A stretch of 64,000 nt of DNA from contig NC_086097.1 of assembly GCF_963921235.1 (NCBI RefSeq), positions 19,408,001 to 19,472,000 of the forward strand. Reading direction: 5' to 3'. Made by a program: the position numbers and the translations under genes. This stretch comes from Mobula hypostoma (taxonomy: Eukaryota). This document shows, one piece after another, positions 1 through 64,000 of this stretch (position 1 is its first letter; each line of letters opens with the position of its first letter). The notes under the pieces were generated by a model. That model saw only the letters and a list, made by a program, of their open reading frames with translations, ran no database searches and was not told where the DNA came from.

Positions 1-772
1 AGAAGAAATGAAAGGGTTGACTATTTTCTAAATGGAGAGAAAATACTAAAAGCAAGGGTGCAAAGGGATTTGAGAGTCCTTGTGCAGGATTCCCTAAAGG
101 TTAATTTGCAAGTTGAATCTGTGGTGAGGAAGACAAATACAATGTTAGCATTCATTTCAAGAGTACTAAAATATAAAAGCAAAGGTGTAATGTTGAGATT
201 TTATAAAGCATTGGTGAGGCCTCACTTAGAGTACTGTGAGCAGTTTTGGGCCCCAGGATGTCTGAAACTGGAGAGGATTCAAAGGAGGTTCACGAAAATG
301 AATCCAGAATTGAATGGCTTGTGAAATGAAAAGCATCCGATAGCTCTAGTCCTGGATTCACTGGAATTCAGAAGAATGAGGGTGCCCTCATTGAAACCTA
401 TCAAATGGTGAAAGGCATTGATAGAGTGGGTGTGGAGAGGATGTTTCCTATGGCGGTAGAGTCTAAGATCAAAGGACACAGCCTCAGAATAGAGGGGTGT
501 CCTTTTAGAAAGGAGATGAGGAGATATTTCTTTAGACAGAGAGTGGTGAATCTGTGGCATTCTTTGTCCCAAGCAGCTGTGGAGGCCAAGTCTTTTTGTA
601 TAGTTAAGGCAGAGATTAATTGATTTTTGACCAGGCCATGAAGCAATATGGGGAGAAGGCAGGAATTGGGGTTGAGAAGAAAATTGGATCAGCCATGATG
701 AAATGGCAGAGCAGAATCGATGGGCCAAATGGCCTAATTCTGCTCCTATATCTTGTGGTCTTATTATGGACA
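1..772 (+). mobile_element. CR1-clade LINE, 3' fragment (C-terminal ORF2 + 3'UTR), degenerate
   Basis: ORF 58-324 has QRDLRV...LVRPHLEYC...LERIQRRFTKM; ORF 405-623 has RRYFFRQRVVNLWHSL; CR1-type 3'UTR ends ctgctcctatatcttgtggtctt. Confidence 0.93.
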
Positions 773-994
773 GTTCTGGTCTCATCACTGAAGAAAGGCT
801 AAACTTGCAATTGAGGGAGTGCTTTATTCCACCATTATAAGACTTCTGAATGGATCTCTTGTGCGATAAGATGGGTTCACGACCTCACGATATTTTTGTT
901 ATGGACTTACACCTTATTGTCTACCTGCACTGCAGTTGTTCAATAAGTGTGACATTATATTCTGAATTCTGTTATTGTTTTTTCCTTGTACAAT

Positions 995-1158
995 GACATC
1001 TTCCTCCTTCCTTTCCAGTCCTGATAAAGGGTCTTGACCTGAAACATCGACTGCATATTCATTTCCATGGATGACGTCAGACCTGCTGAGTTCCTCCAAC
1101 ATTTTGGGTGTGCTTTTGCTCTGGATATCCAGCATCTGCAGAATCTCTTGTGTTTATG
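995..1158 (+). mobile_element. Penelope-derived repeat carrying a degenerate hammerhead ribozyme motif (1016-1053)
   Basis: cagtc CTGATAA agggtcttgacct GAAAC ATC gactg, followed by the family tail gacctgctgagttcctccaacattttg...; the core is mutated (CTGATAA, ATC). Confidence 0.75.
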
Positions 1159-1811
1159 GTTTACGTTTCATCAACAGATGCTCAAGTTCAGACACCTTTC
1201 TGATTTGCCACTAATGTGGATGGCCTACATTATTACTCTATCAGCAGTGTATTTTCCCACTTACTCTGTCTGTCCAAATCACACTGGAGACTCTCTACAT
1301 CCTCCACATGGTCCCAATTCCATACAGCTTTATGCAAATAACACACTTGATTCCCTCTCCTAGACATTAATGTATATTGTGAAATACTGAACCTTGTCTC
1401 CACTACCCAATAAACACATTTACCGCACAGAAAAGGACCAATTTATTCTTCCTGTCTTTTATGTCTGCCGACTTTAATTCTATGTACTTCAGTTTTATAT
1501 ACCAAGCTCTTTCTGTGGAAGTTTGTTGAAAGTCTTCAGAAAATGCCACCCACTCGGCAAGTTATATGCTGAAAAACTTGTAGTAAGTTTGATATTGAAT
1601 AATTATAGTAAGTTTGTATAAAGATAGAGTGGACATGGAGAGGAGGTTTCCGATAGTGGGAGATTCTAGGACCAGAGGGCACAACCTCAGAATACAGGGG
1701 CTTCCATTTAGAACTGAGATGAGGAGGAATTTCTTTAGCCAGAAGGTGGTGAATCTGTGGAATTCATTGCCAAGACAGCTGTGAAGTATATTTAAAGTGA
1801 AGTTTGATAGG

Positions 1812-2760
1812 CAGTATGTTAGCGTAGTGGTTAGCACAATGTTTCACTGACCTGGGTTCAATTTCTATCACTGCCTGTAAAGAGCTTGTACATGTAGCCC
1901 CCCCTGCTCAGCCTCAGGGTCGCCCAGCTCGCTGTAGTCTAGGGAAACAGCCCTCGGCCCCGCCAGACTGGGGAATCAGTTGGTGTGGATGCAGTGTGAT
2001 GTACCTCACCCCACCCAAATGACAGACAATACACCAGATACGATTAAATGATTTACAGTTTATAGATATTACTGGAACTATATAATTAATAGAGAATAAA
2101 ATTTCAAAGGAAATTAAAAGGCACCACACTTATCAAAGTTCAATCTCTTCGTGCACAAACAGTTGGAGCTCAGAGCCCTTCTTTTTCACCCTGCGACCCC
2201 TCGGATCACCTCGACCGGCCGCCTGGGACCAACAACAGTGGTCGACCAGACGCTCCACATGAGTCCGTCTCTGTCTCCTCTCCTCACCGAATGCCCCGCT
2301 CGGGGTCCGACCCCGTTAATGGACTCACAGCACCTGGTCCATCCTCTGTCTCTCTCTCCCGCCTTCTGCCCCAAAACCCCACGCATACAATATCTTACAG
2401 ACATACCACAAGCATAACAACTAACCCAATTGGTTCATTCATCCTCTTATCAATAGATAATCCAAAACAAACGGCTAGCGGGAGGACTTTCTCAGCAGTT
2501 AACATAACAAAGAAGCCCTTTCAATTATAACATAACAAAGAAGCCATTTTAAGTAGACTACGCAGTGACATAAAAAAAAGAAACCCCTTACATACATTTT
2601 CCCTGTGACCATGTGGGTTTCCTCTGGGTTTCCCAGTCTCCTCACACAGTCCAATGCTGTACTGGTTGGTAGGTTAATTGCCCAGTGACTGGGCTAGGAT
2701 TAAATTGGAGGATTGCTAGATGGCGTGGCTCAAAAGGCCGAAAGTGCTTGTTCCTCATTT
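1812..2760 (+). mobile_element. V-SINE/HE1-like tRNA-derived SINE split by a solo LTR
   Basis: A-box-like tagcgtagtgg and B-box-like gggttcaattt at about 1820-1864; the core ccctgtgaccatgtgggtttcctctggg resumes at about 2600 after the insertion. Confidence 0.75.
1893..2592. mobile_element. Solo LTR (700 bp; Gypsy- or ERV-type)
   Basis: Termini TGTA...TACA; 4-bp target duplication taca (1889-1892 / 2593-2596); it interrupts a SINE cleanly; no coding region. Confidence 0.8.
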
Positions 2761-4029
2761 TAAAAAAAGTAAAAGCTTCTTGATTAGTCAGGGCATCAAA
2801 GGTTATGGGGAAAAGGCAGGAGAATGAGGTTGAGCAGGATATGATGGAATGGCAGAACAGACCAAATGGCCTAATTTTGCTCCTCTGTCTTATGGTCTCA
2901 TAATGGAAAATGTCTAGCAAGGTGTCTAGTATTTTTTGGACTGCATCTCAAGTGCGTGGGAATGTAGGCTATTGGGCCCTAGTTATGTATTAGCCTTTGC
3001 CCATTAATTCCCATCCTAATACCACTTTTCTTCAGTTCCTCCATCTCACTGGACCATGGGATCTCTAACATTTCTATGAAGTCAGGCTTCCTTTATGAAA
3101 ATAGAAACCAAGTTATTTGTTCAACTGCCCACCATTTCTGTGCTCCTCATTCTAAATTCCCCCTGTTGCTCAGTGTGAGCAGTCTACATTTATCTACACC
3201 AATCTCTTTCCCTTCACATATCTACCGAAGCTTTTATGTTCTCTGCAAGCTTATTCTCATATTCTACTTTCCTCATCCTAATAAATTCCTTGGTCTTCTA
3301 AGCTGTTCCCAGTCCTCGGTTTCCTGTGTTATGCATGCACAGAGAAGGAAATGACAACATAGTAGCATTAAATGTTTTTACTGAGTTATGTATATGCTGG
3401 GTAATTTACTGTCCGGGTGCAACGAACCATGCCCGCTGATATGAAAACATGTGCACATGTGCAAGCCCAGGCAAAAAGAGAGGAACTTCCGCTCATATGA
3501 AGTCCAAACTACTCATAACAGGATCAAATGGCCACATGCGCTTTGGCAACATTCTCACAATCAATCCATTACAGTTCAATCTGATTTATCACCAGTAATA
3601 ATATCACACAAACCATTTTCTCCCATCATCTCCCCAATAAAATTATGCCATCATTATAATATCACACACAGCATCAGCACGTTAATTTCAAAATCACAAT
3701 TATATTGCAATCATTGCTGGTATCATAAACAACACCATCACATTAATATCAGATGGCCATATTAATATCACACTTCACTGCAAGTTAATACGATCATCCC
3801 ATTAATATTTCATCATCTCATTAATACCTCATCATTGATACATGAATATTTCACAAATCATCCTTGTTCTAACACAGAATGAGACAGATGTGGGAACAGA
3901 CACAAATACAGGTGCACAAATACAGAACTCATAGATAAAAGTACACTGGGATAAAACACAAGGAAAAAACCTGTCAAGAGGGTCCCCAGAGACCCCCTCT
4001 CAACCTGTTTGTTGCATTTACTAGGAGCA

Positions 4030-4425
4030 TTGCAGATGAAGGGCTCAAAGCATTGTTGAGGATCCCAACCACCCATCTCACAGTCTCTTTGACCCACTAC
4101 CATCAGGAAGGAGGTACAGGAGCATCAGGACTAGGACTGCCAGACTGAGTAACAGCTTCTTCCCTCAGGCTGTGAGACTAATGAATATCCCGCCACCACT
4201 GAGGTTTGTCACCAGGACAACAAGCTGTTAACTATTTAATGTTTACCTGTGCTGCACACTACATGCATTTGAATTATATTTCATTGACATATTTGTGTTA
4301 ATATTTTGTCTTACATGCTTTGTATGATATATGACTTGTGGGTGCACCATGGACTGGAGGAACATTGTTTCATTTAGTTGTATATATGTACAGTCAGATG
4401 ACAATAAACTTGAACTTGAACTTGA
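4030..4425 (+). mobile_element. Rex1/Babar-like LINE 3' end
   Basis: ccatcaggaaggaggtacaggagcatcaggactaggact...agcttcttccctcaggctgtgagact is the ORF end shared with 18905-19520; aataaa followed by a (cttgaa)n tail. Confidence 0.7.
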
Positions 4426-5510
4426 GCTTAAAAGGCTTACAAACACTGAGCAAACACTGACCCTGGTGAAGCAACATAGACATTAGCAAGCTGTATTTCT
4501 GTAGTGTCCTTAATGCAGTAAATGCACCCCAAGGACCATTATGAGACAATGGTAGGACAGGTAACTAAAGCTGATTCTGGGCGGCAGGGTATCATGGCTG
4601 CTATAATCACAACCCCACAGCACCAGAGACCCAGGCTCAATCTTGACCTTGGGTGCAGTCTGTATTTGCACATTCTCCCTGTCACCGTGTGGGTTTCCTC
4701 TGGGTGCTGGTGGGTCTCAGCCCAAGATTAACCTTAACCTTCAAATGCTTTGAAGCTTTGGACAATACCTCACTTTTATTTTAATATACAGTATTTCTCT
4801 GTTTGCACATTTTTTAAATAATCTATTTTAATTTACTTGTTTATTTATTATGTTTTATTTTCTTTATTATTTTCCGCTCCCTCTGCTAGATTATGTATTG
4901 CATTGTACTGCTGCTGCAAAGTTAACTAATTTCACGTCACATGCCGGTGATAATAAACCTGATTCTGATTCTGATCCTGAAGATGTCAACTGTTCAATCC
5001 GCAGATGCTGCCTCACCAGCTGAGTTCCTTCAGTGCTTTGTGTGTGTTCCTCTGGATTTCCAACATCGGCAGGATCTCTTGTGTTTATTCCTCTGGGGTC
5101 TCTGGTTTCCTCCCACGTCCCAAACACACGCAAGTTGCTGGGTTAATTGGCTGCCGTGAATTGCCCCCAATGTGTAGGTTTGAGTAAGATCTGGTGGAGG
5201 GGGCATTAGAAGGAGAATTCTATAAATGGGTGGTTTATGACTGGCATGGCCTCAGTGGGCCAAAGTGGGTCTGTTTCCCTGGCGACGACAATGACTCCAA
5301 TCATACACTTCAGGAAGGGGGAGTGGAGGAGTGGTGCCATGCACTTGCTCTATCTACATCAACAATGTTAAGGTTAAGAACTTTAAGTTCCTAAGAGCGA
5401 CTATCACCAATAACCTGTCTTGGTCCAACCACTTTAATGCCTGACTAAGAAAGTTCATCAATGCTTCTACTTCCTCAGGAGGCTAAAGAAACTTGGCATG
5501 TCCCTAGTCA

Positions 5511-6552
5511 CTTCCAGTCAAGATGGCACCAGCAAATAGCAATTCCTCAGGTGACATCTTTCAGATAGCCAATCTCTTCAATTATTTCACTTTTTCTGTT
5601 TGTTATTTCACACCTTCTGCTTGTTCATTTTGCCTTGATTGTGTTCGAGAAATTTTTGGAGCCTGTGACGTGCAGTTTGGAGGTCATCAAATGACCAAGC
5701 ACTCTGCTATCCCCAGAGAGAACCGCAAGCTGCCTTGTAGAGAAGACCAGAGACAGGGCACGGGGTCATGATCAGCTCCGTTTTGAAACATTAAGAAAGA
5801 CTGAATGAAGCAGAGGTCAGCGGCCACTCTCCATGGAGACCCTGGGTCAACACGGGGGTAGCTGGATCGGTGGTGGTCAGAAAGCGACAGGTTGGCAGCG
5901 TTCGGAAGGCTGCAGGTCGGGGTTATGGCAATCACTCTTCACAGAAGGACTGAGTTCCATTCTGAAGGGAGAATGTTTTTGAAATTCTAAGATTTATGTG
6001 ACTATTGGACTGTGGTTTATACTGCACTCCTTCAGTTTTCTGTGCTTTCTTTCTTGATGCTGATTGGCAGGTTGGGTTCCGGGGGGTGATACGTTAGTTT
6101 TTGTGAGAAGAACGGGTTGGAGATTTGGGGTCTGATGTTCTTGTTTGGTTATCTGCGTGGGTGATCTGCTTGTTTTTGTGTGTGAGAGAGGGGGTTGGGG
6201 GGCTTGATACTATTGTCACTGCTCTTTTCTGCGAGGGAGGTGCCTTGGGGGTTTGATGTTATTATCACTTTTTTTTGAACGAGGGAGGGGATTGGGGTTT
6301 GGGGTTTGATGTTCCAGCCGCTGTTATCCGTGTGTGCAATCTGTTAGCTTTTCTGTGAGGGAGGGGTGAGGGTTTGGTGTATACGAATTTTGTTTCTTTT
6401 TTCCTTTTCGTGCGGGAGGGGTTTGATGTCTTTTCCTTCAACAAACACGGGTTTTTTTCTGTATTTTGTGGCTATCTGGAGAAGACAAATATCAGAGTTG
6501 TATTGTACATGCAAACTTTGACAATAAAATGAACCTTTGAACCTCTGAACCT
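5511..6552 (+). mobile_element. Non-autonomous retroelement (5' aagatggc start; Rex1-like tgaac tail)
   Basis: Starts cttccagtcaagatggcacc; ends gaagacaaatatcagagttgtattgtacatgc...aataaaatgaacctttgaacctctgaacc; both ends match the minus-strand copy at about 47672-48465. Confidence 0.6.
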
Positions 6553-7644
6553 TCTGCCACTTTAGCAATTTTTATTGTTGCACCTGTTGCAATCGGTTGT
6601 TTTTTTTTGTACTTTTATAAGATGTCAGTTAAATTAATGCAATTCTAAAATAATAGTTTTACTGACATAATTTGTATTTGTAACAATTTGATGTTGTTAA
6701 CACACTTTTATTTTTCACAGTGTAGTGATTCATCTCCACTTACTGGCAGAAGGCAGTACAGCAGTTCCATAGACTTTTTCATTATTCATTGGCTTAGTGT
6801 CCGCACATTACCCACGTGCTATGATTGTGTAATTTTTGATTGGTTTATTCTTATCTAAGGAATTTCTGTTATTTCAAGTATAAAGGTGATAAATTTTTCA
6901 AAGGTGTCATATTGAATCTATTGAATCTCTTGAATCTCTGCTTTGTTTTTCAGTTCCTCAATTAGTTTCAAAATGCTCTGTACATTTGTTTAAACTTTAA
7001 AATAAACAATCATGAAGAATCAATAAATCAAAGTTGCCCGCTCATTCCTGAACCCCTAAAAGATCCCAGAGATCAAAACTAACCGCGATCTGGCACACCA
7101 TGAGAGCATTCTATCTGCATACACAGTGGTTTGGTATGGCAACTGCCCTGCACGTGACCACAAGGAATGGCAGAGAGTTGTGGACACATCTCAGCATATC
7201 ATGGAAACCAGATTCCCTCTATAGATTCTGTCAACACTTCTTGCTGCCTCAATAAAGCGGCCTGCACAATCAAAGGCACCATTCACCCTAGACGTTCTCC
7301 CTTCTCCCTTCCCATCAGTCAGAATATACAAAAGCCTGAAAGCATGTACCACCAAGCTCAAGGTCAACTTCTAACCTGCTGTTGTCAGACTCTCAAATGG
7401 ACCTCGTACAGTAAGATGGATATTTGACCTTACCTCATTATGATCTTGCACTTCATTATTTACCTGCATTGCACTTTCTCTGTAACCGTTATACTTCATT
7501 TAGTGTTGATAGTCTTTTACCATGCTCTACTTCAAAGCACTGTGTAATGATACAATCTATATGAACAGTATGCAAGAATAGCTTTTCACTGTATCTTGGT
7601 ACATGTGACAATAATAAGCTAATACTAATCATATTTTCTCATTA

Positions 7645-7935
7645 TATAGGAGACCGTTCAGCCCATTGAGTCTATGTTAGCTCTCAGAGCAATCTGATCT
7701 GTGCCATTTCCCACTTCCCTTATGACCCACCCTCACGCACATCCACATCGCTCCCCACCCACCCACACCAGGGTAATTTACAGCCCCCAATTAACCAGTT
7801 AGGATGTGGGAGGAGACCAGAACACACAGAAGGAATCAATGCAGGGGAAATGTACAAACTTCACATACACAGCACTGGAGACCAGTATCAAAACCAGATC
7901 ACTGGAGTTACGAGGCAGCAGCACTACCTGATGGT
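7645..7935 (-). mobile_element. V-SINE-like SINE fragment
   Basis: Reverse complement of the SINE core (ggatgtgggaggagaccag...ggggaaatgtacaaact), similar to 16320-16580. Confidence 0.6.
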
Positions 7936-8419
7936 GGCATGAAGGCTGAATTATTTTATTCTTTATCGATGGAATATGAATCAGTGGCATATCATGGCAT
8001 TTGTATCCAAAGCTTCTTTCACACCGCCCCGCCAAGCTCAGGCAGCAGTTAAGAATCAATCATGTCCGCAGACCTGATAACGATGGCAGAGTTCCATGCC
8101 TGAAGAATGTTAGTGAACCAGAAAGACTTTAACAACTATGCATTAAATGTGCTGTTCACCTTATTTAATCTGTTCAATTTGAATTCATGAGCTCATCGGG
8201 TGGGATTTGAACTTGATTCGCAAAGAAGCGGGACCTAGGGCCCACTGAGTACCACCCAGCCAGCACCCACTTTCACACCACACCTACCCTCAGCCATTTT
8301 ATGCTCCTCACATTGCCATCAACCCAACCTCCCCCACCCCCCAAGATTCTATCATTCTGCAGTGCCATAATGAACCCAGGCCACCAGACCAACGGCTGTG
8401 ACACTGAGCATGGCTACAC

Positions 8420-9830
8420 GTCGGAAGACAGAAACTTAGAAACAATGCTGTGCCGAGCATGTCCTTACCTTAGAAATTATCAAGGGTTACCCACAGCCCT
8501 CTATTTTTCTGATCTCCATGTGCCTGCCCAGGAGTCTCTAAAAAGACCCTATCGTATCCGCCTCCACCACCATCAACAGCAGCCCATTCCACGCACTCAC
8601 CACTCTCCATGTAAAAACCTTACCCCAGACCTCTGTACCTTCTTCCAAGCACCTTAAAGCTGTGCTCTCTCGTGCTAGCCATTTCAGCCTTGGGAAAAAG
8701 CCTCTGACTATCCACACGATCAATGACTCTCATCATCTTATACATCTGTATCGGGTCACCTCTCATCCTCCGTCGCTCCAAGGAAAAAAGGCTGAATTCA
8801 CTTAACCTATTCTCATAAGGCATGCTCCCCAATCCAGGCAACATCCTTGTAAATCTCCTCTGCACCCTTTCTATGGTTTCCACATCCTTCCTGTAGTGAG
8901 GCAACCAGAACTGAGCATAGTACTCCAAGTGAGGTCTGACCGGTGTCCTATATAGCTGCAACATTACCTCTCAGCTCTTAAACTCAACCTCACAATTGAT
9001 GAAGGCTTTCTTAACCACAGAGTCAACCTGTGCAGCAACTTTGAATGTCCCATGGACTTGGACCCCAAGATCCCTCTGATCCTCCGCACTGCAAAGAGTC
9101 TTACTACTAATACTATATTCTGTCACTATATCTGATTTACCAAAATGAACCACCTCACACTTATCTGGGTTGAACTCCAACTGCCACTTCTCAGCCCAGT
9201 TTTGCATCCTATCAATGTTCTACTGTAAACTCTGACAGTATCCACAACACCTTCAACCTTTGTGTCATCAGCAAATTTACTAACCCCTCCCACCATTTCT
9301 TCATTCAGGTGATTTATAAAAATCACGAAGAGTAGGGGTCCCAGAACAGATCCCTGAGGTGACCGACCTCCATGAAAAATATGACCCATCTACAAACACT
9401 CTTTGCCTTCTGTGGGCAAGCAAGTTCTAGATCCACAAAGCAACGCCCCCTTGGATCCCATGCGTCCTTACTTTCTCAATAAGCCTTGCATGGGGTACCT
9501 TGTCAAATGCCATGCTGAAATCCATATATACTACATCTACTGCTCTACCTTCATCTATGTGTTTAGTCACATCCTCAGAAAATTCAGTCAGGCTCGTAAA
9601 GCAGAACCTGCCTTTGACAAAGTCATGCTGACTATTCCTAATCATATTATGCCTCTACAAATATTCATAGATCTTGCCTCTCAGGATCTTTTCCATCAAC
9701 TTACCGACCACTGACGTAAGACTCATTGGTCTATAATTTCCTGGGCTATCTCTACTCTCTTTCTTGAATAATGGAACAACATCTACAGCCTTCCAATCCT
9801 CCAGAACCTCTTCCATCCAGGGCAGTGATT
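8420..9830 (-). mobile_element. CR1 LINE, RT domain to 3' end, frameshifted
   Basis: Minus ORFs contain SQHDFVKGR, VDVVYMDFSMAFDKVPH, PQGSVLGPLLF, KFADDTK, VRPHLEY. Confidence 0.95.
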
Positions 9831-10019
9831 TATATCATTGTACCTTGACCAAGGGTCTTTCTTAAAGGCAGAAGAATGAATTTTAATGCAATTAAATTTA
9901 AAAACAGTTAAGGAACTGATTCTATAATCCAAAGGCTGATTGTTCTGGGGTAGGGCACAGCAACAGGAAGGGCCTGTCAAACAAAGGCAAGAACTTTGAA
10001 GCTGTATCATTGCTTGATA

Positions 10020-10370
10020 AGATCATAAGACATAGGAGCAGAATTTAGGCATTTGGCCCATCAAGTCTGCTCGATCACTCCATCACATCTGATTTGTTGT
10101 CCCTCTCAATCTCATTCTCCTGCCTTTTCCCCGTGTCCTTTGAAGCTCGTACTAATCAAGAACCTATGAACCTCCGCTTTAAATATACCCAATGACTTGG
10201 CCTCCTCAGTTGCCTTTGGCAATGAGTTCCACAGATTCACCACTCTCTGGCTAAAGAAATTCCTCCTTATCTCTGTTCTAAAGGGATGCCCATGTATTCT
10301 AAGGCTGTGTCCTCTGGTCCTAGACTCCCCCACTATAAAAAACATGGATAGGTTTCAATGAGATCCCCCT
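10020..10370 (-). mobile_element. CR1 LINE 3' fragment
   Basis: ORF 10112-10345 TRGHSLRI...NFFSQRVVNLWNSLP; cataagacatagg tail. Confidence 0.9.
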
Positions 10371-10428
10371 AATTAAGAGCCACTGTAAGTGACTGAACTC
10401 AAGATGAAGTGTGAGATAGAGGGTGGTG

Positions 10429-11420
10429 CTGTGACTGTCAACGAAAGCCACCAGAGAGACCTGATACTGGTAGCATAATAGTCTTTATTTGACACACACA
10501 AGCTGATAGCCTTTGGAGTCACTCTGGATAGAGGCTCCCTGCCCCAATGTTACATCACATTTTTATATGTTAAAAAGCAAAGGTAACAATGGGACAATTT
10601 CTATAGTTACACTGCATTCATAATGCTTCTTTTGAGTTACATATAATTTTCAAATACCTAGGTCTTTGTACAAACACACACAAAATGAGTGTTAATCACT
10701 GCTGTGTCAGACTGCATTCATGCACATGCAGACATCACAGGTGGTTAGGGCGTTTATTGCATTCATGTATATGGAGACACCTCAGGTCAATGGGGTGTTT
10801 ACTGTTCCGCAAACAACCCAAAATGCAGCTCCAGGAAGACCATTGTTCTGAGCTGCATTTAAATTCAATCTATGGTCCATATTCAGATCTGAAGACTGAC
10901 TGCTGTTGAATTTACTATTTGCTATATTCCATAACTCCAGACTATGGGGTGGAGCAGCAGAGTTTGGAGATTGCAAGGTTCAGAGCAGTTCATTCTAGAA
11001 GCAACAGAGGACAAGTCTGCAAATGAGCAGAGGCTGGACTCAAGTCAGGTGGAAGGGGTGTAGAAGCTGTTCCTGGATCACTGAGCCTTACACTTGTTGA
11101 CCCTTCATCAATGAAACTAGGTTAGGAAATTCTCTATGCAACTCGTAATTAATCAAAGCTCACACTTTATTGTCTCTGCACAAACAACAACATAACCTGA
11201 GTCAACAACTCAAACATGAACTCTGTTGTCCCTTCTGTACCAATACACACTGAGACCACGTTTCCAGTTGGTAACACCAAAATAGGGGATCCCCATCGGC
11301 CATACAATCGATCCTTCCTTCTCCCAGCCCCTGGCTTGGGGGTTCTTCCTCAAGATGGTGATTCTCCAGAGTTATTGCTGATAGCGCAATCGAAGTGACT
11401 GCTTTTACATTCATTTCTTA
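10429..11420 (-). mobile_element. Possible degenerate LTR-retrotransposon relic
   Basis: tgtgactgtca start, minus-strand aataaa near 10484, internal imperfect repeats (gcattcatgcacatgcagacatcacagg / gcattcatgtatatggagacacctcagg); no intact coding motif or TSD found. Confidence 0.3.
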
Positions 11421-12241
11421 TCAATTCAAATGTAGCATCCAACGTCATTGGCTATAGATCATGTGTCTGACCTTTAACATCATTTTATTGGCTCTGCTCC
11501 AGGCCAGCATCCATATACTGCCCTCTTCCCAGCAAGTGACAATTGGTAATTTATGGCTCTTTGTTCTCAATCAGCAACAAGCCCAAGTCACTCCAGGCAG
11601 GCACCAACCCCAACATTCACAAAGCTGCATATTATATTTAACCAAAGAACATCTCAAAAATATCTTTTTATTTGGAAATTATCTCTTGTCCTACAGATTA
11701 CCTGAAGCATCGCTGTGTCTTCTTTAAAACACTGAAAGCAAAGCAACTTCATCTCACAAAATAGAGGACGTAGAACAGTTCCACAAAATGGCAGCCTCCA
11801 TCTCCAAGCACATGACAGGAACAAAGATGGTTGATCTGCCTGCTTCCACTGTCCTTGACCCATTTGAATTCAGTGTTTCCTTCCATATTTCAAATCCGCC
11901 ATTGCCAACACGCTCAGTTTGACTCAAGTACAGGGGCAGGGTGAAAACATGATGCAACACATGGACAAAACCACACAAACAGGGTCCCACAGAAATGTGA
12001 ATCCTTGTCCATTTATCTCCCAGAGTCTTGGCTCCATCTATTGGTGCACACAATGGTACTGGCTGACAGTTGGACATCGAGAGCTGGTTCAGAAACCCAA
12101 ACAGTTCCAGAACCTCAGTGGGGACAGCTTCACAAGAGTCGTATCAGTCACTCCATTCACACTGTATGTCAGCAGCATTGTGTTCTGCCCCTGAAACTCC
12201 CAGACAAGACAAGAATGTGTACAAGAATATGTGTGCACATG

Positions 12242-12246
<5 letters not shown>

Positions 12247-12283
<37 letters not shown>
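12247..12283. repeat. (CA)n microsatellite
   Basis: Uninterrupted CA run. Confidence 0.97.
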
Positions 12284-12291
<8 letters not shown>

Positions 12292-13027
12292 TTACATGCA
12301 CTGGTACTTACATATTTGTAGAGGGAAAGACACAAAGACACTCTGCTGTGACTTAGTCAGCACCAATTAAATCGGCAGCCAATAGATTTTCTGCACCATT
12401 GAGACAGATGTCTGAGGTGAATGAAGATGAAGGTTTGCCTTGAGATTATACTGTGATCTCTGCTAAGGAGAAGGAGAAGGAGCTTTGGAGCTGAAATTCC
12501 ACAGTAATCACTGCAGGTGAAGCAAGTGTTTGTTTCGTTTTATGAGAATTCATGATTTCAGTCAGAGACGGACAAGATGAGCTGGTACACTGGCAGAGGC
12601 TGAGGTATGACGAGCTCACAGGTCAACTTAGAACAGAAGTGATCACAGCCCAGCTTGTGAATAAGCTTGAGTTCTCCTTCCTGGAACTGCCCGCCTTAAG
12701 GCAATTCTGTGGATTGAAGATAAAAGTGGGTTAGCATAATTACCAGAACCCTCTCCCCATTATCCCAGCAAATGTACTGGTCACACTACCATGCAATCAC
12801 CACTGGTGAAGCTTTAACTTCACTGAAACAGCAGTGATGTGTGACATTCTTTTCTTATCTACTCCATGGATACAGTTTTACTGGCTCCAGATTCCATTCC
12901 CTTCAACCATTAGCTCACTGACAACTATTGACTCGCAATCACCAGCATCTCAACTTTAAACCTTATCATATCCCATTGCCGTATCCCAAGCTCCATCAGT
13001 AATCTTCTCCAGCCATACAGAGCTCTG

Positions 13028-16000
13028 TAAGACCATAAGACATAGAGAAGAATTGGGCCATTCGAACCATTGAGTCTGTTCCATCACTTTGTTCTCAACC
13101 CCATTCTCCTGCCTTCTCCCTGTAACCTTTGACACCTTTACTGATTGAGATCCTATTAACCTCTGCTTCAAATATACCCAATGACAACCTCCACCATCTG
13201 TGGCAATGAATTCTACAGACTCACCATCCTCTGGCTAAAGAAATTCCTTTCCAATTCTTTTCTAAAGGGATGTCCTTGTATGTTGAGGCTCTGCCCTGTG
13301 GTTCTAAACTCACCCACTATCGGAAACATCTTCTGCATATCGGCTCATTGTAGACCTTTCAATATTTGGTAGGGTCTACAAACCCCCTAATGAACCATTC
13401 ATGTGGCCACCTAACCTAGACCTCCAGGACAAAATGTACCTCATTATTGGTGACCTTAATAGCCATAACACCAACTGGGGATACGAAGATGACGATGAAA
13501 ATGGAGAAGAAGTTGTATCATGGGCTCTAAGCAACAGCCTTGAGCTACTATACGAGTCAAAGGACACCCCTGCCTTCACAAGTGCCAGATGGAGAAAAGG
13601 ATACAACCCAGATCTTGCCTTTGTTACCTCAGCAAGCTCCAAACTCTTCACACGAACAGTCCTCTAACATATACCCAAATCCCAACACCGTCCAGTCCAG
13701 GTAGAATCCCTTCCAGTTCTGAGACCTGTACCGTCAAAGTACCTACTAAAATTTAACCTGCGAATTGGACATCTTTCGCAGAATCCCTTGATCGACATAT
13801 CGATACCATACCACCAGAACCTGATCATTATGATGAATTTATCCGACTAATCTGGAAAGTAGCGCAGCAGAACATACCTAGAGGCTGCAGAACCAAATAT
13901 ATTCAGGGATTGACTAGTGATATCAAGCAAAATTATGATGAGTATGTCAACTTATATGACCAAGACCCGTTTGGACAAAACACAATTGAAATGGGAGAGT
14001 CAGTTCTGTCCCTACTGAGCCAAGAGAGGCACCGGCGTTGCCAGGAACTGATAGAAAACACAGACTTGACCAAGAGCAGTAAGAAGGCATGGGCAACTGC
14101 TTGGAAATTCAACTCAGACAATAGACCACCACAGAGAATTGCTGCCGTAATACCCAATCAGGTCGCCCACCAACTAATACCAAATGGTCGACCAGATAAC
14201 AAGGAACGGGGGCAAAGGAAAAAGCAAAATCAAGAGATGGAGTCAGCTCTCTCAAATGGGAATAACAACTTCCCACCTCTCACCCTAGAAGAATTAAAGG
14301 ATGAAGTATCAAAACGTGGCAGGAGCACTTGGAACTAAAAACTATTCCCTACCGGGAGAAAACAGCACCTGTTCTTTCCGCAATGTTCTCCAGCAGTTTA
14401 AGGACAAAGTTCAGCCGGAGCATAACTCACAAGTGCTCTTGAAAGTCAGGTATTAACCCTACCTACCAACAACCAAGCGTTGCCATCCTGGCCCCCTTCA
14501 TGATAGCTTATGAAGAAGCACGTGATTTCCCTCCCAGAGATGACAGGTGTCTGTGTACTTGTCTCTAAAATGTTAAAGAATGAAACCACAGTCAAAGTAA
14601 TAAGAAGCCTCCTAGAAAATCATAGATTTTATGTAGAAATGAATGGAATTAAGAGTAGGTGGCATCCACAAAAGAACGGACTACCACAGGGATCGGTCCT
14701 GGCACCTCTACTATTTAATGTTTACTTAAACGACCAACCAACCTTTCCTAACACACGCAGGTTTATCTATGCAGATGACCTATGCGTAGCAACACAAGCT
14801 AACTCCTTCCAAGAAGTTGAAGCATGACTTACAGCAGTCCTCGAAGCAATGAAGCAGTATTATGAAAAATGGTCTCTGAACCCAAATCCATCAAAAACTC
14901 AAGTGTGTGCATTCCACCTGAGGAATCGAGAAGCAGCTCGGAAACTCAAGATCTTCTGGTGTGGGAAGGTGCTCAAACACCATCCGACTCCAATTTACCT
15001 GGGCGTGACACTGGATAGGACGCTCTCATTTGCAACCCACATCCAAAAACTCCGAGGGAAAGTTGGCTCTCGCAATTCTGTCTTGAAAAAATTAGCAGGC
15101 ACGAAGTGGGGAGCTAATGTTCACACACTTAGATCAACTGCCCTAGCACTCTGCTATGCACCTGCAGAATACTGTGCACCTGTGTGGGGCAGATCAGCCC
15201 ATGCAAAGAAAATAGACCCATTGCTTAACGAAGCCTGCCGAATAATCACGGCCACACTGCACCCCACACCCACTAACATCATTTACAGACTTGCAGACAT
15301 TGCTCCCCCAGAGATCCGAAGACACACTACAACAAAAATTGAAAAAGGTAAACAGAACTCGGATCCACGGCACCCACTACACCATCATGTGCCAGTTTCC
15401 AACCACCTAAAATCAAGGAAAAGCTTTGCTACAGTGGAGGAACTACCGCACAGAACATCCCCCCAAACATACAGGATTGACCTCCGGCAACAAACAGAAG
15501 CCAGAACCCCACCAAACAATACAGTGCAAGACCCCACAGAAATGTTGCCAGATGGGGCACTGCTTGACAGACGGAAGTGGTGCGCTCTCAACAGAGCGAG
15601 AGCGGGAGTTTGTAGGACGGGAGACAATATGGTGAAGTGGGGTTTAAAGACCAGCGGATCCCGTGAGTGTGGCGAAAGGCTGCAGAACATTGGACACGTT
15701 CTGCGCAACTGCCCACTCTCACCTGAGTTAGCTGACACTGACCTGCTCAACATCAACCACACAACACAGCATCCGTGGAAACGACCAGTCAACAAAGAAT
15801 GAGGAAAACATCATCGAGCCAGGGTTCCGGCCCGAAACGTGGACTGATCGTTTCCACGGATGCTGCCCGACCTGCTGAGTTCCTCCAGCGTGTTGTGAAT
15901 GATGATCAATGAGATTCCTTCCTCATTCTTCTAAACTCCAGCAAGTACGTATAGGTCCAGTACCATCAAATGCTCCTCATACATTAACTCTTGGGATCAA

Positions 16001-16050
16001 TAAGCCTCCACTGGACCCATTCTAATGTCAGCACTTCTAATCCTAGATGC
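13028..16050 (-). mobile_element. CR1 3' fragment split by a Vingi-like insertion (pieces about 13028-13373 and 15908-16050)
   Basis: The CR1 sequence ...ttcaatatttggtagg stops at about 13373 and resumes caatgagattccttcctcattcttctaaactcc at 15908. Confidence 0.8.
13376..15810 (+). mobile_element. Vingi/Ingi-like non-LTR retrotransposon (AP endonuclease + RT + C-terminal Cys/His motif), 5'-truncated and disrupted
   Basis: IIGDLNSHNTNWGY...FTSARWRKGYNPDLAFV (endonuclease); KNGLPQGSVLAPLLFNVY, FIYADDL (RT); YLGVTLDRTLSF, WGANVHTLRSTALALCYAPAEYCAPVW; C-terminal ECGE...HVLRNCP. The N-terminal RT motifs are missing around 14340-14560. Clade assignment is from motif recall. Confidence 0.8.
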
Positions 16051-16319
16051 TCGAGGCTAGGGGCAGGGAGTTAAAGTTACTCACTACTTACGTCCTGGCC
16101 TATTGATACAGAGACAGAAGCCAGTTCACAGCAGCAGCTGGGGAGCATGAATTCAATGGATCAATATGGAATGAGTGTGAAATATTTAGGAAATCCTGTA
16201 CTCTGGAAGAGTAATCATTATTGTAAACAAAACCACCAGGTTCACCGATACCCTTCAACAAAAGAAATCTTACCTGCTCTAACCTACACACATCACCAGA
16301 TTCACCACTATATTTACTT

Positions 16320-16580
16320 AGAGATACAAGCCTTCTGCCCCAGCGAGCTGCACCCACCTAATAAACACCAGCCTAATCACAGGACAATTTGCAATGACCA
16401 ATTAACTACTAACCAGTGCATCTTTGGACTGTGGGAGGAAATCGGAGTACCTGGAGGAAGCCCACATGGTTCTCAGGGGGAAAGTACAAACTCCTCAGAG
16501 AAAGTGCCAGAACTGAACTCTGAACTCTGACACCCCAAGCTGTAATAGCATCGCACTAACCGCTATGCTACTGTGGCAGC
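16320..16580 (-). mobile_element. V-SINE-like SINE
   Basis: tttggactgtgggaggaaatcggagtacctggaggaagcccacatgg...; tRNA-like head cgcactaaccgctatgctactgtggc; a plus-strand sister copy lies at 46857-47130. Confidence 0.75.
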
Positions 16581-17082
16581 CGACGGGTTGTAGTTAGCTC
16601 TTAACTATCCCCTATATTCATGGGCAAACAGGGACGGACAATAAGTGCTGCAATTAGACAGATGCCCAAGTCACGTTAGTGACTGATGTCCTCTGTGGCA
16701 GGGACTGGACAGGGATGGGATAGGTGGTTAAAAGAAAAGTTATTCTCACAGAACAGTCTGAAACTAGAGGGCAGGATGGTTACAGGGCATCTGAGGAAGA
16801 ATGTTTTCTTCGACAGGGTGTAGGATTCTGGTGCACGTGGCCCAGGGCTGCAGGAAGCAGGGACTGCCACAGAATCCAAAAAGATTGCTCAGCTCTTGAA
16901 TTGCTAGGTTTGCAAAAGTGGTGGATACAGCTCAGAACATCACAGGCAAAGCTCTCCCCGCCATTGAGCACGCTTCCAAGATCGCGGCCACAAGAAAGCA
17001 GTATCCATCATCAAGAACACTCCATCCAGCCATGCTCTCTTCTCGCTGCTGCCATCGCGCAGGAGGTCCCACACGACCAGAC

Positions 17083-17615
17083 ACGAAGCCACGCTGACTA
17101 TCCTTAATCAGTCCCTGTCCATCCAAATACTCAAATATCCGGTCCCTTAGAATACCTTCCAATAACTTTCCCACTACTGCTGTCAGACTCACCGGCCGAT
17201 AGTTTCCTGGTTTAAAAACGTTCTTAAACAGCGGAACCATATTGGCTATCTTCCAAACCTCTGGCACCTCACTTATCGCGAAGATTGAGTTAAATATCTC
17301 TCCAAGTTACTGAAACTTCCTGCATTTGCCTCCAACAGGGTCCAAGGGAACACCTTGTCAGGCCCTGGGGTTTTATCCACCTTAATTTGTCTCAAGACAG
17401 CAAACATCTCCTCTTCTGTAATCTGTATAGAGTCTATAAAGTTGATGCTGCTTTGTCTTACTAATGTACTAGACTCTGAGTCCATCTCCTGAGTACATAC
17501 AGATGCAAAAATTGCATTTAAGAACTGCCCAATCTCTTTTGGCTCCACACATGGATTACCATTCTGACCTTGCGAGGGCCAATTTTGTCCCTTGCAATCC
17601 TCTTCTAGAGACTCT
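17083..17615 (-). mobile_element. CR1 ORF2 fragment
   Basis: KVDKTPGPD, WKIANMVPLFK...PGNYRPVSLTAVVGKLLE. Confidence 0.88.
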
Positions 17616-17619
17616 ACGT

Positions 17620-18395
17620 CCATGGGATACGGACATGGAGTCTATAGAAGTGAGGGGATACAGCATTGAGGTCATGGACCCTTTACAGATTACAGAAGAG
17701 GAGGTACTTGCTTTCTTGAGGCAAATTAGGGTGGATAAATCCACAGGGCCTGACAATGTGTTCCCTCAGACCCTGTGGAAGTCTGGTGCAGAAATTGCAG
17801 GGCCCAAGCAGAGATATTTAAAACATGCTTAGCCCCAGGTGAGGTGCTGGAAGACTGGAGGATAACTAATGTTCTTCCTTTTTTTAAGAAAACGTCTAAG
17901 AATAAGCCAGGAAATTATCGGCCTGTGAACCTGACATCAGCAGTGGGAAAGTTATTGGAAGATATTGTGAGAGACCGGATATAGATAGACAGGGACAATT
18001 AGTGATAATCAACTTGGCTTTGTGCATGGTAAGTTATGTCTAACCAATCTTACAGAGTTTTTAGGAAGCGACCAGAAAAGTTGAGGAGGGGAAAGCAGCA
18101 GATATTGTCTACATGAACTTTAGCAAGGCCTTTGACAAGGTCCTGTATGGGAGGTTGGTCAGGAAGGTTCAGTCGCTTGGCATTCAAGATGAGGTCGTAA
18201 ATTGGAACAGGCATTGTCTTTGCGGAAGAAGCCAAAGAGTGTTTGTAGATGGTTGCTGGAGACCTGTGATGCTGCAGGAATCGAAGCAGGGTCTGTCGCT
18301 GTTTATCATCTAGATCAACATCCTTAATGTGGTAAACTGGATCAGCACATCTGTGATGACACCAAGATTTAGGGTGTAGTTGACAGCGAGGAAGA
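17620..18395 (+). mobile_element. CR1 ORF2 fragment
   Basis: RVDKSTGPD, PGNYRPVNLTSAVGKLLE, MNFSKAFDKV. Confidence 0.88.
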
Positions 18396-18904
18396 ATTGA
18401 GTATAAATGAAAATCATCAGCAAAACAATTTTAACATCATTGAACTATTGCAAGGCGTCAGCACCGTTATGCGATTAAATGCATTATATTCAATAAAAGT
18501 TCATTTCTTGTTTCTCCAAGTTCATTCATGATACAAGTAGTCTGAAATTATATTTGTGTTTAGCTTCAAGTGGTCTATCACAAAGAAAAAAAATTCTGAG
18601 GAAACAACACTTTTTTAAAAATTTGTTATCCAGTGTTATTGAGTAAATATCGACATATTTACAATTGACTTAGTTGTCAGTTATTTGACCTGAGCGATTC
18701 TGGCTCGCTGGGTCTTTGCAATACATTATCTCACCTTTGTCACTGGTACAGATACAGATATGAGCACTATGGGCACTATGGTAGGAAAGTGGTTAGCGCA
18801 ATACTCTGAACTTCGGGGCGTCGAAGTTCAGAGTTCAATTCCACCTGTCTGTAAGGAGTTTATACATTCTCCTTGTGACCATGTGGGTTTTCTCTGGATG
18901 TTCG

Positions 18905-19520
18905 AACTTCAAAAGGCATCCACATCACCGAGGACCCCACGTGGTCTGTACACACCAGCTGTGTGGTGAAAAAGACACAACAGCGCCTTTCACCTCAGAC
19001 GGTTGAGGAAGTTTGATATGTGCCCCCAAACCCTAAGAACTTTCTACAGGGGCACAATTGAGAGCATCCTGACTGGCTGCATCACTGCCTGGTATGGGAA
19101 CTGTACGTCCCTTAACTGCAGGACTCAGCAGAGAGTGGTCGGACAGCCCAGCGTATCTGTAGTTGTGAACTTCCCATGATCCAGGACATTTACAATGACA
19201 GGTGTGAAAAAAGGGCCCGAAGTATCACTGGGGGCCCAAGTCATCTCAACCACAGTCTATTCTAGCTGCTACCATCCGGGAAGCGGTACCACAGCATAAA
19301 AGCCAGGACCAACAGTCTCCAGGACAGCTTCTTCCACCAGGCCATCAGACTGATGTACTCACGCTGATTTGAGTGTACTCTATATTACATTGACTGTTCT
19401 ATTTATTATAAATTACTATGATTGCACATTGCACATTTAGATGGAGACGTAACGTAAAGATTTTCACTCCTCATGTATGTGAAGGATGTTAGAAATAAAG
19501 TCAATTTAATTCAATTCAAA
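18905..19520 (+). mobile_element. Rex1/Babar LINE 3' fragment inserted in a V-SINE-like element (about 18770-19672)
   Basis: Encodes ...TFYRGTIESILTGCITAWYGN...; aataaa plus ttcaa tail; SINE head before and SINE body after, ending in (aatc)n. Confidence 0.82.
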
Positions 19521-20884
19521 GAAATAACACACTGGTTAGTAGGCTAATTGGTCAATGTAAACTGCCCTGTGATTAGGCTGGTGTTGAAATAGGTGGGCAC
19601 CATGGCTCTACGGGCCAGACAGTCTTGTTCCACACTGTATCTTTAAATAAACAATCAATCAATCAATCAATCTGTTGTCAGATCCTTAAGTTTATAAAGC
19701 TCCAACTCAGATGAACAAATCTTAGGCCACTGAGCCAACTCATTCGAGACTCTTCATTTCTTTCAGGTGGAAAGTTTCTGCTGTATCTGGACCAGAATAA
19801 AATCTAACACTATGACAACGAAGACTGCCCAACCACCCTGTTACGTGACTAAAAGGTTGTTTTGCTCACTGCCATTTCTCATTTAGCTATGAAAACGGGG
19901 GAGAAACCAGTTTGTTAGTTATTATTGGGCTCAACTCTAGCCTTTTGTCATGTCACTCTGGCAAACCAAAGGCTTCACAACCACTCTGCTCACGGCAAAC
20001 TCTGACAAGTCACAGTCTTAAACACAGAAACGGGCCCTGCAGCCCATCTAGTCCATGCTAACCTAGTCCCATTGACCTGCACCTGCACCCTTCGAATCCA
20101 TGTACAAACGTACTTATTCAAAATACCTTTCAAGTGCTGAAAATTAAAGCTGGATCCATTACTTTCACTGGCAGCTAATCCACCCTCTCACCAGTGAAGA
20201 AGTTTTCCTTCATGTTCCCATTAAACATTTCTGTAAAACAAATTTGCAAAACGAAAAACAAACAGGCTAGAAATCAATTCTCACCATTCACTGAAAATAT
20301 CTGTCTATCTTAGGCACTGCTGAGGAAGAACAGGAAAATGATTTCTGGACATTCAGAAAGGAAGGGAGGAGGACTGATAGACTATTTATTTGCCTTTGGC
20401 CAATCAATGAGTTTGACTGAAATCTGCTTCTCCTTCTCTGAGGCTAACTGGAAGAGCTGTGGGATTTGGGCCCCAGAGATGGTTTGCCAGTCATCAGGTT
20501 GCCCTGGATCTCCAGGATCTGCAGAAACCCTTGTGTCTGTGGTTTTCCTTGTTTCGATTTTTCTTGAGCCTTTGAGATCATCTGTGTGATTTTCTTGTGG
20601 AATCTCTTTCACACAACAGCACTGAGTGTAATTAAGAGACTTGCGGGCACAAAGAGAAACTGATTACAGAGGGTTTCAGCAGGATCTTCAATTGGAGATT
20701 CACAGTGCATAGGCTTGGCCAAGAGGGCGAGAAGGATTAGAGGAAGAACATTTTTTCCCAGAGTATAGTTTGAGTCGGGAATGTACAGCCCGAGAACATG
20801 TTGGAGGCAGTACTTTTGTAGGGTAATGTAATGGGTGGAAACATATGCATAATTCCCAACCACTGACATGGAGTTGGAGTTCAC

Positions 20885-21509
20885 TGTAAACAGCTGGCCT
20901 GATGTAACGTCATCATGACACGAAGTTTTTTTACCGTGCTTTATGTTCTGTGTTTTGTTGACAATAAAGTAGCTGTTACAGTTTTCCTTAAACTTAAAAC
21001 GGCTCTGCCATTTTATTTACAAAAACCTACATTGGTGATCCGATGCTCCAGGATGATTCCAGAGTTATTCAACATGGCGGCCAACACAGTCACTTTGAAA
21101 CTGCCAGAGACTGGGGAGCAAAATGCCGTCGCTTAGTTTGTACAAGCCGAAGCCAATCTGCACAGCGAGAAATCTCCACGGTCGATGCCAGATGTTACTA
21201 TGTAGTAGCGTCACTCAGTAGTTCCACAGCAGCGAGAGGTGTGAGTCTGCTTCAGCACCTGTCTGAACGCAATCAGTGTGGCATGCTGCAAACTCAACTA
21301 TTACCGACCTTTGGTCTATCAGAGTCTGAGCAGGGCAAACAGTTGCTCTCCTTGCCCAGCATAGGGAATGCTAGGCCTTTGGAGCTAATGGACCACATGC
21401 AGTCTCTCCTGGGAAATAACCACCCTTGTTTTATTTTTAAAGAACTCTTCATGCAACAAATGCCTGAGCAAGTCCGCATAGCCCTCGCCAATGCACATGT
21501 GAAGGACTA
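20885..21509 (+). mobile_element. Gypsy LTR retrotransposon 5' end: short LTR (about 20885-21031), PBS and gag fragment
   Basis: TGTA...CTACA with internal aataaa, immediately followed by PBS-like tggtgatccg; gag-like MAANTVTLKLPE...FVQAEA...CYYVVASL...FIFKELFMQQMPEQVRIALA. Confidence 0.75.
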
Positions 21510-24452
21510 CACCAGCCAATGATTTTTTTCAAAATTCCTCAGAAAATGTTTTTTTGTTTATGATAGACCTTGAAGCTGGACACAAATATAATTTTGGACT
21601 ACTTATATCCTGTAGGAATTTGGAGAAACAAGAAATTAATTTTACTGAATAGAATGTGTTTAATTGCCTAACAGTGCAGATGCTTTGCAATAGTTCAACT
21701 AAGCTAAAATGTTTTGTTGATAGTTTTCATTTGTACTCAGTGTCTGATGCTTCTTCCTTAAGTGTCGAACAATAATCAGCCAACATTGAAGGATTCCATT
21801 TGCCCTGATACCATTTCTCCATGGCCGCAATGTCCTGGTAAAATCTTTCACAATGTTCATCACTGACAGTGCCAAGATTTGCAGGGAAGAAGTCTAAATG
21901 GGAATGCAGAAATTAAATCTTTAGTGATGTGTTGCATTTCATGGTTTTGTATGTTTGAAGTGTGTTGTCAAGCAGCTGCATGTAGTTTGGTGCTCTGTAG
22001 TTGCCAAGAAAATTTTCAACAACATCCTTAAATGCCTCCTATGCGATTTTGTCCAGTCTCACTAGAAGTTCTTTGAATTCCCTGTCATTAATGACATGTT
22101 TGATTTGTGTATGAACAAAAATACCTTCCTTAATCTTGGCATCAGTTATTCCAACTTGAATTAAGAATTGAAATAACAACTATTGGCAATTTCATAAAAA
22201 TGGTGCATAATAGGGAAATTTCATGGTTATTTTCATGATTAGCAGCCCAAAGTCCATAAAGTACACCCGGTGAGGAAGATAAAGAATGGTCGGGTGAAGG
22301 AACCAATGGTGACAACTGAGGTGGAAAATCCAGTCAGGTGGAAGAAGGCAGCACACATGAGGTTTAGGAAGCAAGGATCAGATGGGTCTATTGAGGAATA
22401 TAGGGAAGCAAGAAAGGAGCTTAAGGGGCTGAGAAGAGCAAGAAGGGGGCATGAGAAGGCCTTGCCAACTAGGGTAAAGGAAAACCCCAAGGCATTCTTC
22501 AATTATGTGAAGAACAAAAAGATAACAGGAGTGAAGGTAGGACCGATTAGAGATAAAGCTGGGAAGATGTGCCTGGAGGCTGTGGAAGTGAGCGAGGTCC
22601 TCAATGAATTCTTCTCTTTGGTATTCACCAATGAGAGGGAACTTGATGACAGTGAGGACAATATGAGTGAGGTTGATGTTCTGGAGCATGTTGATATTAA
22701 GGGAGAGGAGGTGTTGGACTTGTTATACTACATTAGGACGGATGTCCCCAGGGCCTGACTGAATATTCCCCCGGCTGCTTCACGAGGCGAGGGAAGAGAT
22801 TGCTGAGCCTCTGGCTAGGATCTTTATGTCCTCGTTGTCCACAGGAATGGTACCGGAGGACTGGAGGGAGGCAAATGTTGTCCCCTTGTTCAAAAAAGGT
22901 AGTAGGGATAGTCAGGTAATTATAGACCAGTGAGCCTTACGTCTGTGGTGGGAAAACTGTTGGAAAAGATTCTTAGAGATAGGATCTATGGGCATTTAGA
23001 GAATCATGGTCTGATCAGGGACAGTCAGCGTGGCTTTGTGAAGGGCAGATCGTGTCTAACAAGCCTGATAGAGTTCTTTGAGGAGGTGACCAGGCATATA
23101 GATGAGGATAGTGCAGTGGATGTGATCTACATGGATTTTAGTAAGGCATTTGACAAGATTCCACATGGTAGGTTTATTCAGAAAGTCAGAAGGCCTGGGA
23201 TCCAGCGAAGTTTGGCCAGGTGGATTCAGAATTGGCTTGCCTGCAGAAAGCAGAGGGTCATGGTGGAGGGAGTACATTCAGATTAGAGGGTTGTGACTAA
23301 TGGTGTCCCACAAGGATCGGTTCTGGGACCTCTACTTTTCGTGATTTTTATTAACAACCTGGATGTGGGGATAGAAGGGTGGGTTGGCAAGTTTGCAGAC
23401 AACACAAAGGTTGGTGGTGTTGTGGATAGTGTGGAGGATTGTCGAAGATTGCAGAGAGACATTGATAGGATGCAGAAGTGGCAGATGGAGTTCAACCCAG
23501 AGAAGTGTGAGGTGGTACACTTTGGAAGGACAAACTCCAAGGCAGAGCACAAAGTAAATGGCAGAATACTTGGTAGCGTGAAGGAGCAGAGGGATCTGGT
23601 GGTACATGTCCACAGATCCCTGAAAGTTGCCTCACAGGTAGTTAGGGTAGTTAAGAAAGCTTATGGGATGTTAGCTTTCCTAAGTCAAGGGATAGAGTTT
23701 AAGAGTCGCGGGGTAATGATGCAGCTCTATAAAACTCTGGTTAGGCCACACTTGGAGTACTGTGTCCAGTTCTAGTCGCCTCACGATAGGAAGGATGTGG
23801 AAGAATGGGAAAGGGTACAGAGGAGATTTACCAGGATGCCACCTGGTTTAGAGAGTATGAACATAGAACATAGAACATAGAATAGTACAGCACAGTACAG
23901 GCCCTTCGGCCCACAATGTTGTGCCAACCCTCAAACCCTGCCTCCTATATAAGTCCCCACCTTAGATTCCTCCATATACCTGTCTAATTCCTCCACATAC
24001 CTGTCCATTATGATCAGATATTAAGGGAGCTAGGGCTTTACTCTTTGGAGAGAAGGAGGATGAGAGGAGAAATGATAGAGGTGTACAAGATAATAAGAGG
24101 AATCAATAGAGTGAACAGCCAGCGCCTCTTCCCCAGGGCACCACTGCTCAATAAAAGAGGACATGGCTTTAAGGTAAGGGGTGGGAAGTTCAAGGGGGAT
24201 ATTAGAGGAAGGTTTTTTACTCAGAGAGTGGTTGATGCGTGGAATGCACTGCCTGAGTCAGTGGTGGAGGCAGATACACTAGTGAAGTTTAAGAGACTAC
24301 TAGACAGGTATATGGAGGAATTTAAGGTGGGGTTTTATATGGGAGGCAGGGTTTAAGGGTCAGTACAACATTGTGGGCCGAAGGGCCTATACTGTGCTGT
24401 ACTATTCTATGCTCTAAAAGAATTCAGGAAGCAAAATCTTTGATGTCCGGTG
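21510..24452 (-). mobile_element. Chapaev3-like (CMC) DNA transposon relic, interrupted by a CR1; transposase fragment about 21760-22150
   Basis: Minus translation AKIKEGIFV...FKDVVENFLGNYRAPNY...FLHSHLDFFPANLGTVSDEHCERFYQDIAAMEKWYQGKWNPSMLADYC; related termini caccagcca (21510) and tgtccggtg (ending 24452). Family name is from motif recall. Confidence 0.72.
22270..24415 (+). mobile_element. CR1 LINE, 5'-truncated ORF2, with a nested antisense CR1 tail (about 23860-24006)
   Basis: KENPKAFFNYV, SLTSVVGKLLE, YMDFSKAFD, GVPQGSVLGPLLF, LVRPHLEYCVQF, FFTQRVVDAWNALP; nested (aacatag)n tail on the opposite strand. Confidence 0.95.
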
Positions 24453-25674
24453 TAAGCAGTCCATTCATAGAACAAGGAGAACAAAGTACAGCAACTTCTC
24501 CCAGTAAAAGTAGGATAATTTCTACAGAGAAAGTAATATACAATATACTTACAAAACAGAAGTCTCAGTCGCTTTCAGCAGCTTAGTCACCAGCTTGTAT
24601 TGACAGTGGAATCACCCAACCATCTACACTGTGGCTGGCTGGAGAGTAATTGCAGCCTTTTTTAAATGGCTTGTTGATATATGGTTAAATATTTGGCTGG
24701 GAAACCGGAGCTAACTTTCCTACAAGGCACAAAGGAGCAGATAGTAGTGAGAATTTGCCACCTCAGTCAGGTGCAGTACCCACCAAGAGCTAGAATACAG
24801 TGTCATCTAGTTGGTTGAGAATAGTTTTTATGCTTTCTTTAGAAGAGAGTGTACTTTCTCGTATAATTTTGTAGTTTTGTTTTTCTGATGCTTTTTCAAA
24901 GTTCAAAGTACACTTATTATCAAAATGCAAACACTATATGTAACCATATACAACCCTGAGATTCATTTTCTTGCAGGTATACTTGTTGAGGTTTTGGTTG
25001 GTTTGCTCTTTGTCTGGAACCTCCTTGACCTTACCTGCATGGGTGGCCCCACCAGCAGCTTAGCTCCAAACATCACTCTCACGATCTCAGGAACTCACAA
25101 GCCCTGAGGAGGTGACGATCTCAGAGAAGAGTGTAGGATCAGATGAAGAAGCCCAACGCACACAACTCTTACTGGGAACAGGTGTCTGAGCAGATCTAAA
25201 CCTGGGATAAATAACCCAGTGTCTTATTTACTGCCCCATACCCACTCACTGTACCCAAATGAGAGAACTGTTCAAGTTAATTTCCCTATTATGACAGGAA
25301 TGTTCCAAGTGCAGTTTATTTGAAAAGTCTGCTGCCTTGGCAGGGTGTGTTTGCCAATTGGATGATTGAGTGATTGATGTGCTTTGAACCAATATTACTA
25401 CCTCTGAAAGTGAGCTGCCAGGCCAGGGTTTGGAAGGAAAGAGTCGGAGATTTATTATCAGGACGGAGTACTGTCGTTTGCTGCTCATTGAACTGACACC
25501 AGAAACAAAAGCCTTTAAAACAGCACGAATAATTAATGAGTTCTCTCTGCTGTGCAGGGAGTTGAGTTGAAGTAAAATTTTTTGCTTCATTTTTTGCATT
25601 TAGAAATGTTTCAACATTACATCAAATATTTCAAGCAGCTGAAACACTTCAGTAACCTGAAGACTCACAATAAC

Positions 25675-26252
25675 ATGGAGCATAGAACAGTACAGAACAA
25701 CAATGGCCGTCAATGTTGTTCCTAACTAAATTAGTAATCAAATGCCCTGCTAAACTAATCCCTTCTGACTACATATGTCTAACCTTTCACTTCCTGCACA
25801 ACCATATGTCTAACTGGGAGCCTCTTGAACTCCTCAATCATATTTGCCTCCGCTACCCTGACTGCATCTTCCAGGCAGCCACCACTCTCGGTATACTTTA
25901 CATAAAAAGAATAACTTGCCTGCACATCTCCTTTGAATTTGCCCCCTCTTGCCTTGAATGCATGCCCTACAGCATCAGACATTTCAAACCTGGGAGACAG
26001 ATACCGGCTGTCTACTCTATCTATGTCTCTCATAATCTTATAAACCTCCTTCAGACCTCCCCGCACTTTCTGCCACCCCAAGAAAACAGCACAAATTTGT
26101 GCAACCTCTCCTTATAGCACATGCCTTCTAATCCAGCCAGCATCCTGGTAAACCTCTTCTGCACCCCTCTCAAAAGTCTTGACACCTTTCCTACAAAGGG
26201 GTGTCCAGAACTGAGTGCAATACTCCATGTGGGGCCTAACTAGAGTTTTACA
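25675..26252 (-). mobile_element. CR1 3' fragment
   Basis: [27 protein letters not shown]. Confidence 0.85.
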
Positions 26253-26490
26253 AACACGAGGTTCTGCGGATGCTGGACAACCACCCTCATTCCATTTTCC
26301 CACCACCTTAACTGAGATAGAGTTCCCCTGGTCCTCACATATCACTCCATAATCCTCCACATCTGACAATGGCTGCCATGTTCAACGGGACCCTACCACC
26401 AAACACATCTTTACGTTGGCTGTTCATTCATTTCCATAGATGCTGCCTGACCTGCTGAGTTCTTCCAGCATTTTGTGTGTGTTGCTCTAC
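26253..26490. mobile_element. Penelope-like fragment with an inverted terminal piece
   Basis: Minus-oriented end aaacacgaggttctgcggatgctgga, then plus-strand gatagagttcccctggtcctcacatatcac ([10 protein letters not shown]) and the family tail gatgctgcctgacctgctgagttc. Confidence 0.7.
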
Positions 26491-26492
26491 GG

Positions 26493-26557
26493 CAGGGTTT
26501 CCCAACCTTTTTGATGCCATGATGCCATCAAACAAGGGGTCTACGGTTGGGAACCTC
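26493..26557. mobile_element. hAT-type MITE (second copy of the 39252 family)
   Basis: cagggtttcccaacc...ggttgggaacc termini; the body aligns with the reverse complement of 39252-39331. Confidence 0.65.
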
Positions 26558-29500
26558 TACTCCACAGCTTTATAAAGCTTCACAAAACCTCCCAACTCTC
26601 GAACTCAGTTTCTTTAGGTTTGCAGGGAAGGAGATTAAAGGCAAGGAAATTATATGCCTTCTCTACCACACTATCAACCTGTGTAGGCACTTGCTATTTC
26701 TAAGAAGGCTCCAAGTGGAACGCCTAAAAAGATTTTCAGAGAGAAGGCATTTACTACTCGGGGTACAGAGAGGCAAGACTGCGCAGGCGCGTGACATCAG
26801 CCAGTAGAGAGCGGGAAGAGTTTAAAAAGAAGATTGCCATATACAGCGGGCAGCGTTTGGAGCAGGCAGTGGAGTGAGAGTGTAGCAGAGTGAGAGGGCT
26901 TTGGCTCAAACGGGGCTTCGGCGAAGAACTGATACGCTAAAATTCACAGATAATAGTCTTCGACTTCCCCAGTGGACTCTTCCCTTTCTCCCGTGGTCCT
27001 CTCCCACTAACATCCGTTGCTCTGATATGGCAGGTGAGCTCAGATCCGTGCCATGCTCCTCCTGTGACATGTGGGAACTCAGGGAGACTGACAGTGTCCC
27101 TGAAGACTACGTGTGCAGGAAGTGTGTCCAGCTGCAGCTCCTGATAGACCGCATGGTGGCACTGGAGCTGTGCGTGGACTCACTTTGGAGCATCCGAGAT
27201 GCTGAGAAAGTTGCGGATAGCAAATTTAGTGAGATGGCCACACCGCAGTTTAAGGATCTAAGGAAATATAGGGAATGGGCGACCAACAGGAAGAGTAGTA
27301 GCAGGAAGGTGGTACAGGAGTCACCTGCGGTCCAAAACAGATATACTGTACCACTTTGGAGTCTGTTGGTGGAGGTGGTTCATCAGGTGAAGGCAGTAGT
27401 AGCCAGGATCATGGCACTGTGGGTGGCTCTGCTGCGCATGAGGGCAAGAAAAAGAGTAGCGGAGCTGTTGGGGTAGGGAATTCCATGGTAAGGGGAATAG
27501 GGAGGAGCTTCTGTGGCTGCAAACAGGACTCCCATATGGTCTGTTGCCTACCGGGTGCAAGGGTCAGAGATGTCTCGGAGAGGCTGCAGGGCATTCTGAA
27601 AGGGGAAGGTGAGCAGCCAGCTGTTGTGGTGCATGTAGGTACTGACGATATAGGAAGAAAGTGGGATGAGGTCCTACAAGCTGAATTTAGGGAGCTAAGA
27701 GACAAATTAAAGAGTAGGATCTCAAAGGTAATAATCTCATGATTATTACCAGTGCCACATGCTAGCCAGAGTTGGAATAGCAGGATGGCTAGAATGAATA
27801 TTTGGCTTGAGCGGTGGGGCAGGAGGGAGGGTTTCAGATTCTTGGGGCGTTGGAACTGCTTCTGGGGGAGGTGGCACCAGTACCATCCGGACAGTCTACA
27901 TCTGGGCAGGGCTGGGATCAATGACCTAGGGAGATTGTTTGCTAGTGCTGTTGGGGAGGCTTTAAACTAATATGGCAGGGGGATGGGAACCCACACAGAA
28001 GAGAAGAGGGAAGTGATGCAGAGACCAAAGCTAGAGTTAGTGAAGAAAATAGTGAGAGTAGAGTGTATAAAAGTAAAAAGCAAAAATCGCATAGGTCACT
28101 AGATTCTAAAGGACAATGAGTATAAGGGCACTTTATCTAAATGCCCCTAGTATTAGAAACAAGGTTAGTGAACTTGTGGCACAGATCAGTACCAAGGCAT
28201 ATGATTTCGTGGCTATTACAGAAACCTGGTTGCAAGGTGGAGATGACTGGGAATTAAATATCCAAGGGTATCATGCAATACGGAAAGATAGGCAGGAAGA
28301 CAGAGGAGGTGGGGTGGCGCTCTTGATTGGGGATGAGATCAGGGCCGTCGTGAGAGGCGGTATAAGATCTACGGAGCAGAATGTTGAGTCCGTCTGGGTA
28401 GAGGTTTAGAATAGTAAAGGAAAAAAATCACTGGTGGGTGTTGTCTACAGGCCACCTAATAAAAATATTGCAGTGGCAGAGGTGATTAACCAAGAAATAA
28501 TGGAGGCTTGTCAGAATGGAACGGCAGTTGTCATGGGGGATTTTAACTTCCACATAGATTGGATGAATCAGGTTGGTCAAGGAAATCTTGAGGAGGACTT
28601 CATAGAATGCATCCGTGATGGCTTTCTTGAGCAACATGTTAGTGAACCTACAAGGGAAAATACTATCTTAGATCTAGTCTAGTGCAATGAGACAGGTAAG
28701 ATTAACGATCTTGTAGTCAGGGATCCTCTTGGAAAGAGTGATCATAGTACGATTGAATTTCGCATTCAGATGGAGGATGAAATAGTTAGATCTAAAACTA
28801 GTGTATTATGCTGAGACAAGGGAGACTACAACAGGATGAGGGAGGAGTTGGCTAATGTGAATTGGGAGCACAGGTTATTTGGTAGGACAGTTGAGGAACA
28901 GTGGAATACTTTCAAAGAGATTTTTCACTGTGCTCAAAAAAAGTATATTCCAGTCAAAAGTAAGGACAGTAAGTGTGGAGAGAGCCAGCCTTGGATAACT
29001 AAGGAAATAAAAGATAATGTCAAATTAAAAGCTCGTGTACAAAGTCACAAAGAGTAGTAGGAGACTGGAGGATTGGGAAAACTTTAAAAAGCAACATAGA
29101 ACAACTAAACAAGAAATAGGGAAAGGGAAGATAGAGTATTAAAGTAAATTAGCACAAAATATAAAAACAGATATCAAAAGTTTTTATAAATATATAAAGC
29201 GGAAGAGGATGGCTAAAGTCAACGTACGTCCCTTGGAAGACGGGAAGAGGAAATTGATATTGGATGATAAGGAAATGGCTGAGGCATTGAACGACTATTT
29301 TGTGTCAGACTTCACGGTGGAGGACACGTCTAATATGCCAAAGAAGGATGTTATGAATGAAATGGGAAGTAAGGACCTTGATAAAATCACTGTCACTAAA
29401 GGGATATTGATGAGCAAACTAGAGGGCCCCAGGGTGCTGAAGGAATTGGCGGAGGTTATAGTAGATGTGTTGGTAATCATTTATCAAAACTCCCTAGACT

Positions 29501-30589
29501 CTGGGCAATGGAAGATAGCAAATGCCACCCCACTTTTTAAAAAAGGATGTAGGCAAAGACAGGCAACTATAGGCCAGTTAGCTTAACATCTGTAGTCAGG
29601 AAAATGCTTGAAGCTGTCATTAAGGAAGAAATAGCAAAACATTTAGAAAGGAGTGGTTCCATTAGACAGACGCAGCATGGATTCAGAAAGGGCAGGTCCT
29701 GTTTGGCAAACTTACTGGAGTTCTTTGAGGACATAATGAGTGCAGTGGATAGAGGGGAACAAGTGGATATCATATACTTGGATTTCCAGAAGGCGTTCAA
29801 TAAGGTGCCGCACAAGAGACTTATAAATAAGATACGGATGCATGGAGTCGGAGAAAGTGTATTGGCATGGATAGTGGATTGGTTAACCAATAGAAGGCAG
29901 AGAGTTGGTATAAATGGGTGTTTCTCAGGTTGGCAGTCAGTGGTGAGTGGGGTGCCGCAGGGGTCGGTGCTGGGCCCACAGCTGTTTACCATTTACATTG
30001 ATGATTTGGAAGAGGGGAATGAGTGTAGCGTAGCAAAATTTGCTGATGACACTAAACTGAGTGGAAACGCAAATTTTAGAGGATGTGGAGAGTCTGCAGA
30101 GGGATATAGATAGGTTAAGTGAGTGGGCCAAGGTCTGGCAGATGGAATACAACGTTGGTAAATGCGAGATCATCCACTTTGGAAGGAATAATAGAAGAGC
30201 AGATTATTATTTAAATGGTGAAAGATTGCAGCATGCTGTTGTGCAGAGGGACTTGGGAGTGCCTGTGCATGAATCGCAAAAAGTTGGCTTGCGGGTACAA
30301 CAGGTTATTAAGAAGGCAAACGGAATGTTGGCCTTCATTGCTAGAGAGATTGAATTCAAGAGCAGAGAGGTCATGCTGCAACTATACAGGGTACTGGTGA
30401 GACCGCACCTGGAGTACTGTGTGCAGTTCTGGTCTCCTGACTTGAGGAAGGATATACTGGCTTTGGAGGCAGTGCAGAGGAGGTTCACCAGGTTGATTCC
30501 AGGGATGAAGGGATTAACCTATGAGGAGAGATTGAGTCGCCTGGGACTATACCCTCTGTAATTCAGAAGAATGAGAGGAGATCTTCTAG

Positions 30590-31740
30590 AAACATAGAAA
30601 CATAGAAAATAGGTGCAGGGGTAGGCCATTCGGCCCTTCGAGCCTGCACCGCCATTTATTATGATCATGGCTGATCATCCAACTCAGAACCCTGCACCAG
30701 CCTTCCCTCCATACCCCCTGATCCCCCTAGCCACAAGGGCCATATCTAACTCCCTCTTAAATATAGCCAATGAACTGGCCTCAACTGTTTCCTGTGGCAG
30801 AGAATTCCACAGATTCACCACTCTCTGTGTGAAGAAGTTTTTCTTAATCTCAGTCCTAAAAGGCTTCGCCTTTATCCTCAAACCGTGACCCCTCGTTCCG
30901 GACTTCCCCAACATCGGGAACAATCTTCCTGCATCTAGCCTGTCCAATCCCTTTAGGATTTTATACGTTTCAATTAGATCCCCCCTCAATCTTCTAATTT
31001 CCAACGAGTACAAGCCTAGTTCATCCGGTCTTTCTTCATATGAAAGTCCTGCCATCCCAGGAATCAATCTGGTGAACCTTCTTTGTACTCCCTCTATGGC
31101 AAGGATGTCTTTCCTCAGATTAGGGGACCAAAACTGCACACAATACTCCAGGTGTGGTCTCACCAAGGCCTTGTACAACTGCAGTAGTACCTCCCTGCTC
31201 CTGTACTCGAATCCTCTCGCTATAAATGCCAGTATACCATTCGCCTTTTTCACCGCCTGCTGTACCTGCATGCCCACTTTCAATGACTGGTGTATAATGA
31301 CACCCACGTCTCGTTACACCTCCCCTTTTCCTAATCGGCCACCATTCAGATAATAATCTGTTTTCCTATTTTTGCCACCAAAGTGGATAACTTCACATTT
31401 ATCCACATTAAATTGCATCTGCCATGAATTTGCCCACTCACCCAACCTATCCAAGTCACCCTGCATCCTCTTAGCATCCTCCTCACAGCTAACACTGCCG
31501 CCCAGCTTCGTGTCATCCGCAAACTTGGAGATGCTGCATTTAATTCCCTCATCTAAGTCATTAATATATATTCTAAACAACTGGGTTCCCAGCACTGAGC
31601 CTTGCGGTACCCCACTAGTCGCTGCCTGCCATTCTGAAAAGGTCCCGTTTATTCCCACTCTTTGCTTCCTGTCTGCTAACCAATTCTCTATCCACATCAA
31701 TACCTTACCCCCAATACCGTGTGCTTTAAGTTTGCACACT
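30590..31740 (-). mobile_element. Young CR1 3' fragment nested antisense in the host CR1
   Basis: ORFs 31314-31739 and 30684-31307 encode the RT C-terminus; (catagaaa)n tail; nearly identical to 57234-58390. Confidence 0.95.
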
Positions 31741-31760
31741 TTTGAAAGGGATAGATAAGA

Positions 31761-31997
31761 GAGTAGTGGATTTGTGGAATGCTCTGGCCCAGAAGGTAGG
31801 GGAGACCAAGTCTCTGGATGCTTTCAAGAAAGAGATGGATAGAGCTCTTAAAGATAGCGGAATCAAAGGTTATGGGGATAAGGCAGGAACTGGATACTGA
31901 TTGTGGATGATCAGCCATGATCACAGTGATGGCGGTGCTGGCTCGAAGGGCCGAATGGCCTACTCCTGCACCTATTGTCTATTGTCTATTGTCTATT
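31761..31997 (+). mobile_element. Short CR1 3' fragment nested in the host CR1
   Basis: (ctattgt)n tail; 7-bp target duplication gataaga at 31754-31760 and 31998-32004. Confidence 0.88.
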
Positions 31998-32689
31998 GAT
32001 AAGATAGAAGTAGGAAAGTTGTTTCCATTAGTAGGTGAGACTAGAACTAGAAGACATTGCCTCAAGATTCAGAGGAGAAGATTTAGGACGTAGATGAGGA
32101 GAAATTATTTTCCCAGAGAGCAGTGAATCTGTGGAATTCTCTGCCCAGGGAAGCAGTGAGGCTGCTTCACTAAATATATTTAAGATACAGTTAGATAGGT
32201 TTTTGCATAGTAGGGGAATTAAGGGTTATGGGGAAAAGGCAGGTAGGTGGAGCTGAGTTTACGGACAGATCAGCCATGATCTTGTTGAATGGCGGGGCAG
32301 GCCCGATGGGCTGGATGGCCTACTCCTGCTCCTATTTCTTATTTTTTTTTTAATTATTTATTTTTGTACGATCTTGATGTACTGTGCAACGATCAGCGTG
32401 CATGCTGTATCTCAAAATAAAATAAAAATAAAACATTTTAATTATATATCAGTACATGTGACAATAAGAAACAACTTACAAATTTAAAGCAAATTCTATA
32501 GCAACTTTCTAAATGGAATGAGGTAAATGGTTGACAAGGAATAAGAACTTTACAGGGCTGTGTTCAAACAAGCAGACAGCAGGGTGAATTTGACAACTTG
32601 ACTGCAGAGCCAGCACAGCGATGGTGGACATATTGGCCTCCTTCTCTGCTGTCTCTTTCTGTATGAGTCCAGATTAGGCAGTGAGTGTG

Positions 32690-33130
32690 AAGGAATAAAA
32701 GTTGACAAGTCAGGCATAGCCCTTCCAACTAAATTGCTGCGAATCACAATTTTAACTTTTAATCTCAATTAGTGACAAGCTCCTCGTGGTTTTATGTTCA
32801 TTTCCTTTCTGTGTTAAACTCAGATTGTGTAATTTTGTTTTCACTTGTCCCAGTAAGCCCTGACAGCCCTATAATTTGTCAAGAGCGTTTCTTCTGCGCT
32901 AACACAGGAGACGAGGCAGGCGGAGCAGATTTCCTCCCGCCCATTGCAAACCAAGTGCTCACTAACACCCCTCCAGCTGTCAATCAAGCCTCCAAAGTGT
33001 AGGTAATGGAGCTTGTGGCCAGCACCATGCCACAATGACTAAGACCAAACAGCCGTCGGCACTTGGCTGCTGAGGAGCCCCTAACCAGTTCTTAAAGAGG
33101 AACGCGTCGCCAACAAAGGCAAAACAGATT
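32690..33130. promoter_or_regulatory. Candidate enhancer / conserved non-coding element
   Basis: Repeat-free island with CTGTCAATCA (reverse complement TGATTGACAG, the PBX-MEIS/PREP decamer) at 32977-32986, TGACAG at 32861 and several TGACA/TAAT sites. Motif evidence only. Confidence 0.35.
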
Positions 33131-33396
33131 TCTTCTGCATTGTTGCTCTCACTGGGACCCTCATCCTTTAGAAGTGTAAACTCTCACTATGTGGCTGTAC
33201 AGTGCCCTACAGTTCTAAGTCACACACGCTGTCAAAAGTGCAAGATAAGAAAAGCATCTTTTTATTTACAGCACTCCGCACTTCCACTCCAACTCCTTCA
33301 AGTTCAAGTTCATTGTCATTCAGCCATATAATATATACCACCAAACAAGACAGTGTTCATCCGGACAGTACATATAACTCACACACAACAGGAAGG

Positions 33397-33955
33397 TGGT
33401 AGTAGTAGTGGTAGGCCTCCACAGGCCAAGGTCGACCTTGGATGTTGGGTCCTAGCTGTCTAGATACACAAGCCAGGGCAGTACAGTACAGAGAACAAAC
33501 TGTGTCCATTCATCAGGCCCCACCTCTGCACGCATCTGTTCGGCACAAAGGAATGGCGGAGACCAATACAGTTTGGCACCAGTGGCGTCACAGGAGTTGC
33601 CGGCCAGTATTGAACACAATGTAGGACTGCCTTGGGGACTCCAGCTCCAGGTTTTTCCCTCGGGGTTTACTCCCGAAGCCTTCCCCGTGAGTGGGTATTG
33701 GCGCAAGGCAGCGGAGGTTTGAGATCAGAGTTTTCCTTCTCCTAGATGAGCTGCCGACTGGGGCTGACAGGCCCCATCTGCCAGTAACGCACCTTTGCCT
33801 CTTCTCCTGTCAGTAGAAATGGTTCTGCTGAGCTTAGTGTCTCAGCCACAGATGAGGGGCAGGAGCTGGACTGGGTTGTCAGAGGCTATTCGAGCATTTA
33901 CTAGGTCATGGGGACTTATCCCAATTACCACCCCAGTTGTAACAACCTTAAGGAA
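33397..33955 (-). mobile_element. RTE-related non-autonomous retroelement
   Basis: (tag)n tail at about 33400; ggaaaactctgatctcaaacctc and ggagctggagtccc motifs; 5' ttccttaaggttg; a sister copy lies at 53236-53700 (+). Confidence 0.65.
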
Positions 33956-34589
33956 CCACAACAGAAAGGTAAAATCAGCATAAATAAATTAACAAATAAT
34001 AAGGTGCATTTAAAAGTTTAAAAGTAACAGTATGCAGTACTCGTGCTGTCATACTTGGTGAGACCTGGCAGAGAGTTCAGTAGTCTCACAGCTTTGTCAG
34101 TAAGGTAAGATACTATTATACTAAAATACCACTAAGGAAATTTGGCATGTTCCCGAAGCCTCATCAATTTTTATCAATGAACCACAGAAAGCATCTTGCC
34201 CGGATGGCCCAAGAACACAAGAAATTGCAGAGAGTTGTGAATGCGCCGTCCATCACACAAACCGGCTTCCTCTCCATTGACTCGGTCTACCACTGCCAAC
34301 ATAATTATCGACACGTCTGACCCTGATCGTTCTCTCTTCTCCCATCTCCTGCAGACTCACAGGCTCAAAATTCAAAGTACATTTATTATCAAGGTAAGTA
34401 TACATTATATAAACTTGGGATTCATCTCCTTACAGGCAGCCACAGAACAAAGAAACCAAGAATATCGTCAAGCACCCAATGTGCAGAGAGAAATAAAACA
34501 AGTTGTGCAAACAATAAAAGCAAGCAAAGTGTATTTAGAATGAAAACGCGTCCTCAGCCGAGAGCAGCAGAGAGTGGAGTGAACATGCT

Positions 34590-34828
34590 CCCTCTCTGTG
34601 GTCTCTGCTGCCTTCCAACTTTTCGCCCCCACTCCCGCACCTCTGGCTTCACCTATCACCTTCTGGTGATCCTCCTTCTCCTACCCCCCCCCCCACCTTT
34701 TAATTCTGGCATCTTCCTCCTTCCTTTCTAGTCACGGTGAATGGTCTCGGCCTGAAACGTTGACTGTTTATTCATTTCCATAGATGCTGCCTGACCTGCT
34801 GAGTTCCTCCGGCATTTTGTGTGTGTGT
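34590..34828 (+). mobile_element. Penelope 3' region with a decayed hammerhead motif (34729-34766)
   Basis: tagtc acggtga atggtctcggcct GAAAC GTT gactg plus the family tail; the core is mutated. Confidence 0.7.
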
Positions 34829-36699
34829 CGGAGAAGGTACAAAAGCCCGAAAACACTGACCACAAGACTCAAGTAGAGCTTCTGTCCTGCTGTTATCAGA
34901 CTCTTGAATGGACCCCTCATACCCTAAAGATCGACTCTATTCTCCCAAACTACCTAGCTGTGCCCCTTGAACTTCATTTGGCTTTCTACTGTAGGAGCCA
35001 TGCCTCTGTTTTCTATCTGCATTGTGTTCTGTGTGTGCATTTATTACATGTATTATGATATCTAGTCACACGAGTGAGGGAATGATAAAAGCAAAGGGAT
35101 TAAGTTAAGTATTTGTGCTTTGTTCTGGGCAATTTGGAGCTAGGGACTGACATGTCATATCTTTTATTGACCACCTAGTTGCGCTTACTTACACTTAAGC
35201 ACACTTAGGTTTCATTGTTTCCAGATTGTTTGTTTCGCTAGTTGCTAATAAAGGATTGAATATATTTGTTTGACTTTGTGGAACATCATTACTGGAGTGT
35301 TTGAAAGATGCATCATAGAATGATAACAAATCCATGGGGGTCGCCTGCAGCGGCAATTGGTTTGTTAGAATTGGCCGCTACACCTACAACACTATGGCAT
35401 AATCTGTCTGGATGGCATGCATCACAAAAGGTTTTCTTGTCCCTTGGTACGTGTGACAACAGTAAACCGATACCATTAAAACATAAGCTCAGGATGGAAG
35501 TGGAGAATGTACCACGATCAGTGCCCATCCCTGTTTCTGAGCTAACAATAGAAAGAAATCCACTGATAAAGCAGCTGCTTGCATTTGATCTGGGTCCATC
35601 TCTTTTGGAACTCCTCTTGTGTCATTCCAGAGTTGACTTCCATCAGAACATAACCATTTCCCTCTGTGTGAGGTGTCACACTAACTAGTTTCCCACCCTC
35701 CGGCCCCTGATCTCCATTGGTCAGTTCTACCAAGGCTCTTCGATGCCAAATTCCTTTGAAGGCAGGATGATGACTCTCACCTCACCTTGGAAATTGACCT
35801 TTTGTGCTCATCTACAATAGTTCTTAGGACTTGTCAACCAATAATGCTTAGGTATTAACTTGGAAAATCTACAGCATTTCACTTTATGAAACGATGGGGT
35901 CAGATGAGCAAAGTAGGAATACGTGTATCACCACACATTCTGACAGTGGAGATCAAGTACAAGGCCATGAAGCACACTTGCAATCTCTTCACCATTTGAT
36001 ACTAAGTGCTGAGTGGCCCAACTGATGACCCTTAAAGGACAAGTGCTGGCAGCCATGTGCACAGTGCTCAGCAACTTTTGATTTTTGTTTCTGATGGGAT
36101 GAGAACAAGAGGTCTTTCATCTCACACCCCCAGTGAGTCATTCAAGACCCTTCCCTGGGATCACCCACCCAGCTCCCAATATTCACATCTGCCTTAAATA
36201 TGGTCAGTGACACACTGCCCACAGCTCTTGGAGCAAGAGAATTCCAGAGCTTCATGACCCTCCTCACCTCTGTCTTGAATGGATCCCACTTTATTTTCAC
36301 TTGGTAACCCCTTCAGATTTAGATTCCCTCGAAGCTGTTACCAGCTCAGGATGATGCGGGACATAGTAACCAAAATTAAGATAATAATATCGTAAAGAGG
36401 AAATCTAGCTCTCCTCAGCAAGGAAAAAACATTGACAGCTGGTCCTCAATACTACCTAGAGACCCACTGTCACTCTGAATTTCAATCAACCAGGTATCTG
36501 CTCTATTTGTCTAATTTGAATACTCATTGAAAACTTTTCACTGACATTAATTACTCATCAGTTTAGCTGTTTGAGTAAGAATGATGCATTTCACTAACAA
36601 ATTGGCATCATAATTATTCATAGCTACCTTACTCTCCGGCCCATCATTGCTCCCCTTATTCTAATACTGTTTAAACAATCCAGTCATGTTTTCTGAAGA

Positions 36700-37087
36700 T
36701 CTCAAGGGAGAATAATGTCCTTGCGGGCAGGTTTCCTAGAGCTGTCGGAGAGAGTTTAAACTAGATTGACAGAGGAATGGAAACCAGAGTGGCAAGTGAG
36801 AGAATAGACCACTTGCTGTAAAGATAGATGCACTGTGCAGAGAAACTATGAGGAAGAATAGACAGTGGATAGGGCCCAAATACAGTTAGCTGGATGGGTT
36901 GAAATGTGTCTGCTTTAATGCGAGAAGGAACAGGGCAAGGTTGGTGAACTCAAGAGCATTGGTCAGTATTTGGACCTACAATATTGTCGCCCTTACTGAG
37001 ACGTGGCAGGAATGACTGCTGGATCTTCCGGAGTTTAGATGATTCAAGAGGGACAGGGAGGGAGGTAAAAGAGGAGGGAGAGTGGTA
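36700..37087 (+). mobile_element. CR1 fragment (ORF1 end / endonuclease start)
   Basis: gtttaaactagatt ORF1 end, tgctttaatgcgaga (CFNAR), actgagacgtgg (TETW), agggacagggag...ggaggg; parallels 27940-28320. Confidence 0.7.
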
Positions 37088-37957
37088 CAGGTTGAGTACC
37101 CCTTATCCAAAATGCTTGGGGCCGGAAATGCTTCGGATTTTGGAACATATAACAAGATAGCTTGGGATTGCCATCATTTCTGACTGACTTTATGTGCTAC
37201 CAGTAAGGAATCTTTATCTTACACTTGCTCATCACGCATATGTACTTTAAAAACGCAGACAACAGGAATTCTGCAGATGCTGGAAATTCAAGCAACATAC
37301 ATCAAAGTTGCTGGTGAACGCAGCAAGCCAGGCAGCATCTCTAGGAAGAGGTACAGTCGATGTTTCAGGCCGAGACCCTTTGTCAGGACTGACGAAGGGT
37401 CTCGGCCTGAAACGTCAACTGTACCTCTTCCTAGAGATGCTGCCTGGCCTGCAGCGTTCACCAGCAACTTTGATGTGTGTTGCTACACATATGTACTTAA
37501 CTTAATTGTTACATACCATTAATATAATGAAAATATAATGTGTGCAAGGTAGCAAAAGCAGTAACAGCAACATCAGAACCCCTGAATCAGCTGTTGAACA
37601 ACACAAACAACGGCAAACTTTCAGTCTTCACCTACGATGCCATGTTTTGATTAAAAGGTCACAGTACACTGTATTTGTATTCTCCTTTTTTTAGGTTTTA
37701 CGCAAGATATAAAAACAAACAGCATTCTAGACTTGCTCTGGTGTTAGATTGTCATCACGAAGAACTTTGTAAACTTATCAATGAATTTCTCCGCTGTTTC
37801 GTGATCAGCAGTAGTTTTATCTTTAAAATTTTTAAATCTTTGAAAATTTAATGCCATGCCTTTTCTTAAATGCCTGCAACAAGCCTGCTGAATATTCACA
37901 ATTACCTTCAATTTTCAATTCATCGTATTAGAACTTGGCTGGTTTCATGATCAGCAT
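37088..37957 (-). mobile_element. pogo/Tigger DNA transposon relic (Tigger4/MER46-like TIR; Jerky-like transposase fragment)
   Basis: TA followed by TIR caggttgagtacccc-ttatccaaaatgcttggg; minus translation at about 37845-37957 MLIMKPAKF*YDELKIEGNCEYSAGLLQAFKKRHGIKF, a CENP-B-type HTH segment. Confidence 0.8.
37248..37484. mobile_element. Palindromic Penelope-derived insertion with two back-to-back hammerhead motifs
   Basis: Arms 37291-37386 and 37389-37484 (96 bp, 6 mismatches by hand count, 2-nt spacer); TSD acgcatatgtactt 37234-37247 / acacatatgtactt 37485-37498. Confidence 0.9.
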
Positions 37958-38149
37958 AGGGCTAGAAAGTGTTGTATATGGTTTTATCTATATGTAATAT
38001 AATCTCAAGGTTGTAAAGTATACATAATAAAATGTACTTTGAACTTTGAACTTCTGGTAATAATCCTATTTTAATTTGAAACTGTTAATAGTTTATGAAG
38101 ACCTGATTATTGTATAATGTATTGTTGTGTTTGAACTTCTGTTAAAAAA

Positions 38150-39125
38150 AAACAGAATACACAGCTGGGCTGAGAAGTGGCAGATGGAGTTCAATAGTTC
38201 AATCCCAAAAAGTGTGAAGTGATATACACTGGAAAGATGAACTTGAAAGTGGAGTGCAAGGTTAATGACAAGATTCTTAGCAGTGTGGAGGAACAAAGAG
38301 ATCTTGGGTCCACATTCATAAATCCTTCGAAGTTGTTGTGCAAGTTGATAGGATGGTTAAAAGGCATGTGGTGCACATCGGGGGATTGGGTGTAATGTTG
38401 CAGCTTTACAAACTCTGGTTAAATAGAGCTTGGAGTATTATGTTCATTTCAGGTTGCCTCAGTATAGAACGGATGTGGAAGCTTTGCAGAGAGTGCTGTG
38501 GAGATTTACCAAGAGAATAACTTTTGAGGATAGGTTGAAAGAGCTAGGGCTTTTCTCAGAGTGAAAGAAGATGAGAGATGAATTGATGGAAATCTATAAG
38601 ATGATAAGAACCATACACAGAGTGAACAACCAGTGTCTTTTTCTCAGGGCAGAAATGGATAGTACAAGAATGTATAATTTTAAGGTGATTGGAAGAAAGT
38701 ATGGGAGGACGTCAGAATTGTTTTTTACACACACAGGGTGATAATGCATGAAATGCACTGCCAGGTATGTGGTAGAGGTGATTTAGGAGACTCTTAAGGC
38801 CAGTTCATTGGCTATATTTAAGAGGGAGTTAGATATGGCCCTTGTGACTAAAGGGATCAGGGGGTATGGAGAGAAGGCAGGTACAGGGTTCTGAGTTGGA
38901 TGATCAGTCATGATCATACTGAATGGCAGTTCAGGCTCGAAGGGACGAATGGCCTACTCCTGCACCTATTTTCTATGTTTCTATGTTTCTTACATAGGCA
39001 GGAAATAAAAATGGAGGTCTATGTGGCAAAGAAGTATTAGATGGATCTTGGAGTAGATTAAAAGGTCAGCAGAACACTGAGAGCTGAAGAGCCTGTACTA
39101 TGCTGTAATGTTCTACAGTAGGTTC
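38150..39125 (+). mobile_element. Old CR1 3' fragment with a nested young CR1 tail (about 38798-38990)
   Basis: gctgagaagtggcagatggagttcaat (AEKWQMEFN); the nested piece ends (tttctatg)n and matches the 30590/57234 family. Confidence 0.85.
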
Positions 39126-39251
39126 TGTGTTGAAAGCAGCCTGTGGATGTATTTGTGATCCTGCAGGCAACTTCCTCACCACTAGGAGTTACTCAAAAAC
39201 TTTTCCATATCTTGGGAATTGGAGAGGTGCATGGATAGGAAAGCTTTAGAT

Positions 39252-39331
39252 CAGGGGTTCACAACCTGTTGTCCACAGACCCCTTGGTTAGTGGCACAAG
39301 TCCATGGCATGAAAGAGGTTGGGAACCCCTG
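39252..39331. mobile_element. 80-bp hAT (Charlie-like) MITE
   Basis: TIRs caggggttcacaacc / ggttgggaacccctg; 8-bp flanks ctttagat / gtttagag (6 of 8 match). Confidence 0.75.
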
Positions 39332-40449
39332 GTTTAGAGGGATATGGATCAATGTGGGCAAATGGGACTAGCTTAGATGGATTCTCTCCCAACAAAGATC
39401 CATTGAGCTGAAGAACCTGTTTCCATGCACAAGGGCTCTATAACCATGACAAGTGGTTGCAAACTTCCCCACCAATGGGAACAATCTTCCTGTATCTTGT
39501 CTGCCCAGTCTCACCTAGTTTTAATAGGTTTCAATCAGATTCCCTCGCTTTCTTCTAAGTCCTTGTCAATGTAAACCAATTTGTCCACATGTCATTATCA
39601 CTGTTTTAAATGTATTGTTTTGTGGCTGAAGCACAATGCCAAGACATAAAACTATTATAAATTACAAAATAAACAGATAGTGAAAAAAAGGAATAAGAGA
39701 TAATGTTCCATGGTTTATTGACCATTCAGAAATCTAATGATGGAGAAGAAACTGTTTCTGAATCATTGAGGGTGGGTCTTCAGGCATCCAGACGTCCTTC
39801 CTGATGGAAGAGGGCATGGCCTAGATGAGGAAGTTCCTTAGTGATGAATGCCACCTTCCTGAGACACCAGCTCTTGAAGATGTCTCGATGGTGGGGAGTA
39901 TCAGTGCCAGTTTAAGATTCAGCCTGGGGAAACTTTGCCACACTCTCTCTACAGAAAGCAATTCCTCCCTCAGATGTAGAGACCAAGCCTGCACACAGTA
40001 CACAAGGTCTGGTCTCTTCAAGGCCCTGTACAGGAAACCCAAACGCAGCACAATCCTTGATTATATTCTGCAATTCAATAAGACTGGCTGAATCTGCATC
40101 TTCCTGCCTCTATCCTCATATGGGCAACTTAGGCATTTTTTGATGGTCTAGACTTCAAAACCAACATTTGTCATTTTTAGAGATAATTTGAGAGTTAACC
40201 AGTACAAGAGGTATTTGTAGGCCAGATCAAGTAAACACAGACAGCAGATTTAACCACTTAGGGTTTTACCGTATCCAACTTTTTTCTCATTCTCAAACCC
40301 TACAATTTCATGATATTTAGATCTTTTCTCTACTTTCCTGGCACATCACCTTTGGATACATTGACTTAGTTAACAGTCATTACCAATTGAATGGCTAAAT
40401 TTAAATTCCAGACCTATAATGATGGGATTTGAACTCAGTTCTCTGGATT

Positions 40450-41305
40450 GTTGGTATTGGTACTGGTTTATTAATGTCACATGCACTGAGATACAGTGAA
40501 AAACTTGTCTTGCACATTGTTCATACAGATCAGATCATTACATAGTACATTGAGCTAGAATGAGGTAAAATAGTGCCAATGCAGAATATATGTTGCATGT
40601 CGTGCCAACACACCACAGCAAATTCCTAATACCGTAAACGTAAATGTATACAGCAAATAAAGTTGATTCTTGATCCTAAAATGTAAAACCTACTAAAAAA
40701 GAGCAGTGCAGGGAAGTAATAAATTACAAGATCATAATGTGGTAGGTTTTGAGACCAAAAGTCCATCTTAACTACTATGCCACCAGCATGCCGACATTTT
40801 TTTCAAAGTTCAAAGTAAATTTATTGTCGAAGTACACAGCATGTCGACATATACTATTCTGAGATTCATTTTCCTGCAGGCATTCACAACAGAACAAAGA
40901 CATACAATAGAATCAATGAAAACTGCACACAAAGACGGACAAACAACCAATGTGCAAAAGAAGACAAACTTTGCAAATACAAAAAATAATAATGAATAAG
41001 TAAATAAATAATACTGAGAACGTGAATTGCAGAGTCCTTGAAAGTGAGTTCAGAGGTTGTGGGATTCGTTCAGTGCTGAGGTGGGTGAAGTTATCCTCAC
41101 TGGTTCAGGGTAGTTGAGGGGTAACTATAACCTTATAGCTGAGGGGTAATAACTGTTCCTGAAGCTGGTGGTGTGGAACCTAAAGCTCCCGTACCTCCTT
41201 CCTAATGGTAGCAGCAAGAGGAGAGCATGGCCTGGATGGTGGGGGTCCTTGACGATGAATGTTGCTTTCCTGTAGCAGCACACCTTGCCGATGTGCTCAA
41301 TAGCG
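40450..41305 (-). mobile_element. Cluster of Rex1/Babar-like LINE 3' ends
   Basis: Tails ttggtattggtactggtttatt and ttcaaagttcaaagtaaatttatt; gtacctccttcctaatggtagcagc...gagagcatggcctggatgg ORF-end motif. Confidence 0.65.
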
Positions 41306-42071
41306 GATCCCAGGTGAGCTCAATGCCTTTTATACTCAGTTTAGGCAACAGAACATGGAGGCACCTTTACGAACTCCCTCAGCCCCCGACAATCCTGTGA
41401 TTTCATTCTCTGAGCCCACACAAGAGCATCCTTCAGGTGAGTGAATCCACAGAAAGCACCTGGCCCAGGCGGTGTACCTGGCCAAGGACTAAAGATCTGT
41501 AACCAACTGGCTGGAATGTTTCTAACATCTTTAATCTCTCACTTTGGTACCTACCAGCTTCAAGCAGGCTACAGCCATACAGCCCATGAAGAATGTGGTA
41601 ACCTACCTTAATGACTATCATCCAGTGGTATTGTGATGAGGTGTGAAACGAAGCAGGATGGAGCAGGTTACTTTAAGAGAGGGAACTGCATGACCCATCT
41701 GTGGAGGTTCAGATGTTCTGAAGATCCTGTGAGAGGTGTCACTGCCAGCGTAGATTTAACGACGTCAGACCACTCCGTTTTCATACTCCAATTACACAGT
41801 GATTGGAAACTGTCCTGGCAGCATTGCAGGCACTGGAGAGGAACAGTTGAGCCCATGACTTCAAAGGGACAGCAGGAAAAGGGGAAAATGCTTCGGTGTC
41901 TACTTTGGAGTCATCAGGAAGTGACACAGCAAGGAAGTATGAGGAAGCAAGCTAAGTAGATTCTGTTACAAATCAGAAAGTTCAAAGTACATTTATTATC
42001 AAAGCATATATGCAGTATACAGCCCTGAGAGTCATCTTCCCACTGACAGCCATGCAACAAAGAAACGCCAT

Positions 42072-42872
42072 CACGAGGAAATCTGCAGATGCTGGAATTT
42101 CAAGCAACACACATCAAAGTTGCTGGTGAACGCAGCAGGCCAGGCAGCATCTCTAGGAAGGGGTACAGTCGAAGTTTCGGGCCGAGACCCTTCGTCAGGA
42201 CTAACTGAAAGAAGAGCTAGTAAGAGATTTGAAAGTGGGAGGGGGAGGGGGAGATCCAAAATGATAGAAGACAGGAGGGGGAGGGGATGGAGCCAAGAGC
42301 TGGACAGGTGATTGGCAAACACGTTCCAAGAAAGGATATATGGCTGTGATAGCGAGTCTGAGTCAAAATGTGGTTGAAAAGTTGAAGAGCCGAAGAAATT
42401 ACAGACGGGGAGCAGTGAGAGATGGTCTCGGCCCGAAACGTCGACTGTACCTCTTCCTAGAGATGCTGCCTGGCCTGCTGCATTCACCAGCAACTTTGAT
42501 GTGTGTTGCTTGAATTTCCAGCATCTGCAGATTTCCTCGTGTTTGCGTTTTTAAATTCACTACTGTGAAGCCTCTCCTGGTGACACCTACACTGAAGAAG
42601 TTTAAATCTTCTCTTCAACGGGAGTTCAGTGAAACCATTGCTCACTGCTCCCCATCTGTAATTTCTTTGGCTCTTCAACTTTTCGACCACATTTTGACTC
42701 AGACTCGCTATCACAGCCATATATCCTTTCTTGGAACGTGTTTGCCAATCACCTGTCCAGCTCTTGGCTCCATCTCTCCCCCTCCTGTCTTCTCCTATCA
42801 TTTTGGATCTCCCCCTCCCCCTCCCACTTTCAAATCTCTTACTAGCTCTTCTTTCAGTTAGTCCTGACGAAG
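42072..42872. mobile_element. Non-autonomous Penelope-derived hammerhead element: inverted partial copy (42072-42419) plus one complete permuted 449-nt monomer (42424-42872)
   Basis: TSD aagaaacgccat 42060-42071 / aagaaacaccat 42870-42881; both arms share the junction ggaacgtg|tttgccaatc; it sits inside a minus-strand repeat (about 41978-43200). Confidence 0.88.
42166..42203 (-). ncRNA. Minimal type I hammerhead ribozyme motif
   Basis: Reverse complement: tagtc CTGACGA a gggt-ctcg-gccc GAAAC TTC gactg; stems I and II form and the core boxes are intact; helix III carries G>T relative to the family GAAACGTC. Confidence 0.75.
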
Positions 42873-43850
42873 AAACACCATGGAACCTTTTCAAAGAAAA
42901 CATCAAACACCCAACGCACAAAACAAAGAACAAATCACGCAAACGGCAAAAAAGGAGTGAAAAACACAGAATATTAAACATCAAGCCATAGAGTCATTTA
43001 AACAGTCTAGGAATGTTCAATTTAGTTCAGTTCAATATAGTGCTGTGTCGTTTATTGACTGCAGGCCACAGAGCTAGTCTGCTCCAATCAAAATTGCACA
43101 AAATAGCAATAAAAAAAGGAGTAACCAGAAACTAGAAACACATATAACATGAACTGCAGAGTCCAACCACAAACCACAAACAACTACAAAAAGCTGCAGA
43201 CGCTTAAATATCTGGAATATAAGCAGTGCTGTAACCACCCAACAGGTCAGACAGTGCATTAACCTGCAGAGTGCTTCCATGTTTTCAGTTTTTATTTTCG
43301 GAGTTACTGCAGTTGAATTCATGGTGTTTAATGATGCACTAGAAAAATAATGTTTTTGAGCTACAGAAGTAATTGATAAGTGTCATCATTCTGCGATGCA
43401 TTTAAGGTTAACAGTTGCTGTACAGAAAATGTAATAAAAATGTATTTGCAGTGAAGCATAGTAATGGAGATAATTATATTAGGTTGACAGTGGGAGTACA
43501 GTATACAAGCTCAGTTGTGTACGACATCTGTCTGAAGAATTGATCAATGGAAATTATTAGTGACCCTGCATGGATAAATTAGAGCTGTTAAATCCAGTTT
43601 ACAATGAACTGTTCAGATGAGGGAGAGGGAGAGAGAGTCATTGAAAATGATTGTTCAACAGGAGGGATGGATTGAAGTTGAGGCAAGGTGGATGAGTTCA
43701 GTAATTCTAAAATACAAGGTCCTTTGGAAGTTAGAGAACATGTTTATTCACAGTCCGATTCTCTGTAACAGTGGCATTAACCTTTCAGATGTAATAATTG
43801 GAAATGAATCTGCTGGGAAATAGCCAGCATATCAGACAGCAGCCGTGGTG

Positions 43851-46165
43851 AAACATAGAAACATAGAAAACCTACAGCTCAATACAGGCTCTTCGGCCCA
43901 CAAAGTTGTGCCGAACATGTCCCGACCTTAGAAATTACTAGGTTTACCCATAGCCCTCTATTTTTCTAAGCTCCATGTACCTATCCAAAAGTCTCTTAAA
44001 AGACCCTATTGTATCCGCCTCCATCACCGTTGCCAGCAGCCCATTCCACGCACTCACCACTCTCTGAGTAAAAAAACTTACCCCTGACATCTCCTCTGCC
44101 CTACTCCCCAGCACCTTAAACCTGTGTCCAGTTGTGGCAGCCATTTCATCCCTGGGAAAAATCCTCTGGCTATTCACATGATCAATGCCTCTCATCATCT
44201 TATACACCTCTATCAGGTCACCTCTCATCTTCCGTCGCTCCAAGGAGAAAAGGCCGAGTTCACTCAACTTGTTTTCATAAGGCCTGCTCCCTAATTCAGG
44301 CAACACCCTTGTAATCCTCCTCTGCACCCTTTCTATGGCTTCCACGGCTTCCACATCCTTCCTGTAGTGAGGCGACCAGAACTGAGCACAGTACTCCAAG
44401 TGGGATCTGACCAGGGTCCTATATAGCTGCAACATTACCTCCCGGCTCCTAAATTCAATTTCACGATTAATGAAGGCCAATACACCATATGCCTTCTTAA
44501 CCACAGAGTCAACCTGCGCAGCTGCCTTGAGCGTCCTATGGACTCGGACCCCAAGATCCCTCTGATCCTCCACAATGCCAAGAGTCTTACAATTAATACT
44601 ATATTCTTCCATCATATTTGACCTACCAAATGAACCACCTCACACTTATCTGGGTTGAACTCCATCTGCCACTTCTCAGCCCAGTTTTGCATCCTATCAA
44701 TGTCCCATTGTAACCTCTGACTGCCCTCCACACTATCCACAACACCTCCAACCTTTGTGTCATCAGCAAACTTACCAACCCATCCCTCCACTTCCTCATC
44801 CAGGTCATTTATAAAAATCACGAAGAGTAAGGGTCCCAGAACAGATCCCTGAGGCACTCCACTGGTCACCAGCCTCCATGTAGCATATGGCCCGTCTACA
44901 ACCACTCTTTGCCTTCTGTGGGCAACCCATTTCTGGATCCACAAAGCAATGCCCCCTTGGATCCCATGCATCCTTACTTTCTCAATAAGCCTTGCATGGG
45001 GTACCTTGTCAAATGCCTTGCTGAAATCCATATACACTACATCTACTGCTCTACCTTCATCAATGTGTTTAGTCACATCCTCAAAAAATTCAATCAGGCT
45101 CATAAGGCGCAACCTGCCTTTGACAAAGCCATGCTGACTATTCCTAATCATATTATACCTCTCCAAATGTTCATAAATCCTGCATCTCAGGATCTTCTCC
45201 ATCAGCTTATCAACCACTGAAGTAAGACTCACTGGTCTATAATTTCCTGGGCTATCTCTACTCCCTTTCTTGAATAAAGGAACAACATCCGCAACCCTCC
45301 AATCCTCCGGAACCTCTCCCGTCCCCATTGATGATGCAAAGGTCATCGCCAGAGGCTCAGCAATCTCCTCCCTCACCTCCCACAGTAGCCTGGGGTACAT
45401 CTCAACCAGTCCCGGCAACTTATCCAACTTGAAGCTTTCCAAAAGCTCCAGCACATCCTCTTTCTTAATATCTACATGCTCAAATTTTTCAGTCTGCTGC
45501 AAGTCATCCCTACAATCACCAAGATCCTTTTCCATAGTGAATACTGAAGTAAAGTGTTCATTAAGTACCTCTGCTATTTCCTCCGGTTCCATACACACTT
45601 TCCCACTGTCACACTTGATAGGTCCTATTCTTTCATGTCTTATCCTCTTGCTCTTCACATACTTGTAGAATGCCTTGGGGTTTTTCTTAATCCTGTCCGC
45701 CAAGGCCTTCTCATGGCCCCTTCTGGCTCTCCTAATTTCCTTTTTAAACTCCTTCCTGTTAGCCTTATAATCTTATAGATCTCTAACATAACCTTTTGTA
45801 AGCTTTTTTTTTTCATCTTGACTAGATTTATTACAGCCTTTGTACACCACGGTTCCTGCACCCTAACACAACTTCCCTGTCTCATTGGAACGTACCAATG
45901 CAGACCTCCACACAAATATCCCCTGAACATTTGCCACATTTCTTCCGTACTTTTCCCTGAGAACATCTGTTCCCAATTTAAGCTTCCAATTTCCTTCCTG
46001 ATAGCCTCGTAATTACCCTTATTCCAATTAAACGCTTTTCTAACTTGTCTGTTCCTATCTCTCTCTAATGCTATTGTAAAGGAGATAGAATTATGACCAG
46101 TATCTTCAAAATGCTCTCCCACCTGACCATGTTCATTTCCCAATACCAATTCAAGCACAGTCTGA
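43851..46165 (-). mobile_element. CR1 LINE, 5'-truncated ORF2, fairly well preserved
   Basis: 363-aa ORF 44612-45703 with complete RT motifs (NYRPVSLTS, YMDFSKAFD, GVPQGSVLGP, KFADDTK); 223-aa C-terminal ORF; (catagaaa)n tail. Confidence 0.96.
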
Positions 46166-46419
46166 TGCTTCAAGTTTCTGGAATTTCATCAGGGGCTACA
46201 GGTCAAAGTTTTAAACAAGTACAGAGAAGAGAATGGGAAAGGAGAAGGTCCCTGCTTAGGCGAGGGTCAAACAGGCATAAGGGACGAGAGCACAAAACAA
46301 AACTGGGGTAGGGAATAGTAAGGAGGTGAGGAGAGGTGAAAACAGCAAAAGCAATACCAGCTTCCACTTTGCACAGATAGAAACAATGGATAGGATCTGA
46401 CGTACTGCTGAGTCTGGGA

Positions 46420-47670
46420 AGCTGCAGACAGCACAGGACAGTACAGCGCAGGAACAGGCCCTTCGGCCCACAATGCCTGTGCTGACCATGATGCCAATTT
46501 AAATTGCACAACTGCCTGCACATAGTCCATACCCCTCTCTTCCCTCCCTGTACACATGGCTGTCTAACTGATTCCTAAATGTTGTTAGCGTATCTGCTTA
46601 CCCCACCCTGCAGGAAGAACATCCCAGGCACCCACCACTTTGCATGTTAAAAACGTGTCATATAAATCTCTCTTAAACCTTCCCCCTCTTTCTTTCAAGC
46701 TATGCCCTCTAGTGTTTGGCTTTTCCATCCTCGTTAATAAAACTCTGACTATCTTGCCCCATCAGCTTCTCTCGCAATGTTATAAATTTCAGTCAGGCTT
46801 CCCCTCAACCTCTGGTGCTCCAGAGAAAACAATCCACGTTTGTCCAAACTCTCTGTGCCACGGTAGCGGAGCCGTCAGCACGACGCTATTACAGCTTGGG
46901 ACGTCGGAGTTCAGAGTTCGATTCTGCCATTCTCTGTAAGGAGTCCGTACATCCTCTTCGTTAAATGCGTGTGTTTTCCTCCCACAGTCCAAAGACGAAC
47001 CAGGTTGGTTAATTGGTCATTGAAATCGTTCCGTGATTAGGTTAGGATTAAATCGGGGTTGTTGGAGTTTACCGGTGCAGCATGGCTTGAAGGCCCAGAA
47101 GCGCCTTCTCGTGCTGTAATGCTAAATAAATCTCTAATCCAGGCCATGTGCTGGTGAATCTCTTCTGCAGCATCCCCAAAGCCTCCACGTCCTTCACGTA
47201 ATACAGTGACCGGAACTGCATGCAATACTATAAATGTGGCCTCACCAAAGTTTGATACAACTGCAATGTGGCTTCTCAAATTTCATACCCAGCACCCTAC
47301 TATTTTCAGCCAGCTATGGACTTGCAAACAAAGACCTTCCATCCATTGATGCTGCCTTTTATATTTTCCACTTAAATTGTAACTTTCCAAAGTGCAGCTC
47401 CACATACTTGCCCAGAATAAACTCCATCTTCCACTTCTCTGCCCATAACTTTCATATTGTCTGCAACTCCACTAACTTTCATGTTGTCTGCAAACTTCCT
47501 AACCAGACTACCTACATTTTTATCCAAATGGTTTGACAAACAACAGACGTTCCAACACTGATTATTGTGGGACACCACTGGTCACGAACCCAGATCTTCA
47601 GTCAGAATAACACCTGTTCAGCATTGTCCTCTGCCTTTTATCTCCAAGCTAATTTTGAACCTAGTCTACC
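46420..47670 (-). mobile_element. Degenerate CR1 with a nested V-SINE-like element (46857-47130, +)
   Basis: CR1 tail caggacagtacagcgcaggaacaggcccttcggccc; RKFADNMK; SINE core gttttcctcccacagtccaaagacg. Confidence 0.75.
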
Positions 47671-47671
47671 A

Positions 47672-48465
47672 AAGGTTCAAAGGTACATTTATTATCAAAG
47701 TCTGTGTGCAGTATACAACTCTGATATTTGTCTTCTCCAGATAGTCATGAAACAAAGAAAACCATGGAGGCCATTCAAAGAGAAACATCAACCCCAACAC
47801 ACTCGAAAAACAAACAAATCATGCAATGGTAACACAATAATCAACCCCCCACACACAAAAAAATCACGCAAACGGCAATGAGAACATCAAACGCCAAAGC
47901 CCACCCCACACAAAAAAACTAACAAATTGCACAAACAGCAGCAAGAAAGAATGAGCAAAAACCCAGAATATAAAAACATAAATCTGAAAGAGAACAATTT
48001 GAACTGCAATCCACAATCCAATTCATAAATCGCAGAACGTCGGTAATATCCTCTGACAGCACCAAGGGAGAGAGATACCCCTCGAATGCAGAGGCCTTGC
48101 CTTAGGAGTGAGTGAGACATCACATACAGACATCATCTCCGGCAGCGGCGAGCCAGAGGCAGGTAGTCAGCGATGAATACTCACTCGCCTTCCACATTCA
48201 CCTCAATGTTTCAATAACCCTGGATGCTTTAATCGGAGAGAAATGGAATCGATCATGTGCTTGCACCTCTTCACCTCGAGTCCGCTCACCTCCCGGAACT
48301 TTCTCAGAGACAGCAAAGCACTAGATCACTCATTCAATCGCAGGTCCCAGCAGTACCAAAAACACACTTAAAACTAAAACAACATAGAAGAAGTGAAATG
48401 GACAGGTCTGTGGACTACCTGCAGGATGTCACCTAAGGAAACTTAGTTCACCGGCACCATCTTAT
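47672..48465 (-). mobile_element. Non-autonomous retroelement, same family as 5511-6552
   Basis: aaggttcaaaggtacatttattatcaaagt...atacaactctgatatttgtcttctccagatag (3' end) and ggatgtcacctaagg...ggcaccatctt (5' end). Confidence 0.6.
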
Positions 48466-48542
48466 CCAAGCACCATAATTTTCTGCATCAGTCTAACATG
48501 AGGAACCAAGTCGACAGCTTTATCATGGTTCATGCTCACAGT

Positions 48543-48677
48543 AAACACAAGAGATTCTACAGGTGCTTGAAATCTTGAGCAAAACACATAAAATACTGGA
48601 GGAGCTGAGCAAACCAGGCAGCATCTATGGAGGGGAATAAACGGTTGACGTTTCAGGCAAGACCCTTCATCAGGACC
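48543..48677 (-). mobile_element. Penelope-derived repeat with hammerhead motif (48642-48677)
   Basis: Reverse complement: ggtc CTGATGA agggtcttgcct GAAACGTC aacc; core boxes intact, stem I imperfect. Confidence 0.75.
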
Positions 48678-48914
48678 ATGTTTACATTGTCCACTTCCGT
48701 ACACTCATCATAATCTTTGTCATGTCCTTAAGAAACTCTTCAGGTTTATGAGACAATTATGTATACAATCTTAGTGTTTGAGCAATAACTTCCTCTCTAT
48801 ATTGCTCGTACATTGCAACCTCGCTTGCACATAAGTCTGTACTTTCCAGAAGTCAGTAGGTTCCAACCATAAGAATCATTACTTATAATCTTCCTATCCC
48901 TCACGTAAGGCTCA

Positions 48915-50030
48915 TTTTATTTTTATTTATATATTCTTACATCCAAGGGAGTAAAAATCTTTATGTTGCGTCTCCGTCGTAATGTACAAACAATAAGAAG
49001 AAAGTGTGGGAGGAAATTGCCCAAACACTAAGATTGTATACTTAATTGCTTTGTAAACATGTATGTACAGTCAGATACAATGTACAGTCAGGTATGTAAT
49101 CCGATCAATGTGTATTGATGAATCTGATAGCCTGGTGAAAGAAGCTGTCCCAGAGCCTGTTGGTTCTGGCTTTAATGCTGTGGTACCATTTACCAGGTGG
49201 TAGCGGCTGAAACAGTTTGTGGTTGGGGTGGATGGAGTCCATGATGATCCTCTGAGCCCCTTTTACGCACCTGCTGCTGTAAATGTCCTGAACAGAGGAA
49301 AGTTCACATCCACAGATTCACCGGACTGTCCGCACCACTCTCTGCAGAGCCCTGCAGCTGAGGGTGGTACAGTTCCCATACCAGGCAGTGACACAGGCAG
49401 ATTGCTATGCGTGTTGCCCCTGTAGAAAGTCTGAACTTCTTCAACCGTCAGTTTTGAAAGAGACGCTGTTGTGCATTTTTTTCACCACACAGCTGGTATG
49501 TACAGTCCAGCTGAGATCCTGAGTGACGTGTAAACCGAGGAACCTGAAACTACTCTCCCTCTCAACTGCTGTCCCATTGATATCAATAGGGGTTAGCCTG
49601 TCTCCATTCCTCCTGTAATCCATGATCAACTCAATTGTTTTATCAACGTTGAGGGAGAGGTTGTTTTCATGGCACCACTGTGACAGAGCGTTGACCTCTC
49701 CTCTGTAGGCTGTCTCATTATTGTTGGAAGTAAGGCCTATCGATGTTGTGTCATCCGCAAATTTGATCAGCAGATTGGAGCTGGACATGGCAACATGGTC
49801 GTGGGTGTATAAGGAGTAGAGGAGAAGGCTCAGGACACAGCCTTGGGGGGCTCCTGTGTTGAGGGTCAGAGGGGCAGAGGTGAGGGAGTCCATCCTTACC
49901 ACCTGCCAGCAATCCAACAGGAAGTCCAGGATCCAGCTGTACAAGATGGGGTGCAGGCTGAGGTCTCACAGCTTCTTGTCGAGCCTGGGGGGGGGAATTA
50001 TGGTGTTGAATGCTGAACTGTAGCCCAAGA
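48915..50030 (-). mobile_element. Rex1/Babar LINE, RT C-terminal half + 3'UTR
   Basis: YSSAFNTI, WILDFL, LNTGAPQGCVLS, LIKFADDTT, WCHENNLSLNVDKTIEL, FRFLGLHVTQDLSW. Confidence 0.9.
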
Positions 50031-50394
50031 ATAGATGTTCTGATCTGGCTCTTCTGCCCTTCTTTAACAGAAGAATAACATTGGTTACTCTCCAGACCTC
50101 TGGGACCTCACCCGTTTCTAAAAAGAAAGACAGGAGATACAAGAACATTTTAGAAACTGCTTTTTCCCCTCCACCATAAGGTTTTTGAACAGATAATGAG
50201 CCCATGAAATGACCTCTCAATATTTTTGCTCACTGTTTGCACTACCTACTGTATGCCTCAATGTCTTTCTCTTTGCTGTTGGCAACTGTGGAAAGATAAG
50301 ATGCTGGAACATGAGCTCAAGTTGAACTTCACTGGAACACGAGAAACACATTGTGCAGAGAGTGGAGCAAAGCATTAAAATGACAGAAGTAACT

Positions 50395-50530
50395 CAGGAC
50401 TGATGAAGGGTCTTGGCCAAAACATTGGCTCTTTATTCCTCTCCATAGACACTGCCTGACCTGCTGCGCTCCTCCAGCATTTTGTGTGTGTTCCTCTGGA
50501 TTTCCAGCATCTGCAGAACTACTTGTGTTT
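50395..50530 (+). mobile_element. Penelope-derived repeat with a decayed hammerhead motif
   Basis: CTGATGA agggtcttggcc aaaacattg (GAAA box lost) plus the family tail. Confidence 0.7.
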
Positions 50531-51480
50531 AAAATGACCAGCGAACTCAAGGTCACACTTGTGGACTAAGTTCATATCAATGTTCTGCTGGTGGCCTCTC
50601 AATATAGAGGCTGCATTAAACTTTATTAAAGCCTTATTAGTTTAAATCATTTGAAATCTCTATATCTTAAAGCTTCCACTGAAGTAGGTAAAAGAATCAC
50701 GCACACAAGCTCATCCTTGCTCAATGTAATTCCAGTGCCGGTGTTTAATGGAGGGGACCCCTGTGAGGGGGAGATTTTAAGTGAATGAGGTCCTGTGTGG
50801 GCAGAGATCCACATCAACTCTGGAAACCCAGAAATAATTACTAGCTGTTAAACAATTATTCATAGCTAATTTACACTTTGGAAAGCAGTTCAAGTAGTTT
50901 TTTTCAACTAAGGAATCAGTCGGCTGAAACCGATTAAATACAGTTAATTGTACTTTATTATAGTGCTGGTAAATCACTGTTTTAATATCATATTTTAGAG
51001 CGGAAGTAACAATTAAAAGTTAACCACTTTCAAGTGCTCTGGACTGTACACCAGCTAGGCAAAAGTTACCTGTGAGAATCCAAATCCTGCTCTGTTACGC
51101 AAAAAGATAGGGTAAACATTTACACATTGAATTAGGAACTGCTTAATCTCACATTATTAAGGACATGTTTTTCTTTTTACTTATAAATGTGGAATCATGC
51201 TATTGAAATGCTGGTTGAATCTGTTCATTTTATAAATGATTTGAAGTTTAAACTTTTGGAATAATTTATTGCTTTGAATCCTGCTGAGAAGGCAGGAGGT
51301 GTGATTGATGCCTGCTGAATTACTTGTCACTGCCATGGAACAAGGATACTGTATATATTTTTGTCACACTGGTGGGCTCATTCCCTGGCAGTCGGGGGAA
51401 TAAGCAGTAAAAGATAGTCACAGAAGGCCCCTGTCACATACAGGTCTATCATTAGAAATAAAAATCAGTTAAAGAATAAC

Positions 51481-53092
51481 CACACACACAGAAAACTGGA
51501 GGAACTCAGCAGGACAGGCAGCATTGTTAGGAATGAACAGTCGACGTTTCTCGCCAAGACCCTTCTTCAGGCCTGAGAAGGAAGGGGGAAGATGCCGGAA
51601 TAAAAAGGTGGGCGGGGAGGGGAAAGAGGCTAGCCGGAAGGTGATAGGTGAAGTCTGGTGGATGGGAAAGTTCAAGGGCTGGAGAAGAAGGAATCTGATA
51701 GGAGAGGACAATAGGAGAAAGGGGAGGAGGAGGGGACCCGGGGGAAGCAATAGACAGGTGAGAAGAAGTGAACAGAGAGTGGGGAACAGAGGAAGGTGGG
51801 GTGGAAATTGTTCACCAGAAGGAGAAATCAATATTCTGCCATCAGGTTGGAGGGTGCTACATCATAGGCATCCGTTAGTCTCGTGAGACCATGGATTTGC
51901 GCCTTGGAAGGTTTCCAGGGCGCAGGCCTAGGCAAGGTTACACGGAAGACCGGCAGTTGCCCATGCTGCAAGTCTCCCCTCTCCACGCCACCGATGTTGT
52001 CCAAGGGAAGGGCACTAGGGCCGATACAGCTTGGCACTGGTGTCGCAGAGCAATGTGTGGTTAAGTGCCTTGCTCAAGGACACAACACGCTACCTCAGCT
52101 GAGGCTCAAACTAGCGACCTTCAGATCACTAGACCGATGCCTTAACCACTTGGCCACATGCCAACACTACACAGATGGAATATAAGGTGCTGCTCCTTCA
52201 TCCTTAGGGTGGCCTCATCTTGACACAAGAGGAGGCCATGGATCGACAAATCGGAATGGGAAAGGGAATCGGAATTAAAATATTTGGCCACCAGGATGTC
52301 CCACTTGTGGCAGATGGTGTGGAGGTGTTCGACAAAGCTGTCTCCCAATTTACGATGAGCCTCACCAATGTAGAGCACACCTCATCAGGAGCACCGGACA
52401 CAATAGAAGATACCAGCAGATTCGAAGGTGAAGTGTTGCCTCACCTGAGAGGACTGTTTGGGGCTCTGAATGGAGTTGAGGGAGGAGATGTATGGGCAGG
52501 TGTAGCACTTGGGCCACTTGCAGATAGGGAGATAGGGTGGGAAGAGATAGGGCAGGATAACCTTATAAGCTTCTAAAAGATGTCGGTTCACAGTTTGCCT
52601 CCAGAGATGGAGACAGAGAGGTCACAAAAGGGGAGAGGGGTGTCAGAGATGGACCAAGTAAATTTAAGGACAGGGTGGAAGTTAGAGGCAAAATTGATAA
52701 AACTGACAAGCTCAGCACGGGTGCATGAAACAGTGCCAATGTCGTCGTCATTGACGCTGAGGAAGAGTTAGGGAGTATAACCGGAGAAAGCTTTGAACAG
52801 AGACTGAAGATGAAGAGGCGGGCATAGCTTGTGCCAATGCGAGTGCCCATGCCTACCCCGTCTGGTTTGGAGATAGTGGAAGGGGCTGAGGGAAAAATTA
52901 TTTAGGGTGAGGACCAGTTCTGCCAGACGGAGGAGGCTGGTGGTGGAGGGGAATTGGATGGTTCTTTTGTCAAGAAAGAGGCCTTCCTGGTGGGGAATAG
53001 AAGTGTATAGGGACTGAACATCCATGGTGAAGACAAGGCGGTCAGGGCCAGGGAATTGAATGTCACTGAGAAGATTGAGGCATCAGAAGTGT
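51481..53092 (-). mobile_element. Penelope-like element (RT + Cys-rich linker + GIY-YIG endonuclease + 3' hammerhead), internally deleted
   Basis: MDVQSLYTSIPH, LAELVLTLNNF, MGTRIGTSYA (PLE RT); CKWPKCYTCPY...IFYCVRCS; LYIGEAHRKLGDSFVEH...EQHLIFHL (GIY-YIG); HHR at 51538-51575 reads caggc CTGAAGA agggtcttggcga GAAACGTC gactg on the minus strand. Confidence 0.92.
51861..52167 (-). mobile_element. tRNA-derived SINE with a CORE-like body, inserted in the Penelope element
   Basis: Minus strand: A box TGGCCAAGTGG (52146-52156), B-box-like GTTTGAGCC, then tgtgtccttgagcaaggcacttaacc (CORE-like); the Penelope sequence resumes on both sides. Confidence 0.8.
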
Positions 53093-53218
53093 CAGAATCA
53101 GAATCAGGTTTATTATCACCGCCGTGTGCCATGAAATTTGTTAACTTAGCAGCAGCAGTTCAATGTAACACATGGTAATATAGAAAGAAAAATAAATAAC
53201 AGTAAGTAGATATATGTA

Positions 53219-54552
53219 CAGTGCCTATAAAAATGTTCCTTAAGGTTGTTTTTGCCGGGGGGGGGGGGGTAGTAATGGGGACAAGCTCCCACTACCTATT
53301 AAATGCTCCAGATGGCCTGCATCTCAACTAGCCTCTGACAACCAGCTCCTGGCCATCACATGAGGCTTAGCTACTTACCCCGGGGGAACTGTTTCTACTG
53401 GCAGAAGGGGCAAAGTTAGGTTACAGGCGCCTTAAAACTAGTCACTTCAGGCAGATGGGGCTTCTCAGCTGCGGTTGGCAGATCACCCAGGAGAAGGAAA
53501 ACTCTGATCTCAAACCTCCACTGCCTTCTGGCTATATCCACTTGTGGGGAAGGCTTTGGGAGTGAACACCGAGGGAAAAGACAGGAGCTGGAGTCCCTAA
53601 GGCAGTCTGACATTAAGTTCAATGATCAGTGTTGATTGGCAAATCCTGCGACACTGCTGGTGCGCAAACTGTATCGGTCTCTACCGTACCTTTGCATGGG
53701 GGGGCGGATGATCTCCATTTAACTAGTTATATGATTTCTAAAACCAATTGGCTGCACAAGTGATGATTTGGTGTGTCTTATTAAAGGGGGTGAATGCTTA
53801 TGCAATAAATTATTCCATGTTTTATATTTGTAATTAATATTTGTAATTAACCCAGGCAGTGTTGTTGTATGCACAGTCACCCATCTCAGCCAATGAAGTT
53901 TGTAACTCCTCCAGAGTTGTCACAGGTCTCTTAGTAGCCTCTCTCACTCGTCCCTTTCATGCACGGTCACTCAGTTTTTGAGGATGGCCTTTTCTAAGTA
54001 GATTTACAACTGTGCCATATTCTTTCCATTTCTTGATGATTGACTTAACTGTACTCCAAGGGATATTCAGCAACTTGGCAATTTTCTTGTAGCCATCTCC
54101 TGACTTGTGCTTTTCAATAACCTTTTCAAAGAGGTGCTTGGAGAATTTTTATGTCTTCATGGTGTAGTTTTTGCCAGGATGCTGACTCACCAGCAGTTGG
54201 ACCTTCCAGATACAGGTGTATTTTTACTACAATCAATCGAAACATTTTAACTGTACATGGCGATCTCCATTTAACTAGTTATATGATTTCTAAAACCAAT
54301 TGGCTGCACCAGTGATGATTTGGCATGTCTTATTAAAGGGGGTGAATGCTTATGCAATAAATTATTCTGTGTTTTATATTTGTAATTAATTTATTTCACT
54401 TTGTAGTGATCTGTTTTCACTTTGACATGAAAGAGTCTTTTTCTGTTGATCAATGGCAATAAAAGCCAAATTAAATCATCTACAATTCAATGTCGTAAAA
54501 CAAAAAAACATGAAAACTTCCGGGGGGAGGGGGGATATTTTTATAAGCACTG
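53219..54552 (-). mobile_element. Tc1/mariner DNA transposon relic with an RTE-related insert (53236-53700) and an internal duplication
   Basis: TA-flanked TIRs cagtgcctataaaa / ttttataagcactg; minus translation at about 53880-54160 KVIEKHKSGDGYKKIAKLLNIPWSTVKSIIKKWKEYGT...LEELQTSL. Confidence 0.88.
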
Positions 54553-55060
54553 TATGTTGAATAGTTAAATTGAAAATAGTACAGAAACAGGAATAATATA
54601 TATTTTTTAAAAAGTGAGGTAGTGTTCTTCGGTTCAATATCCATTCATGAATCGTCTAGCAGAGAGGAAGAAACTGCTCCTGAACTGCTGAATGTGTGCC
54701 TTTAGGCTTCTGTACCTTCTTCCTGATGGCAACAGTGAGAAGAGGGGATGCCCTGGGTGATGGAGGTCCTTAATAATGGATGTCACCTTTCTAAGACACC
54801 TGTCTTGAAGATGTCTTGGGTACTATTGAGGCTAGTATCCAAGATGGAGCTAACTAATTTTAAGGCTTTCTGTCAGGATTTTGCTCTCCACAGTACATCT
54901 ATAGAAGTTTTCAAGTGTTTCAGCTGACAAAACAATTCTCTTCAAACTCCTCATGAAATATAGCTGCTGTCTTGCCTTCATTAGAGCTGCATCAATATGT
55001 TGGGACCAGATTCGATCCTCAGAGATCATGGCCCCAGGAACTTTAAAATGCTCACTCTCA
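54553..55060 (-). mobile_element. Rex1/Babar LINE 3' fragment (tail at 53093-53218, split by the Tc1)
   Basis: WSQHIDAALMKARQQLYFMRSLKR...LENFYRCTVES; (cagaat)n tail. Confidence 0.8.
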
Positions 55061-57029
55061 AAGTGTTGTGGATGTCGATGGGAAAGGACTGAACCAAGGA
55101 TTAGTTTTATTTGTCGCGTGTACATTGAAACAGTGAAATGTATCCTTTGTGTCAACGACTAGCACAGTCTGAGGATGTGCTGTGGGGGAGTCCACAAGTG
55201 TCACCATACTTCTGGTGTCGACATAACATGCCCACAACTCACTAACCCGAACCTGTGGGTCTTTGAAATGTGGGAGGAGGCCAGAGCACCCAGAGGAAAT
55301 CTGTGCGGGCACAGGGAGAAGATACAAACAGGCAGCAGCGGGAATTGAGCCCTAATTTTCTGATCAACGGTGCTGACACTTGTTAAGTTACTTTTGTTTA
55401 AACGTACCATGGGTTAACAGTAAAGAATCATATTCTGGAAGAATTAGAGAACTTTTATTTACAGTAATAAACAAACACGTCTTAACCTAGCCACGTGCTG
55501 GAACATTCTGGCAATCCCGTGCATGCTCAGTGTTCTGTCCAATCATGTACTGGCACATCATTGTGCATGATATCACCACATCTTCCTTTCCTTAAAAAGG
55601 AAAACAATTAAAAACGTTAATCAAAGCAAATACATAATTCAACAAATCTCTGTCAGTCTCTCTGTGGGTTTACGAACACGAGTAGACCTTCTAAGTGGTA
55701 CACACAGATCTTGTATTTCCTTGTTATTATTTACATGTTTTGTCTCGTCTGCATCAGTTAACTGAATCTCTGAAGTTGGCTCTTTCTTGAGGTCTTTGCG
55801 ATTTCTTCTTACCACTGCTCCCTCCTCTGTTCGGACCATGTATGATCTGGGTTGTACTTCTTCAAGTTCTGTAGCTTTCTGTGTCCATGTGTTCATTTTG
55901 TCTTATATCCTTACTTCATCTCCTTGGTGCAGTTCAGGTAATGACGAGAACCTCTATCAAAGTATACTTTCTGCTTTGCTTTGTGTTCATCTTTCCATCT
56001 TTTCACTTGTTCACCTTCCTCTGTTCTCAGAAGGCTCTCATCTATTGGCAGATTGGATCTCAAACGGCATCTCATCAAGAGCTGAGCAGGTGAAAATCCA
56101 CATTCAAGTGGAGTACTGCGGTAGGCTAACAAGGCTTTATAAAAATCACTTTCACTATCTTTTGCTTTGTGCATCAATTTCTTGACAATTCCTGCCGATT
56201 TCTCAACTAATCCATTAGACTGAGGGAAAAATGGACTAGATGTTGTATGAACAAAGCCCCATTCACGAGCAAAATGTTTCATGCATTCACCTTTGAATTG
56301 TGGGCCATTGTCTGTGAAAACTTCATCAGGTACACCATGTCTTGAAAAAACTGATTTCATGCATGTAATTACATTCTCTGCAGTCATTCTTCCCAGACAA
56401 CACACTTCAGGATACAATGAGTAGTAATCTGTAATTAATAGATAGTCTTTGTTGTTAATTATAAAGAGATCAACGCCTACCTTCTGATAAGGTCTCTGAG
56501 GACTAGGATGTGGAAGCACTGGCTCCTTAGGGTTGCTAGGTTGGTATTTAAGGCAATATTTGACAAGAAGACACCAATTCTGCAATCTCTTGATTCATCC
56601 TGGGCCTAAACATCACTTCCCGTGCCCTTCTCTTACATTTTTCAATGCCTAGGTGGCCTTCATGAATTTTATCAAGCATTTCTTTACGGACACTTTTAGG
56701 TATAACAATTCTACTACCTTTGTACAATATCCCATCCACAACAGACAGTTCTAATCTGTGGTTCCAATAATCTTGTACTACTGAGGTACAGTCATGCCTA
56801 TTATCTGGCCATCCATTCAACACCACTTGTACTACCTGACTGAGAATGTTGTTCTTCTCTATCTCAAGACGCAGCAGTTCCAACTTTTTGGGAGCAACAG
56901 GTACAGTCTCTGTGACCACATCAATAAATACCTGAACATCAACAGTGTCCCTGTGACTGTCTTTTGTTGTTGGATCCACAGCTCTGGAAAGCGTGTCAGC
57001 CGTGTACATGAATTTTCCAGGTGTGTATG

Positions 57030-60000
57030 TGAAGCACCTTCAATTACTCCAAAAGACTGAGGTTTGGTAAAATACTGAAAGGCTTTTATTCGCTGTACAA
57101 TACGACCTCCACAGTGAGTGTCTGCCCCTGGACTGAGGAGGAGGGGCAAGGTGAACACCTTTATACAGGACTCTGTGGGAGGAGCCACAGGGGCAGTCAG
57201 CAGAGGGGTGTGTCCAGACAGGTAACTGAGTTACATAGAAACATAGAAACATAGAAAATAGGTGCAGGAGTAGGCCATTCGGCCCTTCGAGCCTGCACCG
57301 CCATTTATTATGATCATGGCTGATCATCCAACTCAGAACCCCGCCCCAGCCTTCCCTCCATACCCCTGATTCCCGTAGCCACAAGGGCCATATCTAACTC
57401 CCTCTTAAATATAGCCAATGAACTGGCCTCAACTGTTTCCTGTGGCAGAGAATTCCACAGATTCACCACTCTCTGTGTAAAGAAGTTTTTCCTAATCTCA
57501 GTCCTAAAAGGCTTCCCCTTTATCCTCAAACTGTGACCCCTTGTTCTGGACTTCCCCAACATTGGGAACAATCTTCCTGCATCTAGCCTGTCCAATCCCT
57601 TTAGGATTTTATACGTTTCAATCAGATCCCCCCTCAATCTTCTAAATTCCAACGAGTACAAGCCCAGTTCATCCAGTCTTTCTTCATATGAAAGTCCTGC
57701 CATCCCAGGAATCAATCTAGTGAACCTTCTTTGTACTCCCTCTATGGCAAGGATGTCTTTCCTCAGATTAGGGGACCAAAACTGCACACAATACTCCAGG
57801 TGTGGTCTCACCAAGGCCTTGTACAACTGCAGTAGTACCTCCCTGCTCCTGTACTCGAATCCTCTTGCTATAAATGCCAGCATACCATTCGCCTTTTTCA
57901 CCGCCTGCTGTACCTGCATGCCCACTTTCAATGACTGGTGTATAATGACACCCAGGTCTCGTTGCACCTCCCCTTTTCCTAATCGGCCACCATTCAGATA
58001 ATAATCTGTTTTCCTATTTTTGCCACCAAAGCGGATAACTTCACATTTATCCACATTAAATTGCATCTGCCATGAATTTGCCCACTCACCCAACCTATCC
58101 AAGTCACTCTGCATCCTCTTAGCATCCTCCTCACAGCTAACACTGCCACCCAGCTTCGTGTCATCCGCAAACTTGGAGATGCTGCATTTAATTCCCTCAT
58201 CCAAGTCATTAATATATATTGTAAACAGCTGAGGTCCCAGCACTGAGCCTTGTGGTACCCCACTAGTCACCACCTGCCATTCTGAAAAGGTCCCGTTTAT
58301 TCCCCCTCTTTGCTTCCTGTCTGCTAACCAATTCTTCATCTACATCAATACCTTACCCCCAATACCGTGTGCTTTAAGTTTGCACACTAATCTCCTGTGT
58401 GGGACCTTGTCAAAAGCCTTTTGAAAATCCAAATATACCACATCCACTGGTTCTCCCCTATCCACTCTACTGGTTACTACATCCTCAAAAAATTCTATGA
58501 GATTCGTCAGACATGATTTTCCTTTCACAAATCCATGCTGACTTTGTCCGATGATTTCACTGCTTTCCAAATGTGCTGTTATCACATCTTTGATAACTGA
58601 CTCCAGCAGTTTCCCCACCACCGACGTTAGGCTAACCGGTCTATAATTCCCCGGTTTCTCTCTCCCTCCTTTTTTAAAAAGTGGGGTTACATTAGCCACC
58701 TTCCAATCCTCAGGAACTAGTCCAGAATCTAACGAGTTTTGAAAAATTATCACTAATGCATCCACTATTTCTTGGGCTACTTCCTTAAGCACTCTAGGAT
58801 GCAGACCATCTGGCCCTGGGGATTTATCTGCCTTCAATCCCTTCAATTTACCTAACACCACTTCCCTACTAACAAGTATTTCGCTCAGTTCCTCCATCTC
58901 ACTGGACCCTCTGTCCCCTACTATTTCTGGAAGATTATTTATGTCCTCCTTAGTGAAGACAGAACCAAAGTAATTATTCAATTGGTCTGCCATGTCCTTG
59001 CTCCCCATAATCAATTCACCTGTTTCTGCCTGTAGGGGACCTACATTTGTCTTTACCAGTCTTTTCCTTTTTACATATCTATAAAAGCTTTTACAGTCAG
59101 TTTTTTATGTTCCCTGCCAGTTTTCTCTCATAATCTTTTTTCCCCTTCCTAATTAAGCCCTTTGTCCTCCTCTGCTGAACTCTGAATTTCTCCCAGTCCT
59201 CAGGTGAGCCACTTTCTCTGGCTAATTTATATGCTACTTCTTTGGAATTGATACTATCCCTAATTTCTCTTGTCAGCCACGGGTGCACTACCTTCCTTGA
59301 TTTATTCTTTTGTCACACTGGGATGAACAATTGTTGTAGTTCATCCATGCAACCTTTAAATGCTTGCCATTGCATATCCACCATCAATCCTTTAAGTGTC
59401 ATTTACCAGTCTATCTTAGCTAATTCACGTCTCATACCTTCAAAATTACCCCTCTTTAAGTTCAGAACCTTTGTTTCTGAATTAACTATGTCACTCTCCA
59501 TCTTAATGAAGAATTCCACCATATTATGGTCACTCTTACCCAAGGGGCCTCTCACGACAAGATTGCTAATTAACCCTTCCTCATTGCTCAAAACCCAGTC
59601 CAGAATAGCCTGCTCTCTAGTTGGTTCCTCGACATGTTGGTTCAAAAAACCATCCCGCATACATTCCAAGAAATCCTCTTCCTCAGCACCTTTACCAATT
59701 TGGTTCACCCAATCTACATGTAGATTGAAGTCACCCATTATAACTGCTGTTCCTTTATTGCACACATTTCTAATTTCCTATTTAATACCATCTCCGACCT
59801 CACTACTACTGTTAGGTGGCCTGTACACAACTCCCACCAGCGTCTTCTGCCCCTTAGTGTTACGCTGCTCTACCCATATCGATTCCACATCTTCCCGGCT
59901 TATGTCCTTCCTTTCTATTGCGTTAATCTCTTCTTTAACCAGCAACGCCACCCTACCTCCCCTTCCTTCATGTCTATCCCTCCTGAATATTGAATATCCC

Positions 60001-60377
60001 TGAACTTTGAGCTCCCATCCTTGGTCACCCTGGAGCCATGCCTCTGTGATCCCAACTATATCATAATCATTAATAACAATCTGCACTTTCAATTCATCCA
60101 CCTTATTATGAATGCTCCTTGCATTGACACACAAAGCCTTCAGGCGCTCTTTTACAACTCTCTTAGCCCTTATACAATTATGTTGAGAAGTGGCCCTTTT
60201 TAATGCTTGCCCTGGATTTGTTGGCCTGCCACTTTTACTCTTCTCCTTAGTACTTTTTGCTTCTACCCTCACTTTACACCCCTCTGTCTCTCTGCACTGG
60301 TTCCCATCCCCTGTTGTGAACTAACCTCCTCACGCTTAGCCTCTTTAATTTACAACATATATACATGGTTTACCACA
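57030..60377 (-). mobile_element. Solo LTR (about 235 bp) inserted in the Gypsy pol and split by a CR1
   Basis: TG (57030)...CA (60377); 5-bp TSD gtatg 57025-57029 / 60378-60382; removing it restores YALNVSY-TPGKFMYTADTLSR. Confidence 0.88.
57234..60348 (-). mobile_element. Young CR1 covering essentially all of ORF2 (few frameshifts)
   Basis: LCVNARSIHNK, GITEAWL, MGDFN, SDHNMV, KSPGPDG, NYRPVSLTS, YLDFQKAFD, GVPQGS, KFADDTK; (catagaaa)n tail. Confidence 0.97.
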
Positions 60378-62468
60378 GTATGACACATTCAAAGCATATC
60401 TTTGCAATTTGATCATCATTCGTTGAATTCGCAAAGGACAGTCACTTAAAGGTTTGTGAAACAATGCAATCAATGGCTTATGATCAGTTTCAACCTCGAT
60501 AGATTGCCCTGACATAAACTGGTGAAATCTCTCGCAAGCAAACACGATGCTGAGCAATTCTTTTTCAACTTGGGCATACCTTGTTTCTGGATCGGATAAT
60601 GAACGAGATGCGTATGTCACCCGTAGCCATTCCTGCTCATGTTTCTGGAGTAATACTACCCCTAAGCCTGCTTGAGATGCATCACATGAGATTTTGATAG
60701 GTCTCTCAGCATCATAAAATTTCAACACAGGTTCTTTAGTGAGCACTTTCTTGAGATTTTGCCATGCCTTCTCCTGTTCGTGGTTCCAGCTCCATTCATT
60801 TCTCCCTTTTGTTATCTGCCTCAATGGAGCAAGTTGTTCCGAAAGATTGGGTATGAATTTTCCCATGTAGTTAACCATTCCCATAAACCTGTGAACATCC
60901 TTTTTACGTTGCAGTCTTGGCATGTTCTCAATAGCAGAAACCTTCAATGGACCAGGACGCACACCCTCATTGCTGATGATATCACCCACAAAGGTAAGTT
61001 CAGTCACTCCTAGCTGACAATTGTCTTTATTCAATTTCAGGTTTGCCTTGCGTGTTGCCTCAAAGACTTGTCTGAGTCTGGCATCATGCTCTTGTTTAGA
61101 TGATCCCCAAACAATAATATTGTCCATGGAGGTATCCACACCCTCAATGTGCTCATTTGACATGTGAATAGTTTTATGGTACACTTCAGGAGCTGATGCA
61201 ATTCCAAACAGAAGCCAAGGAAAACAGTATCTGGCAATAGGAGTGTTAAAGGTACACAACTTTGAACTCGGTTCATCTAATTTGAGTTGCCAGAATCCGG
61301 AGGATGCATTTAATTTACTAAAGTACTGTGCATTAGCAAACTGTGACATAATTTCTTCACGAGTAGGCAATTTGAAATGCTCTCTTTTAGTGGCCCGATT
61401 TAAGTCTCTTGGATCTAAACAAATCCTCAGTTTTCCATTTTTCTTATCAAAAATGACAAGCAAATTGACCCATTCAGTTGGTTCATCAATTTTTTTTTAT
61501 GACTCCTAGCCTTTCCATTCTGTCTAGCTCTGTTTTCAGTAGATGACTTAATGGAAAAGGTACTTTTCTGCATGGATATATTACAGGTTGCACTGTATTG
61601 CCAATTTTAACCTGGAAGACAACCAAGCCCTTTAAACAAGTCTTCATACTCTTTCAAGTCACTGTATTCTGACTCTGTGTTGCTATCCAGGACTAAAATT
61701 CTTTTCACCAAATTAAGCCTTTCACAAGCAGATAAACCCAGAATTGACTGTACATTTTTTGGCACGACCACAAACGAAAGCGTATGCACAATATTTTTGT
61801 GTGATACCTTTGCCACGCATGTTCCTTTAACTGGAATGTCTGCATCTGAATACCCAGTCACTTTTATATTTGTCTGATGTAACTTCGGTCTTGGCTTTAA
61901 AGCATTAAACTCAGATTCTGCAAGAAAATTTACTTGCGCTCCAGTATCAAGTTTAAACAGAATATTGTTTTGATTCACTTGCAACGGAATAGTCCAGTCA
62001 TTCTTATTTTGTTTATTTTTACAAAGCACGTCGATATAAAATTCCTCACGCTCATCTTCAAGCACAGCATTTACTTGTTTCAATTTATTTTCCTTCTTTC
62101 TACTTTTACAACAGCGTGAAAAATGATTAATCTTACCGCAGCCATTGCAAATTTTGCCATATGTGGGACACTGATTTGGACAATGGTCCACAGAGGTTGG
62201 TTGAATGTGTCTACCCAGGGTCACAGAGTAGCGTCCGATCTGGAACGTCAACCGTGGGCATGATTTTTTTCTCTCCGCCAACAGAAGTACAGAGATAGAA
62301 GTCCCTCTACATTGTGTTTATTGATGTCACTGAGGCACTTGACTTGGTCAGTTCCTCTCTACCAGGGCCATGCACAGTATAATGTGCCCACAAAGTACAG
62401 AGTAAAGCTAAGTTCAAGTTCAATTTGTTTAATTTTCATCCATCCATACATATACGTATAGACTCTAT

Positions 62469-64000
62469 TGTGGTGAACGTTCAGTCCATGATGACAAACG
62501 AGAGGAACTCATTTATCTCAACTGCTGTTTTTATTGCAATAAGCGCAATAACAGACAGAGCTCTATCGCTTGCTGAGAACCGACCCAGTCAAGTGCAGAC
62601 GGGGAAGGTGATTACTACACATCCTGGTTACAGGCAGGGTGACCCACAAGCGAACAACTGTATAACCCGAATGCATTTTAAAACAAGAACAATAAACAGC
62701 ATTGGCCACTAGGAATGCTGGGGCGAGCTGTCGACCACACCACACTGTCACTACCTGAGAGGTCAGCTGAACCCAACAACCCCAGACAAAAGTCCTGGTG
62801 GAGTTTGACGCTGCCTCCTGGGGTCTGGATCGTGACTGTAGCACCCCGCCCAGGGGAAGCACAGTTCGGTGAGGCAAGAGGCAGGGCACCCAGAGTGTCA
62901 CTTCCTTCAGCCTCGCTGAGTCAATGGTGGCTACCAGCTGATCCGGTGCAGCACAACTGCCTTCCACCAGCCAGGAAACCTCATCCAGTATACCACATCA
63001 GAGATGTGGTCGAGCACCTCTTCCAGCCCCATCCAGTGTCTTCCAAACTTAGGGATAGTCCCTCTTTTCTTGGTGGGGCCATAGACCCATACTGGGGCCC
63101 CCACCAGCTACTGTTATATTGCTGCCCTGGACTAGTGGCCCAGCCCCTCCTGGGATGTGCATGAATAGCTCCACGTCCTGCCTGTCCTCGGGCCGATAGA
63201 AGATTTGGCACAGTTTGCCGAAGTCTTTGTGACTCTGAAATTGCTGGCCCCCACCAGCCCCTGCTCCGACCGCCCATGCGAAGCCCCTAGGGGACTGCCA
63301 GCTGCCGGAGATGTCTGCTGCCTTCGGAAATCCGCCACCACCGGAACAGCAAACCGTTGCGCACCTCCAGCATGCCACACTGAGAGATTGGGGGGCTTTG
63401 GTCTCTGGATCCAGGCTGGAAACCTCTGCCTGCTCTGGCCATTGTCCCACGCCCAGCCACCCCCTCACCCGGGCCAGCACGGGCTCACGCTCCTCTTTGC
63501 CGCACAGCCACTGGTGATCAAAAGTGGGGACGCCTACCTCGTCAGCAGCTGCCACCTGAAGCGCAGCCCCGCCACTTGCCCCTGGTTCTGCCGTGTTGCG
63601 CTGGGCCACTGCGGGTCGTGCTGCACAGCTGCGGGCTGCCGGGAGACCGGTGGTGGCTGTTGCTGTCCCCACCGAGTCTGCTTTCTGGGGCTGCCCTGCT
63701 GGAGAGCCATGGCTTCAGCACCGAGGTAGAGTGTTGCCCCCGGCACCTCCACGCAGGCCCCTCCTCCACCCCAGCGGGACAGCACGACTGCCTTCTGCCA
63801 CCCAGGGAACCACATCCGGTGCAGCGCATCGGAGATGTGTCGAGCACCTCTTCCAGCGGGTCGTTGTCCACCCAGGCCGGGATGGCTGGTCCGTGTTGGG
63901 GAGGACACCTGGACAGTTGTTAGCTTGTGTGTTTGTGAGTCACCCTGACTGTAACTGGGGTGTGTAATAATCACATCCCCCGTCTACATGTGACTGAGTT
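62469..64000 (-). mobile_element. Rearranged, GC-rich Gypsy relic (RH-IN linker and integrase pieces, LTR-like flanks)
   Basis: EPVLARVRGWL...EVSSLDPETKA; KLCQIFYRPEDRQDVELF; EVLDHISDVVY-like integrase C-terminus present twice; LTR-like segment from tgtggtg (62469) with a minus-strand aataaa. Confidence 0.65.

What the first reader, a model, noticed from the sequence alone, without database searches (positions are those of the whole stretch)
42072..42872. Exact unit-length circularly permuted 449-nt hammerhead element: candidate retrozyme-like circular RNA derived from Penelope
Seen: the plus arm starts inside ribozyme stem II (42424 ggtctcggcccGAAACGTCgactg) and ends at ...tagtcCTGACGAag (42872). 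Joining end to start gives an intact type I hammerhead, tagtc-CTGACGA-agggtctcggccc-GAAACGTC-gactg, with no base gained or lost; the last 3 nt (aag) overlap the TSD, so there is a 3-nt ambiguity. The inverted arm (42072-42419) reads straight across that ribozyme. Both arms carry the same fusion (ggaacgtg|tttgccaatc) of a probable Penelope ORF start (...TRYHSHISFLGTC) to Penelope-like 3'UTR, so the deletion was already in the template. A 12-bp TSD indicates one insertion event. Known: Penelope-like elements carry minimal type I HHRs, and animal non-LTR retrozymes are small non-coding HHR repeats that form circRNAs. Inference: a roughly 449-nt self-cleaving RNA, circular or multimeric, is copied by a Penelope RT. 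This would be a direct Penelope-to-retrozyme intermediate.
Basis: partly seen in the sequence, partly recalled or inferred. Interest (0 to 1): 0.85.

Follow-up and report, generated by a model that had tools for sequence, protein, structure and literature searches.

The report
Dead mini-copy of a Penelope retrotransposon
This is one old, broken insertion of a Penelope-like jumping gene that lost its protein-coding middle, laid down in the head-to-head, permuted layout that is normal for such elements, so it is mostly ordinary and shows no sign of being a self-propagating circular-RNA element.

Summary
Window 42072-42872 is one insertion with an 11/12 target-site duplication. It has an inverted arm that reads 208->449->1->118/127 and a plus arm that reads 1->449. 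Joining the plus arm's end to its start gives exactly the contiguous minimal hammerhead seen in 46 of 46 distinct family copies.

- The hammerhead module is the pseudo-LTR of a Penelope-like element (PLE). Its 17-nt core occurs 83,478 times in this 3.48-Gb genome.
- I found the 3.5-kb parent, which encodes a reverse transcriptase (RT) and a GIY-YIG endonuclease.
- Permutation, a head-to-head inverted arm, 11-16-bp duplications and two 3'-end classes about 40 nt apart (the "tail") are the published norm for PLEs.
- The 317|318 fusion occurs only in the two arms of this locus (2 hits genome-wide, even with 3 mismatches allowed), so this 449-nt variant never amplified.
- About 20 other short derivatives carry 18 or more different deletion junctions.
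- No run is on record as RNA, and Rfam finds no hammerhead.
- Retrozymes as PLE derivatives are already in print (bioRxiv 2026; NAR 2020).

Two things remain curious. The plus arm is exactly one unit long and ends at a rare site, and a second locus (L095) also has an exactly unit-length arm.

This scan has filed similar PLE-type hammerhead repeats on other DNA as known kinds.

Verdict: new member of a known kind, modest interest.

The parts
42060..42071 (.). Left copy of the target-site duplication (aagaaacgccat)
   Evidence: It matches 42870-42881 at 11 of 12 positions. Its last 9 nt also pair 7/9 with unit positions 119-127, a possible priming microhomology.
42072..42429 (-). Inverted arm. 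On the minus strand it reads unit positions 208->449, then 1->118 (127 if the microhomology is counted). Its 3' end lies at the family's distal end class.
42166..42203 (-). Contiguous minimal type I hammerhead motif, with G->T in the helix III palindrome (GAAACUUC)
   Evidence: Sequence read. Alignment to 46 family copies. No Rfam hit.
42310..42329 (-). ORF-deletion fusion in the inverted arm, junction at 42319|42320
   Evidence: one of only two occurrences in the genome.
42424..42429 (.). Junction microhomology GGTYTC, shared by the 5' ends of the two arms
   Evidence: In one search, pair I1 runs to 42429 while the plus arm starts at 42424.
42424..42872 (+). Plus arm, unit positions 1->449: exactly one unit. 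Its 3' end is at the rare 449 site, not at the usual ~85 or ~125.
   Evidence: It is 1 of 41 sampled arms that end at 449.
42424..42447 (+). 3' part of the split hammerhead (rest of helix II, GAAAC, GUC|GACUG). Predicted cut at 42442|42443.
   Evidence: read against the min-HHR description.
42580..42740 (+). Remnant of the PLE ORF N-terminus (about 53 codons). The parent's ATG reads ACA here.
   Evidence: parent frame ...VMPTLKKF...TRYLSHISFLGTC; tblastn of P0009 residues 43-100 to parent nt 160-333, E 3e-4.
42731..42750 (+). ORF-deletion fusion in the plus arm, junction at 42740|42741. Parent position 317 is joined to the last 132 nt of the 3' UTR.
42859..42872 (+). 5' part of the split hammerhead (helix I strand tagtc, CUGACGA, ag)
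42870..42881 (.). Right copy of the target-site duplication (aagaaacaccat). Its first 3 nt overlap the arm end.
   Evidence: The same (G)AAG overlap is seen in L046, L082 and L087.

Best explanation
This is an old, inactive product of a single retrotransposition event by a canonical endonuclease-positive Penelope-like element (PLE).

Shown by tool results:
- The parent is a ~3.5-kb unit: 1-317, then ~3.05 kb encoding RT and GIY-YIG, then 318-449. It is flanked by pseudo-LTRs that carry a minimal hammerhead.
- The window copy lacks the ~3-kb coding middle.
- Its layout is two head-to-head arms with their 3' ends pointing outward, an 11/12 TSD of 12 bp, and one arm ending at the distal 3'-end class. 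This is the family's normal layout.

Inferred:
- The deletion arose in the event that made this locus, most likely by an RT template jump between the short direct repeats CATATATCCTTT (left) and CATATCCCTTTT (right).
- One arm was then copied from the other's cDNA precursor, or both arms from one RNA molecule. The two outward ends were primed or joined at the two nicks of the target, and the inner ends annealed through the GGTYTC microhomology. This resembles twin priming or snap-back second-strand synthesis.
- The exact one-unit length of the plus arm is most probably a coincidence of a rare recurrent end site at ...CUGAYGAAG, with a 3-nt microhomology to the target, and a variable 5' end.

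The hammerhead here is a passenger of the pseudo-LTR. Neither copy at this locus can act on its own: one is split across the arm ends and the other is mutated.
For: Family size. The hammerhead core 17-mer occurs 83,478 times and the 27-45 anchor 82,714 times.

Parent. L032 is mapped. It carries RT motifs (KIHKP..PGRPIVS, YIDD) and the endonuclease motif IYCVRCSQCGLLYIGETRRRLGDCFAEHL. GIY-YIG scores E 0.011 on the broken piece. Homologues of P0002 number 165 at E<=1e-10, and most of the 120 listed carry PF00078 and many carry PF01541. P0014 scans as RVT_1 plus GIY-YIG.

3' ends. Of 41 distinct arms, 24 end at 74-94, 12 at 121-140 and 5 elsewhere. This matches the 30-40-nt 'tail' between two RT start sites (Frangieh 2024).

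Head-to-head pairs are the norm (listing; Craig 2021). The window holds a second example at 37246-37492, with an 11-bp TSD.

The junction is unique to this locus: 2 hits, both here, even with up to 3 mismatches in a 27-mer. Other short derivatives show 18 or more different junctions. The parent's left junction occurs 630 times.

Other arms that end at 449 vary widely in length (about 15, 27, 41, 41, 58, 129, 259, ~480 and ~510 nt). Where the partner's end could be read (8 cases, the window included), it lay at 117-130 in 7 and at 85 in 1.

Age. The arms differ by 13 substitutions in about 367 nt.
Against: - The plus arm's exact unit length is not predicted by this model. Given a free 5' end, the chance of landing within +-3 nt is about 1.5%.
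- A second head-to-head short derivative, L095, also has an arm of exactly one unit (85->...->85/86; unit 398 nt; perfect 12-bp TSD). A systematic process could therefore be at work.
- Breaks at 449 are about four times commoner than at a control position: about 13 real among 24 hits (5 expected by the reversed-pattern control) against about 3 real among 10 hits. The counts are small, and I classified hits as real by eye.
- The plus arm contains unit positions 128-207, which the inverted arm lacks. The plus arm therefore cannot simply be a snap-back copy of the inverted arm as it stands now.
- The clustering of deletion junctions may owe something to how the loci were sampled, since they were the best matches to the 449-nt query.
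- I could not test whether the master copy was lost rather than never existing.
Confidence: 0.78

Rival explanations
1. Retrozyme-like route. A 449-nt RNA was cut out by the hammerhead, ligated into a circle and copied once round by the PLE RT, which stopped on meeting its own start. That would give an exactly unit-length, permuted arm. The other arm would be a second priming on the same circle or on a multimer.
For: - The plus arm is exactly one unit.
- Both arms cross or abut the 449|1 join.
- L095 shows a second unit-length arm, starting and ending at the proximal 3'-end class.
- Animal retrozymes of 170-400 nt form circRNAs, and PLEs are the proposed mobilisers (Cervera & de la Pena 2020, passages).
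Against: - A gene-encoded circle needs a transcribed master with two hammerheads flanking this deletion, and no other copy of the junction exists in the 3.48-Gb assembly.
- The arm does not start or end at the hammerhead cut site (19|20).
- None of the 100 listed copies has a 5' end at that site, and in vitro the PLE uses unprocessed RNA (Frangieh 2024).
- Min-HHRs cleave poorly in vitro.
- The permutation itself is explained by the pseudo-LTR layout.
- Other arms that end at 449 have arbitrary lengths.
Confidence: 0.1
2. A linear unit-length RNA or DNA intermediate. A molecule longer than one unit (a tandem transcript, or its cDNA or duplex) is cut twice at the same sequence motif in successive repeats: 449|1 at the base of helix II here, and the proximal RT site 85|86 in L095. 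The unit-length piece is then inserted or inverted.
For: - There are two unit-length arms whose ends coincide with recurrent end sites.
- Frangieh 2024 reports that RNA-seq read ends fall on the RT initiation sites and that the Penelope endonuclease recognises an element fragment containing the tail.
- L006 also starts exactly at position 1.
Against: - No known activity cuts at 449|1.
- Only 2 of about 44 sampled arms start at position 1.
- The enrichment of breaks at 449 is modest and rests on small counts.
Confidence: 0.07
3. Two separate insertions, one nested next to the other, or a later inversion or deletion produced the layout.
For: The family is so abundant (about one hammerhead core per 42 kb) that adjacent insertions do occur. 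L072 is an example.
Against: - A single 11/12 TSD brackets the whole 801 bp.
- Both arms carry a junction found nowhere else.
- The same two-arm layout with one TSD recurs in L046, L082, L087, L095 and at window 37246-37492.
Confidence: 0.04

Closest known systems
Endonuclease-positive Penelope-like elements (Penelope/Poseidon and Neptune type) with pseudo-LTRs carrying minimal hammerheads (Cervera & de la Pena 2014, PMC4209133; Craig et al. 2021, PMC8557442; Frangieh et al. 2024, PMC11167929)
   Same: - RT plus C-terminal GIY-YIG parent.
- Partial-tandem pseudo-LTR.
- Inverted 5'-truncated copy placed head to head.
- A ~40-nt 'tail' arising from two 3'-end classes.
- AT-rich targets.
- A min-HHR with a short helix I, a bulged base before helix II and no helix III loop.
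   Different: - This copy has lost about 3 kb of ORF.
- One arm ends at a rare site (449) instead of at a usual 3' end.
- In the anole element the ORF starts at helix II, whereas here the ATG lies about 157 nt downstream of it, beyond both 3'-end classes.
Animal non-LTR retrozymes (Cervera & de la Pena 2020, PMC7229834; Li, Clavereau & Pollet 2026, bioRxiv 10.64898/2026.07.22.740005)
   Same: - A small non-coding unit with a type I hammerhead.
- Homology to PLE pseudo-LTRs.
- TSDs longer than 4 bp.
- Related short units occasionally occur in tandem (L005, 2.35 units).
   Different: - This variant is a singleton with no array and no amplification.
- It still carries 5' UTR and ORF-start sequence.
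- The hammerhead is the minimal PLE type, not the canonical type found in retrozymes.
- No circular or linear RNA has been shown.
L1 twin-priming inversions (term as in PMC2837659, search listing only; the original description is recalled, not read)
   Same: An inverted 5' part and a direct 3' part flanked by one TSD, with microhomology at the inner junction.
   Different: - A different RT clade.
- Here the arms overlap in content and cross a repeat join.
- The PLE enzyme is reported to nick and extend both strands.
Non-autonomous PLEs of the Chlamys group, e.g. MRC1 (Craig et al. 2021, passage read)
   Same: Short derivatives that keep the PLE termini, form pseudo-LTRs and head-to-tail copies, and depend on an autonomous partner.
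   Different: Those are amplifying families in green algae. Here the short derivatives are sporadic, with a different junction at nearly every locus.

Membership tests
Penelope-like element (EN+), derived copy | [quoted passage not shown] | tested here: met
   - RT and endonuclease motifs in L032.
- GIY-YIG at E 0.011, 16.5 bits, below the 22.6 cut-off, on the broken piece.
- P0001 and P0002 alone give no Pfam hit.
- Homologues at 41-66% identity carry PF00078 and PF01541.
- P0014 scores RVT_1 29.4 bits (cut-off 29.6) and GIY-YIG 25.0 bits (cut-off 22.6).
Penelope-like element (EN+), derived copy | Pseudo-LTR from partial tandem copies | tested here: met
   L032 has 466-nt terminal repeats at 92% identity. 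Copies read x-449|1-449|1-~85/125.
Penelope-like element (EN+), derived copy | Inverted 5'-truncated copy adjacent at the 5' end | tested here: met
   Seen at the window locus, in L003, L007, L013, L017, L019, L023 and L027, and as 10 (-,+) pairs within 1 kb among 100 listed cores.
Penelope-like element (EN+), derived copy | A 30-40-nt 'tail': two alternative 3' ends | tested here: met
   24 of 41 arms end at 74-94 and 12 of 41 at 121-140.
Hammerhead ribozyme, type I (Rfam RF00163) | Match to the covariance model | tested here: not met
   No hammerhead hit in the window at gathering score, at E<=10 over 41900-43000, or in 6 other loci. This is expected for a motif with no helix III hairpin.
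Minimal PLE hammerhead (min-HHR, Cervera & de la Pena 2014) | Core CUGANGA...GAAA, A15.1-U16.1, H17, helices I and II, and a palindrome allowing a dimeric helix III | tested here: met
   Read. Helix I has 5 bp and helix II 4 bp with one bulged A, and the palindrome is ACGU. The monomer's minimum-energy fold instead pairs GACG with CGUC, with z = -0.07 against shuffles.
Minimal PLE hammerhead (min-HHR) | Self-cleavage | not testable with these tools
   Needs transcription of monomer and dimer constructs. The published min-HHRs cleave weakly or need the protein.
Animal non-LTR retrozyme | Small non-coding unit with a type I hammerhead | tested here: met
   A 449-nt unit with no intact ORF and a min-HHR.
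Animal non-LTR retrozyme | Multi-copy family in tandem arrays | tested here: not met
   This junction gives 2 hits, both at this locus. Among relatives, one junction type gives 7 exact hits at 4 loci, and the longest array seen is 2.35 units (L005).
Animal non-LTR retrozyme | Expressed as linear and circular RNA | not testable with these tools
   None of the 24 listed runs is on record as RNA, and all are kept as contigs.

The most novel reading that the evidence does not exclude
The locus, together with L095, would be a genomic footprint of the birth of a retrozyme-like unit. In this reading the PLE RT deletes its own ORF by a template jump. It then copies, or cuts out, exactly one unit from a circular or twice-cut intermediate. 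Unit-length hammerhead mini-elements would therefore be generated de novo again and again, rather than descending from one founder.
Probability: 0.1. Interest if true: 0.65.

Novelty: new member of a known kind. Interest (0 to 1): 0.3.

Why it matters
As it stands, this is routine transposon annotation: a dead, internally deleted Penelope-like copy in a genome that holds more than 83,000 copies of the same hammerhead-bearing terminus.

It has some value as a worked example. Permuted, inverted hammerhead repeats in animal genomes should first be read as the normal PLE insertion layout, not as evidence for circular RNA.

The side observations could help people who work on the still poorly understood PLE integration cycle and on the origin of animal retrozymes. 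They are: many independent ORF deletions with junctions clustered at the same two short repeats; a rare end site at the base of hammerhead helix II, whose head-to-head partner arm ended at the distal 3'-end class in 7 of the 8 pairs where it could be read; and two exactly unit-length arms. All three rest on small samples.

Tried and rejected
- RNA evidence. No RNA holder is listed: 24 runs from 14 studies, none on record as RNA and all kept as contigs. Laying X1, X3, X19 and X9 showed the 449|1 join in contigs of all four runs (9, 15, 22 and 9 contigs for 'goes back 449'). It also showed far higher summed word depth over 19-126 and 325-449 than over 127-324. Contigs cannot show RNA ends, strand or circles, and the join also exists in genomic DNA, so this says nothing about expression.\n- Rfam. 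There were three scans without a hammerhead hit. The microRNA and snoRNA 'hits' in L003 are artefacts of its long inverted repeat.\n- Pfam. The broken parent ORF pieces gave 0 families at E<=0.01 and at E<=10 for P0001 and P0002. Membership was settled through homologues.\n- Hammerhead-cut templates. I looked for 5' ends at the cut site (position 20) and found 0 among 100 listed copies. The filter used would miss about half of random flanks. Two single cases exist (L007 and L087).\n- Fraction of deletion derivatives. On contig C1, 29 of 52 hits for the 283-303 region have the exact parent junction next to them (my cross-reading). The other 23 could be mutated parents or derivatives, so the result is inconclusive.\n- Splicing as the cause of the deletion. 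I rejected this because the junctions differ from locus to locus and lack GT..AG.\n- Simple snap-back of the present inverted arm.

Full report
**1. The observation**

The window is G000:C1:19408001-19472000 of a 3.48-Gb, 200-contig eukaryotic assembly.

The repeat finder reports three inverted pairs at 92-95% complementarity. They show that the left arm (42063/72-42429), read on the minus strand, equals 42631-42872 followed by 42424-42541/50. It is therefore a circular permutation of the plus arm 42424-42872 (449 nt) and crosses that arm's end-to-start join.

In what follows I number the plus arm 1-449. The inverted arm then reads 208->449->1->118, or ->127 if a 7/9 match to the flank is counted.

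The join ...CCTGACGAAG|GGTCTCGGCCCGAAACGTC|GACTG is exactly the contiguous sequence in 46 of 46 distinct copies from other loci (56 BLAST rows). No base is gained or lost.

The motif has every hammerhead core position, a 5-bp helix I, a 4-bp helix II with one bulged A before it, and an ACGU palindrome in place of a helix III hairpin. This is the 'min-HHR' described for Penelope-like elements (PLEs), thought to act as a dimer (passages of PMC4209133).

Rfam does not report it in the window or in six other loci. The monomer's minimum-energy fold is no more stable than those of shuffled sequences (z = -0.07).

Corrections to the finding:
- The TSD is 11/12.
- The inverted arm's hammerhead has G->T in the palindrome.
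- The two arms differ by 13 substitutions and 4 gap columns in 370 columns, so the insertion is old and neither hammerhead copy here is usable.

**2. What the element is**

A search of the window's own genome with the 449-nt arm gave 3,252 first-look candidates, of which 40 were scored, giving 95 matches. Two patterns stood out.
- Copies that read x-449|1-449|1-~85 or ~125.
- Copies that read 400-449|1-317 and stop at 317, which is the 'fusion' point.

Extending three of the second kind showed a ~3.5-kb unit on L032: 1-317, then about 3.05 kb, then 318-449, followed by 1-123. It has 466-nt terminal direct repeats at 92% identity.

Its degraded reading frames carry KIHKP...PGRPIVS and YIDD and IYCVRCSQCGLLYIGETRRRLGDCFAEHL. 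Pfam sees only a weak GIY-YIG match on the broken piece (E 0.011, below cut-off). However, 165 longer proteins match P0002 at E<=1e-10. Most of the 120 listed carry PF00078 and many carry PF01541, and P0014 scans as RVT_1 plus GIY-YIG. The parent is a canonical endonuclease-positive PLE.

tblastn of full-length homologues places the RT at parent nt ~1014-2702 and the endonuclease at ~2884-3186. It also aligns P0009 residues 43-100 to nt 160-333 (E 3e-4). The right side is the last 132 nt of the 3' UTR.

**3. The layout is the family's norm**

Published descriptions say that PLE insertions are 5'-truncated, form partial tandems (pseudo-LTRs), and often have an inverted 5'-truncated copy adjacent at the 5' end. 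They also carry a 30-40-bp 'tail' at one end (Craig 2021, passages). The anole enzyme nicks and extends both DNA strands and starts reverse transcription at two internal RNA sites, and the interval between those sites is the tail (Frangieh 2024, main text read).

In this genome:
- Of 41 distinct arms in 30 loci, 24 end at 74-94, 12 at 121-140 and 5 elsewhere. Before counting I dropped three duplicate rows, because L009 is the same locus as L005 and L018 the same as L013. I also dropped three rows that stop at 317 only because the query does.
- In head-to-head pairs, one arm usually ends in each class (L003 86/132, L007 74/134, L017 77/122, L019 130/85).
- Copies longer than one unit tend to begin at 404-443.
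- Among the first 100 listed sites of the hammerhead core, I count 10 (-,+) pairs within 1 kb, no (+,-) pair and one same-strand pair.
- The window itself holds a second, tiny example at 37246-37492. Its arms read 440->132 and 441->87, its TSD is CATATGTACTT, and its inner junction is palindromic. L092-L094 are similar.

The core 17-mer occurs 83,478 times and a second anchor (27-45) 82,714 times. The parent's left junction occurs 630 times.

Permutation plus an inverted arm is therefore not evidence for a circle.

**4. The 449-nt variant is a singleton**

The fusion 22-mer occurs twice in the genome, namely in the two arms of this locus. The result is the same for a 27-mer with up to 3 mismatches.

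The other loci that aligned over the full 449 nt have different junctions. I count at least 18 junction types among about 20 independent loci. All lie within about 25 nt on either side, between the short direct repeats CATATATCCTTT and CATATCCCTTTT. One type (TCTTGGYCCTTTTGCC) has 7 exact hits at 4 loci. L005 is a 2.35-unit tandem.

Short derivatives thus arise repeatedly and amplify little. Because the loci were the best matches to my query, the tightness of the junction cluster may be partly a sampling effect.

A junction that exists nowhere else yet sits in both arms means one of three things. Both arms may come from one RNA molecule, one arm may have been copied from the other's cDNA precursor, or a master copy may have been lost. 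This argues against a gene-encoded, propagating retrozyme-like RNA.

**5. What stays odd**

The plus arm ends at 449, the only one of the 41 sampled arms to do so, and it is exactly one unit long.

Pattern searches show that ends at 449 recur but are rare. There were 24 hits, against 5 expected by the reversed-pattern control, and by eye about 13 are true element-to-flank breaks. At control position 43 there were 10 hits, of which about 3 are true.

I hold 12 such arms: the window, L046, L048/L064, L050/L065, L058, L069, L072, L076, L081, L082, L086 and L087.
- Nine have a head-to-head partner.
- In eight of those the partner's end could be read. It was 117-130 in seven and 85 in one.
- L048/L064 shows no partner. 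L058 and L081 were not resolved.
- TSDs of 11-16 bp that overlap the terminal (G)AAG are seen in L046, L082, L087 and the window. My quick check found none in L065, L069, L072 or L076.
- The 449-ending arms range from about 15 to about 510 nt, which favours coincidence for the window's 449 nt.

However, L095 is a head-to-head short derivative that I fetched only because of its spacing. It has a perfect 12-bp TSD and its own junction (317|369) in both arms. One of its arms runs 85->...->85/86, which is again exactly one unit, of 398 nt. I put the chance of that at roughly 3-5%.

Three things could produce such arms: a once-round copy of a circle, a linear unit bounded by two cuts at the same motif, or plain coincidence. 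Frangieh 2024 reports RNA-seq read ends at the RT start sites, which fits the second possibility.

Ends at the hammerhead cut site are not enriched (0 of 100 listed copies).

**6. Comparison and verdict**

The locus works like, and is a member of, the PLE family as a non-autonomous, internally deleted copy. It resembles animal non-LTR retrozymes in being a small, non-coding, hammerhead-bearing, PLE-related unit. It fails their defining multi-copy tandem feature, and its expression could not be tested.

The idea that retrozymes are PLE derivatives is already in print. Li, Clavereau & Pollet 2026 (abstract, first part of the Results and the Discussion read) include one cartilaginous fish. Cervera & de la Pena 2020 (passages) name PLEs as the likely mobilisers. 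My two literature searches found no description of recurrent ORF-deletion junctions or of unit-length arms. bioRxiv supplements could not be seen and may bear on this.

Verdict: new member of a known kind, interest about 0.3. I give about 10% to the reading that this locus and L095 record repeated de novo generation of unit-length hammerhead mini-elements.

Noticed in passing
window 37246-37492: A second, tiny head-to-head PLE insertion. The minus arm reads 440->449->132 and the plus arm 441->449->87. The TSD is CATATGTACTT. The inner junction is a near-perfect palindrome at GTCAGGAC|TGAC, as expected if a cDNA that ended just upstream of the hammerhead core snapped back on itself.
   Followed up: partly
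L002-L027 (own genome), unit positions ~295-335: At least 18 different ORF-deletion junctions occur among about 20 independent short derivatives. All fall between the short direct repeats CATATATCCTTT and CATATCCCTTTT that flank the ~3-kb coding region. This suggests recurrent template jumps, although sampling bias is possible.
   Followed up: partly
L095 = G000:C1:164904250-164905800: A head-to-head short derivative with a perfect 12-bp TSD (CCATCAATGCTG). It has its own junction (317|369) in both arms. One arm runs 85->...->85/86, exactly one 398-nt unit, and the other runs 431->unit->121.
   Followed up: partly
L046, L065, L069, L072, L076, L082, L087 (own genome): A rare class of arms ends at ...CTGAYGAAG, at the base of hammerhead helix II. 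In each of these loci the arm is one half of a head-to-head pair. The partner ended at the distal 3'-end class (117-130) in 7 of the 8 cases read (these seven loci plus the window). Several have an 11-16-bp TSD that overlaps (G)AAG.
   Followed up: partly
L070, L080, L083 (own genome): Three copies read GAAG|CCYRAAAC. They have lost the 8 nt of the helix II 5' strand and loop, as if the polymerase skipped the hairpin. Many other copies have 2-3 substituted or extra bases exactly at the 449|1 point.
   Followed up: no
whole genome G000: The hammerhead core 17-mer TTAGTCCTGAYRAAGGG occurs 83,478 times, about once per 42 kb. This makes the PLE terminus one of the most abundant repeats in the genome.
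   Followed up: yes
window 52167-53094: A degraded fragment on the minus strand matches the parent's RT region at 69-71% identity. It is probably an older or different PLE family. Weak tail-like matches (72-84%) also lie at 1030-1155, 5003-5086, 26438-26486, 34743-34826, 48543-48658 and 50438-50530.
   Followed up: no
L003:2098-2298: The long, nearly perfect inverted repeat of a head-to-head insertion gives sub-threshold Rfam hits to plant microRNA and snoRNA models (MIR1523 at 48.5 bits against a gathering score of 96). These are artefacts of the hairpin, not RNA genes.
   Followed up: no
window 42424-42960 in runs X1, X3, X19, X9: Contigs from runs labelled with several different coded organisms hold the pseudo-LTR part of the unit. 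In X9 the middle part (127-324) has almost no cover. A sub-family with a different sequence upstream of 42500 is common (loose ends).
   Followed up: no
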